Part shown: piece after piece, positions 1 to 64,000 of the stretch
How the letters are laid out: each line of letters starts with the position of its first letter
Position numbering within the stretch: the stretch's first letter is position 1
Assembly (NCBI RefSeq): GCF_000143415.4
Contig: NW_003314348.1
Coordinates: 764,700 to 828,699, forward strand
Length of the DNA: 64,000 nucleotides
DNA from: Selaginella moellendorffii
Lineage: Eukaryota > Plantae > Lycopodiophyta
Reading direction: 5' to 3'
Position numbers and translations under genes: made by a program
Notes under the pieces: model-generated
The model's database searches: none
Seen by the model: the letters and a program-made list of their open reading frames with translations, nothing else
Told to the model about the DNA's origin: nothing

Positions 1-3
1 TAG

Positions 4-3000
4 CTCGAAAAAGGAGTTCATGGCCTGTTTGATAGCTTCAGTAAGCTGGATAATCGGATTTCGGGTGTTGGACAAACGGCAGCACGAATTGGTGACCACT
101 TGCAGGTTGAGTCTTTCGGCCCTTCAGTCGAGTGAATTTGATGTGTAAATTGTTGTTCCAGAGTGCAGATGCACAACGGGAGACGGCTACTCAGACAATT
201 GAGCTGATAAAAGTGCGTGAATTTTGTGGTCATTACAATCGTGTGATGTTCTTCTCTACAGTACTTGATGGAGTTCAATACAAAGTCCGGTGACTTGATG
301 GGACTGTCTCCACTCTTCTCAGACGACAACCGTGTTGCTGAGGCGGCAGCTATAGCTCAAAAACTTCGTAAGTATTTCATTAAGCTCTAGTCATCGTTTT
401 TATAATGAGATTTTTTTTGTATTAGGTGCTCTCGCCGAAGAAGACATTGGAGGAACTGGCTCTGGTGCCACGGGCACCACCGTCAAAGGGACTGCAAATG
501 CGAACCCCGGCCTAGAAGTTGCCGTGGCAAACCTTCAGGAGTATTGTAATGGTATGCCTTTCATATTTCTTGGAAATAATTCTTACTTTGCTCCATATTT
601 TAGAACTTGAGAACCGCCTTCTTGATCGGTTTGACGCTGCCTCGCAGAAGAAGGAGCTATCTACCATGGGCGAATGTGCAAAAATATTGTCGCAGGTTCG
701 TTATTTTTCTTTTTCCTGATGTCGTTTTCAATCGTTTTTTATCTGTAGTTTAATAGAGGCGCCAGAGCAATGCAACGCTATGTTGCCTCGCGTCCTATGT
801 TTTTAGATGTCGAGGTAATGAATGAAGACACAAGAACTGTGCTTGGGGATCAAACCACAGACACTGCAGCGCCTGGGTCGCCACAACCTGTTGCAGATAC
901 GGCAACAATAATTCGTGGGTTGGGAAAGCTTTACAAGGAAATTACAGGTATATAACTTTTCCTTCTAAAATGTTTTTATTTATGTGTTCCTCTTAGATAC
1001 GGTTCGGAGAGAATCTGCAACGGTCTCTGCTGTTTTCCCATCGCCGGATGCAGTCATGTCAATCCTTGTACAGGTAAGTGTTTTGTTCTTCTGGAGAGAT
1101 AGCAATTGAAGTTGTGCAGAGAGTTATGGAGCAAAGAGTATTTGCTATCCTAGATAAGCTCCTTGTCAAACCCAACCTTGCAAGTACGGCTCTGATAGAA
1201 GAGGGCGGCCTTCTTCAGGTAAGGTAATTAAATATACTTTATACGTCGTTATTGTGTTTTGATGTGTTACGTTGTTCCATAGCATCTGAAACTGTTGGCG
1301 GCCACTTATGAAAAGACTCAAGCTTTTGCAAAAGATCTTCGGGCTCTAGGTTGTGGCGAGCTGGACGTTGAAGGTACGGCTCATTAAGGCTCATGCTTCA
1401 GAACTTGTGTTTAATGACTCTACTGTTGCAGTTCTTGCGGAATCTCTCTTCACTAGTCATAGGGATGACTATATCGAACTTGAACAGGCATCGCTTTCTC
1501 AAATGTTTGAAGCGAAGGTAATCATTTATTTTATATCTCCGCCATTATATAAGTTTCAACAGATGGCCGAGGTCAGGGCAGCGTTACCTCCACCTCCAGA
1601 CATTGGTCCTCGTGGAAGCAAAATGGCTGCTTTTCAAAACTTTTCGCAACCATCTTTGACAACTGAAGTTGTAACTGAATTTGTGCGTTGGAACGAAGAA
1701 GCTGTTCTTCGGTGCAGCCTGCTAACGGGAGCTCAGGTTTAAGGTTTCCTCCCTATGTGGATGGTTTATTGAATTATTTTCCTTACATCAGCCTGGATCT
1801 CTAGCATCGAACGTGAGAGCGATTTTTACGTGCCTACTGGAGCAAGTAAGCCTGTGAAGCTACAGTTTACGTGCCTTGAGTCTTGACTTATCAATGTTAT
1901 TTGTAGGTAAATCACTATATTACTGCGGCCTTAGAACGTGGTCAAGACGCTCTCCGAGAAGCCGCAGCATTGAGAGAACGTTTCGCTATTGGAACTGCAG
2001 TTAGCCGTCGGGTTGCAGCTGCTGCTGCTTCAGCGGTTAGTTCTTCCAGTATTTCTCGTTTCTTTTTTATTTACATCATCATGTTTAGGCCGAGGCTGCT
2101 GCAAACGCCGGTGAGATTAGTGTCAGCTCTTTCATGACCACCGTGCAAAGGGCTACGACTAATGTCGCCATTGTTCAGCAGGTATGTGCGGCTTACACAT
2201 TTATGCTCGAAACTACGATGCGTGCCTTTGCAGTATTTTGTGAACACGATCGCTCGGATTCTTCTTCCGGTCGATGGGGCACATGCCGCGTGCTGTGAGG
2301 AAATAGCAACATCCATGTCACATGCTGAGGATGCTGTATTGAAGGGCTTGCAGCTTTGTATGGACTCCATGATAGCTGAGGTATGCTTCGTTTGTTGAAA
2401 ACTCCACTTAGTACGTTTCCTTGAAGGCGGAACGCCTACTGGCTTTGGAACAAAAAGTGCATGATTATCAGCCTTCGGATGATGGAAGTCTACCGGACCA
2501 TCGGCCGACTAACGCCTGCACACGGTAACCCTTCTTCTCCAAATTCATAGTACTGGATTAAGTGCGTGTCGCTGCAGAGTGGTAGCGTTCTTGTCTCGGA
2601 TGCTGGATTCCACCAACACAGCTTTGGATGTTTCGAACAGACAAGTCTTTGTGACTGAGCTGGTATGGTTCTCTACTCATTTTCATACACGCATAACACG
2701 ACATTTCAGGGATGCCGTCTATACAAATCGCTTATCACTCACTGGCAAAGGTTCACATTTAGTCCAAGGTGAAACAAGTAAATTTTCAACATCTCGGTTC
2801 TCATTTTGCCATGTTACAGTGGCGGCCTCAGATTGAAACGTGACGTTACCGAGTTTGCTGAGTTCGTTCGCAGTTTCAAGGCTCCCACAGTAGACGAGAA
2901 GTTTGAACTCTTGGGAACGTAAGTTTTGACGTTTCTGATATGTTTGTTTTTATTTCAGATTGTATCCCTTTTCCAGGATGGTTAACATTTTCATCGTCGC

Positions 3001-3193
3001 ACCGGAGAGCCTGAAAACACTAGTTGACGGGAGTTTGCGCAACGCTAGCAAGGATGCGATTCGGTATTTAAATACCTCTGTGCTTTTTGTGCGTATCATT
3101 TCTTTCCAAATTTCCTGCAGATTCATACAACTTCGAGAAGATTATAAGTCCGCGAAGCTATCTAACATTGTTAACCAGCTTGCAATCAGTTGA
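4..3193 (+). CDS. SEC10: Exocyst complex component SEC10 (EXOC5), multi-exon, 5' end outside the window
   Basis: Exon translations LEKGVHGLFDSFSKLDNRISGVGQTAARIGDHLQ, MQRYVASRPMF, NTIARILLPVDGAHAACCEE and RFIQLREDYKSAKL match plant SEC10. About 20 GT-AG introns of ~45-65 nt; stop TGA ends at 3193. Confidence 0.93.
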
Positions 3194-3430
3194 TCATCTC
3201 AAAGAGTGGCTTTGACTTGAAGGTTTTTGTAGCTGTGCTTTCAACTTCATATGATCGAGCTGGCTTTATTGGTTTGCCACTAGCTTTCTGTAACAGAGTT
3301 GAGATATTTCTTTTGGTATCGAACAAGTCTTATCAATGAAATCTTACCAACAAGCAAGTAGACTGAAGATGCTTTTTCACCTTCCGCTATTCCTGGGAAG
3401 ATGATATACCAACGAGTGGTGGTACTTCTT

Positions 3431-5493
3431 TTAAGCTCTTTCTTTCAGCCTGCCTTGTAGCCTTTCGTTCGCCTCTTCGAGATTGAGGCACTGATAGCGG
3501 TCATCGCCACGCTGTTGAGTTAAAGAGATTAACAAAGGCACTAGATGATTACTGTGTTACCTCGTCTAATAACTCGAAAGCTCTCAACTTGTCCAAAGCG
3601 TCGTCATATTCGAATTCGCATCTCTCTTGAAACTCTCTTTCCATCAGATAGTTACAATGCAACGCAAACTCCTGACATAGACGAGTAAAGAAATCATTTC
3701 AGTGGACGACTATAGCTGTATACCTGTTTTGTGGCCGTCCCTAGCACAAGCAACACAAAGTATCCCACGATAGTTTCCATTGTCTGCGCAAATGAAAAGC
3801 TCGTCAATAACAAGAGAGAGCGTATGGAAATTTTAACGCAGTACTTCCTGGTTGGTTACGTTCGTGCACAAGTGTAGCAGGGTACCAAGGTGGCTGTCGC
3901 TTTGCTTGTCGTAAATTGACTTGGAGATGAGCCTGTGGTACTCCAGAACATTGATATGAAACCTGGATTGTTTCCACATTAGCTCGAAAGATGGCCAAAC
4001 TCAGAGAGACTTACGTGAAATACACCTTGAAGCAGTATCCAACAAAAGCTGCAAGGATGGTGAAGGCGAGTGGTACAAAGGAAGAGTGGCCTTTCTTAAA
4101 GGCTTCCCAAAACCCAGCCTGGTAAGTGCCGAATTTAATAACGTTTGGAGGAAAAAAAAAAATTGTTTGAAAGCAATACCACTCCTGTGACACCCGAAAA
4201 GATGAGCTTTATCCATTCAGACCAGCTCAGGCGCGGTGATTTCTTCTCGGGCTGTACGAAGAGGTTATGAAAATAGATCCATCACACGGTTTTAGTTTAC
4301 CAGGACAAGCTCCAAATCAGCCATTGGTACGTCTTTGAATTGCTTGATGTGAATACCGCGAGGATCATCGCGTGTTCTGCTTATGGCATTAGAAGCGAAG
4401 CTTTGACTAGAGGGAATTGCGTTTGTTACCTGTAGATGACAATTACCTGGCTAAAAGTTGGTTCTTGAAGCTCCACCTTTTGAAAGAAATGCTTGATTCT
4501 ACAAATACCGCTGCTTCTCTGTTAGGCTTTTAACATGGAAAGCTTACCGCACGTCTCCTACATGAATACGCTCCATCTCCATAAATCTATCGTCAGGTTT
4601 TGGTTCTTCATGCATGAAATTTTCTTCCTCGCCAATACTTTAATAAAAGCGAGTTAAAAAGTGAAAAGAAGATAAACATTTACCAAAGTCTAAGAATCAT
4701 CTTCCAAAAACTTTTCTGAATCTCCTCAACTTTGGCCAGCATATAGTAGCCTTGTGCAGTGTCACACCCAATGCCTCTCCTGTAAATCAAGCACTGGACT
4801 TTGGAATTATAACGAGTTCCTATTCAACATTTGTGACTTACCCTGTTCTCAAAAAGCTGTTCGTCGCCTGCCTCGGTAACTCTAGGGTACTTCTTCAGGA
4901 GCTTGTCATCAAGCTAAAGATGTATGTTCTTTAGTAAACCAAAGTTTGAAATAACCACGTTACTCTATCCTTGTTGAGTTTGACATCAAGACGAAGAACG
5001 TATTTGCTCGAAGTAGCAATCTTCCATTCTTTCTTTTTAAGAACTTTGAAATTGCTCTTTGTCATTATCTGTAAAAAGAGGTAAAAACGCGAAATCACTA
5101 CTGACAATTCAGCGTGCCTCACGGTGAAACATCTCGAGAAACCTCGTCTCGTCGGTCGAAGAAGGTTCCCTGTCTTGAGTTTTGTGCGGATCAAACAAAT
5201 GTTGAAGCTCCTGCATTAAGTTTTGTTAAGAAAAGAAAGACGAAGATTACTTGCCATTAGCTCCTCGAACAGGTCGTGATACTTAGCACGCACACAAGCC
5301 TCAATCCTGGCGCACAAAGCCTTGAACAGGCCCCTGTCCGCATCCGTCGCTGTAGGAAAGTGGCAACGTCACGAAGAGAAAATATACACCAGAACTTACA
5401 GAACAAGGTAGTGAGGACTTTGACAAGCTTTGGCTTGGATGTCAAAATGACGGGCTCCCGCTCGATCCTGATCATATTTCTCTTCTGCTCCAT
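3431..5493 (-). CDS. DUF3754 / TMEM143-like membrane protein, multi-exon
   Basis: N-terminus MEQKRNMIRIEREPVILTSKPKL and internal PRGIHIKQFKDVPMADLELVL and EFEYDDALDKL resemble plant DUF3754 proteins. Short GT-AG introns; stop TAA at 3431-3433. Start is approximate. Confidence 0.75.
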
Positions 5494-5936
5494 TCTCCCC
5501 TGATAGCGACCCAGAAGATTTGAGCGTCCAAGTTGAAATAGCTGCTCCTTTCCTGATGCAAGCAAAGTATCAATCAATACTTACATAAAGAAATACACTC
5601 ACCATCCTTGGCCGCTACGGTAGAATCGGGCTAAACACGTTTGCTCTCTGACAAAAAGGAAAACATTACAGCTGACCGCCGACATATGGTAGCTGAATAC
5701 AAACCATCTGCGAAACAGTATGGCCGTATCCGATATGGAAGATGGAATTAACATGTCAAAGGTCCCACGATTGTAGCAGAGAAAGAGACCACCGGCCAGC
5801 GAATTCAACTGGAAACTATGTTCTCTCGTAGGCCTGAAAACTAGAGAGATACATTTGACAAATCCAAACGTAAGCATAACAGGCATCAGTTTCTCAGGCT
5901 TTTGACTCGGAAGTTCTGAGAATTTCTTGTCTCAGG

Positions 5937-7778
5937 ATGTCAAAAGGAACATCAAGTATTACTTACCCGGTAGGAGGAGAAATTGAGTTTGTCTGTGCTT
6001 CTCAAAGCCACCAACGAAGGCCTAGTGCCACAAGAATCAGCAATGTTAGTCTAGAAGACATTACGAGCACGCTGCTAAAGACTGAACAAGTTGCTGCTGA
6101 ATGGTTGCAACTAGTAGCAAAAGTATTTTGGAAAGGAGGTTCTACGTTTGATGCATGGCTGAATGCATCCTCGGCTCAGGTAACTGGGTTTTCACAGTCT
6201 TCTACTCTCTCAAACCACTCTTACTTCAGATTGCTCAAGTATTGCTAACCTTTCCATACTCGTTTGCACAAATGGGCCTCGCCTCTGGAATGGCATTCAT
6301 GCTTTTGTATGGACTTTTAGGATGCTGGTCTTCCTACACAATGACATGCCTATATGCCGACTATCGAAAGCTAAAAGAGATGCAAAACGTCACTTTTGAG
6401 CATCATACCATTCAGGTGAAATCCTCAAGAAAATCTATAAGAATGTAGTCCTAGGTGGTGCTAATGGATGAGAAGGTACCAGTGGTATGAGGTGCTGGAC
6501 GGTCTTCTAGGCCCCTGGTGGAAAGCAGCAGGACTTATATTCAATGGCGCTCTCCTTTTCTGCACAGCAACCATTCAACTCATAGCCTGTGGAAGGTATC
6601 AAAAAAGAGTTCAAAATGATAAGTTCTTACCGCAGTGGAGTTTCAGCACAGTGTACTACATTGGCGATGATCTGGACAAGCGTTCTTGGACATTGATTTT
6701 TGGTGCCTGTTGCTCGTTGAGCATTCTCATCCCCACTGCACACAACTATAGAATGTGGTCCTTTGCAGGAATTATCATGACGACTTACACGGCATGGTAT
6801 TTAGCTCTGGCTTCCCTATCCATAAAAAGAGTAAGCTCTCGGAAGTTTTTCAACAAACTCAAAGCACACCTCTTTAGGAACCATCTGTGACACACCATGG
6901 ACCCGTAAGCACCGAGGAATATTTCACAGGAGCAACGAACTTCCTATACGCATTCGGAGGTCACGCAGTTACAATGTGAGTTGAAAGAAAAAACAAAGAA
7001 AAGAGCTTACAATTGTTTGAAACCAGAGAAATCATGGATGCGATGTGGGAGCCCAAGAAGTTTAAGAGCGTGTACGTCTACGCCATTGCCTACGTACTTT
7101 TGATCCTTTTGATCCCGTCCGCGGTGACAGTCTACTTGAGATTCGGTGACAAAATGCTGATAAATCCCAACGCTTTCGCTGTGCTGCCAAAGACAAAGTT
7201 TAGAGACGCGGCCGTGATTCTCATGGTTATCCACCAGGTGAGTAAAAGTGAAAGGAATAATCAGAGTTCTTCATTCTTACTTCTTTGAAGTTTATCGAGT
7301 TTGGACTCCTCGCGATCCCCATCTATATCATCTGGGAAAAATTTCTAGGAGTCCATCACAAGCAGTGTTACATCATGAAAGTGATAGCCAGAGTACCTGT
7401 GATACTGGGAATTTGGTTCGTGGCTCTCATGATTCCTTTCTTCGGCCCAATCAACTCCATAGTCGGATCGTTCCTCACGAGCTCTAGCATTTATATTTTG
7501 CCCTGCGCAGCACACATTACGTACTATGGGATGCGAGCATCGAGAAGCGTGAGTAGAAATCCCCGAAATACCTGAAATTCCTGACGGTCGTGATGATACA
7601 GGGCTCCGCCGAGCCGCATTCTTGGATCGGCGCCTACTACTTGAACCTCGGCACGATCGCGTGGGTGCTGATCGTCGGCGTGGGATTTGGCGCCTGGGCG
7701 AGCATCCAAAACATGAAGAAAGAGATCGATACCTTTGGCTTGTTCGCCAAATGTTACCAATGTGACCAAGAACCCTAA
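5937..7778 (+). CDS. LAX: AUX1/LAX auxin influx carrier
   Basis: Motifs WKGGSTFDAWLNASS, AQVLLTFPYSFAQMG, QWYEVLDGLLGPWWK, HNYRMWSF, FGGHAVT, PFFGPINS and DTFGLFAKCYQC across about 8 exons. Confidence 0.95.
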
Positions 7779-7803
7779 AATTTAAATTTCATTCTGAAGA
7801 ACC

Positions 7804-9222
7804 CTAGTCGCCCACCGCGGAGATTCTCGCCATTCGCTTTCTCCAGCGGACAATTATGAGCGCGATCAGCACCGACACGGCGATGATCACCGAGAAGGCG
7901 CCAATGGCTGTGTTGGCAACGATTCTCAGGGCCTTGGCGGATCGGCGCCCGGGAGGTAGGGCTCCGCCGGACGTTTTGATCTTGAGGAACATCGACGACG
8001 CATATCCTTGGCGCAGGGGCGTCACCGCGACGGTGTAGAGCGTAGTGACGTGGTAGCAGGCGCTGTCATGGATCCCAACCTGGAAGAACGCCGCAATGCA
8101 GCTACAATTCAAGAGGCAGGATTCCTTGCAAGCATTGGGAGAGAGCTGTGGAATCCCTTGCATGAATTCCAGCGGCTGATAATCGTAGCCGGGGGCTTCG
8201 ACGAGCTCGTGGCTGCCGCTGCTGTTGCATCGATCATCCGTCAACGACATTTCCCCCGGGAGAGAGCATCCTCCCAGCGGATTCGTCCGATCGATTGGCT
8301 CCAGCTGGAGCGATGGATCGAAGTCGAGGCAAGCACAGGTACTTTGTCGAAGCACGCCATACTTTCCACATTCTCCAATGCCATTGATAGGAACGGGTTC
8401 GCTTTTCTTGTAGCTGTTCCAGAATCGCACAGTACCGTCATAGTGGAGCTTGAGGAACTTCCCAAACTGGAGGCAAAATGGCGCGGTGATTTTCTTGGTT
8501 GCTACCACGGACTCCATCCTGTTATATGCTACAAGATAGCAGCTCTCGATCATCAGGTACGCTATGTCGTGGCTTCCCAGGTCCCAGACCGCGTAAGTTT
8601 GCTCTGTGCCAGGAGCTCGAGCGCGGCCAACGAGACCCCGAGGCTGGAGCTCGAGAAAAAAGCTCCCTTGGCTCCTGTTTGTGTAAGAGACACTGGAGAC
8701 GAGCTTGCTTCCCGGCACGAACTTTTGTTTCGGAAGCAACAAGTCCGTGGGGTGGTCGAAGCTCTGCCAGATGATCTCGCCCCCGCTGCCGAGGAGGACG
8801 AGGTTTCCGGTGTCGAGGACCTCCATAGCCACAACTCCTCGGCCCGAGGTGCCGGAGGACCACACCTGGATGGGGCCTTGGCTCAGGACTAAGTTACCAT
8901 CTTCTCCAAACGCGAGAGTGGCGTTGGCGGAGAGTGGGAAGTCTCGGTTGGCCTGCCAGACGCTGACGACGGTGTCCGACGAGATTGTGCACTCTACATC
9001 CGGGATGAGGGGGATGGAGATGGACAAGTAATAGATTGGAGAGGTGGAGCAAGCTCGCGTGAATCCCAGCGCGTGGTTCGTGTCAACGTTGAGAAGCATG
9101 AAGTCCGGCTCAATACCTGACTCAAGCGTCCATTCTGTGTTGACAGGAGCCGTGCTTATAGCAGCAAAGACAGTGGTGCGATCAAGGAGAACGAGGAAGA
9201 TCATTAAAGGCAGCACCACCAT
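7804..9222 (-). CDS. G-type (bulb) lectin + EGF-like + PAN/apple receptor-like protein with TM helix, no kinase domain
   Basis: Single 472-aa ORF: signal peptide, VWQANRD, LDTGNLVL, IIWQSFDHPTDLLLP, CGKYG..C.C, CKESCLLNCSCIAAFF, a hydrophobic TM segment and a short basic tail. Confidence 0.88.
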   Translation of the reverse strand: MVVLPLMIFLVLLDRTTVFAAISTAPVNTEWTLESGIEPDFMLLNVDTNHALGFTRACSTSPIYYLSISIPLIPDVECTISSDTVVSVWQANRDFPLSANATLAFGEDGNLVLSQGPIQVWSSGTSGRGVVAMEVLDTGNLVLLGSGGEIIWQSFDHPTDLLLPKQKFVPGSKLVSSVSYTNRSQGSFFLELQPRGLVGRARAPGTEQTYAVWDLGSHDIAYLMIESCYLVAYNRMESVVATKKITAPFCLQFGKFLKLHYDGTVRFWNSYKKSEPVPINGIGECGKYGVLRQSTCACLDFDPSLQLEPIDRTNPLGGCSLPGEMSLTDDRCNSSGSHELVEAPGYDYQPLEFMQGIPQLSPNACKESCLLNCSCIAAFFQVGIHDSACYHVTTLYTVAVTPLRQGYASSMFLKIKTSGGALPPGRRSAKALRIVANTAIGAFSVIIAVSVLIALIIVRWRKRMARISAVGD

Positions 9223-9484
9223 AGCCAGAGCACGCGGGATGGAAGAAAGTTTGGAAAGAACAAGGATAAAGGCATTGGGGAGTCTGAAAGACGATCACAG
9301 GTGGGCTTTTTGTATTTTTACTGAAGCTTCACGCGTTGATTCACTAGGACGAGAACACCAAAGATTAAATGCTGGACTGATCATTGATAGAGGTAATGAA
9401 ACAAACTCCTCTATCTCGGGGATCACTAAGTTTTTGGGGCTGTTTTAAATCTATTTGGGCCTAAGGTTTAGGGCTAGGGCTAGA

Positions 9485-10670
9485 ATGGCGATCATCCGGG
9501 AGGAGAGCAGCGAGGAATCGGACCCCGGTGGCAGCACGGGCAATGGCGCGATTGTGGATAGATTCTCGCGGGCGAAAGTAATCGCCATCGCCGCTGGAGC
9601 AAGGCTGCTCTTCTACCCGACGCTGGCGTACAATGTCCTGCGCAACAGCATGGAGGACGAATTCCGCTGGTGGGATCAAGTGGACGAGGTGAGATTGAGG
9701 TCTTGGGCCGAATTTCTGAGGTTTCCTGCCACAGTTCTTGCTTCTGGGCGCGGTGCCCTTTCGCAGCGATGTGATTTTGCTCAAATCGGCGGGCGTGAGG
9801 GGCGTTGTGACGCTCAACGAACCCTTTGAGACCCTCGTCGACTCATCCTTCTACCAGGTTAGCTTCTAGTGGAAAATTACTTAGCTTCCCCTAAAGGAGT
9901 ATTCTCTCTTCTAGGAGCATGGTATCAGTCATTGTGTAATTCCAACGCGGGATTATTACTTTGCTCCGACTGTTAAAGACATTCGGCGAGCTGTGAACTT
10001 CATCCATGGTAAGTTTCTTTCTTTTTGCCCCTCTCCTTTGTTTTTTTCTTGGTCTTTATTTTGTGTTTTTTCAGAGCATGCGCTTCGAGATGAGACAACC
10101 TATGTTCACTGTAAAGCCGGTCGCGGGCGAAGTACAACAGTAGCGCTATGCTACTTGGTAAGCTTATCTTCTAGTATATTTCCTTTTCGTGATCGATTTT
10201 CTGCGTGATTCTAGATGGAACACCGAGGATTGAATCCCATCGACGCTTTCAGCTACATCCGTGCTCGGCGCCCGAGAGTTTTGCTGGCTTCAGCACAGTG
10301 GGAGGTATGAGAACTTCCGATTCATTCTTTTGTTTGCTCACCAACGTTTTCCCATCTCCAGGCTGTGTACGAATACAGACACAAGTATTGCTCGCGACCG
10401 CTGCTAGCAAACGCTGGATCCGGCAGCTGCAGCAGTAGCGACGATCTAAAGTCATCCCTGCCGTGCCTGTGCATTTACTGCACCGAGGAGCCGGTGATGA
10501 TCACCGCCACGGATCTTGCGGACTACCGCGAGAAGCCCCGATGGATGTTGTGGAAGAACTTGGGGCTTGTTCTATCGTATCTTCTACGCATGGAGAAGAT
10601 GGAGGCCATGGAAATGGCGTGCAAGCCGGCGCAAGACTTTGGCAGCTCCATCCAGCTAACGGCGTACTGA
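9485..10670 (+). CDS. Dual-specificity / phosphatidylglycerophosphate phosphatase (PTPMT1/DSP8-like)
   Basis: GARLLFYPTLAYNVLRN, FRWWDQVDE, LLLGAVPF and catalytic YVHCKAGRGRSTT; short introns. Confidence 0.9.
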
Positions 10671-10796
10671 CCAAAACAACAAATGTAAAGGTTTGTATTC
10701 TGTATATAAAAAAGAAAGACAAGTACGGAAGGCATATCCATGGGTATAATCATGTAAATATAAGTACGGTAATCAAACAATCACAAAATTTGAAGT

Positions 10797-12799
10797 TCAG
10801 CTTAGGGTGAAAGTGGCGTTCTTCATGCCCCATAGCGCGATGGAGGCGCCGATCGGGGCGCTGCCGTTGTTGAAGAGGAAGAGGCGCGGCGAGCCGCTGG
10901 TAGGGTACACGCGGGAGGTAATGCAGGTCCGTCCGCCTTGAAAGAATGTCTCGATGATCGAGTGATCTACCTGTGGAGCACGCAGTCAGTGAAATTCAGG
11001 CCTTTCTTTCGGGTCTTACAATCACTCGCATCGTGAGCTGCTGCTCTGTGCTGGTAACGTTCACGAATCCTCCGTATGCTGTTTTTGTGACATTTGGCTG
11101 TAGCGACGATCTAGAGGAAATGTTTTGGTTTGATCTCTGGGAATTTGGGGATGGATTACCTTCGAATGTCGCTGCAAGCAAGGGGCTTCCAGCCCGACTT
11201 CGATCTCAGCAACGCGAAGTAGATCGCAGTGTGTTCTTGGAGATAATCCGAGGCTAGAACCATTAGTCCAAATGGTCCAATTGCTTCTCTTGATGCGGTG
11301 GTACGACCAAGGCATGAGGTTTGTCCGTCTTCCATGATGCTGTCGAGGGTGACTAGTTTGTGATTTCTTACAGTGAAGGTGACCTCGATGTCCAGCTAAA
11401 ACAACGCACGAGAAGCTGAAAGAAATGAAGAGAAAACAGGAGGAACACTAAAAGGTTGAGCCTAGGAACCTGAAACTTCTTTCTGCCGCTATGTATCTCC
11501 TGCAACGCGCCACCTTGAAGCTTGCGGTAAGCCTGTGAATGGTAGTCCCGTCGACGCAGTTTATACACTTCGGCTAGTGGCCACTGTCTAACTCCATTTT
11601 GGTGTGTTTCATCCAGCCAGATTTGTCTCGGGAGTGCCTGACACAACTTCAGATCAACAAGAGGTTCTCACAAACAGTTTCTTCCACATACCTGGACGCC
11701 GGCCCAGCCTTTGGCTATGTCAGCCTCAACGCTGTCTTTCTCGGTGACCCATCCCCAAAGTACGCGTCTCTGCTTCTCAGGGTCGTAGAACGTCTTGGAA
11801 GCGTAGAAGACGCCGTAATCGTAAACGAGGCCTATTCCAGTGTCCAGCTCCGGGACATTGGGTATGAACTTATCGGCCGCAGCATCGTAAGTTCCTACAG
11901 CGTAAGCATCTTGTCTGGTATTATCCAAGCTGACTTTGAGTACGTGTTTAACTCCAGAGCCTCTGACTGAATCCTCCAAGCCTTTTGTTCCGAAGGATGA
12001 AACGGGATAGAAATCCGGGCACTCCCACATCCCGGTTCCAGCAACTTCATGGAGCGGATTGTCCACCAAGTCCCAGTGAACAAAGTCTTTACTGGTGTAC
12101 AGGATTGCAGCTCCGGTGGCATTCTTCTTTGCTCCCACCAGGATTCTCCAAAGCCCGTCGGCACCAATCCAGGCCGTGGTTGGATCTCTGAAGTCTACTG
12201 TTCGCACGCCGGAGGGTGGTGGAAAGATGATCGGGTTCCGCTCCAGTTTCTTCCAGGTTCTAACCAGCGGATCCGAGATGTTTGCAGGCACAGCCTCGTT
12301 CTGCGACTGATCTAAGTTGAGCGCAGAGCCCGTGTAGAGAATGACCGGCACTCCCTTGACGAAGGTGATGGAGCCAGAGAAGGCACCGTTTTGGTCGTAA
12401 GGCTTGTCTCTTTGGAGAGCCAGGTCGAGGAAGCTCCAGTTGATGAGGTCCTTGGAGACTGCGTGTCCCCAGCTGATGTTTCCAAATACTGGCGCGGTGG
12501 GATTGTACTGGAAGAAGAGGTGATACAATCCTTTGTAGAGCATCGGTCCTGGCTTAAGTCCATGAGGTAACGATCTTTTCTTTCTATCATTTTCTTACCA
12601 TTGGGATCTTTTGGGACAGGAAAGAGGAAGAAGAACATACACATACAAGGGTGGCTTTTACTTGAGTGACTCTAGAAGTTATAATTTTACCATTCATCCA
12701 GTTCTTGATGGGTTGGAAGTGGAATGCAGGGCGTAAGTCATCCCCCACAGACGATCCTGCAAGCGATAAGATGATTATTATCAGAAGCATAGCCGGCAT
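10797..12799 (-). CDS. CWINV: GH32 cell-wall invertase (beta-fructofuranosidase), copy 1
   Basis: Signal peptide, FHFQP..NWMN, 9-nt mini-exon ATCCCAATG (12599-12607) completing NDPNG, FRDP, WECPDF and SLDNTR. Confidence 0.93.
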
Positions 12800-12861
12800 T
12801 TGAAAGGCAAGGTTGGTGCAACCATCTTTTTTAGCTTAATCGGGTAAATCAAATTCGGGAG

Positions 12862-12871
12862 AAAAATAAAA
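12862..12871 (-). terminator. Putative Pol III oligo-T terminator of the tRNA-Pro
   Basis: TTTTATTTTT about 20 nt downstream of the tRNA 3' end on the minus strand. Confidence 0.5.
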
Positions 12872-12891
12872 GCTGGACATCTTTTTCTTCG

Positions 12892-12965
12892 TAGGGATGA
12901 CAGGATTCGAACCTGCGGCCGTTTGTACCCAAAACAAACGCGCTACCGAGCTGCGCTACATCCCT
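12892..12965 (-). tRNA. trnP-UGG: tRNA-Pro(UGG), plastid-type sequence in nuclear context
   Basis: AGGGATGTAGCGCAGCTCGGTAGCGCGTTTGTTTTGGGTACAAACGGCCGCAGGTTCGAATCCTGTCATCCCTA folds as a full cloverleaf with anticodon TGG. It closely resembles land-plant chloroplast trnP-UGG, not cytosolic tRNA-Pro. Confidence 0.92.
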
Positions 12966-13499
12966 GGCCGCAATTTCCAGTGCCGGAATGCTGCCCCAGG
13001 CGAACTTGCATGTTAGCAAAACAGTTTTGAAACTCTTGACAGGTTCTTTCCGGCTCTTTGTCAAGCAGCTTTCAAATCCTTCGAAAAAGATAGGGAAAGT
13101 GAAAGTAAAATAAAATAGAATATTTACTTATGGTCATGGCCCATAAAACTTAATATTCATTAGTCTAAGTATTTGTTTTGGAGTGTTACCTCAAGGATTT
13201 GGAAATGTTGTGTGCTGTGCTTGTGTTGTTGCTGATTTCAAGGACGAAGGCTGCCACCTCTCTGGCCACGGGCAGGGCATAAACTTCACCGACAGTAGCC
13301 AAATTTCCACTGGTAAGAAAATTGTTACGGTCTTTCAAATGACATGTTAGGGTTTTAAATATATCATCTATTATTTAATGATATCCTATCCTAAATTTCT
13401 GCTTATACTTTTAGCAAGATTGTGGTGGAAAATGCTACCGAACTCTTGCTTGAGCAGTTGGATTCATGCTGGGGCACCGAATAGTGGATTGAATTTAAA

Positions 13500-15400
13500 A
13501 GGTAAAAAAGCTAAAATGAAATGCTTGAAACACTAAAAGATAAGGAGATTTAGGAGAGTAATTAAACATGAGCCCTGTGGCAGAAGGTATAATTAGTACC
13601 ATCTAATGTGAAGGAATGCAGGGCAATTGTCATGTTCAACAGTCTCCATTTTCCTCGTAGTAGACTTGGCAAAGTCTGTCCTCCAAAGGAGTAAGTGGTT
13701 TGAGCCATTCTCCAACTGTTGAATATAGGTGGTGTCCTCCTGCTTGATAGGTAGTTAGGATCCTTTGAGTGCTTTTGTCCTAAAGGCCAGTGTAGCTGGA
13801 TGACAATTTCCCGTGTTGTGTTACTGTTTGTAGGTACTATTGGAAGGCAGTACTGGTTGGCTGTTTGAAAAGTGAATTCCATCCATTCTGCAGACACTTC
13901 GGTAATGTGTGAGGAGTAGATAATTGAGATCCATTCCTAGATCATGTTGTTCACGCAAACATGATGTTTTTCCTAAACCCATTTATAAATCCTTGCTGTT
14001 TAGATCCAATTTTCTTGGAAGATCATATACCCCAGAGACTTATACCTCATTCCTTTATCTGTGTTAGAGATAATCTCTTGTATCCAATCTGTCTTGTGAG
14101 GTTGACCACCAACCCTCTAGAATCTCAAGTTGTCTTTGAAACAAAGAGCAAGTGGATGTGAGGGGTAAGAGATCATTCACATACAGAAAGTATTGATATA
14201 GGCTAGCCATTTGTATCACTGAAAGATGGTGGTCAGTGAATAATGTTTCAATACATGCTGTGTGGTACTTCGCAAGTGGAGAGGAGTTCAACGGAGCGGG
14301 TCCGGAGGGGGCGATGGGAGAGAGGACTTTGGAAAGCGATGGGAACGAGCTATGGGACAAAATCAGTCCATTAATATATAGTCTCAGAAGAGTTGGCGAA
14401 AGTAGACAAACTTGCTTAACTCTTATGGTGATCAGAATAAGTTCTTATCCAGCAAATGACTTCATAAAGTGCCAAAAGTGCCTGGATTATACTTAATGGT
14501 GTCTCTATAACCTTCAAGTGATCCTGTAAACTTTGTCTAATCGCTAAACAATCATAGGTGTATTTAGGCCTGAAACCCGCTTGATTTTTCAACAATACGG
14601 GCAAATATTTAAAACCACTATGGTGTGGTGGTTTTTAGGAAGCATCTCATCACCACTTTTATAGATTGGAATGATGCAGTTTACTGTCCACTTTTTTGGG
14701 AAGCCATTGCAGAGAACATCACCTAAGATTTGAGCAAGTATCGTTGCTAGGAGGTGTTGATCACAAGCTTGAAGTAATTCCATATCAACAGCCTTCCAAA
14801 ATATGCTATATGCTTTGTTTGGGGTTGCCATACATTCTCGTTTTTTACGCTTGCATATTGGTGAGCTGCTTTGGCATCGGGTGCTTCAGATTGGGCCCTT
14901 TGCCTTTTGAATTGTATTCCATTGCTGGCGTTCATTATTCCACCATGGGGAGTTGGGGATGCGGAATGGGGAATGAGCTGCTGTGGTGAGGACTTTTATC
15001 AAGAGATCAGCATAGTTGTCAATTGGTACCATAAGTCCCTCAATTGTTCTGCATAGAGACTTCGCCGTTCTGCAATGATCTTGTATCTGATAGATGTGGG
15101 GAGCTGTTCATGAGCTGTAGTAGCTGGAGGAATTGTCGACGTCAATCCCAGAGGGCAGTGATCCGCAATCTCCAGATCCACTTGGATTGATTGAAGATCC
15201 ACTTTGTTTGAGGAGATTGTAGCCTAGTAATAGTGCCTAGTACCACGACTAGTGCGGCAAGTGAAACCCCCTGGGTGAGGCCAGTGCCGTGTTCCATTTA
15301 GAATACTGTGGTGCAGGTATCGAGTAATTGTTTCCCTGCGGTCTTGGTCGTGTCATCCTGGGCAATTGTGGTAACAAAAGAGTTCTTCATTGTAGAGAGT
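13500..15400 (-). mobile_element. Degenerate LINE (non-LTR retrotransposon) reverse-transcriptase relic
   Basis: Fragments WTVNCIIPIYKSGDEMLPKNHHTIVVL, NQAGFRP and FQRQLEIL are LINE RT-domain motifs, broken by stops and frameshifts. Ends are approximate. Confidence 0.75.
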
Positions 15401-15674
15401 GGCTTGCAAGGATGCAGTAAGTACGAGATGCAGTAGATAACGACACCGGAGGAGGATTCTTCAGAAAGGCCATATCCTTTTTTCAGTATTTGTTTCTTTC
15501 TTTTCTTCGGGTTTTTTTCTTTTAAAATTTCTGATGGGCGACTCTATCACTCTAGATGGAGTCCACTCAATGCAAGTTGGGAGTAAAGTCTCGCCTATCA
15601 ATTTAGCATTAGTTCATCTTCCATAGCCACACGGCTGGCCCTTCCCTGGCCACACATTTTACCATTGCGGAGAA

Positions 15675-15677
<3 letters not shown>

Positions 15678-15718
<41 letters not shown>
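15678..15718 (+). repeat. (GA)n microsatellite upstream of the COI1-like gene
   Basis: About 20 perfect GA units. Confidence 0.95.
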
Positions 15719-15721
<3 letters not shown>

Positions 15722-15796
15722 AGTAAAAAACAGAGAGAGAGAGGATCTTACGTACCACGACATCTTCTCCTTCCTTCCCGGTTAGAAGTGTTAGCG

Positions 15797-17864
15797 ATGG
15801 AGGAGCGAAGCAGTAACAAGAAGAAGAAGAAGAGCGCAGTGCTGTGGCTGTGCGATGAGCTGCTGGAGAGAATCCTCGCGCTTATCGCCGATCCCTGCGA
15901 CCGCGCGGCGGTCTCCGAGGTGAATCGGCAGTGGTACCGGGTGGAGGCGAGGACGCGATCGAGATTGGTGGTCAAGTGCTCGTACGCAGTGCATCCATGG
16001 CGGCTGGCCCAGCGATTTACCGGCCTCGCCAGCGTGACCATCAAGGGGCGGCCACGGATCTACGACTGGGGCTTGCTCGGGGACGACTGGGGCGGCACCG
16101 CCGACGCCTGGATCCGCGTCCTCGTCGCCTGCTGCCCCTCTCTCGCCGCCATCCACCTCCGCCGCTTCGACGTCCCCGACTCCGCCATCGCCGCCATTGC
16201 CACCGCCGCGTTTGCGAGCTCGCTGCAGGTGCTCAAGCTCGACCGCTGCTCGGGCTTCTCCACCCGGGGCCTCCTCGAGATCGCGCGCCACTGCAAGTGA
16301 GTCAAGCAAGCGATCATCTCTCTCTCAACGTTGTGTTCTATCTATATGATCCAGGAACCTCAGAGTTTTGAGCTTGGACGAGAGCATCGTGGATGGTGGC
16401 GGCGAGCAGTGGCTGCGAGCTCTGGCCGACACCGCCACCAAGCTCGAGGTGCTCAGCTTTAGCCTGACGGGGATCGAGGTCCGGGGCCTGGACGATGTGG
16501 CGGCGATTGTGAGCAGGAACAAGCGACTCGCCTCTCTTCGGCTTGACGAAGTTCGCACCACCAATGACGCCATTTCCAGGGCGCGGGGGATCCTTTGCGA
16601 TGCTGCATCGCTCCAGGAGATGCTGCTGCTCTATCGCTCCCTGGATGAGAGCAGCATCATCGAGAAGCTGGAGCTGCCCAAGACGGTCACTTCCCTCGCC
16701 GGGGATATCAGCATTCCTCTCGATTCCGGGCTCGCCTTCCGGCTGCTCAAGCTCGACTTGATGCTCACCACCCTCGATAGCTCGCAGCTCTCGCTTCTCC
16801 ACCAGACTTTCCAAGCGTGTCCCAACCTGGAAGAACTCAAGGTAATGAGACTTTCCGTAGCTTGGATCTTACTCTCTTCTTTCGCTCACTATCTCTCAGA
16901 GTTTGAACAAACCAGCCATTTGCTTTCTAAGTTCTTCCAATGTTTTCCAAAGTTCTCATCCAGTCACTAGCTAGCGCAAGTTGTTATCTCTCGACAGACA
17001 CATTCCTTAGCTTGGACACCATCAACAGATCATGAAGTTCTTTTCGAAAGTTCACCCTCCCCCGATCCTTCTATAGATCCATCGAAAGTTCTCAATCGAC
17101 TGAAGAGTACATTGCTCCTTTCCCAGGTGAGGAACAGCATCGGGGACGAGGGAGTCGAGGCCATCGCTAAGCACTGTCGGAAGCTCAAGCGCATCCGAAT
17201 CGAGAACCTCGAGGACAACCATCACTCAGTCTCGCAGCACGGCCTCATCGCGCTCGCCTCCAGCTGCGCACACCTCCGCACAGTAGCCATCTACGCCTCA
17301 GACGTGAGCAACGCAGCATTTGCCGCTTTTGGCATTTGCTGCCGGGACCTCTACGACTTCCGGATCGCGGTGCTCGACTCCCCGACCCCGCTCACCGATA
17401 CCCCGCTCGACGCCGGCGTCAAATCCCTCCTCCAGGGCTGCCGGGGCCTCCGCAAGCTCGCGCTCTACCTCAAGCGCGGCGGCCTCTCGGATCACGGCCT
17501 GGCAGAGATGGGGGTGCTCGCGGCCAATCTCAAGTGGCTGCTCCTGGGCTGCGCGGGCTACTCGGACGCCGGATTCGTGGGCCTCGCGGCCGGGTGCGCG
17601 AGGCTGACCAAGCTGGAGCTCCGGCACTGCCCGTTTAGCGAGGCCGGCATGGCGGCCGGGGTGGCGCGGATGGAGCGGCTGAGGTACGTGTGGAGCCAGG
17701 GGTACCGCGAAGTGGACGCCAGAGATTTACTGGCGCTGGGGCCGGCGTGGAACATCGAGTACATGCCGTCCCGCGATGCCGCTGTGACACAGTTCGTAGC
17801 ATATCGGTCGCTGCTTGGGCCCCGGAGGGATTGCCCGCCTCGCGTCATGCAACTGGTTGGCTAA
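15797..17864 (+). CDS. COI1: COI1-like F-box/LRR jasmonate receptor, 3 exons
   Basis: F-box, KGRPR...DWGG loop, KRIRIE, AIYASD, DFRIAVLD, LYLKRGGLSD, KLELRHC, YVWSQGY, WNIE and AYRSLLGPRRDCP; two introns. Confidence 0.85.
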
Positions 17865-19848
17865 GCGGAATTTTTAATTTTTTTAATAAATTTTTTTATT
17901 GCGGTGAGGTGGAGATCTACGATTGTCCGCATGTGTCTCGAAAGTTTGAAAAGAAGACACACCTATGGATAAAAAATTGAAACAAAGACCGTAAATTATC
18001 CATAGAATTTGTTGTATTCATTCATTCGATTTTGTTTACATGGTCTCGCAGTGCCCGCCAAGGATTTGAATAAGCTGCCGGAATGATATTTGCAGCTTTA
18101 TGTAAATGTACTTAATATTTTTGCTCTTTCTGAGTGCACGTCCAAATTTAGTAATTCGTATTTAGTTTAGGTCTAAGTTTTGCTCAGCTGACAAGAAACT
18201 GCCGCTTACAGACTGCCACGGCTGCATATGTAGAAAGACAACACGTATTGTTCTTATCTCTTCTCTCTTTTCTTCTTTTTGTTGCTTGTTTGTAGGGTGG
18301 ATGACAATTCAATGGCATGCATTCATGTATGCATAACTCATGGATGAGGACAGGTCAAGGCTTTTACATTACTTCTAAATAAGCCTTATAATACTCTTTG
18401 TAGCAGATGGATCTTATTAATACAATTACAATATAGGAGTATTTTTAGTGATGTTATTTATCCTTGTTTATCCAAAGGTTCGAAAGACAGTTTATATTCT
18501 TAATATTGTCAATCAAGTTGTTCGTAACAAATGGCACTAAAAATGAAGATGATGAAACGTTTGTAGTATCCTAAACAGGTTCCTAAACCTTATAAAATGG
18601 TGTTCAAGTCTATTTTAAGTTAGCTAGCTAGTTAATTGCTAGTTGTTGTACTTCATGCTTGTTGTCCCTCTCCCTAAGGACCTAATCCATGGTTTGAATT
18701 TTTGGGAAGCTAAGCAACACCACTTGATCTTACTTATGTGGCATTGTTACTTATATGGCCTGATCTTGGTTGGATTGAATGTCATATCATGAACAGTCAT
18801 GATCAAAACCTTTAATTTTATAGTGGAAATTCAAGTGGAGATTCTGGAGCTCCCCCTTAGATCTATGGCACAATCAATTATAGCTTGCATTGTCACCCTT
18901 CTATAGTTCCACATTTGTACGTATGTAGCTCATATTCTGGCATGCAGTAGTGGTACCTTAAGAAGCTTCATCTGTTGATTCTTGGCAAGGGGCAAAAGTA
19001 TCATACAATAGTATAACATAGGGGTAAAGAGATTAAAATTTTATTTGCTAGTAATTTTTATAACTATTGTATCATACAATTGTGAGAGCTAAAAAACAAT
19101 TTAGTAAATAAACAAAATTTTGCAACTAATTTAGTTATGATCATCACAAAATTAATTCAGAAAGTTTTAAAATGTTTTATCACTATATCATACTTTTGTC
19201 TTCTTGCTATCTAGATTGTGTTTGGTCCATTCTCACAATTCCTTTGATGATTCCTCTATGGTTGAATGTACGTGATGGTCATCTTTCAAGCAAACATCTC
19301 AGATTCCAGGAAGAGGAATGGAACCCTCCAAACTTACAGTTCATGCTCTATAAAGTTTAGTTGTGTCCAAAAAGAGCTGTGACCATTGTGTACAATGCAA
19401 TAGTAGTGTTTGTTTTGTCTTCCAATAATTGCATTGCTATGGCAATCTGACTGGAAGCTATGATGTTGAAATCAGCAGCCACTGCATAGGCCCCACACAT
19501 TTGCACTACTTTCACGCAGTCTTTGACACCTTTTGTCCATGTCCATCGTCTCAAAGATAAATTGCCAAATTTCCTTGCATTCCATAAGCTTGCAAGTTGT
19601 TGGAACCAGCAGCAAAAGCAAGTATAGGTATAAGCCGGAAAGCTGATTTAAGGATAATTGTTCTCCTTTGATATCAGTTCCAGTGCTTCAATATAATCTG
19701 TGTGGATTCCGGTTTGATGACTTAGGATCACAAACATGTTTATGAAGCAGCTTAAACTGAAACCAAGCTTTCGAACACAAGCTTTTGCATTCATTTTTTC
19801 TTTGTTTTATTGAAACAATCAGTTTTTAGTCTATTTAGTTATCCTCCT

Positions 19849-22256
19849 CTAGACTGTGGTGTAGCGAATCTTATCCATCTTCCACACAGCCAAGTGTGTT
19901 GCCTTGACTGGAAGACTTCCATTGTTGAACACGAACATATGAGCGTTGTTGTCACTCCCGAGAAGAGGATAGGATCGAGCAGTGATGCATGTCCGGCCGC
20001 CTTGAGCAAACGTTTCGACGATGGAATGATCCACCTGAGCCAAAAGTTTTTAGCATATTGTCTCGAGGAACTCTTCACCGACTTACCAAGATTCTCATTG
20101 TCAAAGCCTGACGATTCTTGTAGCTCGAGAGGCTTACTAGTCCACCGTAGACGCCTTTTGTAGCATCGGATGCCAGGGAAGAGCTGCAAGCACAAACAAG
20201 TTTTAAGAAGATTCGATGATTTTACAAGAGAACGAGAACCAACCTTGTGAGATCGTTGCAAACCATAGTTTTCCAGGAACCTTTGAACTTGAGGAACTTA
20301 AAGAACACGGAAGTTCTCTCGCGTAGATCCTCCGACGCAAGGACGTGGACTCCGAACGGGCCGATTATCTGCTCGGCCTCTGGAAAGCTGCCATTGCAGT
20401 ATATGAGGGTGTTGTTTGGAATTCCCTCGACTCTGGACGATTCAAAGTTAAATTCATCGTTCTCATCGTTGGCGTGAGCCTTTGGGATTTGAAAAGTCAC
20501 CTCGATATCGAGCTGCAAGGACAAAGAAAGCCATTCAGCTTGGAAAGAGAAAGAGAGAACAAGTGTGTGGTACCTGCGATCCTTGAGAGCCATTTACTTT
20601 GAAAACTTCTCCCTGCTTCAAGAGCAAATCTGTATGACGAATTGGATGCTTTCTTAGAGAATTGATCTCTGGCACGGGCCACTGCCGAAGGGAATGCTGG
20701 TTTTCGTCGAGCCATACAACTCTGGGAATTGCCTGTTCACAAGGACGACGAATTCTCAGCTAAAGCTTTGAAACGAAGCTAGCACACAAGCACAAAGGAG
20801 AACGCAGCGAGAACAACAAATGCGTGAATGAAAAACACTAAGCATGCAGTGAAGCCAAGGAAACGATCGAAACAAATGAAGACCAAATGCTTAAGTAACC
20901 TTAAGTAACGCATACGTACCTGGACAGAAGCCCATCCCTTGCGAATGTCCGACGTGGGCTTGTCGGCCTCGTTGATCCATCCCAGCAAAACTCTCCTCTT
21001 CTTGTGAGGATCATAGAACGACTTGGACGCGTAGTAAATCCCATAGTCATAGCGCAGCGCCGTTCCAATATCGAGCGCCTCGAAGCTGGGCAAGAACTTC
21101 TCCGACGCCGGGTCGTAATCGCCCACCACATACGTGTCAAATCGCGTCTCATCCAGGCTGACCTTGATCACGAACTTCTGGATCGCATTCTCCTCGCCAA
21201 GATAGTTCTCCGAGCCCTGCTGGCCATGGACCGCAACCGGGAAGAAATCCGGGCACTCCCACATCCCCGTCCCATTCACCGCGTGGAGCGATTCATCCAG
21301 GAGCTCCCATTTCGCGAAATCCTTGCTGCGGTACTGCAGGATGATCCCTGTGTCGTTGGCGCGATACTTGGATCCCACTGCAGTGCGCCATAGCCCATCT
21401 TGCCCAATCCACGCCGTCGTCGGGTCCCGGAAATCGCTGGTATTGATCCCCGGCGGCGGCACCGCGAAAGGATTCTCCGCGTCGACTTTGATCCATTCGC
21501 GCAGTAGCGGATCGGAGGAGTTCTTGGGCACAGCCTGGTCGAAATCAAAGAAGAAATGTCGAGCTCAAGAACCCTAGAAACGGAGGACATGGGAGGAGAA
21601 GACCTTGTTTTGGACTTGCGTGGAGGAATTCGTCCATCCAGTGTAGAGAAGAATGGGCTCGCCATTGACGATCGTCGCGGATCCCGACCACACGCCCTTG
21701 ATGTCATACCATCGATCTGGCACGAGAGCTAGCTCCTTCACGTACTTCCAGTGGATTAGATCCGTGGAGACGGCGTGGCCCCAAGTGATGTTCCCCCACA
21801 CGGCAGCGTAGGGGTTCCATTGATAGAAGAGATGATACACGCCTTTGTAAAACAGGGGACCTGGAAGAGCGGGGCAAAGAAACGCGTCAATCCATCGATT
21901 CCCGCTGCTGTCTCGATCGAAACTTGGGACAGAGGCTCACCATTTGGATCTGATCCAGGCCACCGATGCGCAGACGAGGATTCGGGCGAGATTCGGATTA
22001 GATTTCAGGATAAAAACGAAGATAAAAACAGAGCTCTTATTTTTTAAATACCGTTCATCCAGTTCTTCACTGGCTGGAAGTGGAATCCCGTGCGCTGCCA
22101 TTCCCAATCGAGATCGTTCCTCTGTGAATCCGGGGATTGATCGATCGCCGCGAGCGTCTGCACGTCGTATCGATCGGGGAGGGACAGAATCGAAGGGAGA
22201 AGGGCGAAGAACAGCAAGGAAAAGGAGAACAAGGAGGAGGAGGGAAGAGGAGCCAT
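19849..22256 (-). CDS. CWINV: GH32 cell-wall invertase, copy 2
   Basis: Signal peptide, [16 protein letters not shown], 9-nt mini-exon ATCCAAATG (21941-21949), FRDP, WECPDF, SLDETR and C-terminal [22 protein letters not shown]. Confidence 0.93.
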
Positions 22257-23055
22257 GGGCGCGAGGGAAAGAACAAGTGAAGATTGCGGTCCTTAAAACA
22301 CCTCCATTGCTGAAATTAGAGGCCCTCTTTTTCCTCGCGCGCATCGAAGTCAGCACTTCCGGCGAAAAAAAGCTCTGGTCCCCGTTCGATGCCCAGAATA
22401 TCCGCTTCCGAGATTTGGCGCCAGGGAAGAAACGCGGACGTGGCGACACGTGTCAAGGGCGATGATCCGTGTTATGACCAGTGTGTGTTCGTGGTACTTT
22501 GAAAGCGGAAAAAAATTTCCCAACTACTTTTTTTTCCAGGAACGTTGTCTGGATGTCTGGAGCCGACTGCAAAAAACAATGCGCAAGAAATTCGAGGGAG
22601 TGAAACGTTTTAATTTTGTTTGGCGCTGAGCTGCGCAAAATGCCGAGATTTTGCTGCCACGACAATGAATGAGTTTGTATGTTTTGAACGAAGGAATCAA
22701 AGGCACGAGCTCAACAGTCAACAGGTCACGATCTCAGCGATGGAAAATGGATGAAACTGCAAAGGTTTACTTTGTCAATACTTACTCGAGTCGTTCGTCT
22801 TGACTCGATCAATCAAAGACCTCTTTCTCTTCTCCTGCCCCCGTGACAAGCAAAAATATGGAAGTGTACCTCACTTCTTTGTGAAGAAACGTTTGTTTTC
22901 ATCCCTCCAGGGTGTTTTCGAGGTGGAGCCTGCTCGTGCTCCATGTTTTTCCAAATCCAGAAATCGTGGTTTGCATCATCTTCCAGATTTCTAGCTCTTC
23001 GCAATGCTGAGTCGCATCCATAGAGATTGCGTGAAGAAAAAACCATTATACCAAG

Positions 23056-25005
23056 TCAGAGCGTCGCGGAATAACTGCAGAAACGAACAAGCAATCCGTC
23101 AGTCAGAACGTTTCGAAGCTCTGAAACATACCTTTTCGCTGTCGACAACAAGACGTATGGAGCTGCGTCGTTTGGATCCAGCGTGCTCGCATTCCCCGCG
23201 GCGCTCTCCACAAGCTTCTCGGCATCACGCTGGACGTTGGAAACCCCCAGCAGCGCGTTCCAGCTCGTAGAGTCGGGCAGAAACGGCATGGTGTCAATGA
23301 GATCAACCGCGTCCTTGAGCTGCCCCGATCGCCCAAGCATGTCCACCATGCACCTGTAGTGCTCCGAGCTCGGCCGCAAGCCATGGTCGCTAACCATGCT
23401 GCTAAAGCACTCCAAGCCTTTGGCAACCAAGCCCGCGTGGGCACACGCCGTGAGGATGCACAGCATCGTTCCCTCGTAAGGCCGAGTCCCTTCCAAGGCC
23501 ATCACCTTGAGCAGCTCAAACGCGTCGACGCAGTGGCCATTCTGAGCGTAGGCGGAGATCATCGTGTCCCAGGCGATCGCGTCACGGTATGGGACTTGAT
23601 CAAACATCTCCTGGGCTTCGAAGACCCGGCCGTTTTGCACGAAGGACGCCATCATCGCCGTCCACGAGATGAGGCACCAGTGAGAAAGCTTGAAGAACAC
23701 GTCCCGCGCGTCTTGGATATACCCGTTTCGAGCATAGGCCGTGAAGAGCGTCGTCCATGACACCTGTGTTCTCTGCGGCATTGCATCGAACAAGCTCCGG
23801 CACTGCTCCAAATCTTCTCTAGAGTTGTGCGCAGCCAGCATGGTGTTCCAGGAGATCACGTTTCTGCACGGCATCCTCTCGAACACGAGCTTTGCTAGAT
23901 CCAAGTCTCTGTTTTGGACGAGCCCCTGAACCATTCCCGTCCAGACTATGACATGCTTCCCGGGCATCTGGTGGAACAAGCTCTTGGCCGTCTCCAAATC
24001 GCCAGCCACCATTGCTGCATGGATCAGTGACGGCCAAGACGAGTCATCCGTGCTTGGAATCCTGGAAAACACCTCCGTCGCCTCCTTCAAGCAGCCGAGC
24101 TGAGCGAAGCCTGCAATGATCGAGTTCCAGCACAGGACACTTCTCTCTGGCACCCAGTCGAAGAGCTTCTTCGCGTCGAGCATCTGACCGAATTGGGCAT
24201 ACGCTGTGATCATCACGTTCCACGCCACGCGATTGTGCTTCGCCATCCTCTTCACAAATTTCTTTGCCTTCGTGAAATCCCCGCTCGCTGCGTAAGCGTG
24301 TAGCATTGTCGTCCACGAGACTGGATCTCTTTCGCCCATGATCTCGAAGAAATGCTGCGCGTCTCGCAAATTCCCTTCCCGGGAATACCCGAAGATCATC
24401 ACGTTCCAGGAGACCAAGCTCTTCTGCCGCATTCGATTGAAGAGATTCCTTGCCGCTAGCATCCGCCCGCTGCGCGCGTAGGCCGAGAGCATCGAATTCA
24501 CCGACACGACGCTCCACTTCGCCATATGCTGGAGCACAGCGCTCGCCTCCTCAAGAAACCCTCCCTGGGCATAAGCCGCGATCAAAATATTCCAAGAGAT
24601 CACATCCCTCCTGTCGATCGCGTCGAAGACCTGCTTCGCCGATGCGGCGCTGCCGCACTTCCCATACATCCCCACAATGTGATCCGAGAGATACTTCGAT
24701 CGCGAGTACCTGCTGTCGAGAACCTGTGCTTGGATCGCTCTCCCCAGCTCCAGATCCCCGGAAAGCCCCGAGGATCGGAGAACCGATGCGTAATCCCGCG
24801 GCTGGAGCGACTCCTCGATCTCCTTGGCCCTGGCCGCCGCCTGGATTCGCCGATCTTCCAGCACGGTGGCCGCTAGCGCCCCCCATGGATTGGGACTAGG
24901 AAATGTGAGAACTAGCCAATGGAGATAGCGATCGGGCAGCGGCGTCAAGACGTTCTTGTCGATTTGCCGCTGTAGCTTGCGAAGAACTAGGTCACGAAGT
25001 TTCAT
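23056..25005 (-). CDS. PLS-class PPR protein with tandem ~31-aa S-type repeats and E domain, no DYW
   Basis: Intronless ~650 aa; repeated VSW...AYA/A...F..M units; L2-S2 (ILTACAHAGLV, HYRCMVDMLGRSG) and E motif (MPFLPDSTSWNALL...APYVLLS). Confidence 0.92.
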   Translation of the reverse strand: MKLRDLVLRKLQRQIDKNVLTPLPDRYLHWLVLTFPSPNPWGALAATVLEDRRIQAAARAKEIEESLQPRDYASVLRSSGLSGDLELGRAIQAQVLDSRYSRSKYLSDHIVGMYGKCGSAASAKQVFDAIDRRDVISWNILIAAYAQGGFLEEASAVLQHMAKWSVVSVNSMLSAYARSGRMLAARNLFNRMRQKSLVSWNVMIFGYSREGNLRDAQHFFEIMGERDPVSWTTMLHAYAASGDFTKAKKFVKRMAKHNRVAWNVMITAYAQFGQMLDAKKLFDWVPERSVLCWNSIIAGFAQLGCLKEATEVFSRIPSTDDSSWPSLIHAAMVAGDLETAKSLFHQMPGKHVIVWTGMVQGLVQNRDLDLAKLVFERMPCRNVISWNTMLAAHNSREDLEQCRSLFDAMPQRTQVSWTTLFTAYARNGYIQDARDVFFKLSHWCLISWTAMMASFVQNGRVFEAQEMFDQVPYRDAIAWDTMISAYAQNGHCVDAFELLKVMALEGTRPYEGTMLCILTACAHAGLVAKGLECFSSMVSDHGLRPSSEHYRCMVDMLGRSGQLKDAVDLIDTMPFLPDSTSWNALLGVSNVQRDAEKLVESAAGNASTLDPNDAAPYVLLSTAKRYVSELRNVLTDGLLVRFCSYSATL

Positions 25006-25374
25006 CAAGAGAAGGAGGGGTATATAATAGATACTCTAAGTATATTCTTGCTCATAATAGTAACTAATATTAATTAATCAGTATTAAGGAAAAGCGCGGA
25101 TTGGATAGATTCCACGTGTTGTTCTTTCCTTCTTTAACCAACCGTTCGTTTGCCCGGGAGCCCTAAAGCGCGGCGATGGCGCTGGGCGGCCTGGGCAGCG
25201 AGGTAGCGTCGCATTCGCTGTGTAGATCGATATTCTCAGGGATTTTGCTGATAGATATTCTCCTCGCGATCCAGCTGAAAATGATCGACAAGGAGGTTCT
25301 GGGGGGGATTATTGTGTGGCTGTTCTTGTTCCTTCGATTCGAGGTGAAATAGCGGGTTTGATAGCTTCATCGCG

Positions 25375-28300
25375 ATGGCGGGGAATGATCTTGGTGGTAG
25401 ACGAGCGCACCCAGCACGATCAGTGAGCCGGCTGCGCAGCACGCTTCTTCTAAGGAGAAGCGTTCACAGGAACCAGAAATTCGTGGCTATACACGAGGAG
25501 ATGTCCGAGTGCTCGAGCGCTGAGGAGGAATCGGATGAATCGGTTGGATCCGGGGGGGAGGATATGCCTACTCCAGATTCTGTGGAGCCGAGAGGATTTA
25601 AATCCACACCACAGTTCCAGGCCAGAGAATCGGACTCGACTTTATCATCAAAGACGTCGGCCGACACTTGCGGTGACGAGCCGAGCACGAGTAGGCACAA
25701 AAAACCTTCGAGTTTTCACGGGATAGATATGGCCAAGGGCTCTGATGACGATGACGACGAAGAATCGGACGAGGAGGAGGCAGTGATCGATGCGGTGCTT
25801 GCGTTCCAAAGGTGGCGACAGCACAACCTTAAAGTATGGACGCTCTACGCTTTTCTATGTGAGCGAGATTTCTTTTAAGTCTGAAACTGGATGGCTTATG
25901 TGAACAGCGATCGTTCAGTCACGAGCTCAAGAAGGTTTTGGAGGAGGCTCGCCGTGACGAGGCTTCTCTCACGTCCATGCAACGTGAGCTCATGAAGAAA
26001 GACGTTAACCTTGTGAGGGCACAGGCGGAGACTGCACAACTTCGAGCACATATCTCGGCCATAGAGGACGCAGTGCAGTCTAGTAGCTACGTAAGTTTGT
26101 CTTCCTTTTGTGTCTTTTTATTTCATGACCAAGTCTTACTTCTCTCAGAATGAAGAAGCGAAAAAAGAGGTTCAGAAAGCTCAAGAGAGAGCACTTGCAG
26201 CAGAGGAGGAGGTGCACCGACGGGATAGAGAGATTAATCGTTTGAGGCAGCGGCTCAAGTGTATAGAAAGCGAGAAGACACGGGTAGATGAGAACTTGAA
26301 AGCCAATCTGGCAATGCTACAGCAAGACAAAGTTGGGGTGCTTAAAGAGAATCGCATCATACTTGACCAGGTAAATGCTTTTTACGTAGATTTTGCTCGT
26401 CTTGTAATCTTTTTGTTCTGGTGTTTTTCAGCTTGCACGCAAAGATCAAGAGCTAACGCACAAGCTGGATGACATTAAAAAGCTTCAAGCAACAATCGCA
26501 TCTATGGCAGATTATTATAACCAGTATAAGACGGAGCATGAAGCAGCATATGCATCCCTACAAGATAAGCTTGCACAGGAAGGAGATGCAAAAGCTACAA
26601 TGAAGGTCAGTTTTTGTCTTTAACGATTTTCAATCGGTTGTTAAGAAACTTTGCATGCCAGAGAGAAGCGGAGGATTTGACAAGGAAATGCGAGTTGCTT
26701 GAGAAAGAAAAAGAATGCCTAAATGTTCAGGTCGAGAAAATGCTTGAGAAGATGAATTCGGCAACTTTGCACGACAGTGTAAGCGATGTTTCCAAATGCT
26801 CGCAAGTCTGTGACATAAGATTCTGTGTGTCAGGCACAGTGCTCTTCAGAGTCTCAATCAAGGACGTCTGAAGCCATTGCAGCTGGTATTCTTGAACACC
26901 TACGAATACTGACGAACCACATGATAAAACTGGAGGCTTCTTTTGGCAGACACACTAGAGGGCCGGGGTTGTACAGTTCTTTGCACAAGATCGACGTTAA
27001 CTTGGAGCTAGCGTTGAAGTCTTTTAGACGTAGCAGTGGTAAGGCCGGGGGTATTGGAGGGAAGCTTCAGCAGCTTCCGGAAATACAGGAGCGGCCACAG
27101 CCACGGGACGAGGATTCATCGGCAAGATCTCATTGCGTGCTGAATCAGACAGTTCAAACAGATGGCGAGCTGTCCAAGTTTCTGGAATGGCTTGATAAGC
27201 CGGAGGAGAAGTATCTGTGCGTCAGAGATGCGAAGACACAGACATCAGGTGCAGGATCATCACAGTTGCAGCTGTGTTCTCGGAGCGGAGTAGAAGAAGA
27301 GGCTAGATGGCTTGCATGGAAGTGGAGGTGGCTAAGTACGGCTTTAAAAGCAAAGCTCCTCTCCAAGCAGCTGAGATATTCAAGACCGGCGACCACCGGT
27401 AAGGTCCAGGCGCACGGTGGCAAGTCGTGCTTGAAGGATAGGCAGGGCAGCATCCTGGGAACGATGGAAAGGGAGCTCAGAGTAGTGATGGGAGAGAGCA
27501 TCGTTCGGATGTTCCTTCAACTCTGGAGAACGTATCGGAGGAGTCCAAAGGCCGAAAGAAAGGCTCTGTCCAAGGACTTGCCTTTGGACAAGGTGGTGGC
27601 GGTGTTTCCCTGGTGGATACGGAGGGTGGGAGAGAAGAGACGCTTGGAACGCTCGTTCTGCCAATGGTACTACTTGGCTTCCTGTTCAGTGAAGAGGCAA
27701 AGCTACCACATGGAGGAGTTTTACTTTCATCCGCACTCCTGCTATTCACGTCCCTCGGCGGCGGATGAGTATCTTTCAGTGAGGCGGAAGGTACCGAAAT
27801 TCAAGTACCAGGACAACAGCTCGGACGGAAATGCTCCTCAACAAGGACTGGTCGTTCGGAAAAAGGAGCTTGACGTGGAGAGAGGCGGCCTTGATCTGGC
27901 TAAACCCGACAAGCGACAACTCATGTTAACATCTACACACTACACAGGATCAACTTTTACTGCTCGAGCTTTACGAACTCTACAGGTATGTGGACAACAA
28001 CACTGTGCTATTGCCGGCCATTTTCGCTTAAAAAATGAAAGCTCATTCTTTGCTTGCAGGTGTCCCTCCAACAAGAGTTCCAAGACCTCCAGCAGCTACT
28101 GGCCAAGGAAATGGAAGCAAGCCAGGTAACATAGAGCACTCTATATGTTTTCACTTTAGTTTGACCGTGGCAAAAACACGTCACAGGTGTCGACTGGGCA
28201 CCTCGACAACGAGAAGTCCACCCAGAGGAGGCGTATGACGTTCCTGTGGGAAGTTTGCAACAATCTGGCCAACGCTCTCATGGACGCGCACAAGCAACTC

Positions 28301-28753
28301 GTGTCGCTGGACCGGGAGTTCAGCCTGCGCGTGTGCAATTACCTGGAGGTCTCGGCCAACTCAAACTGCGAGCCAAAGCAGGCGCCACAGAACAGCCCGC
28401 GCGGGATGAGAGGCGGCGGTGGTGGCGGCCCAGCAAAGAGCCCGACGTCGAGAGGCTTGCGACCGACCGATCCAGTGCTGAGGTTCACGGACGATTATCC
28501 GGGAGCGCGAGCAGCCGAGAGGAAGGGCCGTCACTACGCTTCCCATGGCTGCGTGAGCGTGAGCACGACGAGGAAGCCGGGCGGATCGTCGTCGTCGAGG
28601 AAGAAGGCATGCATTGCTTCGCAGTGTGCGGCTATCTTGCAGTCCGAGGCGAGGAGGTATGGGCAGGATACGTTTGACAAAGGAACCATGGTGCAGGAGG
28701 AGTTTGTTCTGTCACCGCGTTTCACTGCGAGGAGACCACCTTGGACAAGATGA
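25375..28753 (+). CDS. Uncharacterised acidic / coiled-coil protein, multi-exon
   Basis: Co-linear plus-strand ORFs joined by short GT-AG introns; acidic N-terminus and E/K/R/Q-rich heptad exons. Family not recognised. Confidence 0.6.
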
Positions 28754-29049
28754 TGTTGTAATTTAACTACTTTGATTTAAAAATCTTAATTTAAATCTAA
28801 TACTATAAAACCACCACTTTGTTTTCTAAAGGGATTATGAATGGGAAAATGGATGGGAGGCGACACATTATTGTTATTACTAGTTGCTAGCAATTTAAGT
28901 GTTGATTTCTAACAGCAACAACATTTCACTTCTTATGATATAGATAATAGGTCTTAGGGGTTTGATCTCATGGATAGTGGTGCTATGTTCATCTTATAAG
29001 TTCTGATTGTCTAGGGAAAAACATTTAAATTTCTTTGCAGATAACATAC

Positions 29050-29240
29050 TCCTTTACAGCGTGTAGACACCCATTTGAAGCACATTTGTGAAGTTTGGCA
29101 CAGGAAATATGGCATAAGTGACACCATGCAATTGGAAGCGCATCAACAATGCATACAGATGTTAAGGAATTCTATGATGCTACTAAGGAAAGACTACATC
29201 ATCAATACATCAAGTGGCCCTCACTAGCAGTGGAGTTAAA
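29050..29240 (+). mobile_element. Probable PIF/Harbinger transposase fragment
   Basis: AIGSASTMHTDVKEFYDATKERLHHQYIKWPS resembles the Harbinger 'ST..V.EFC.AI...L...YIKWP' segment; degenerate. Confidence 0.45.
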
Positions 29241-30169
29241 AATATCCACATGTTGTTGGTACTATCATTGCTTTAGCTACAAATGCTCAAGATCACTTCA
29301 ATATACTGGTTTTATTTATGATTTTGCATCCACAGAGAAGCTTATTTGGGGTTACGAAGTTGGATGGGCAAGAAGTTTGCATAACTCAAACGTTTTTAAC
29401 AACCTGCTAACTGAGACATCAAATCTGGCTTGCTTGGCCCAAGCTGGTTCGTGGTAGGGGTGCCTATTTCTTGCCGTTAGTTATTTTTAAAACATAGCAA
29501 CAAGGACATGTTCTATAGTTTGGAGTTTTGGCTTTAAATTCAGATGTATTACTGATAAAAGAAAGGGCTTATATTTGTACAATTTTTGTTCAATAAAGAG
29601 GTGTTATTTAGTTTTTAATCTTTGGACAACTAGAAATCAACTGGCACAAAATTAAATGAGCATGCAATAAATGTTATAGCACATCACTTGGTTTAAGGGC
29701 CTTGACAGGAGAATAGTTGCATCTTATTACCAACAGATATTGCACTCTTGAATTGAGCACTTTGGCATGATAGCTCACATATCACAATTGAGATGATGCA
29801 ATTTCGCAAATTAGGGTGGAAACACTATCCATGACATTAGGCCATATCACTTGTGTATAATATATAGGTATCATTCGAAAGTGGAGTCTCTTTCATGGTC
29901 CAATTGAGGAAACGTCTAACTCATTCAATTGACTTTTTTGTTTTACATATCCCAGGCTGGTTTAATTTCCAGCTGTCATGTCAACTCTTCCTCTAATCAT
30001 GGATAGATAAATAGATAGATAACTAGATGTTTTGAGTCACCCCTGGTTAGACATGAGACTATACTAACTTTTCATTAATTTTATCCTCACACTTACTATA
30101 TCTCTCTAAATGTTAAGTTCATTGTGTCAATTAAGGTGTTCTTCCATGGCTTTGAGAGCATCTGAAAAT

Positions 30170-30960
30170 GTCACAAGATTGCAAGGTGGGTGAAAGTTGA
30201 GTGTGGGGAAGTAAAGGTGTTGTTCTAGATATGTCAAACACTGGTAGATCACATGTCAGAGATCTTTTTCAAGCCGGCAAAGTAGGCAGTCTCAATGCTC
30301 TCATGGAGTTAATGGTGACTTGAGCCAACTTGTCACAATATGTTCTGTAGCATAGGAAAATTCTACATGCGTTGGGACTGATGAAATGGTATAGTGGGAG
30401 TCCAGGTTGATGTGTAGCAAGTATTCTTGGAAAAGTGGTTTTGCATCAGCTTTTGCAAGCAATCCTTTGAGAGCAAACTCAACCCATGCAAGAGGGACTG
30501 GTTGAATGAGGAGCACTTCCAAGTGAATTCCCATGCTGTTTAGTCCACCATCCAGTTTGGAGTTTGTTGGTGATGGAGTTGGCAATCACAATAACCACAC
30601 ATCGATCCGTAGTCTCATGTCTGGTTGTGAGAATAAATTGCATTGTTTCTTTCCAGGCTTAGATCTCCACTAGGACTAGTCCTATCTCCATGCAAAAGAT
30701 TCCATAAGGTGTCTTTTCCCATGTCCAAAAGTCATGATATCTCTAGCTGTGCTCAACATATTGCTAAAATGCATGGTCCCCATACTTCACATCCATATGT
30801 TGTGACCCACATATTGAAGTGTTGTTTCCTCGCAACCCAGCTATAGAGAGAGGCATTGTGTAGCAAGTGGAGAAGGACCACCTCCCCTTGTCATTACACA
30901 GCCAATGAAAAGCTATCTCCACCAGAAGTTGTTACAAGACATTCTTTTGACAATCTTAAT
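30170..30960 (-). mobile_element. Degenerate LINE fragment (post-RT region)
   Basis: Minus-strand translation TTYGCEVWGPC near 30770-30805 matches the YGCEVW motif that follows LINE RT; stops nearby. Confidence 0.6.
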
Positions 30961-31378
30961 TAGGCTTTGCAATTTAGATGAGCCTTCTGCTAATCTTGTG
31001 TATGAACTTGGTGTATATTAATACCATGCTTACAAAGTGAAATGATATAGTTTGCATCAGAAATGCCAGTAATAACAACATTAGAAACCAATCTATGTTT
31101 GAGTTTTAGAATATTAGTTGGGATTCAGTGATGAAACCTCCAAGGTTCCTCGAAGATCCTTTAGACAGTGTAGTACTCGTTTCTTTAGGATACAGGTTTA
31201 ATGCCGGGTCTTTCATAGCAGCTAAGATATTTGCTTATCTTTTGTTTTCTTATTCTCGCAATGCTGGCCAAAGAGAAGATCCCCACCTCATGCTCCTCGT
31301 AAAAAGAAGTTCAAAGATTCTCTTCCCAGGCCAAAAGCTTGGTCAAAAAGTTAAAAAGAGGACAAAACAAACTAAAAG

Positions 31379-31449
31379 TGCACTGCCCGGGAATCGAACC
31401 CGGGTCTGTACCGTGGCAGGGTACTATTCTACCACTAGACCAGCAGTGC
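31379..31449 (-). tRNA. Cytosolic tRNA-Gly(GCC)
   Basis: GCACTGCTGGTCTAGTGGTAGAATAGTACCCTGCCACGGTACAGACCCGGGTTCGATTCCCGGGCAGTGCA: 71-nt cloverleaf followed by T runs. Confidence 0.96.
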
Positions 31450-32397
31450 CCCACACACGTGGAGTGAGTCCGAGTTTGAACACTAGTGTTAAGAAGCCAA
31501 GAAAATAAATGAAAAAATCAGAATCCAAACTCAGCAAGTAAAAGAATACAGGAAAAAAGAAAAGATGTTTGCGTAAGCGTAAGCGCGGGATTTGTTTTCT
31601 TGTTGTTGCTTGCCAGCTTTTGCCGAGATTCCTTCCTTGTAACAATGCATGATCGATTTTAAAGGAATACAGGATGGAAGTATACGTAGACACGTTGGGT
31701 CGCAAAACATATATATTATATAATTAAATCTTTTTGTGCCCAACTGAGAAGCGTCTCTAGGGCTTCTTGTGGAGCACGTGTGGGAGGGTGTGTAAAACGT
31801 TTTCTGGAATTTTGGAAAAGGGAAAGAAATTCCGTAATTCCCAGCTCTTTAATTTTTTAGTTTAAAAATATGGCCGCAAAAGGTAACGCGGGGATGGCTT
31901 ATAAAAAGCCCTGGAGAGAATGAGACCTCTGACCAAAGGAAAGGGTTGTAAATTTCTCCTCGTCTCTCTCTCTCTAGTTCACTTACAAGCTGTTTGTTTG
32001 GACGTACGAACAAACAAAAAGAAAGGATCGCCACAGTGGGTGGTGGTGGATCGATCGAGTTGAAGGGGCAATTCCAGTCCAGAGGAGCCAATTGATCGCG
32101 ACAGACGATCCAAAAATCCCGCGTTTACTCGCTTCGAAAGGAGAGCGACGAAGATCATCGCGTTAAGGGCGCCCAAGAGAAAAGGAGAAGGAAAAGAAAT
32201 AAAAAGAGGAGAGGAGAGTGAAGAGCCCAAGAACAGGGGAGAATCACACGCGCGCGCGCGCTTTCTCTCTCTGTGATCTGGTCTTGAGCCTATTTCCGGG
32301 CCCTGCGAGAGGAATCTTCACAGATTTCTTGTCCTCCACTCCCCTGGCGGCGCCGATTTCTTCCTCCTCGCGATCCTCCTCATCTCCGCCAATTCGA

Positions 32398-33978
32398 ATG
32401 GAAGAAAACTCCCCCAAATACTCCACTCCAGGCCCGGTTTCGTTCCCAGCTCCATCGGTGGTGATCATCGGCGCAGGCATTGCCGGCATTGCCGCGGCGC
32501 GGGCGCTCCAAGACCGCGGCATCGAGGTAACGCTCCTGGAATCCAGCGCCCGGATTGGCGGGCGGATCCACACCGACAAAAGCTCTCTTACCACCGCCGG
32601 CGGTACCGCGGTGCCCGTCGACATGGGCGCGTCGTGGATCCACGGCGCCACCCCGGGCCACAATCCCATCGCCACCGCGGCGCTGGACGTCCTTCAGCTC
32701 GCCACGCACCAGACCGCCGGGGAGGGATCGCTGCTCTACGACCACGACGTGCAGCGCGGCTTCGCGCTCTACACCCGCGACGGCGTACGGATACCACGCG
32801 ACACGGTACGGCAGTTTGAGTCATGGCTTAGGGCAGCCGTGGAGGCCGAGCGGCGCGACGCGCGGTACGAATCCGACGCTAGCCTCGAGGACACGATCAA
32901 CAGAATGGTGGCCGAGCACAAGCTCCAGGGCAGCGTCGACGAGGAGATTCTGGGCTTCTACGTGTGCAGGATAGAGGGCTGGTTTGCCGCCGATTCGTCA
33001 CGAATCTCCCCGAAGAGCTGGATCGAGGAAGAGTTTCACGAGGGCGGGCATTTGCTGGTTTCCAAGGGCTACTCGCAGCTGGTCGAGTCCTTGGCCCGCG
33101 GCATCGACATCCGGCTAGAACACCGAGCTGTCCGGGTCACGCAGCAAATGCCCTGTCTGGGCATTTGCAGCAAACCCCACGTCCAGGTATCATGCAAGAA
33201 TGGGTTTGAGATTCGTGCCGACGCGGCGATCGTAGCGGTGCCACTGGGGATCCTCCAAAGCAATGTAATCGATTTCCAACCCGAGCTCCCCGAGTGGAAG
33301 CGCGAGGCCATCTCAAGCCTCGAGGTCGGCCACCAGAACAAGATCGCGCTGCTTTTCGAGTCGCTGTTTTGGGACGAGGACGCCGAGTTCCTGGGCTGCG
33401 CCACCGCCGCGCCGCGCGGCTGCAGCTACTTCCTCAGCCTCTACCCGACGCTACGCCGCGCGGTTCTCGTCTACATGCCCGTTGGCGAGCTCTCCAGGCG
33501 CATCGAGCGGATGGGCGATGAGGAAGCGACCGCTTTTGCCATGGAGAAGGTGCGAGCGATGCTCCCCGGGGCCCCGGACCCGGTGTCGTCGCTCATCTCG
33601 AGGTGGTCGCTGGACGAGAACTTCCTGTGCTGCTACAGCAACGATCCGTCCCCAAACGGGTCGGATCTCTTCGAGAGGATGGCGATGCCGGCGTCGGAGC
33701 TGCTCTACTTTGCTGGCGAGGCGAGCAGCCCCGACTTCTCGGGGACGGTGCACGGCGCGTACGAGAGCGGCGTCGCGGCGGCCGAGCAAATAGTGGAGTC
33801 CCTGTCGAGGAGGCGGAGGAGCCAGCGGCCGGAGGAACAGCAGCCGCCACCATCACTGCCGCTGGCATCATTGAAAAGCGGCGGCTTGAGTCGGCCAGTT
33901 GTCTCTAGCTGCAACTTTGCTGCCCATCTCCTGTCCCTGGACGCTGCAAACGCTACATTGACACAGGTGATGCATTGA
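32398..33978 (+). CDS. PAO: Flavin-dependent polyamine oxidase (PAO2/3/4-like), intronless
   Basis: GAGIAG FAD motif, RIGGRIHTD, PVDMGASWIHG, LLYDHD, CRIEGWFAAD, NKIAL.F and FAGEA...GTVHGAY. Confidence 0.9.
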   Translation: MEENSPKYSTPGPVSFPAPSVVIIGAGIAGIAAARALQDRGIEVTLLESSARIGGRIHTDKSSLTTAGGTAVPVDMGASWIHGATPGHNPIATAALDVLQLATHQTAGEGSLLYDHDVQRGFALYTRDGVRIPRDTVRQFESWLRAAVEAERRDARYESDASLEDTINRMVAEHKLQGSVDEEILGFYVCRIEGWFAADSSRISPKSWIEEEFHEGGHLLVSKGYSQLVESLARGIDIRLEHRAVRVTQQMPCLGICSKPHVQVSCKNGFEIRADAAIVAVPLGILQSNVIDFQPELPEWKREAISSLEVGHQNKIALLFESLFWDEDAEFLGCATAAPRGCSYFLSLYPTLRRAVLVYMPVGELSRRIERMGDEEATAFAMEKVRAMLPGAPDPVSSLISRWSLDENFLCCYSNDPSPNGSDLFERMAMPASELLYFAGEASSPDFSGTVHGAYESGVAAAEQIVESLSRRRRSQRPEEQQPPPSLPLASLKSGGLSRPVVSSCNFAAHLLSLDAANATLTQVMH

Positions 33979-34254
33979 CTTTGGAAAGAAAACGTTAAGA
34001 AGATAATTGAAAAGCAAGCACCTCTCTTGACAACTCCAAATCAGAAATGAATACCTGTCGAGCTTTTTCTACTTTCTCAAGGGGTCCCCTCCTCCTCTCT
34101 ATCCTTTTGCTTTTAACGAAGAATCTTAGATAAAAACTGTTGTGCTAGTTCATACCCTGCAGATCATGATCACGCGTGTGTCAGCTGCAAAGGGCAACGA
34201 ATCTACGTAAACACACTAAAGAGAGGTGTGGAATGGAAATGGAAAGATCGCGAG

Positions 34255-35929
34255 TTACCTGGTTCCCGCAAAATTTCCTTTTGTTACCGCTGCAAGCTCT
34301 TCGATCAGTCTCCTCTCGTCGCTGCTGAGACGTTTCGGGATCTCCACTTGGACGCGAACTAGCTGATCGCCCCTCAAGGTTGGCTTGCCGAGGATCGGGA
34401 CGCCCTTCTTGGACATGACGAGGGTGGTGCCCGGTTGAGTCCCCGGAGGTATTCTCAGATCAACGGGGCCGTCCACGGTGGGAACTTTGATGGTCGTACC
34501 GAGGATGGCGTCGATGTACGAGACCTTTGCCGAGATAACAATGTTGTTCCCTTCACGCTTCAGCTCCGCGTCCGATCGGACTTTGATAAACACGTACAGA
34601 TCGCCTGGAGGACCGTTGTTCTTGCCTGCGTTTCCTTCCGACCGCACACGGAGCCTGCTGCCCGAGTCCACTCCTGCTGGAACTTTGAGATTTATCCGCT
34701 TCGATTTCCTGACTCTGCCGTCGCCGGAGCACGTACTGCAAGGTGTGGACGTTTGGCCAGTTCCCCCGCAGGAAGGACAGGTCGAGACTTGTCTAAACAT
34801 CCCCAGGGGTGTTTGAGCCGTGGAGACCACCTGTCCTTGGCCACCACACTGGCTACAGTTCACAGGTGTTGTCCCCGGCTTGGCCCCGCTGCCATTACAC
34901 GTAGCACATGACTCGAGGCGAACTGTTTCGATTTCCTTGTCGGTGCCAAAGACCGCCTCTTTGAACTCCAATTGCAAATCGTATCTCTCGTCGTCACCCT
35001 GCATTGGCCGGTTCCGAGCTTGCCGACCTCCCATACCCCCCATGCCACCACCCATACCACCAAAAAACGCTTCAAAGAGATCAAATGGATTCGAAAAGCC
35101 CTGAGCAAAGCAAGCAAGGAGTAAGGAAAATAACACCAAAGTTCAAAGACTTACTGCTCCAGCTCCAGCTCCTTTCAAACCAGCTTCACCATATTTATCG
35201 TAGATGGATCGTTTATCATCATCAGACAGAACCTATCCCACCAAAAAGCATCTTAGACAAAGCCCATCACCAAAGCAAAAAATGTGAGCTTACCTCGTAC
35301 GCATTACTGATCTCTTTAAACTTTTTGTCTGCATCTGGTTCTCTGGTACACAAATCCAAGTGTTTAGAACCCCCACAGGAGCAATGTAGAACACTCACTT
35401 GTTTACATCCGGATGGAACTGCCGTGCGAGCTTCCTGTAAGCTGCTCCAAACAAATGCCTAAATCAAGCGTACTGTTCTTAACTCCTTAAGAGAAAATTG
35501 GATAGCCCCGACTTACCGGTTTTGATCTCCGCCTTGCTAGCAGTCTTTGGCACGCCAAGAATGTCGTAGTACTCCTGCGAAATCCCAGAAGCAATCAAAA
35601 GATGAAAGGAGATCGAAGTAGAAAATATTACATTTTCTGCTCGAGCTATGAGCCGCTTGCGACGACACTGCCGTGATTGCAGTGGCTTGCGCACACTGAA
35701 AGGCATCGTGGAAAGGATTCCATTGCAGGAGAAGCTCAATCCACAGGCATCCTTCCTGAGGGATTATCGCGAATAAGAAACAAGCAAACAGAGAGCTCTC
35801 TTACTTATAAGAAGGAAACGAGCATGACGCCGCTCCAATCGAGCCGGCGAATCCTTGCTGCGCGGAGATGGCGCTGCTGCTCCTCTGCTGCGCCGGGAAT
35901 CGCCCAGCCGTGGCTGCCGCGGCCGCCAT
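34255..35929 (-). CDS. Chloroplast type-A DnaJ chaperone
   Basis: Transit-like N-terminus, J domain (YYDILGV, FHPDVNK), G/F region, four CxxCxGxG repeats and C-terminal substrate-binding domain. Confidence 0.93.
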
Positions 35930-36063
35930 TGCGAGCTTGCCCTCGTTCCTCTCCTTCCGCAAACCCTAGAAAATTCCAGAATAGAATGTTCCAGGCAGTG
36001 GAGATTTTTATTTTTCTCGTTTGACCCTTAGGGTTTTAGCTAGGGTTTATCTGATTAGCGCCC

Positions 36064-36123
36064 GCCACGTCGCGCAATGCATGGGCGATCTCGAGCATGC
36101 ATTCGTCCCGGCTCCAAATAAAT
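36064..36123 (+). promoter_or_regulatory. ABRE + two RY (CATGCA) elements + TATA-like box upstream of the globulin gene
   Basis: GCCACGTC at 36064, TGCATG at ~36078, CATGCA at ~36096 and AAATAAAT at ~36116. Confidence 0.6.
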
Positions 36124-36184
36124 TCCCCTCCTCGATCGATTCTTTCTCATCCTGCCTCCCAGTGCTCTCCTTCTCGATCAAGCA

Positions 36185-38155
36185 ATGGCGATTGGAATGA
36201 AGATTCTCCTCTTGCTCCTGGTGATCAATGCCGCGGCGTTTGCGCGCCGCGAGGATGAGCAGCAGCGGCACGAGCATCGTCGGCAGCGCGAGCGCCACCA
36301 GCGGATGTTCGAGGATTTGAAGCCCCAGGAGCCCCGCGTGGAGCTGGAATCCGATGGGGGCAAGCTCGAGGTGTGGGGCGGGCGTGGATCGGGCGTGTTT
36401 GAGGACGCCAATGTCGCTGCGTGTAGGACGACTCTCAAGCGCCGCGGCCTCTGGCTCCCTTCCTACATCGATGCTCCCTCAATGCAGCTCGTTACTCGAG
36501 GTAAACGTCGAGACTATCTTCTTGATGGTTCGATCTTCCTTTCATAAATTTTTCTTTCCTTGCCGTCCTTAATCCCTGGAGTTCCAATCGTGGTGACAGT
36601 AAATTTTTTGTTTTTTCTTTTGATCTCTCTCTTCTTGATCAGCTCCTTGTTCTTCAATGCGTTGTTCTTCCTTGTTCTTATAGACGGCAATTTTTCCTTA
36701 ACCAAATGTGTTCTTCAATGCAGGAGGTGGAAGAGTTGGAGTTATCAGCTCTCGTGGCGATCGTCGTAGTCAAGAAACCACCTTCAAAGTTGAGAAGGGT
36801 GATGTCGTTGCAGTCCCGCAGGGAGTGGTCGTCTGGTGGTACAACGATCAAGACCGAGATCTAGAGATCGTTGGACTTGCCGACGTTACCGAGAGCACTC
36901 GTCCCGCGAGCCTTCGGGTAAATTTCATCCATATTTCCTTTCCATTCATGATCTTTGCTTGCGTTTCTTTGCAGGCTTTTCACTTGGCTGGAGGAAAGCA
37001 AGAAGGTCAGCAGCGCAAGGAGGAAGAGCGAAGGAGGGGTCGCGAGGAGGAAGAGGACCAGCGAAGGAGAGGCCGCGAGGAGGAAGAGGAGCAGCGCCGC
37101 CAGCGTCGCGAGGACCAGCGCCGCGAGGATCAGCGTCGGGAGGATCAACGTGGTGAACGGAGCGAGCAGTCTGGATATGGAGCTGTCATCCACGGATTCA
37201 GCACCGAGGTTCTCTCTCGCGCTTGGCAGATGGACAAGAGCACTGTCAAGGAGTTGCTTCAAAGCCAGAGCGAGATGGGAATCATCCGACTCGACAAGGA
37301 CATCACTTTCCCAGACCAGGAAGAGCGAGACAACACCTTCTACCAGAACTTCATCTATCGTTTTGGCAAAACGAATCCCGACATTCGTGTCCGAGATGGT
37401 GGTGAGCTCCGCGAGCTGAACAGCTACAAGCTTCCGGTTCTCAAGCAGCTCGGACTTGGAATGGAATGCGTGCAGCTCGAACAGGTACCAAAAGATTCTC
37501 ATTTGTCTTCGCGATCTTCATGTATCTTTTGTGTTTCAGGACGCTATGGTTTCTCCGAACTGGTTCCGTGCTCATCAGATCCTCTACGTTATGGAAGGAC
37601 GTGGAAAGATCGAGGCTGTGTCTAACGATGGGGAGAGGGCTCTCGATACCGATCTTGAGAAGGGATCCCTCGTTGTCATCCCGGCTTTCTTCCCGTCGAC
37701 GAAGATTGCTGGAAGCGAAGGATTTCACTACGTCTCTTTCCTCACCACGGACAAGTGAGCATTTCTTTCGCTTTGTTTCTCCAGCTTCTAATGCTTCCAT
37801 GAATGATCTCAGGCCGATGATCTCCTACATGTCTGGAAGGAACTCCGTCTACCAGGGCATTCCTCTGCGTGTTCTCTCTCGCATCTTAAACGTGGACGAG
37901 GAGCGCGCTAAGCAGGTCCAGCGCGCTCACGAGAGGGAATCCGTCATCTTTCCCTCCGAGTCTTCGGCTGCGCGCCGCCGCGACGGGCAGCGAGATCCTC
38001 GCCGTCGAGAAGACGAGAAGCGGCGCCACGAGGAAGAGGACGAGTCTCGCCGCCGCCAGCGTGAGGAGAAACGTCGCGAGGAAGAAGAGGAGGATCGTCG
38101 CCGCAAGAGAGAGAGCGAGGATGAGTCCAAGCGTCGTGGTGCGTGGGCTCTGTAG
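36185..38155 (+). CDS. Secreted bicupin 11S/legumin-like storage globulin, 5 exons
   Basis: Signal peptide; LPSYIDAP, KGDVVAVPQGVVVWWYND, FHLAGG, GFSTEVLSRAW, LNSYKLPVLKQLGL and SPNW..AHQILYV.EG.G; R/E/Q-rich inserts and tail. Confidence 0.88.
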
Positions 38156-41100
38156 ATAAAATGGTGGCCGCTTGTGTGTAGATAAGCCTCTGTGCAGTTG
38201 TTGCGAAGAATAAATATATAAACAGAGCGTGTTTGTGTGATTTTCACTTGGTTGTCAGTTTGGTCTGGTTGTCTAAAAATTGCTGTTGCCAAGCTGAGAT
38301 TCATAATAGTAACTAAGATTTAGTATGATTTAGATAAGAATGTCAGACACATACTTGACGCTGCCATAGATCCTGATCCTGACGCCTTCCAGTGATAGAT
38401 GCTTTAGTAAAGAATATACCTAGAATAGCAAAGTATATTTTAAAATATTCTTTAATTCGGAAGACCAGATACTGGCTTTTGATCCGCGAGAAGAGATCCA
38501 GAGTCACTCTTACTTCACTGCAGCATGATCGAAGTCCACAAAACCAAGTCGTCCTAGCTCTTGAGCGCCATACTATCGAAAGCTCTTCCCTTCTCCTTGA
38601 CTGGCTTGGATGCAAGTATCATAAAGCTGATCCTATCGATGTCCCTGAGAGAAGTGCGTATTCATGGTAAGCTCCATAAGTTGGAATTGATATGTTGGTT
38701 GGCCAGGCTGCTAGAATATCAACGCCTGGAGCAGCGATATCGGGCTACAAACAATCGCTCATGTAAGTCATGGATGAAACAATGCTTTGCTTTCTAAGTC
38801 CACTCCACATCAAATCAATCCATCCCGAATGGAGGCCCGCAGCACTAAAATCTGCACCAGGTAGCTCATCAAACAATTGCCAAAGATATGCTCATCACCA
38901 ATTCAATGTAGCAAGCACCAGGGATAACACAAATGCCACAATATCAAGACCAGAAACTATCCCATCCAATCCATTTGGCTTTGGCTCCAGCCCTAAAAGC
39001 AGTTGATCCAGGACTTATGTTTAATGGTTGAGAATTAAGTATATTCTTTATATCTAAAGCAAATCAAAAACTATAATTATATGTTTTGACAGTAAAAGTG
39101 ATTATTATTTCCAGGTGTGAGTGCATGGAATATAGAAATAGAATACAGAAATATACATATTAATTAACCCAAAATCTCTAATTTATATATAAGAGTGAGT
39201 GGTTCAAATAGAAATATTTCAGTTGTTACATATGCATAATTTCTAAAGGATTGGCCCATTAAATATTTGTAAGTTCATGAGTTTAAACTTCCCAAACCTA
39301 ATATTATTCAAATCTAAAAACTAAATATTTCAAAACCCTTAATCAACTTGATAAAAGGGTGCACTTTTATTTATAAGCCCTTTTATAAAATATAAAAATG
39401 GAAATATGGAAATGTGCATATTAAATAGCCTAAAGCCATTAGCTTATATATAGAAGTGAGTGGTTTAGATTGAAACTAATTTAACAGTTATCAAAATCCC
39501 ACTATATTAATATTAATATACATCATTGTAACCATACCTTTAGACTTCACATATGGATATAGATTTAAATCTAAATCATCAAAATAAATATAACCATTAT
39601 TTATTTTATATATTCTATTAGTATATGTTTAACTTTGCCAACTATACCATGAATCTTTTGTTATAAATTCTTCTTTTTCTCTAACTTAAAACTTAATAAA
39701 GTTAATTAAAATATCTTTAAGATCTTAGTAAGTTTTTAATTATATTAAAATTATCATTTAATGTTTCTCTCCAAATAATAGAATTTCCATATATATTACA
39801 GCTTTGTAGATCATTTATCATATCTCGTTTCTAATTAACTAAAAACATTATTTATATAAAAAATCAGATATATACATACTTGGTTTAAGTTGAATAAATT
39901 TCCTGGCAAGAATCTAATTTTAAATATTCATTTTAAATTATAAATAGTCAAATTTCTTTTTCTACGTTTCCAATGAAATCAAATCAAAATAAATAAATTA
40001 AATCTCTCTTAAATTTTAGAAAACCCTATATTCTAAGCATAATATTGAATTTTACACAAAAATGAATAAATTCTATATTTAGTTAAGACTTTATTCTTAT
40101 AGATTCACTTCATCAACTTTATTTTCCATTTTTACCTTTAATGCATTCCTCCTCACTAGAAAACCTCTTAGTGTTCTTGTGGCCATAGTGGCTCCTTCTG
40201 TTGTTTGACTTCTTTATTCTTCCCAAGCTTCTGTATGCTTTGTTTTGCTAGAAATCTCCTAACAAATTAATTTGTATTTTCATTTTGGAAATCTCTTTAG
40301 AAATTGCTTTTTTATTTTTTGTTATGTGCTTGTATTATTCCAACATTGTTCCATTATTATTCCAACAATATTATATCAATTTTAATTCATCATTTTAAAT
40401 GTGAAATGGATTTCTTTTAGGCCAATTAATTAATAAGTGATATTTGGCCAATTGCACTTTATAGGATTTTGACATTTTACTTTGCTAAAAAGCCTTTGCT
40501 GCTTTTGTACAATTCATCCCAATTGATCGACCCTATATAAGAAATAAAAATGGAAAGCCCTTTATAAGAAATAAGAATGGAAAGAGAATGAAGCAAATTA
40601 ACTATGACATAGTAATGGTTACTCTTTTTATGGAAGCTTTGGCATTATACCTCCTTTTCAAATTTTCTTTTTTGCAGTTTAAAATCATTTAGGAACAGTA
40701 TACTAATTAAGGTTCTTGAAGCTTTGTGGGCATATTCAACTTTGCCATAATTAAAACTAGGCAAATGAGAAGAGTAGGAAGCCCTCCAAAGGAGAGGCCT
40801 TTGAAAATAATTAAGAGAAACCATTGGGGTGGGGGGTTTATGTTAGAGTTGCTATCTTTGAACAAAAATTTGGACAAAAAGAAGTTGGTCATACATATCT
40901 GATTTACAAAAGATCATGATGTCCATAAGTGGTTCAACCCTAGTTTCTTAAATTTTAGACATTATAGCATGGTTTAGGCACTTATAAATATTTTATAAAA
41001 TCATATTTTTTTGTCTTTTATATCTTATCAAAGTTTTACAATGAAATCAGTTCAATGGGAACTGAACAGCATATTGGCACTGGCCCATGCCCTAAAATTG

Positions 41101-41669
41101 GCTCCTGTTGGCTATGGTACTTGTCATGGCCTTAGCTGCATACTAGTGTTGGCCCTAGCCATGGCCATTGGTGCTGGCTGTAATGGCATAGGAGAAGTGA
41201 GAATTAATGGTAGAAACTATTATATATTCTTATATATTTCATTCAAATTTTGATTGTTGGTAATGACTCTAAAATGGAAAAAATATATAATGAAAAAAAG
41301 AAGAATTATTTTTTAGTTGATAAAGTGAAACGGTTTTGTAAAGTCAAACCCCAATTAATATACCTATTCCTATATCCCAAGAACTCATAATGGCTTTCAA
41401 AAAGGTCATAAGTTTACCTCTTAAAAAGAGTTTTATATCTAATTTATTTTAAAAATGAAAAAGGGGTATAATTATGTCCAGATATAAAACAACTTAAGAA
41501 AATTTACTATCTATAAACATTATGTTAGAAGCTAAAGAGCCGTTGACTCTAGTCCTACTCCCTCGCGGCCCGGCTTAAGAAGTTTCATATCTTCATCCAG
41601 TTGTCGTATTCAGACTTAGGGTTAGGGTAAAAGTGGCGGGAAAAAGCCCTAGGGTTTAAAGCCATAGCA

Positions 41670-43230
41670 ATGGCTGGTGGAGCGAGAATCATCCATATTC
41701 AAGATGGCAATTGCTTTACTTCAACAGTATCATTCAAATGGCAAAATCATTCAAGGTAAGGTTGTTGTTTGCAAAAGTGGTGAAAAACCCTCTATTCCTG
41801 AGTCATGTGACAATTGTGAAATTGTCCAAGGCAGACTGGCAAGAGGTATGAGACAACACCACTCCCAGCTTCACACTCACTCGCTGCAGGTACCAAGGCA
41901 CAGAGGGTGGTGCCCAGAAAGGGCAAACCACAGATGGGCATGGCTATAGTCAGAGTGTAACGGATGGCAATGGGGGGCATGCTGCCCAGGATGGGCAAGG
42001 TGTAAGGGATGGCAATGGCCAGGACGGCAATGGAAGTGAAGGCCAGGATGAGAACGGTGGCCAGAACAGTGGCCAAGATGAGGGTGGAGGCAGGAGTGAA
42101 GAGAGTGAAGAAATTGAAGAAGAAGAAGAAGAAGAGGATCATGGAGCTGGTGAGCTTGAAGTGGTAGTGGTGTTTCGGGACTTGCATTGTCGGCGTCCAT
42201 GGTGATCCGCTTTAAGATCGAGAATGGTTGGGATGCAATGGAGATGAGCGTTGTACTCAAAGGCAGCTTTGAGACATCTGGGAGGTGTATCGCAAATGAC
42301 GACCGAGTTGGTGTCCTTCATGACGACCTTTTGATGGAGTTTGGTGTCGGAGATTCTACTGCTACGGCAACACTGTTGGACACAATGGTGTTTCATGACA
42401 CTCATGATAAATCTGTGACGAGTATATCCTCGACTGCGACAAGCAATGATCGCTTGCTAGGCATGCGAATGCAAGGTGGTTATTTGCGGCTAGGGGCATC
42501 TGGGGCTCTAGAAGGAAGAGCTGAGTTCAAGGCCTCCACTGTCTCGACAGAGGCTGCTGAATCAAGCTCCTCTATTAAACTGGCTGGTATTGCTAATACC
42601 ACATTTAGCGTGCATGAGGTGTCCCAGAAGCTGAGTGGGAAAATGGCCTTTGTGGCGAATCACAAAAGGCTAGCTCTGTCAGCATGCGTTGGTATGCCAT
42701 GGTCTGCCCTTACTACAACAAAGGTTGGAGAGTACTTTGACGAAGAACTTGGCATGGGATGGCCCGCTGAAGTCGGAGGAAAGGGAACATATATGCTCTG
42801 GGGAGGAGGCATATATCTTTATTCCTTTGGCATGGAGAGAAGTGTAGCTGAATGCTCCGATTCGATAGTCTCTGGAAAACAGAGATACAATGCTATCGTC
42901 ATGGTTAATCATGATATCAAGTGGGATGGCGACTGAGCAGCATGTCAGGAAAGTTGTCTGTGCGTCTCTTTGGTTCTTACATTGAGGTTTTTTTAGGCAG
43001 GTGGTCGGCACTGAGCGAGAAAGCTGGCTCTTTTGGTGTTGGAGGCGACGACGAAGAGGGTGGTTGGAGAGAGTGAAAGATCACCTGAGAGAGATTTAGA
43101 GTGAGCTTTAGCTGCCCTTGAATTTCGGTTGTTTTGTAATGGCTCAAAGAACTTTTGTACCTTTCTTTGCAAACGCTTGAAACGCGTGTCGAGGACACAC
43201 CTATACCAGAGAAAAGCTTTCGTCAAAGAA
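41670..43230. mobile_element. Possible highly decayed PIF/Harbinger-like element (Myb-like relic on +, transposase-like relic on -)
   Basis: Plus strand LSKADWQEV*DNTTPSFTLTRCRYQ followed by G/D/N-rich and poly-E tracts; minus strand SGPSHAKFF, QFNRG and IIAC resemble Harbinger motifs only weakly. Confidence 0.25.
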
Positions 43231-43669
43231 ACATCTTGTCACACAGCTTTGACTGTCGGAAAGTCTCGACTTCTCCTTCCAGATAGCGTTGCCTCAAGAG
43301 GTTGAGCCCCTTGATGCCGCATACCCCAAACACTTCGAAGTCGGACTGTACGTGCTGGACCATCATCTCCCCCAGGCCCGCCGAGAGCATACGATCCTCT
43401 ACTTCCTGTTCACTGGCTTCAGCGATCGCAATGAGAATGTCCATCGCACTGCTTCCCACAAAGTTCCGTGCAGTCTTTGAAGAAGGATCCAGCAGTTTAA
43501 CCAGGCCACCGCACCGACGCCAAGACCTTCACCATGCTCGAGCTTGATCCCGCGAGAAGCATCCACAGTTGCGTCCACGAGAGCGACGCACAGCGTGCTA
43601 CTCACCCGCGACCCGTGCCTGCCGAGGTGGCAGTACTCATCAGGGTGGCACGGCGTCGCTGATGTGGAA

Positions 43670-43940
43670 GGGCTTGCAGCCACGGCGGCATGACCGCCAA
43701 GGCCGTGGAGTTCTTCGTCTCGATGATCCACAACTACCAAATTGGCGACCACTGCTCTTGCATGGCGAATCTCCTCGGACGGAAGGATTCATTCGCAAGA
43801 TGCCGTTTCAAGCTGCAGCGTCGGTGTGGATGACGCTGCTGGGAGCTTGTAGAACTCGAACGAAGGAGGCCAGTGATCAGGTATCCGATATCAACCCCGA
43901 GCACGCACAGAGTTATATAGTGCTTCTCCAATGTCTACGC
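43670..43940 (+). pseudogene. PPR L2/S2/E-domain fragment (copy A)
   Basis: ACSHGGMTAKAVEFF...MANLLGR, a frameshift, then MPFQAAASVWMTLLGACR...SYIVL. Confidence 0.75.
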
Positions 43941-44181
43941 AGAGAACTAAACAAGAACGAAGGAGTTGCTTAGCTCAGTGAGAAACTATAAGAAGTACCT
44001 GTCATGAGTTTTGATTACTGTGGAGCGTCATAGGCTCGTTTGCCCATTGCGGGCGTATGCACTGAGCAGATTCATCCAGAGGAGTGTTTCATCTTGAGGT
44101 CCCGAATCTGCCATACAATTGCATCGGAGAAAAGGGCAGGAATTTAAAGAGGAGGAACGAAGGTTAGGTTATCGTTCCGAA

Positions 44182-45156
44182 ATGAGGCTTTTGGGGCAAC
44201 GACCAGTGGATAGTCATGAACGAGCAGCGGAGATTGCTGTACAATCGCTCAACATACTCAAAGGCATGTCGGTCAAGGCGCCAGATCCTGGGCGGCTGGA
44301 TGAGTGCCTCACATGTTTGGCGTTTAGTTCATGGCAAGGGATGTCGAAGCAGGAAATCTTGGGCACGCTGCTGCGTTTAGGGGTAACAGTCGATTACTTA
44401 GCTTCGAAGCACAGGGTTCTTCTGAGCAGGCTGACTGAAAGGCCAGTGGAGAAGCCGCTCCCCTCAGTCGATGATCACAAGCGACGCCGCAGCTTGCAGC
44501 AAGCTAAGCAGGAGAAGCAGCAGCTGCTGAGTTTCTACAAGCTGCTGGATGCATGGAAGCCCAGCCGCTGGAGCAGGAGTAGTCACCGCCTGAAGAAAGC
44601 CTACTCAAGCCTGATGGATGAGGCTAAGCCTCAGGCTGAGGCAGCCATGCGGAAGAAGTGCCGTGGCCTGCTGTTGGAGAGGAGCAGTGGCAATGACTTC
44701 TTCATCTTCAACAACCTGTTCATGAGCTGCTCGATGAGGGGATTCCAGATGCTGGCGATCCAACTGACAATGAATAGTCAGTACCTACATGCGCTCAAGA
44801 GAAAGGCGAGCAGTAGCAGCAGCAGCCTGGCCTTACTCCTCGAGTTCTTGTCGCGCTTCCTTGAGCTCATGTTGGGAGGAATCCTGTTACGGATGAGGGA
44901 CCTGCGCCTCGTGTTCATACACTGGTGCGCCGTGTTGCTGGAGGAAGTGGAGGTTGCCGAGTCCAACATTTGCTGGAAGCACCTCATCGAGCTCTCCACC
45001 ACGCTTCTCAGCGAGGACGAGGAGAAGCTGTTGCAGCTCCTCTGCAAAACCTGCCGCCCCACCAATCACCTCCTCCACGGCATGCGGGTTGCTAGGAAGA
45101 ACACCAACGCGGAAATTAGATCACACGGCCCGAATATTGTGAATGTTTTGTATTAA
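44182..45156 (+). CDS. Intronless hypothetical helical protein (~324 aa), intact in copy A
   Basis: Open frame from ATG 44182; the homologous frame in copy B is disrupted. Confidence 0.5.
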   Translation: MRLLGQRPVDSHERAAEIAVQSLNILKGMSVKAPDPGRLDECLTCLAFSSWQGMSKQEILGTLLRLGVTVDYLASKHRVLLSRLTERPVEKPLPSVDDHKRRRSLQQAKQEKQQLLSFYKLLDAWKPSRWSRSSHRLKKAYSSLMDEAKPQAEAAMRKKCRGLLLERSSGNDFFIFNNLFMSCSMRGFQMLAIQLTMNSQYLHALKRKASSSSSSLALLLEFLSRFLELMLGGILLRMRDLRLVFIHWCAVLLEEVEVAESNICWKHLIELSTTLLSEDEEKLLQLLCKTCRPTNHLLHGMRVARKNTNAEIRSHGPNIVNVLY

Positions 45157-47240
45157 ATTTAACAATACATTGGATTATATTGAATTGTGTTACCAGGAGT
45201 CTGGATGATTTGTCTTTGGAGTAGTCACTTTAATAATAACCATCAATTGCATGGAAAATTCCTGACTCACATGGGTGTAATCTGCGCTCTAGTTCTTTGT
45301 ATGGAAGAACATACGGAATTGGGCAACATCCTCCACAAACCTAATGACATTTTACCTGCAAAAATCCACCCAGCAGGTACTTTACATATGAATTAGGAAA
45401 GACTAACCTCACTAGTGTGGCAAGGGAATAGGGAATAGAAAACATTGGGTAGAATTTATTATAGGAGATGGCCATCTTGTAGATGCAGGAAGTGTTTTCT
45501 CCCGATGAGCACCTGCAGTGTGAGCTGTGTGATCTATCCTGGTTCTTGTAAAATAAAGCTACGTAGAAATGAATCAAATATAGAGCTGGAAGGCTGACAT
45601 AGCTTCTGCCTCTTAGTAAAGAATATTCTATTAGAATATATATTATTGCTTAATTGATTGATCTTAAAAAATGCTAAGAATACTCTTATGTAATAAATTA
45701 AAATTGTGAGGTCCTAAGTGTATGGCTATGATGCTATATATTAATATTAAATTAGTTTCAAACTAGGTTTTTGGGTTTATTGATATACTTATTTCTATAT
45801 TTAATTTCCATATTCCATGCATTCATATTATAGAGGTGATGGGTAATTTTGATTATCCTTGAGGAGTGCTTAGATTTGGGATTTTGGTTTAGATTTAAAT
45901 TTTGCATTGTTTAAATCTCTTTTTCCTTATAATTTTTTAAATTTTTTCTCTTTTACTTCTTCCTTTTCATTCATCTTTATAGTAGAGTTACAATTTCTTC
46001 CTTTTTTAACTTTGGAGTAACAATTAGTGTAATTATTCGATGCTATGTGGTTGTAATTAAACAATCAAACTCAAATGATAGTACCATTCATGACATATGA
46101 TATAATTTATTGCCAATCTTTGTGTCTAGTTGGAGTTCTTCTATAAGAATTCTAAAGATAATGTGTATCAGTAGTTCAATCAATTTACAGTGATTATCAC
46201 ATATCATTTTTTAGATGATGTTGGTGTTTATGTGAGTTTCCCATGTATTTTTAAGGGACAACATTGTAATGGTACAATAGTTTAAATGCAATCACTTATG
46301 CAGATTGGAATATTCTTCCAGATATTTTTAAATGCATATTTAGACATATCAATGATTGTGTTGATGCCTTTTAATAATTACATTATTTTAATTAAAAGCC
46401 ATTTTAACTTAGTGATGCAATTTGGTGCTTGATTTTGAAGCTTTTTGTTTCATGCAAAGCCAAATATGTCAGAATGGATCAAATTAGGAATGTTATGGTG
46501 AATATTTTGTCAAAATTTTGTAAAACTTGTGTATGCACTTATTTTAGCCACTTTTGATAATATATGAGATGTTGCCTCTTCTACTTTTCGATATATGTCT
46601 TTTAACTCCATTTCACATGGGAGATGGTTTTGTTCTAATGGAGGTTCTAATGGATGTGGTTGTGGCCTTGATATCCACTATTAGGCATCTAATGAAGTTG
46701 ATCATATTTATCAATGTTGGTATTTTCTAAATTGATAACTTGTATTTCTTAGGTGGAGTATTAGGTGTAACATATGTAATTTTCACTCTTTATCCTATGC
46801 TGATTTATCATTACCATAGAATAACCACAAAATAAAACTTAAACTCTTTATGTGCCACATGTTATATACTATATGTCTAAAGATAATGGAACATGTCTAA
46901 AGACAGTGGAACGAAATTTAAATTTTAAAACTTTAAGCCACTGAATGAAGGAATAGAGCTAAATTCTAAAACTTACACTTAAGGAGCGAATGAATTAGAG
47001 CACAAAACAACTCCTTAAACATTCAGCCCAAAGAACAAAGAAATAGAAACATAGAACGACATTGAAACAATTTTAAAGCTTTTAGCCTCCCAATGCCAAA
47101 ATCAACACACAAAATCAAGCCAAATAAAGTATAATGTTATTTCAGCATACCAGTGAAAGATAAATGATAAATAGTTAATTATTTATTGATGGCAAACATA
47201 TATGAATAAGAGTCAATAAGAATGATTTACTTTGGTATGC

Positions 47241-48643
47241 TTATGTTTTGCCAAAGAAGCCAAAGAGACCTTTGATAGCTTTGACGGCATTCTCATTGAA
47301 TATAGGCTCGTCATACTTGTCAATCAACGCTTTAAATTCCGGTGATGCTCTCAAGCTTGCCAGATCTTCATCAGTTCTTATTTTCTGCAGGACATTTCTC
47401 TGTGTCAGAAAACTACCTGATTTTTCGTTTCTCACCTTATAATCCTCAAAACCAGCCTCCAGAGCCTCCCCCAGAGCTGAAAGTCCTGCTTCAACCTTGC
47501 CACAGAGAAACAGACCACTATTAGAGATCAATGAGAGCAACGAAAACATTTATCTGATGGTCACCTGGTCAAGTTTTGCATAGCAGCACGCTACATTGTA
47601 GCTGGCGATTGCTTCCTCAAGCCCCTCGGGCTTGGATCCAAGTACAGACTCGAATTTTGACAGTGCTTCTTGATAGGCTGATTTTCTGGATAGAAATATT
47701 CAAGTTAACAACGTCGTGATTCAAATCGGTCGTACGTACTTGTAGAGTTGAAGGCCCTCCCGAAGGTCCTCTTCTCTTTGCTTCTTGAGCTGCATTTTCC
47801 GCTTGTAGTTTTGGATCTGGAATTTGTTGTTAAGTTTCTAGATTCCGATGATGGGCAAAACTAAGAAATCTCACCTGGATTTCACGAAGCTGCTCACTGA
47901 TGACATTCGCGTTTCTTTGCGCTGCGAGTTTCTCAGACGATACAGCCTGATCTTCTCTTTCTCCTTTCGAGATGAAAAAATCTCGGTAAGATACAGATGA
48001 GAAAAAACAAGTCATGACCAACCGTATTTTTTTTGCATCTTCATGAGAAGAGGTCCAATTCTTTGACGAACAGTGTACATTGTGCGTCCATACTCTGCCG
48101 CTGGCCAGATCTCATTCCCAAAGACAGCACTAGCATTACAAAGAAAAAGATGGTAAAAACAGAACCAAAACGATGGCATTACCTTGTCGCAAGAACTTTG
48201 TCCCCTGGCTGGAACATCTTTGTTTTCGCTGCACTCCCGCCAGGAGCAAGAGCATCGATGTATGTTCCACCATCGGTCCCTTTGTAGAATTTGATCCCAT
48301 ACGGCTTCTCAATCTCTACCTCATAGAATTCGTCGGGTTTGCTACCACTACTGCTACTTGTACTAGCGCTAGAATCCTTGGATTCCCCGGTGGTGACCGT
48401 CCCAATGCTAGATGAATCGGCACTATTGGCAGCTGCCAGGATCGATCCCGTGTTGCCGATTCTCTGCGGGAAGGTGAGCTTCCTCTCGAAATTCCTGGAG
48501 CTGGCTATGGTGCTGCCACCGCCGTGGCTGAAGAGGCAAATGCCACAAATGCTGCTGCCACTGGCGATCTTACCAGGAATCCCAGTGGCGCCACCGTGAT
48601 TGAGGATGGCGCCGCCGCTCCACAGCGCTGCCCCGGCCGCCAT
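47241..48643 (-). CDS. MET1: Chloroplast PDZ/K-box/TPR protein MET1 (ZKT)
   Basis: EFYEVEIEKPYGIKFYKGTDGGTYIDALAPGG, REEDLREGLQLYK, SYNVACCYAKL and KYDEPIFNENAVKAIK. Confidence 0.92.
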
Positions 48644-48869
48644 CGCCGCTCGGAGGATGAAGAAGCGGGAGGAAATAAAGAATAAAAGAGCGCCATAGCT
48701 TAGTCCACGTGGCAAGCAATGTGCGCCACTGAAATTCCTTGCTTATTCTAGAATATACCTTACTGCGGCATATTCGATTTGGCATATTCGTTGTTTTGAA
48801 TTTAAATTTTCCTATCGCGATTATCTGTTGTTACAAAACCCAGAAACAAAAGAAAAGAATGGCAGCGCT

Positions 48870-50525
48870 CTACGTCGATGTGTTGGGGCGATTGCCGGCA
48901 AGGATCAAAGAGATTTCCAGGCCCCGACTGAAAGCTTGGTTGAAGAGGAGCCGGCTCTGGAAGGTAGACACGAACGGGAACCACGAGAGAATGGCGACAG
49001 GGACGAAGATCACGGTTCCCATCCCAGCGTCGTAGAGACGAGCCAAAGAACGCATCGATTTCCACAGGCCCAAGAACTTGATGACCGGTCTCCAGGCAAT
49101 AGCAATCTGGAAGAACTCACACAGGTATGATGGTGGAAAGAACTAAGACTTTCTTTACCGAGAGGATTCCCCATCCGGTTGGAAGGAGGGCCAAGGCGGA
49201 AGCAAAGATGTCTCCCACTGTAAGCGTCGACGCGATGATAGCGGCGATTAAGCCGCCGAGGAGAAGGATGAAAATCACGCCTTGCATTAGCCGGAGAAAC
49301 AACTGGATGTTTGTTGCTGTCTTCTGGCTCAAGCTGAAAATCTGGAGAAGCAATGAATGGAAGAGTTCATCGTCAATACACTGTCAAGAAGCTGGAAGAA
49401 CCTCACCTTGAACAAGAGTATGAATGCCGCAAATACCACCCAAGAGACGCCATAAGCCTGGAACAAGAGGAACAGACGGTAATATGATACAAAAAGATAG
49501 TGTAAGCTTACCGTCAAGGACGTGCTAGTTCCGGTAACATGGAGCTTATAGACGACACCGTACTGGAAAATGAAGAAACGCAAGCTGAGGATTGTTTCCA
49601 AGATCCTGGATCTGAACGTGCGAATGTGCTCCTGGTATGGTACACATGAATGGTTAGATTTGCGGAAAAGCGGCTTAAACAGTTTCTTACTTGCTCTTCA
49701 TCCCACCATGCTTCCCAGCTCTCTTCTCCTTTCACTCCGACTCCACCTTTATACAAAAGCCAGTTCGTCCAGTCATCGAAGTCGTCCACAGTTCTGAAGT
49801 TAAGACGAAGACAGTGGAGTAATCAACCATAGAAAAATTACAGTTGTGCTTACTTTTGCCATTCGAAGCCGGACGGATTGAACAAGTAGGGAGCATACAT
49901 CCACGAAATGGCCAGAAACCAACTGCTAAACGACAAGAGAAAGTAGCTGGTTCCACTTGAAACACCATAAGCCATGTATACAATCAAAAGCATAACGACT
50001 TCCAGGCTGGTCAAAGCAAGAATGAGTGCGTTTTCCACGATAAAATAATCAACGTACCCTTTTACAAAATGACTGCGAGAATAAAGCCGATAGTTTTCAG
50101 CGAATGGAATGTGCCGAACCACGAAACCTCTTCCGGTAGCCCGATACTTAACAAAAACAAAAGGACTTTTAGAGACGATAAACGTCAACGGAAACATTAA
50201 CCTTGGCACCGCCATGCAGAATTGTTCTACCAAAATAATGACTTTTCGTTCCGAGAGAAAACGTAAAGAACACGGAGCACAGTTGCAATTGCATTGTGAT
50301 AAAACTGATGATTGCCTGCGATCACGTAGAGATGAGCATCGAAGCTGTTTTAAAGAGCATTACCTTAAGCACCCCCTGTTCTAATACAAGCCCCATAATC
50401 ATAGGTACTGCCGTAAGAACACCGATTTGGAAAAGAAATTGAGCATTCAGAGCACTCTCAAGGGCCGTGTTATCCAAAACGTCCGCTGTATTCCTCAAGC
50501 TCGCTTCGACACCAGATAAAGACTG
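48870..50525 (-). CDS. GSL: Callose synthase (CalS9/10-like, GSL), last ~9 exons only
   Basis: ALNAQFLFQIG, YRATGRGFVVRHIPFAENYRLYSRSHFVKG, FNPSGFEWQKTV and STFQSRLLFNQAFSRGLEISLILAG. No upstream exons recognised in the window. Confidence 0.9.
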
Positions 50526-50615
50526 CAAGAACTCCGAAAAGTTACAATTTGCACGAAACTTTTAAATGTTTTTGACGCACCAGATATATTTTTCCATATC
50601 TTGCTGCTGAGAGCC

Positions 50616-52540
50616 TGCTCGAGCTTGAAACATCCACAGTTGCGTCCACGAGAGCGACGCACAGCAGCTCCAGCATCCGGTGGAATATTGCCACCGCCTC
50701 TGCCGCGCAGCCGTGCCTGCCCGAGGTGGCGGTACTCATCAGGTGGCACGGCGTCGCTGATGTGAAAGCGCTTGCAGCCACGGCGGCATGACCGCCAAGG
50801 CCGTGGAGTTCTTCGTCCCGATGATCCACGGCTACCAAGTTGGCGACCACTGCTCTTTCATGGCGAATCTCCTCGGACGGAAGGATTCATTTGCAAGATG
50901 CCGTTTCAAGCTGCAGCATCGGTGTGGATGACGCTGCTGGGAGCTTGTAGAACTCGAACAAAGGAGGCCAGTGACCAGGTATCCGATATCAACCCCGAGC
51001 ACGCACAGAGTTATATAGTGCTCTCCAATGTCTACGAAACAAGACCGTTCGCGAACGAGTTGCTTAGCTCAGTGAGAAACTATAAGAAGTACCTGTCATG
51101 AGTTTTGGTTACTGTGGAGCGTCATAGGCTCGTTTTGCATCTTCAAGATGCCCATTGCGGGCATATGCACTGAGCAGATTCATCCAGAGGAGTGTTTCAT
51201 CTTGAAACGGATCTGATTGTCTTGAGGTCCCGAATCTAAAAGCATCGGAGAAAAGGGCAGGAATTTAGAGAGGAGGAACGAAGGTTAGGTTATCGTTCCG
51301 AAATGAGGCTTTTAGGGCAACGACCAGTGGATAGTCATGAACGAGCAGCGGAGATTGCTGTACAATCGCTCAACATACTCAAAGGCATGTCGGTCAAGGC
51401 GCCAGATCCTGGGCGGCTGGATGAGTGCCTCACATGTTTGGCGTTTAGTTCATGGCAAGGGATGTCGAAGCAGGAAATCTTGGGCACGCTGCTGCGTTTA
51501 GGGGTAACAGTCGATTACTTAGCTTCGAAGCACAGGGTTCTTCTGAGCAGGCTGACTGAAAGGCCAGTGGAGAAGCCGCTCCCCTCAGTCGATGATCACA
51601 AGCCACGCCGCAGCTTGCAGCAAGCTAAGCAGGAGAAGCAGCAGCTGCTGAGTTTCTACAAGCTGCTGGATGCATGGAAGCCCAGCCGCTGGAGCAGGAG
51701 TAGTCACCGCCTGAAGAAAGCCTACTCAAGCCTGATGGATGAGGCTAAGCCTCAGGCTGAGGCAGCCAGTGCCGTGGCCTGCTGTTGGAGAGGAGCAGTG
51801 GCAATGACTTCTTCATCTTCAACAACCTGTTCATGAGCTGCTCGATGAGGGGATTCCAGATGCTGGCGATCCAACTGACAATGAATAGTCAGTACCTAGA
51901 TGCGCTCAAGAGAAAGGCGAGCAGTAGCAGCAGCAGCCTGGCCTTACTCCTCGGGTTCTTGTCGCGCTTCCTTGAGCTCATGTTGGGAGGAATCCTGCTA
52001 CAGATGAGGGACCTGCGCCTCGTGTTCATACGAGGAAGTGGAGGTTGCCGAGTCCAACATTTGCTGGAAGCACCTCATCGAGCTCTCCACCACACTTCTC
52101 AGCGAGGACGAGGAGAAGCTGTTGCAGCTCCTCTGCAAAACCTGCCACCCCACCAATCACCTCCTCCAGGGCATGCGGGTTGCTAGGAAGAACACCAACG
52201 CAGAAATTAGATCACACGGCCCGAATATTGTGAATGTTTTGTATTAAATTTAACAATGCATTGGATTGTATTGAATTGTGTTACCAGGAGTCTGGATGAT
52301 TTGTCTTTGGAGTAGTCACTTTAATAATAACCATCAATTGCATGGAAAATTCCTGACTCACATGGGTGTAATCTGCGCTCAATTGGGCAACATCCTCCAC
52401 AAACCTAATGACATTTTACCTGCAAAAATCCACCCAGCAGGTACTTTACATATGAATTAGGAAAGACTAACCTCACTAATGTGGCAAGGGAATAGAACAT
52501 TAGGTAGAATTTATTATAGGAGATGGCCATCTTGCAGATG
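50616..52540 (+). repeat. ~1.9 kb direct repeat, copy B, abutting the CalS fragment
   Basis: Matches 43535-45485; the ORF carries 10-nt and 20-nt deletions and stops at 51836. Confidence 0.93.
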
Positions 52541-55500
52541 TGAATGTTAATGGATTCTGTGGGTGGCATTATGTCACATGAAAATGGTTATGTCAAATGG
52601 TCAATGTCAATGAATGACAATAACATGGTGGAGTGATGGATTTTTGCTGTGCTGTTGGTTGTTTTTTTCTCCCACTAGTTTCCAAAAGGAAAATTATGGT
52701 GTGCAATTCGTAAAAGGGTAGAAATACAGTGGTTTATTTCACTCACAAAACATGTCTGGCTACTATTGGTCCATGAGTGTGGAAAAAACACAGGTATAGG
52801 ATATTTCATGAATATCCATTCCTTATGGGGCTTCATGTCCATAGTGATGACCCATGCTATGTGCAGAATGGAGCCATTCATGGCCCCATAGACCCATTCA
52901 TCCCATGCATTCAAGCAAATTGTTAATGTTGCAAACTAAATGTACAATTGACCAAATTGCATACCATACTAATTTATCTATGTTCTCACCTCTTGCTCTT
53001 GTTGTTCATGGTGAAAGAACTGAATTATCATTTCTGGCACACCTTCTTTTAACATAGTGTTCACAATAAGGATAGGTAAATTCTATTTAGCTCCATTGCA
53101 AAGATGTGGATATATACCATTTGGAGTCATGTCTCTAATGCATCCTATTGAGTTTATCTTTTGTTGCCATTGATTTGCAATCTATCTCTCTCAATGCTTT
53201 AATTTCGCATTATGATGCTTAGAAGATTTGCATATGACTCGAAAGTAAGTTGAACCTTATCCAACCAATTCCATGAATTGGTGGGGCTCATACTTGGAAT
53301 GTGTAGTACACAAGGGTGTGTAGTGTTAATGTTTGGACTTGGAGTTTTCTCAAGAGCAACATGCTAAAGGAGATTTGAGAATTTGGAAGTTACAATTGCA
53401 TATAGTAACATTCAAGTGAGAAGAGCAATAATAATAGACATTTTCAAAACTTAACTATTTCATATTTTGAAATTTGTAAAAAGGGTTTCAAGCACCGAAG
53501 AATTAAAGTTTTCAAGGATTGGAAAATTATATTTACTTTGGTAAGAGTAGATTTGTGACAATTTCCTATTTACTTTAACCCTGTTACAATGTTTGAGGTT
53601 TTTGGGTTTCCTCATGGCATGGCAAATTGAAGAGGAATCTATAACTTCTTTAAAGCACAACAATGGATCCAATAGGGCACAAAAGCAAAGATTCTATATG
53701 ATGTCTCCTCCTCTCAAGGCTTGGCAATCCTTCGATAAGGCAATCCAATACTACTTTTAATGTGTGGCAATGGCTGAGGGAAAAGGTCTTACTAAAGAAG
53801 GCAACAACAAAGGATATATTATTGCTTGAGATGCAAGCAATGATGCCTAAAGAGTGATTTTGGTTATACCATGAAATAGGTTGAGAGTTCCCCAAGTGAG
53901 GATGGGGATCATGTAGCACCCAAGCTTGATAATTTAACCCAAATCCTAAATTGGGAGCTGCTTTAGAAGCTATAGTGATTACATAAGTCAGAAGAGTACC
54001 AAGGGCCACAAGTGCCTGTAATATGCATTTGTGGAATATTTTGAATATTCTTATCTTTAGTTTTGCTAATGAACTAAGTTGAATTGGAAAGAGTCTCTTT
54101 CAAAGTGTTAAGGAACTATACAATTATCTATTTTTATCATGAAAGTGTTTGGATTATGATACTTCTACAACCTCAGCCCAATCTATACAAGCTCTCAAGA
54201 TTTTGAAGTGCCCAATGGATCTTGTGTTTGATCCACTCCATTAACAAGTACATTAAAGGGAAGAAAACTTCTTGTGTGCATATGGAGAACTAAGAAATCA
54301 AGCACACAATGTACCTTGTCTCTCAACTTAGATCTAAATAGGCTCTTCCAGTTGAAACTCTAGTGAATCAACTGCAAAGTGATGGAACTTGGATAACTCT
54401 TTCAAGCTCATATCTATAAAATGCTCAAATATACAAGAGTTTTAGTTATTTGTGCAAGTAAATAATTACCTTAGATGATGTCCACAATCCAGCTGCAAAA
54501 GTTCTCTCTAAAGTCCCAATCAAAGACCAAACAGTTGATGAATTTTTTGGGAGGAATGATTGTCCTTATGCGGAAGACCTTTAACAAAGCATATATCCTA
54601 ATGAGTGAAAGCCCACCTAGCAACACTAGACTTTTGTGAGGCCTCTAACAAGCTTCTATATGCATTGAAGCCATCTTGGAGTAAATCCCCCACTACATTT
54701 GCCTCCATGAATAGGTAATGCTAGATCACCATAGCCTACTCATAACCTTCACCAAGTTTGGTGAGTTTAGACTCAAGCACTACATTGTAGTTGGTAATTG
54801 CTGGGTTCTCTAGGATAGAATCCATAGACTTGCATCGATCACCCTCCTCATTTAAGTCTCATGCACTTTACAATTGGTTGAGTGCATTCCATATATGCAA
54901 CGCATATGTCTTGAGGTCCATCTTATATAGTCCTCCTTGGGCAAGTTGTCAGTCATTTTTGTGTGGAATTTCTCAGGTTGCAATTGCTAATGTTGCAATT
55001 GTACACCCGTAAGATATTTTTGCATTACATTTGAACACTTGGAATAGGAAGAAAGCTTATACATATAGAAATTAGAACCATATAAAACTTGTGCTTTAAA
55101 CTCAACTTACCATGTCTTGCTCTTCTTGTTGCAATGTCCTAGAATGCATTGGCATCCTGAGATGCTAATACATAGCTCCTTCTCTAAGCACAAACTACAC
55201 AAAGTTACTCTAGTGAGCTAAGTAAAAATTATACTTACCGATCTTAGAATCTAGTGAATAACCTCCCTAATGGCTTTTGCATGTGGCCTACCTACATCTA
55301 TTGTGACATCCTCCCAAACCAAAGCTCCTCCAATCTCGTATGCATAGACCACCTTGTAATTTGGTGTGCGGAGATTAGTATTAAAAGTGAATTGGAAACA
55401 ATTGAATTCATTGTTTAGTATAATCTGGAAGGACAAGTGAAGGAACACCAATTCATAGGTAATCCATTGCTTACCAAAATGCAAGATGGCATGTGAGCAA

Positions 55501-57609
55501 GTCTGTATGGCTGAAGCATGGCCCTTCTTGATGCAAAAACTGAAGAACTTACAATATAGTGTTTCAGCAGTGTGAAATAGTCCTCTTAAATGTTGTACAA
55601 CCATGCAATTTCTATATAAGTCCCTACACAAAACAATAAAATGGTACTAGGTGCTAAAAAATACATACATGTACCTCTTCTCAATAAACCATGCTATTGT
55701 GGAGTCAATAATTGAAGGAGGCATATTAGTGCCTCCTTTAGCAAGGAGTTGCTATATTGTGTTATCACAAAACACACCCTTATACTGTGCCTTTGAAAGG
55801 CCAAGATTAAGGAGAATACTCTCCTAATCCTACCAATGAAGCATAGCTTAGCTGAAAAGCATACGTTGGAGAAATATTTCATTGCCAGCCCAATGGAATT
55901 GAAGGTGTCTAGCAACAACATCTAGCATCTCTTCGTCACTTATGCTCTCCACAGCAAAGCAACCAAGAAACTTGTGTTTTAGCCACTATACCTGTGAAAA
56001 AACTTTAACATCCCCCTATGCCCTCAACTCAAGGGTCGTGATGGTGTCCTATAAGGTAGCCACCTTTTCATGCTGCCTGATGAAGTTAGCACTATCTTGA
56101 GTGGTTAGCTAAATAGCTTCATTAAATGCATTGGTGGCATCAATCCATTGTTGTTGACACTCCAACAATCTTTATGCAAATGTTAGTTCAATTTCAAATA
56201 GCATAATTTTCAATTATTTTACTGTACTATAAATAAATTGTCAAACAACTCCATAAGAGTAAGAGGAGTCGAGCTACTTCCCTCTAAAAAGGGGGTGGAG
56301 GCATACCATGGTCTTCAAGGCCTTTGTTGTCATTGTCATACACTAGCATTGGCTTATTTACTCTCAAAAATTAGAAAATGAAGGCAATATTCATTTGTGT
56401 TGATGCTTCTTACCAGCCACATGGCTTGGAACCAGTATTTTTGGTGATAAGAATGTCTCTAGAGATCCTTGGCATGGTTCATCCCCACCACCACCTTGTT
56501 CTTCGACTTTGGTGATGTTTATGTTGTCTTGTGTGGAGAGAGTTTCTTTCGGCAATGGAAGAATATCCATTTCATTTGCAGAGTATTTTTCTTCATTATT
56601 CTCGTCTTAGTTTGGTTCCTATACGGCTAGCTTTGGGAGAAATGGCTTTATCACCATGGATCATCATCTGCAGTTAAGGCATTTGTAGTACCTACAACTG
56701 CAAGGACCACAACATATATTTATGAGGAAGAGACATAAAGAAGATAATAGCTTATGTTCATGAACATCCTTCTCCTCGAGCACTCAGACTTGTTTTTGAT
56801 AACTTTAGCTAATATTTTTCAATAAAATGCACCATAACATTGTATAAGTAAATTATTATCACCCGATTGCCATTGGCCTTGTTTGCTATGGCTTCCTATG
56901 ATGTTTAAGGAGGCCAATAGTAAGGCTGGATAGAATTGAGGCCAAATTTTACAAACTCAACATGGACCTGACCATCATTAGACTACTTTGAATGCTAGAT
57001 AAATGCTCCTGGGTTGGTTATGGATGAAGGTTGAATTCTTGTGGCTTGGAGTTATAGTAGAATTGCATGTTGGGCCATGTTAGGCTGGAAAGGAATGTTA
57101 GAGTATAAACCACCCCCATATGAGACACTCTAGGAGGTTCATTCACCGATGGCTCTCTTTTCTGGCTATAGAACTATAGATGCTAGGTCTTTGGGATTGC
57201 AATCCACTTGGTGATAAGGGCTGTGGTGAATGGCTGGACAACATGCCACAAATGACTTTGGACCAATTGCCACAACATCCATGACGACAAGATAAGGATT
57301 GCCAATTATTATCGGCATAGATGTGCATTACAACCACAAGTGGTGAGAGAGTTTAGCACAGCAAATAAATATGAGTCAAAGGAATCCAAGAAAATAAAGG
57401 AAGAGTGCACGGGGCCATGTTATACTTGTGGCTAAGATGATAACCTGCCTTGAGGGTCAGCTTAAATATATCTGAATGCCAAAGCTCCACTAGATGACAA
57501 TATTGATCCTTGGGAGTAGTTGTGGAATGTTGATGGGGAACTATGAGCCCGCTAGTGTAGCAGTATTATCAACTCACCCTACATGGAAAAACACATGGAA
57601 AAAAGACAG
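52540..57609. mobile_element. Old degenerate retroelement debris (LINE-like; possible gag zinc-knuckle relic near 57410)
   Basis: AT-rich and lacking long ORFs; weak motifs LLDTFNSI and YAYEIGG (-), GPCYTCG* (+). Confidence 0.35.
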
Positions 57610-58768
57610 TGTAAGGAACCGACTCCCCGAGATGTCGTAGGCTAAAGGATCCCCAAAAGCTTGACCGAAATGACAAAGAGTTCATCGGATGGGACCAAGT
57701 CGAGGATCGAGTCCAAGACCGACTCTAGGACCGAGTTCGAGATAGAGGCCGAAATCGAGTCCGAGACTGACTCGGGGACCGAGTTCGAGTCCGAGTTCGA
57801 GACCGAGTTCGAGACGGAGTCCGAGATCCGAAATCGGGTCCGAGACCGAGTCCGAGGTCGAGTTCGAGGTCGGGTCCGAGATCGGGTCCGAGATCGAGTC
57901 CGAAATCGAGTCCGAGACCGAATCCGAAGTCGGATCCGAAATCGGGTCCGAGATCGAGCCAGAGACTAAGTCCAAATACTAATACGGGTCAAGGGGTGAA
58001 AGCCCAAAGCGTGCGTCTCCCAGGGGGGGGGGGGCTGCAGGGGGTTCCAAAAGTATAGTAGGGATAGTGAGGTCCAGGAACCAGTTTTGAGGGGACTCTC
58101 CAGTTGGGCTTCCAAACCGACTTGAGGTTGGGATTGGGACCGAGAGGCCTTGGGTGGGAGTGAGCATGGACTTGGCTGGTGCTGGAGGGGCCATCCAAGG
58201 AAGTGCTCAAGAGCAGCTCCCACTCCCGAAAGGGAAACCGACTGCGGTGCTTCCGGCTCAGGTGGAGTGGTGCCCCACTTGAGTACCTTGTGGCTCATTG
58301 GTCCTCGCCCTTCCGGGGGCTTGGGCCTTCCCTTCGGGATGGAAGAGAGGGGGTAGAGGTACCCATACCGGGCCGTTAGGCCACGGTGTTTCGCCCCGAC
58401 GTCCCGAAGCAAGTGCTGCACCCAAGACTTGGGATTTAGAGGGTCCCATGATCAAGTCTTGTGGTACCAAGGGGTGTTAGGAATCTGGAGGCTTGGTGTG
58501 CTTGGCTGCTTGTGCCTGCGGGGAGTGTAGCCGAACCTTAAGTCCAGTCTAACCCGGGGAGGGGGATTGGGAGAGATTTGGGAATCCGTAGATGGATGGC
58601 TAACACTCCGTTGCTCGTGCAGTGAGTAACTGAAACCAAGTAGGACCAAGTAGGAGCTGGTACCATAGACGAGAACCTTGGCGAGGGAACTTAGCACAAG
58701 CCAAGGCAGAGTTGGTCGGATAGACGAGGTAAGCTGGCAAATTGGAAAGGAAAAATTTGTGGCTTACA
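57610..58768 (+). repeat. 5' LTR (1159 bp)
   Basis: TGTAAG...CTTACA terminal inverted repeat ending 3 nt before the PBS. Confidence 0.85.
57700..57966 (+). repeat. 6/12-mer tandem array (CCGAGT/TCGAGA/TCCGAGATCGGG variants) inside the LTR
   Basis: Visible degenerate hexamer periodicity, CpG-rich. Confidence 0.9.
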
Positions 58769-58771
58769 ATT

Positions 58772-58784
58772 TGGTATCGGAGCC
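58772..58784 (+). promoter_or_regulatory. Primer-binding site complementary to tRNA-iMet
   Basis: TGGTATCGGAGCC versus the usual TGGTATCAGAGC(C); the change is compatible with G-U pairing. Confidence 0.9.
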
Positions 58785-58827
58785 TCTTCCTCAGTTCTAG
58801 CGAAGGATAGAGGCGGATTGTTGGGAG

Positions 58828-61800
58828 ATGGCAAGGGCAGGACGTAAGCGAACCCAGGCGGAGACGGAACCTCCTCCAGAGCTGGAGCCTCCGGTCGAAC
58901 AAGAGGCTATGGATGAGGAATCGTTGCATGAGGAGGACTCCAGTGAGGCAACTTCCAAACAGGAGTCCGGTGGTGAGGTTCGGTCGTCCAAGGCTCGATT
59001 GGACGTTCTAGAAGGGCAATTGGCACAGACCAATGCCCTGCTAGAGACTCTCATACGCAAGCTAAAGCGTGACGAGAAGCGAAAGAAAAAGCAAAAGACC
59101 GCGGATGCTGGCAGCGCAGAAGGTGCGGACCCTTCGGCAGGGACTGAGGCAAAACCAGACAAGGTCGAACAGACCGAAGTGGAATCAGTCCCGCAGGCAG
59201 TTCCCAAGTACAAACCGAAGCCCCCACCGGTCTTCAAGGGAGTGAACGACTATAAGGTGGTGGAGGATTGGTTTTACGATATGGAGGACTACTTCCGAGC
59301 GTTGCAATTACCGAGCTCGGAGAAGGTCCCATGTGCAAAACCATACTTGGCAGATAACGCCAAGTCTTGGTGGAGAACAACGGAGGCCAACGAAGGACCG
59401 GTGGCCACTTGGGAAATGATGAAGGCGAGGATCCGCGCAACTTACGTTCCTCCGAATGCTACTCTGCACCTAAGGGACGAGCTGAGTAGGCTGAAGCAAA
59501 CCGGAACCATTCAGGAGTATGTGAATGGGTTTATGGCAAAGAGGATACTTGTCACGGACATGGGGGATATGGATGCGTTCCATGCCTTCATATCAGGTTT
59601 GCAAACCTGGGCTCGCGGCGAAGTAATGCGGTGGAACCCGACCAACTACAAGGAAGCGTTGGATGCGGCCATCAAGGTGCATTTCAACGATAACCTGCGA
59701 AAAGGGAACACGACGGGGTCGGGATCCACGTTTAGCAAAGGGGCCAAACCAAGGGGAACGTTTAGTAGAGGGAAATTCAAGAAGAGTTTCTCTAAGAATG
59801 AGTCCTGGGGGTTCCGGAAAGGCAGATCCGGTGGCCAGCGAGCGAGTACGTGGGGGAGTCAGGCGAAAAGAGACAAACCCACGGATAAGAAGGTCAAGTC
59901 ATATAGCAGCGTGGGAAACAACGTATGCTACAACTGCGGTGAAGCGGGACACTTCTCGAGGGAATGTCCCTACCCGAAGAAGGCCAGAGCCAATATGGCC
60001 ATCAAGTCGGGTGAAGTCCAAACAGAGGTATGTGATCCAGTCCCTAACTCAAAGTTACTCATTACACGAGCAACTTTGGTAGAGAGTCGTTCGCGACATC
60101 TACTAGCCCTCCGAGGGAAGCTCGGAGGTAGCTTTGTTAAAATCCTTATTGACACGGGTGCTTCGGATAATTTTGTGGCTGCAGACATAGTCCGGCAAGC
60201 CGGACTAACGGTGCAGCGGCTAGGCGAACCAAGGACTATAGAGTTTGTTCAAGGTAGCCAAAGCACCGATGAGGTACTTCGACAAGCGAGAGTCGAAGTG
60301 GGGACTTGGAAGGTGGACATGGACTTCACCGTGTTGGACATGGCGGGATTTGACGTGATCTTCGGAATGGACTGGTTCAATCGATTCGTGGTAGCCCTGC
60401 ATGGGCAAGGTAGAAACCTTGTGGTACTGGCGAATGCCCAAGGAAGAAGATCTAGGGTGGAGGCCCAAGATCTAAAGGTAGGGCAAAGCAAGGCCAAAGA
60501 TTCCTGCTTAAACCTGGTGTCCACGAGAGGGCAACTCACTAAAGGAACTAAGGCGGCCTTTTTGTGCTTACTCTCGGTGAAGAGTGACAAAAAGACAGGA
60601 ATGGAAGAAGTACCTTTAGTGATCCAACTGGTGTTGGACCAATTCCAGGATACCATGCCGGAGGAGCTACCGGCGGGGCTACCCCCAGCACGACCGATAG
60701 AACATAAGATTGAGCTGGTCGAGGGTGCTGAGGCAGTGGTTCGTCCCCCTTATCGTTTGAACGAAAAAGAACTCAAGGAGCTCAAGTGCCAACTAGAGGA
60801 GTTGGTGGACAAAGGGTATGTTAGGTTGAGCAAGTCGCCGTATGGGGCGCCGGTGTTATTTGTGAAAAAGAAAGATAGATCTATGCGCATGTGCATAGAC
60901 TACCGCTTGCTCAACAAGTATACAAAGAAGAACAAGTACCCTTTGCCAAGGATTGAGGACCTGTTCGATAGGTTGGGAAAGGCAAAATACTTCTCGAGGA
61001 TTGACCTAAGGTCAGGATACTACCAGATCAGGGTAGCCGAGGAAGATGTCGAGAAGACAACCTGTCGAACGAGGTATGGGAGCTTTGAGTTTCTGGTGAT
61101 GCCCTTCGGGCTATGTAATGCGCCGGCAACGTTTTCGGCGCTAATGAACCACGTCTTTGTACCCTATCTGGATCACTTCGTGGTCGTCTATATCGACGAC
61201 ATCCTGATCTATAGCGAGACGCTAGAGGAGCATGCCGAACACTTGGCGAAGGTGTTTGAGAAACTAAGGGAACACAAGCTGTATGCTAAAGAGAGCAAAT
61301 GTGACTTTGCTCAACAAGAGGTAAAGTTTCTCGGGCATGTGGTGGGCCAGGACGGGCTCAAGGTGGACCCGGAGAAGGTCCAAGCGATCCAGGAATGGGA
61401 GCGACCATCCAATGTACACGAGTTGAGGGCATTCCTGGGGCTATGCAACTACTATCGAAAGTTTATCAGACACTATTCGAGAGTAGCCCTGCCCTTAACG
61501 GACCAAACAGGAAAAGGGAAGATGGTGTGGACAGCGGAATGCGAGGCGGCATTCGTCCACCTCAAAGGGAAGTTGAGGAAGGCTCCCGTATTGGCATTAC
61601 CAGACTTTGGTAAGGACTTTGAGGTAGAAACGGATGCTTCGGACTTTGCGTTGGGCGCAGTTTTGAAGCAAGACAACCATCCGGTAGCGTTCTTCTCGAA
61701 GAAGCTGGACAAGGCTCAACGGAAGTGGCCTGCCCACAAGAAGGAATTGTTTGCGGTGGTCAAGGCGCTCAAGGAGTGGCGACACTACCTTGGGAGACAC

Positions 61801-63599
61801 TTCAAGGTTTACACGGACAATGTGGCAACGAAACACTTCTTGTCACAGCCCGACCTAAGAGGGAAACAAGGTCGGTGGGCCAACGCCTTGGCCGAGTTTG
61901 ATTGCAAAATTCTGTACAAGCCTGGGAAGAGCAACATCGTGGCGGATGCGCTAAGTCGAAAAGCGAGCTTGAGGTTGGCAATATCCAGCGCAACAGCAAC
62001 CTTCTGGGACGATGTGCGGACAGCATATGAGAATGATGGTCTAGCACAGGAAGTGTTGCTGAGGAATCTAGAGGCGCGGGAAGCTCACCAGAGAGGTGAG
62101 CTGCTAACGGAAGAGAAAACGGGCTATGCGGAACGCAACAGACTCATTTATTACAAGCAAACGAGGGTGTATGTTCCAGAAGGGGAACTAAGGAAGGTGG
62201 CCTTAGAAGAGTGTCATGACGGACCTCTTGTGGGACACGGTGGAGTGCCCAAGACGATGGGCTTACTCAAAAGGAAGTACCATTGGCCAGATATGGCTAA
62301 GGACGTCCAAGACTATGTAAAGACATGTCCAACATGTCAGCAGGTAAAAGCCGTGACTAAGGCTAGTGGGGGCTTGTTGCAAAGCATCCCAATTCCAGAT
62401 CACCCGTGGAAATGTCTTACGATGGACTTCATCACGGGACTCCCCCCAAGCGAGGGGTTTGATGCGATATTTGTGGTGGTGGACCGATTTTCGAAAATGG
62501 CACATTTCATACCCACCACAACAGAAGTGGATGCGGAAGGTGTGGCGAAGCTGTTCTTTGAGCAAGTGGTTCGAGTGCGGGGAAGACCAGAAGAGATCAT
62601 CTCAGATCGAGATAAGATCTTCACCAGTAGGTTCTGGAGGACTCTCCTTGAACAGTATCGCACCAAGTTGAAATTCAGCACAGCCTATCACCCACAGACA
62701 AGTATGGGGTATTAAGTCAAGTTGTTGGCACTAACACTTCTTGACAGACGGACAAACGGAAAGGGTGAATAGGCAGCTGGAGGATTATTTGCGATGCTAT
62801 GTCTCGGGAGACCAGACCGATTGGGTAAGTCATTTGGGACTTGCGAAAATGTGTTATAACAACTCACCACATTCGAGTATCGGGGTGAGTCCATGGGAAG
62901 TCATCAATGGGCGAGCTATTGAAGGTCCTGTGGAACTCGGCGTGGCCGAGTATCATGGAGAGTTGCCCGCAGTGGAGGCATTCACGGCAGAAAGACTCAG
63001 CATTTGGAATCTAGTGAGGGATTCCTTGGAACGGGCTCAACAAAGGCAAACCAAATACGCGAACCAGAAGCGTCGGGATGTAGAGTTCCAAGCTGGGGAG
63101 AAGGTGTGGCTGAACACCAAGAACCTCAAACTACCAAGTGGGATCAGCCGAAAGTTGACCCAAAGGTAAAGATGCATGTATTCCTGTAAATGAATTGATC
63201 TTGAGTTCCTTAAGCAGGTTCGCGGGGCCTTACGAGATTGAGGCACGAATCGGTAAAGTGGCTTACCGACTCCGACTTCCTCGAGAGATGGGGAAGATGC
63301 ACCCAGTGTTCCACGTGAACTTACTCAAGCCGTACTTTGAGGATCCGCTTCGCAAGGACCAAGTGAGACCTTTGCCTGAGGTTATCCAAGGGGAAGAGGA
63401 ATACGAAGTCGAGGCCATCCTCAATGCGCGCAAGAGCAAGCGACAAGGACGCGAGGTGAGAGAGTTCCATGTGAAGTGGAGAGGATTTCCACACTGCGAA
63501 GCAACATGGGAACCGGAGGAGAACCTAGCGAACGCTCGAGATCTAGTGGAGGAATTTCTGCAAGGCAGAACTCTATGTACTTATGCAAAATTCAATTAA
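58828..63599 (+). CDS. gag-pol: Gag-Pol polyprotein (gag, CCHC knuckle, protease, RT, RNase H, integrase, chromodomain), integrase split by two introns
   Basis: [63 protein letters not shown] and EYEVEAIL...VKWRGF...TWEPEENL. Removing 62702-62747 and 63166-63217 joins three ORFs into one frame. Confidence 0.92.
62702..62747 (+). other. Predicted 46-nt spliceosomal intron in the integrase core
   Basis: GTATGG...CTAAC...TTCTTGACAG; contains an in-frame stop, and removal restores HPQT(N)GQTERVN. Confidence 0.85.
63166..63217 (+). other. Predicted 52-nt spliceosomal intron before the GPY module
   Basis: AAG|GTAAAG...TTAAGCAG|G, AT-rich; removal restores KLTQRFAGPY. Confidence 0.88.
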
Positions 63600-64000
63600 A
63601 AATATCAATTTGCAAAGTTGAGCAAGTGCAATATGTTGGGACCTGAAGGCGCGCCAAAGGTAAGCTAATTAGCATGGGTTGGATAGGTCGACCAGGCGTA
63701 GGGCACTACGCCCGACTCCCCGCGGGGATGTCGAATCCGTAGACGTATTCTACGGAGGTTGGGTTCGAGTCCCAACCCCCTAGTAAAGCAAGGCTGGGTT
63801 CAAGTCCCGACCTCATACTAGGGCGTGGTGAGGTGAGGAGTATAGGGACACCTATATTCCGTTGTCATGGGCTCTTGGCCGGGGAGGCTAACTTAGGCAC
63901 ACCGCTAAGTGGGGGGATGCCCCCGGAGACATGGTCAACAAGTCGTAGGATAAACGAGATGTTCGATGTGGGCATCGAACTTCTTCTAGATACCTAGATT

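What the first reader, a model, noticed from the sequence alone, without database searches (positions are those of the whole stretch)
63660..63989. Densely structured 3' RNA element, itself bracketed by splice signals
Seen: back-to-back hairpins after the pol stop: GGCGTAG/CTACGCC (63695-63712), CGAC-TCCCC/GGGGA-GTCG (63713-63733), TCCGTAGA/TCTACGGA (63736-63756), GGTTGGG/CCCAACC (63757-63777), CCCTAGTA/TACTAGGG (63778-63823), GGAGTATAGG/CCTATATTCC (63837-63860), ACTTAG/CTAAGT (63891-63910) inside CCGGGG/CCCCGG, and GTTCGATG/CATCGAAC (63961-63980). The block starts at a consensus donor AAG|GTAAGC (63660) and ends at CTTCTTCTAG| (63989). Inference: a packaging or nuclear-export element, analogous to retroviral CTE/RTE, that would be present only on unspliced genomic RNA. 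An intron-retaining genome would need such an element.
Basis: partly seen in the sequence, partly recalled or inferred. Interest (0 to 1): 0.8.

Follow-up and report, generated by a model that had tools for sequence, protein, structure and literature searches.

The report
tRNA-armed RNA fold, not an intron
Near the end of a spikemoss jumping gene lies a 330-base stretch predicted to fold into tight hairpins, two of them shaped like the T-arm of a transfer RNA; it is likely a tag that gets the element's full-length RNA packaged and copied, but the splice site proposed at its far end is likely an accident of this one copy.

Summary
The hairpins are real: all named arms are at the stated places, folding z = -5.0, six perfect stems of 6+ pairs against 0.5 in shuffles. 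The block is the 3' UTR of SM1-Galahad, a known Selaginella chromovirus. Common family variants keep the pairing (7 of 7, p = 0.075); two-sided covariation could not be tested. The intron reading is not supported. Sibling copies leave this copy after 63988 and run into the polypurine tract and 3' LTR, without the AG. TTCTTCTAG also precedes the tract in three loci of another family. The block is 330 nt and 55% GC, against 46-52 nt and 35-41% GC for the integrase introns. No junction was seen, but RNA cover was thin. Best reading: a packaging/replication tag on genomic RNA (0.45); export element 0.2. Earlier notes of this scan found the same module on other DNA of this genome.

The parts
57610..58768 (+). 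5' LTR, 1159 bp, TG...CA, with a poly-G track and a 12-nt tandem array
   Evidence: sequence; fits the SM1-Galahad description
58729..58800 (+). Candidate 72-nt leader intron (GAG|GTAAGC ... TTCTAG|) that spans the LTR end and the primer-binding site; same donor hexamer as at 63660
   Evidence: sequence; lead from earlier notes e1-10602938 and e1-10681392; splicing not tested here
58772..58783 (+). Primer-binding site, tRNA-Met type
   Evidence: sequence; type per PMC3350952 section 2.1
58828..62715 (+). gag-pol ORF, 1295 codons (Gag, zinc knuckle, protease, RT, RNase H, first part of integrase); its stop lies inside intron 1
   Evidence: 1295 aa as published for SM1-Galahad
62702..62747 (+). 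Integrase intron 1, 46 nt, GT-AG, 41% GC; splicing predicted, not seen in my runs
   Evidence: absent from relatives; family donor context CAG|GT
63166..63217 (+). Integrase intron 2, 52 nt, GT-AG, 35% GC
   Evidence: skipped exactly in one contig of RNA-guess run X15, kept in most DNA copies
63218..63599 (+). Last pol exon: SH3-like part and chromodomain, to the read-through stop
   Evidence: Pfam PF24626, PF00385
63565..63617 (+). AT-rich stretch (26% GC) with AATTAA/ATTAAA: candidate early poly(A) region or weak GC-AG intron
   Evidence: sequence; X16 and X18 contigs stop at 63546 and 63551, X19 reads through
63657..63665 (+). Donor-like site AAG|GTAAGC; no partner acceptor shown; in most copies its last two bases can pair in a hairpin 63664-63683
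   Evidence: (no variant of 5% or more listed)
63677..63733 (+). 5' hairpins (63677-93, 63695-712, 63713-33); variable part, replaced by 15 letters in one diverged relative
   Evidence: record 2
63736..63756 (+). Hairpin at the 5' edge of the conserved core
   Evidence: other elements share its stem but differ upstream (loose end at 63751)
63757..63777 (+). T-arm 1: 7-bp stem, loop UUCGAGU
63778..63823 (+). Long stem capped by T-arm 2 (63795-63809, loop UUCAAGU)
   Evidence: weak mascRNA match E = 8.1
63837..63939 (+). 10-bp hairpin and a multibranch domain that depends on G-U pairs and forms on the + strand only
63961..63988 (+). Last hairpin and pyrimidine run that in sibling copies directly precede the polypurine tract and 3' LTR
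63989..64000 (+). Sequence foreign to the family: this copy is likely cut off or interrupted just before its polypurine tract
   Evidence: depth drop and loose end; no other exact copy in the window

Best explanation
The block is the folded 3' untranslated region of the retrotransposon SM1-Galahad, and its core with two tRNA-type T-arms is likely a tag that lets the element's full-length RNA be picked up by its own particle and copied. Shown: it lies between the pol stop and the polypurine tract, is present across the family, and carries two T-arms in the RNA sense. Predicted: the hairpins and the multibranch domain. Inferred: the T-loops dock on GG-containing loops or on each other to give a compact, tRNA-elbow-like surface that Gag or a host tRNA-binding protein recognises. 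It is likely not removed as an intron. Genomic and messenger RNA are more likely told apart elsewhere: by the leader intron over the primer-binding site, and perhaps by early polyadenylation in the AT-rich stretch just before the block. The lone GGTAAGC would then be a U1-binding site that favours read-through.
For: Folding z -4.97 and -4.01. Six perfect stems of 6+ pairs vs mean 0.53, max 3, in 300 shuffles. Two T-arms: 21 of 20,000 shuffles give one, 0 give two; in the 64-kb window the only other T-arms are in two real tRNA genes, and 80 other chromovirus loci (290,118 bases) have none. All 7 listed variants at 10-35% frequency keep, add or avoid a pair, three by G-U wobble and one turning G-U into A-U. 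G-U tolerance points to RNA. The core 63757-63945 has higher summed depth (0.87-1.45 million) than its flanks (0.36-0.64 million). Contigs about 80% alike keep it, one while lacking the 5' hairpins. Loose ends at 63751 and 63784 show elements that share the core with other flanks and a T-arm with a different stem. Ty3, a relative, needs UTR or POL sequence for packaging and has part of its primer site in the 3' UTR (PMC4974528, passages).
Against: No function was tested. No two-sided covariation could be counted: no genome is held, three scans for sibling copies found nothing, and the read tool gives single-site variants without linkage. The pair-keeping tally is only suggestive (p = 0.075 for 7 of 7; p = 0.04-0.14 for 14 common differences); the family letter at 63813 breaks a predicted pair. 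Strong folding is not unique: 4 of 26 other chromovirus 3' UTRs reach z -4.4 to -6.0. The minus strand folds as well. Best-mapped packaging signals of Ty1 are at the 5' end. Summed contig depth is a poor measure. The poly(A)/U1 step rests on sequence, on two contigs that stop 5 nt apart, and on analogy to EVD (PMC5580714, passages), where the U1 site lies upstream of the poly(A) sites, not downstream as here.
Confidence: 0.45

Rival explanations
1. The module is a nuclear-export element that gets intron-retaining genomic RNA out of the nucleus, as MusD MTE or IAP RTE do, perhaps through tRNA-handling factors.
For: Same position as most retroviral export elements, between the last ORF and the 3' LTR (PMC4588558, abstract and opening text). 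The element keeps introns in its genomic copies and so must export unspliced RNA.
Against: No Rfam match at gathering level. Plants are said not to use TAP/NXF1, and export of plant LTR RNA has not been studied directly (PMC12786077, passages). tRNA export receptors need mature tRNA ends (recalled), which an internal arm lacks.
Confidence: 0.2
2. The two T-loops interlock into a tRNA-elbow-binding platform that captures or positions the primer tRNA, joining the 3' end of the genome to priming at the 5' end.
For: Two T-loops 35 nt apart. Interdigitated T-loops bind the tRNA elbow in three unrelated RNAs (PMC4810234, passages). Ty3 uses its 3' UTR to bind the primer tRNA.
Against: Both loops are 7-nt tRNA-type loops closing their own stems, which more often seek a D-loop partner (recalled). 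No long complementarity between block and LTR or leader (longest 9 nt). No 3D or binding test.
Confidence: 0.12
3. The block is an alternatively spliced intron from the donor at 63660, with its acceptor before the purine tract or inside the 3' LTR, so that spliced mRNA loses the tag.
For: The donor is a perfect consensus, has no listed variant, and is one of only two AGGTAAG in the element (0.68 expected), the other being the leader donor. The LTR start offers a TAG at LTR position 28. RNA cover is too thin to exclude it.
Against: AG absent in the best-supported sibling group. The same TTCTTCTAG precedes the tract in L045, L058 and L059. 330 nt, 55% GC, 22% U against 46-72 nt, 35-42% GC, 31-35% U for the two integrase introns and the leader candidate. 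X19 reads through the donor; no joint or loose end at 63659 was listed in 6 RNA or RNA-guess runs (both tables were cut).
Confidence: 0.12
4. The T-arms are DNA-level B-boxes (TFIIIC sites) or the remains of captured tRNA or SINE sequence, and the folding is a by-product.
For: Both loops match the B-box core GGTTC named in PMC10886601 (passages). A one-mismatch A-box lies 33 nt before the first. Selaginella has a tRNA-bearing LTR element, Helenus-1_SMo.
Against: No tRNA called, no TTTT terminator. Stems extend beyond the box and are kept through G-U variants. Ten other helices have no tRNA likeness. Helenus carries its tRNA sequence in the LTR, not in the interior.
Confidence: 0.1

Closest known systems
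SM1-Galahad, Galadriel-clade chromovirus of Selaginella moellendorffii (PMC3350952; section 2.1 read whole, other passages, supplement part 1 of 4 and a word search of it)
   Same: LTR over 1 kb with poly-G track, tRNA-Met primer site, 1295-aa ORF without chromodomain, two short ORFs after it, the last with the chromodomain.
   Different: The main text holds no 'intron' or 'splic', and section 2.1 describes no 3' structure. The two short ORFs are better read as exons. This copy leaves the family sequence just before its polypurine tract.
Retroelement RNA transport elements: MusD MTE, IAP RTE, MPMV CTE (PMC4588558 abstract and opening text; PMC12786077 passages)
   Same: Several hundred nt of folded RNA between the last ORF and the 3' LTR of an element that must export unspliced RNA.
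   Different: No Rfam match; two tRNA T-arms; host said to lack the TAP/NXF1 route; export not tested.
Ty3 3' UTR cis signals (PMC4974528, passages)
   Same: Same superfamily, tRNA-Met primer, 3' UTR involved in primer binding and packaging.
   Different: Ty3 pairs with the primer's T and D arms; here the RNA copies the T-arm instead. Ty3 RNA is not known to be spliced.
tRNA-like structures: viral TLS and mascRNA (PMC4810234 passages; Rfam RF01684)
   Same: Canonical T-arm in a non-tRNA transcript; weak mascRNA alignment over 63755-63814 (15.4 bits, gathering score 42.5).
   Different: Internal, two arms, no acceptor stem with CCA end, no anticodon arm, no cloverleaf.
Helenus / Cassandra, LTR elements with small-RNA sequence (PMC10886601; part 1 of 6 and passages)
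   Same: tRNA-like boxes inside an LTR retrotransposon; one family occurs in the same species.
   Different: Those are tiny gene-less elements with the box in the LTR as a Pol III promoter; here the arms are in the interior of a coding element and pairing appears to be kept.

Membership tests
SM1-Galahad | Single 1295-aa Gag-Pol ORF lacking the chromodomain, followed by two short ORFs | tested here: met
SM1-Galahad | LTR over 1 kb, TG...CA, poly-G track, tRNA-Met primer site | tested here: met
SM1-Galahad | Over 80% nucleotide identity to the published consensus | not testable with these tools
   the word Galahad is not in the supplement text; 3 of its 33 pages are pictures
Galadriel clade | RT-RH-IN groups with seed-plant Galadriel elements | tested here: inconclusive
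   sister to a 47-row clade rich in seed-plant proteins, SH support 100, long branch; rows carry no clade labels
Spliceosomal intron (63660-63989) | Consensus 5' donor shared by the family | tested here: met
Spliceosomal intron (63660-63989) | 3' AG acceptor shared by the family | tested here: not met
   best-supported sibling group leaves after 63988 with T; one-base caveat
Spliceosomal intron (63660-63989) | AU-rich and short like the element's other introns | tested here: not met
Spliceosomal intron (63660-63989) | Junction reads 63659^63990 | tested here: inconclusive
   none listed; 12 raw reads and 4 contigs in all from 6 runs
CTE / RTE / MTE export element | Position between last ORF and 3' LTR | tested here: met
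CTE / RTE / MTE export element | Sequence-structure match to the described elements | tested here: not met
   Rfam scan of 62500-64000: 3 matches, all E 1.9-8.1 and far below gathering score
CTE / RTE / MTE export element | Promotes export of unspliced RNA | not testable with these tools
   needs a reporter assay
tRNA gene or tRNA-derived SINE | Cloverleaf, or A-box plus B-box plus terminator or tail | tested here: not met
Conserved structured RNA | Two-sided compensatory changes across copies | tested here: inconclusive
   only single-site variants available; 7 of 7 keep pairing, p = 0.075

The most novel reading that the evidence does not exclude
An intron-bearing plant LTR retrotransposon has built a double tRNA-T-arm RNA device next to its polypurine tract that grips the primer tRNA or hijacks host tRNA-handling proteins, and so licenses only full-length RNA for export and packaging. 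It would be the first defined 3' tRNA-mimic replication signal of a plant LTR element, with the lone U1 site acting as a read-through switch.
Probability: 0.2. Interest if true: 0.78.

Novelty: new variant of a known kind. Interest (0 to 1): 0.45.

Why it matters
Signals that select LTR-retrotransposon RNA for export and packaging are poorly defined even in yeast (PMC4974528, passages), and export has not been studied directly in plants (PMC12786077, passages). A compact 210-nt module with an unusual, easily mutated motif (two T-loops) in a high-copy family gives a direct handle on that question, in an element that must keep unspliced RNA apart from spliced mRNA. The host element is published; the module was not found in the 10 paper searches run here (the two aimed at it are 44 and 76).

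Tried and rejected
No whole genome is held, so copies could not be aligned. Family-specific DNA patterns found nothing in metagenome, prokaryote-genome or viral contigs; exon 3 found nothing in viral contigs. A generic double-T-arm pattern gave 23 viral loci; the 20 scanned hold tRNA genes, mostly next to the match: unrelated. A search for longer proteins holding exon 2 gave no hit at E 1e-20 among 229 candidates (weak evidence). No RNA holder is on record. Raw RNA runs X22 and X23 gave 9 and 3 reads, too few for junctions, strand or level. Parts not covered by RNA contigs are no evidence. blastn of the block found no second copy in the window and no match in 80 related loci. A long-range pairing with the LTR or leader was not found. 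The bacterial promoter/terminator scan is irrelevant to a plant; its 'terminator' is the last hairpin plus the pyrimidine run. No variant of 5% or more is listed at the T-loop adenines 63768 and 63803, so no sign of methyl-A miscopying (5 rows hidden). A third pol intron at 63565-63617 was considered: donor GC, acceptor AAG, X19 reads through; left open. The first tree run did not finish and was repeated with FastTree. A search for Selaginella intron lengths gave a listing only, not used.

Full report
Observation. All quoted hairpin arms and both splice-like motifs are at the stated places. The 330-nt block folds at -146.2 kcal/mol, z -4.97, with 0 of 100 shuffles as stable. Seven of the eight named stems have mean pair probability 0.91-1.00; the outer CCGGGG/CCCCGG pairing is not in the best fold. 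The block holds six perfect Watson-Crick stems of 6 or more pairs, against a mean of 0.53 and a maximum of 3 in 300 shuffles. The reverse strand folds as well (z -5.10), so the energy does not name the strand; the T-loops and the G-U-dependent domain 63861-63939 point to the + strand RNA.

What the element is. The block follows the last coding exon of a Ty3/gypsy chromovirus: LTR 57610-58768, primer site 58772, a 1295-codon gag-pol ORF from 58828, then two short frames, the last with a chromodomain. This matches SM1-Galahad of Selaginella moellendorffii point by point (PMC3350952, section 2.1 read whole). I infer the host from that match; runs name it only as organism A. RT-RH-IN places it as sister to a 47-row clade rich in seed-plant proteins (FastTree, 80 of 120 proteins with over 600 aligned residues; long branch). 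The two frame breaks are 46- and 52-nt GT-AG inserts at sites where relatives are continuous: 55 of 57 and 74 of 75 loci that cover the sites are spanned by one match. One contig of RNA-guess run X15 skips the second insert exactly and keeps the first; DNA run X1 covers both inserts. So the premise of an intron-retaining genome is reasonable.

The 3' boundary. In DNA run X1 the summed depth falls from 369,000 to 12,000 after 63987. The best-supported loose end (17 contigs, agreement 0.96) leaves after 63988 with T, a G-rich purine tract and the same letters that open the 5' LTR. The block therefore ends at the polypurine tract, and this copy's last 12 bases are foreign to the family; they have no other exact match in the window. 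Two cautions: 166 loose ends were not shown, and a one-base offset of the tool's place would restore the G. Even then the motif needs no splicing: TTCTTCTAG stands just before the tract in L045, L058 and L059 (one family), and a pyrimidine run plus AG in 4 of 40 loci with a tract-plus-TG pattern. The block is 330 nt, 55% GC and 22% U; the two integrase introns and the leader candidate are 46-72 nt, 35-42% GC and 31-35% U. Plant introns are U-rich relative to exons (PMC3735527, passages).

The donor. AAG|GTAAGC has no listed variant at 5% or more, but neither has the stretch 63646-63680, so this is no test of selection. It is one of two AGGTAAG in the element, 0.68 expected; the other opens a 72-nt candidate leader intron that would remove the primer site (lead from earlier notes). 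In most copies two letters at 63681 and 63683 complete a 7-pair hairpin 63664-63683 that covers the donor's fifth and sixth bases. No joint or loose end at 63659 was listed in six RNA or RNA-guess runs, but these gave only 12 reads and 4 contigs; the one contig over the donor (X19, depth 3.3) reads through. X16 and X18, from two studies, stop at 63546 and 63551 without loose ends, shortly before an AT-rich stretch with AATTAA/ATTAAA: a weak hint of early 3' ends. In Arabidopsis EVD a U1 site both defines splicing and suppresses early polyadenylation (PMC5580714, passages); there it lies upstream of the poly(A) sites. That a downstream donor can do the same, as in HIV, is recalled, not checked.

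Two hairpins carry the tRNA T-loop G-UUCRAGU-C, at 63757-63777 and 63795-63809, 35 nt apart. Of 20,000 shuffles 21 give one such arm and none gives two. In the whole window the only other ones are in the tRNA-Pro and tRNA-Gly genes, and 80 other chromovirus loci hold none in 290,118 bases, of which 62,577 lie downstream of the chromodomain. ARAGORN calls no tRNA here; Rfam gives only a mascRNA alignment at E 8.1.

Conservation. No copies could be fetched, so I used the variant table of X1 (40 of 45 rows shown, 21 in the block). Seven variants at 10-35%: three keep a pair as G-U (63774, 63779, 63839), one turns G-U into A-U (63809), one would close a mismatch (63794) and two are unpaired (63814, 63870). 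A random transition breaks a pair at 31% of positions, so 7 of 7 has p = 0.075. Seven places where this copy differs from most: four in loops or unpaired, two fit the alternative 5' hairpin, one (63813) breaks a terminal pair; over all 14, p = 0.04-0.14. The seven rarer variants (5-9%) are all CpG changes; one breaks a pair. No two-sided change could be shown. Contigs about 80% alike keep the core: record 2 lacks 63681-63738 but aligns over 63739-63842, record 4 aligns over 63582-63918. Loose ends at 63751 (24 contigs) and 63784 (23 contigs) show elements with the same first stem but other upstream sequence, and a T-loop on a different stem. So the conserved unit is about 63736-63945, not the span between the splice-like motifs.

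Control. Of 26 other chromovirus 3' UTRs (picked by hand from the 80 loci: tract-plus-TG pattern, 200 nt or more), z ran from +0.3 to -6.0, and 4 reached -4.4 or lower, against -5.35 for the block by the same method. A folded 3' UTR is therefore not unique; the T-arms are, within this sample. The sample is the best 80 of 529 confirmed stretches from 5 of 64 parts of the collection, and few of them are close kin.

Mechanism. I commit to a cis-acting tag on genomic RNA for particle loading and copying (0.45). Ty3 needs UTR or POL sequence for packaging and binds its primer partly through the 3' UTR (PMC4974528, passages). T-loops build and recognise tRNA elbows, and viruses use such mimicry to recruit host factors (PMC4810234, passages). 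Rivals: export element (0.2), primer-gripping double T-loop (0.12), true intron with some acceptor (0.12), DNA B-boxes or tRNA relic (0.1). Location and motifs are shown, the fold is predicted, the function is inferred.

Print and earlier notes. PMC3350952 has no 'intron' or 'splic' in its main text; PMC2864245 and PMC6317226 were seen as passages, the latter naming Ogre as the intron case. Two searches for tRNA-like or T-loop elements in retrotransposons listed nothing on this module; the library lacks most subscription papers, Repbase notes and figure content, and I read only part 1 of 4 of one supplement. Earlier unchecked notes of this scan describe the same module on other pieces of this genome, shared with a gene-less element, and the integrase and leader introns. 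They are leads, not support; sharing with a gene-less element was not shown here beyond the loose ends.

Verdict. Real structured element, wrong boundaries and wrong intron claim; new variant of a known kind; interest 0.45.

Noticed in passing
window 62702-62747 and 63166-63217: Two tiny GT-AG introns split the integrase; the first falls at HPQT/DGQTER, so unspliced RNA would give an integrase without its last catalytic glutamate (residue role recalled). The second is skipped in one RNA-guess contig.
   Followed up: partly
window 58729-58800: Candidate leader intron with the same GTAAGC donor; it would remove the LTR end and primer-binding site, so spliced RNA could not be reverse-transcribed.
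   Followed up: partly
window 63989-64000: This copy departs from the family exactly before the polypurine tract: likely truncated or interrupted; the window ends 12 bases later.
   Followed up: partly
window 57688-57994: A 12-nt tandem array (CCGAGATCGAGT-like, about 15-25 copies, CpG-rich) in the first third of the LTR.
   Followed up: no
window 62668-63467 (run X15, record 9): The contig that skips intron 2 has 255 foreign letters before 62668 and keeps intron 1: likely a host transcript running through a fragment of the element.
   Followed up: no
L045, L058, L059, L064, L067, L069, L071 (downstream of the chromodomain): A family of other chromoviruses has 450-780-nt 3' regions, some folding at z -4.4 to -6.0 without T-arms, and a tract-like motif both right after the stop and again further on.
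   Followed up: partly
window 43540-45485 and 50611-52540: A duplicated segment of about 1.9 kb (96-99% alike, 7.1 kb apart) with pentatricopeptide-repeat-like coding sequence (label from recall), next to a glucan-synthase exon at 49853-50359 on the minus strand.
   Followed up: no
window 39118-39596 and 45714-45900: Several AT-rich inverted-repeat pairs about 6.2-6.6 kb apart: possible ends of a DNA transposon.
   Followed up: no
window 12891-12965 and 31378-31449 (minus strand): tRNA-Pro(TGG) and tRNA-Gly(GCC) genes; the Pro gene looks bacterial or organellar in type.
   Followed up: no
L001-L023, around 1501-1560: In phage tRNA clusters a second T-arm often follows a tRNA within 12-40 nt, as if the tRNA 3' end were duplicated; L011 also holds a GOLLD RNA.
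   Followed up: no
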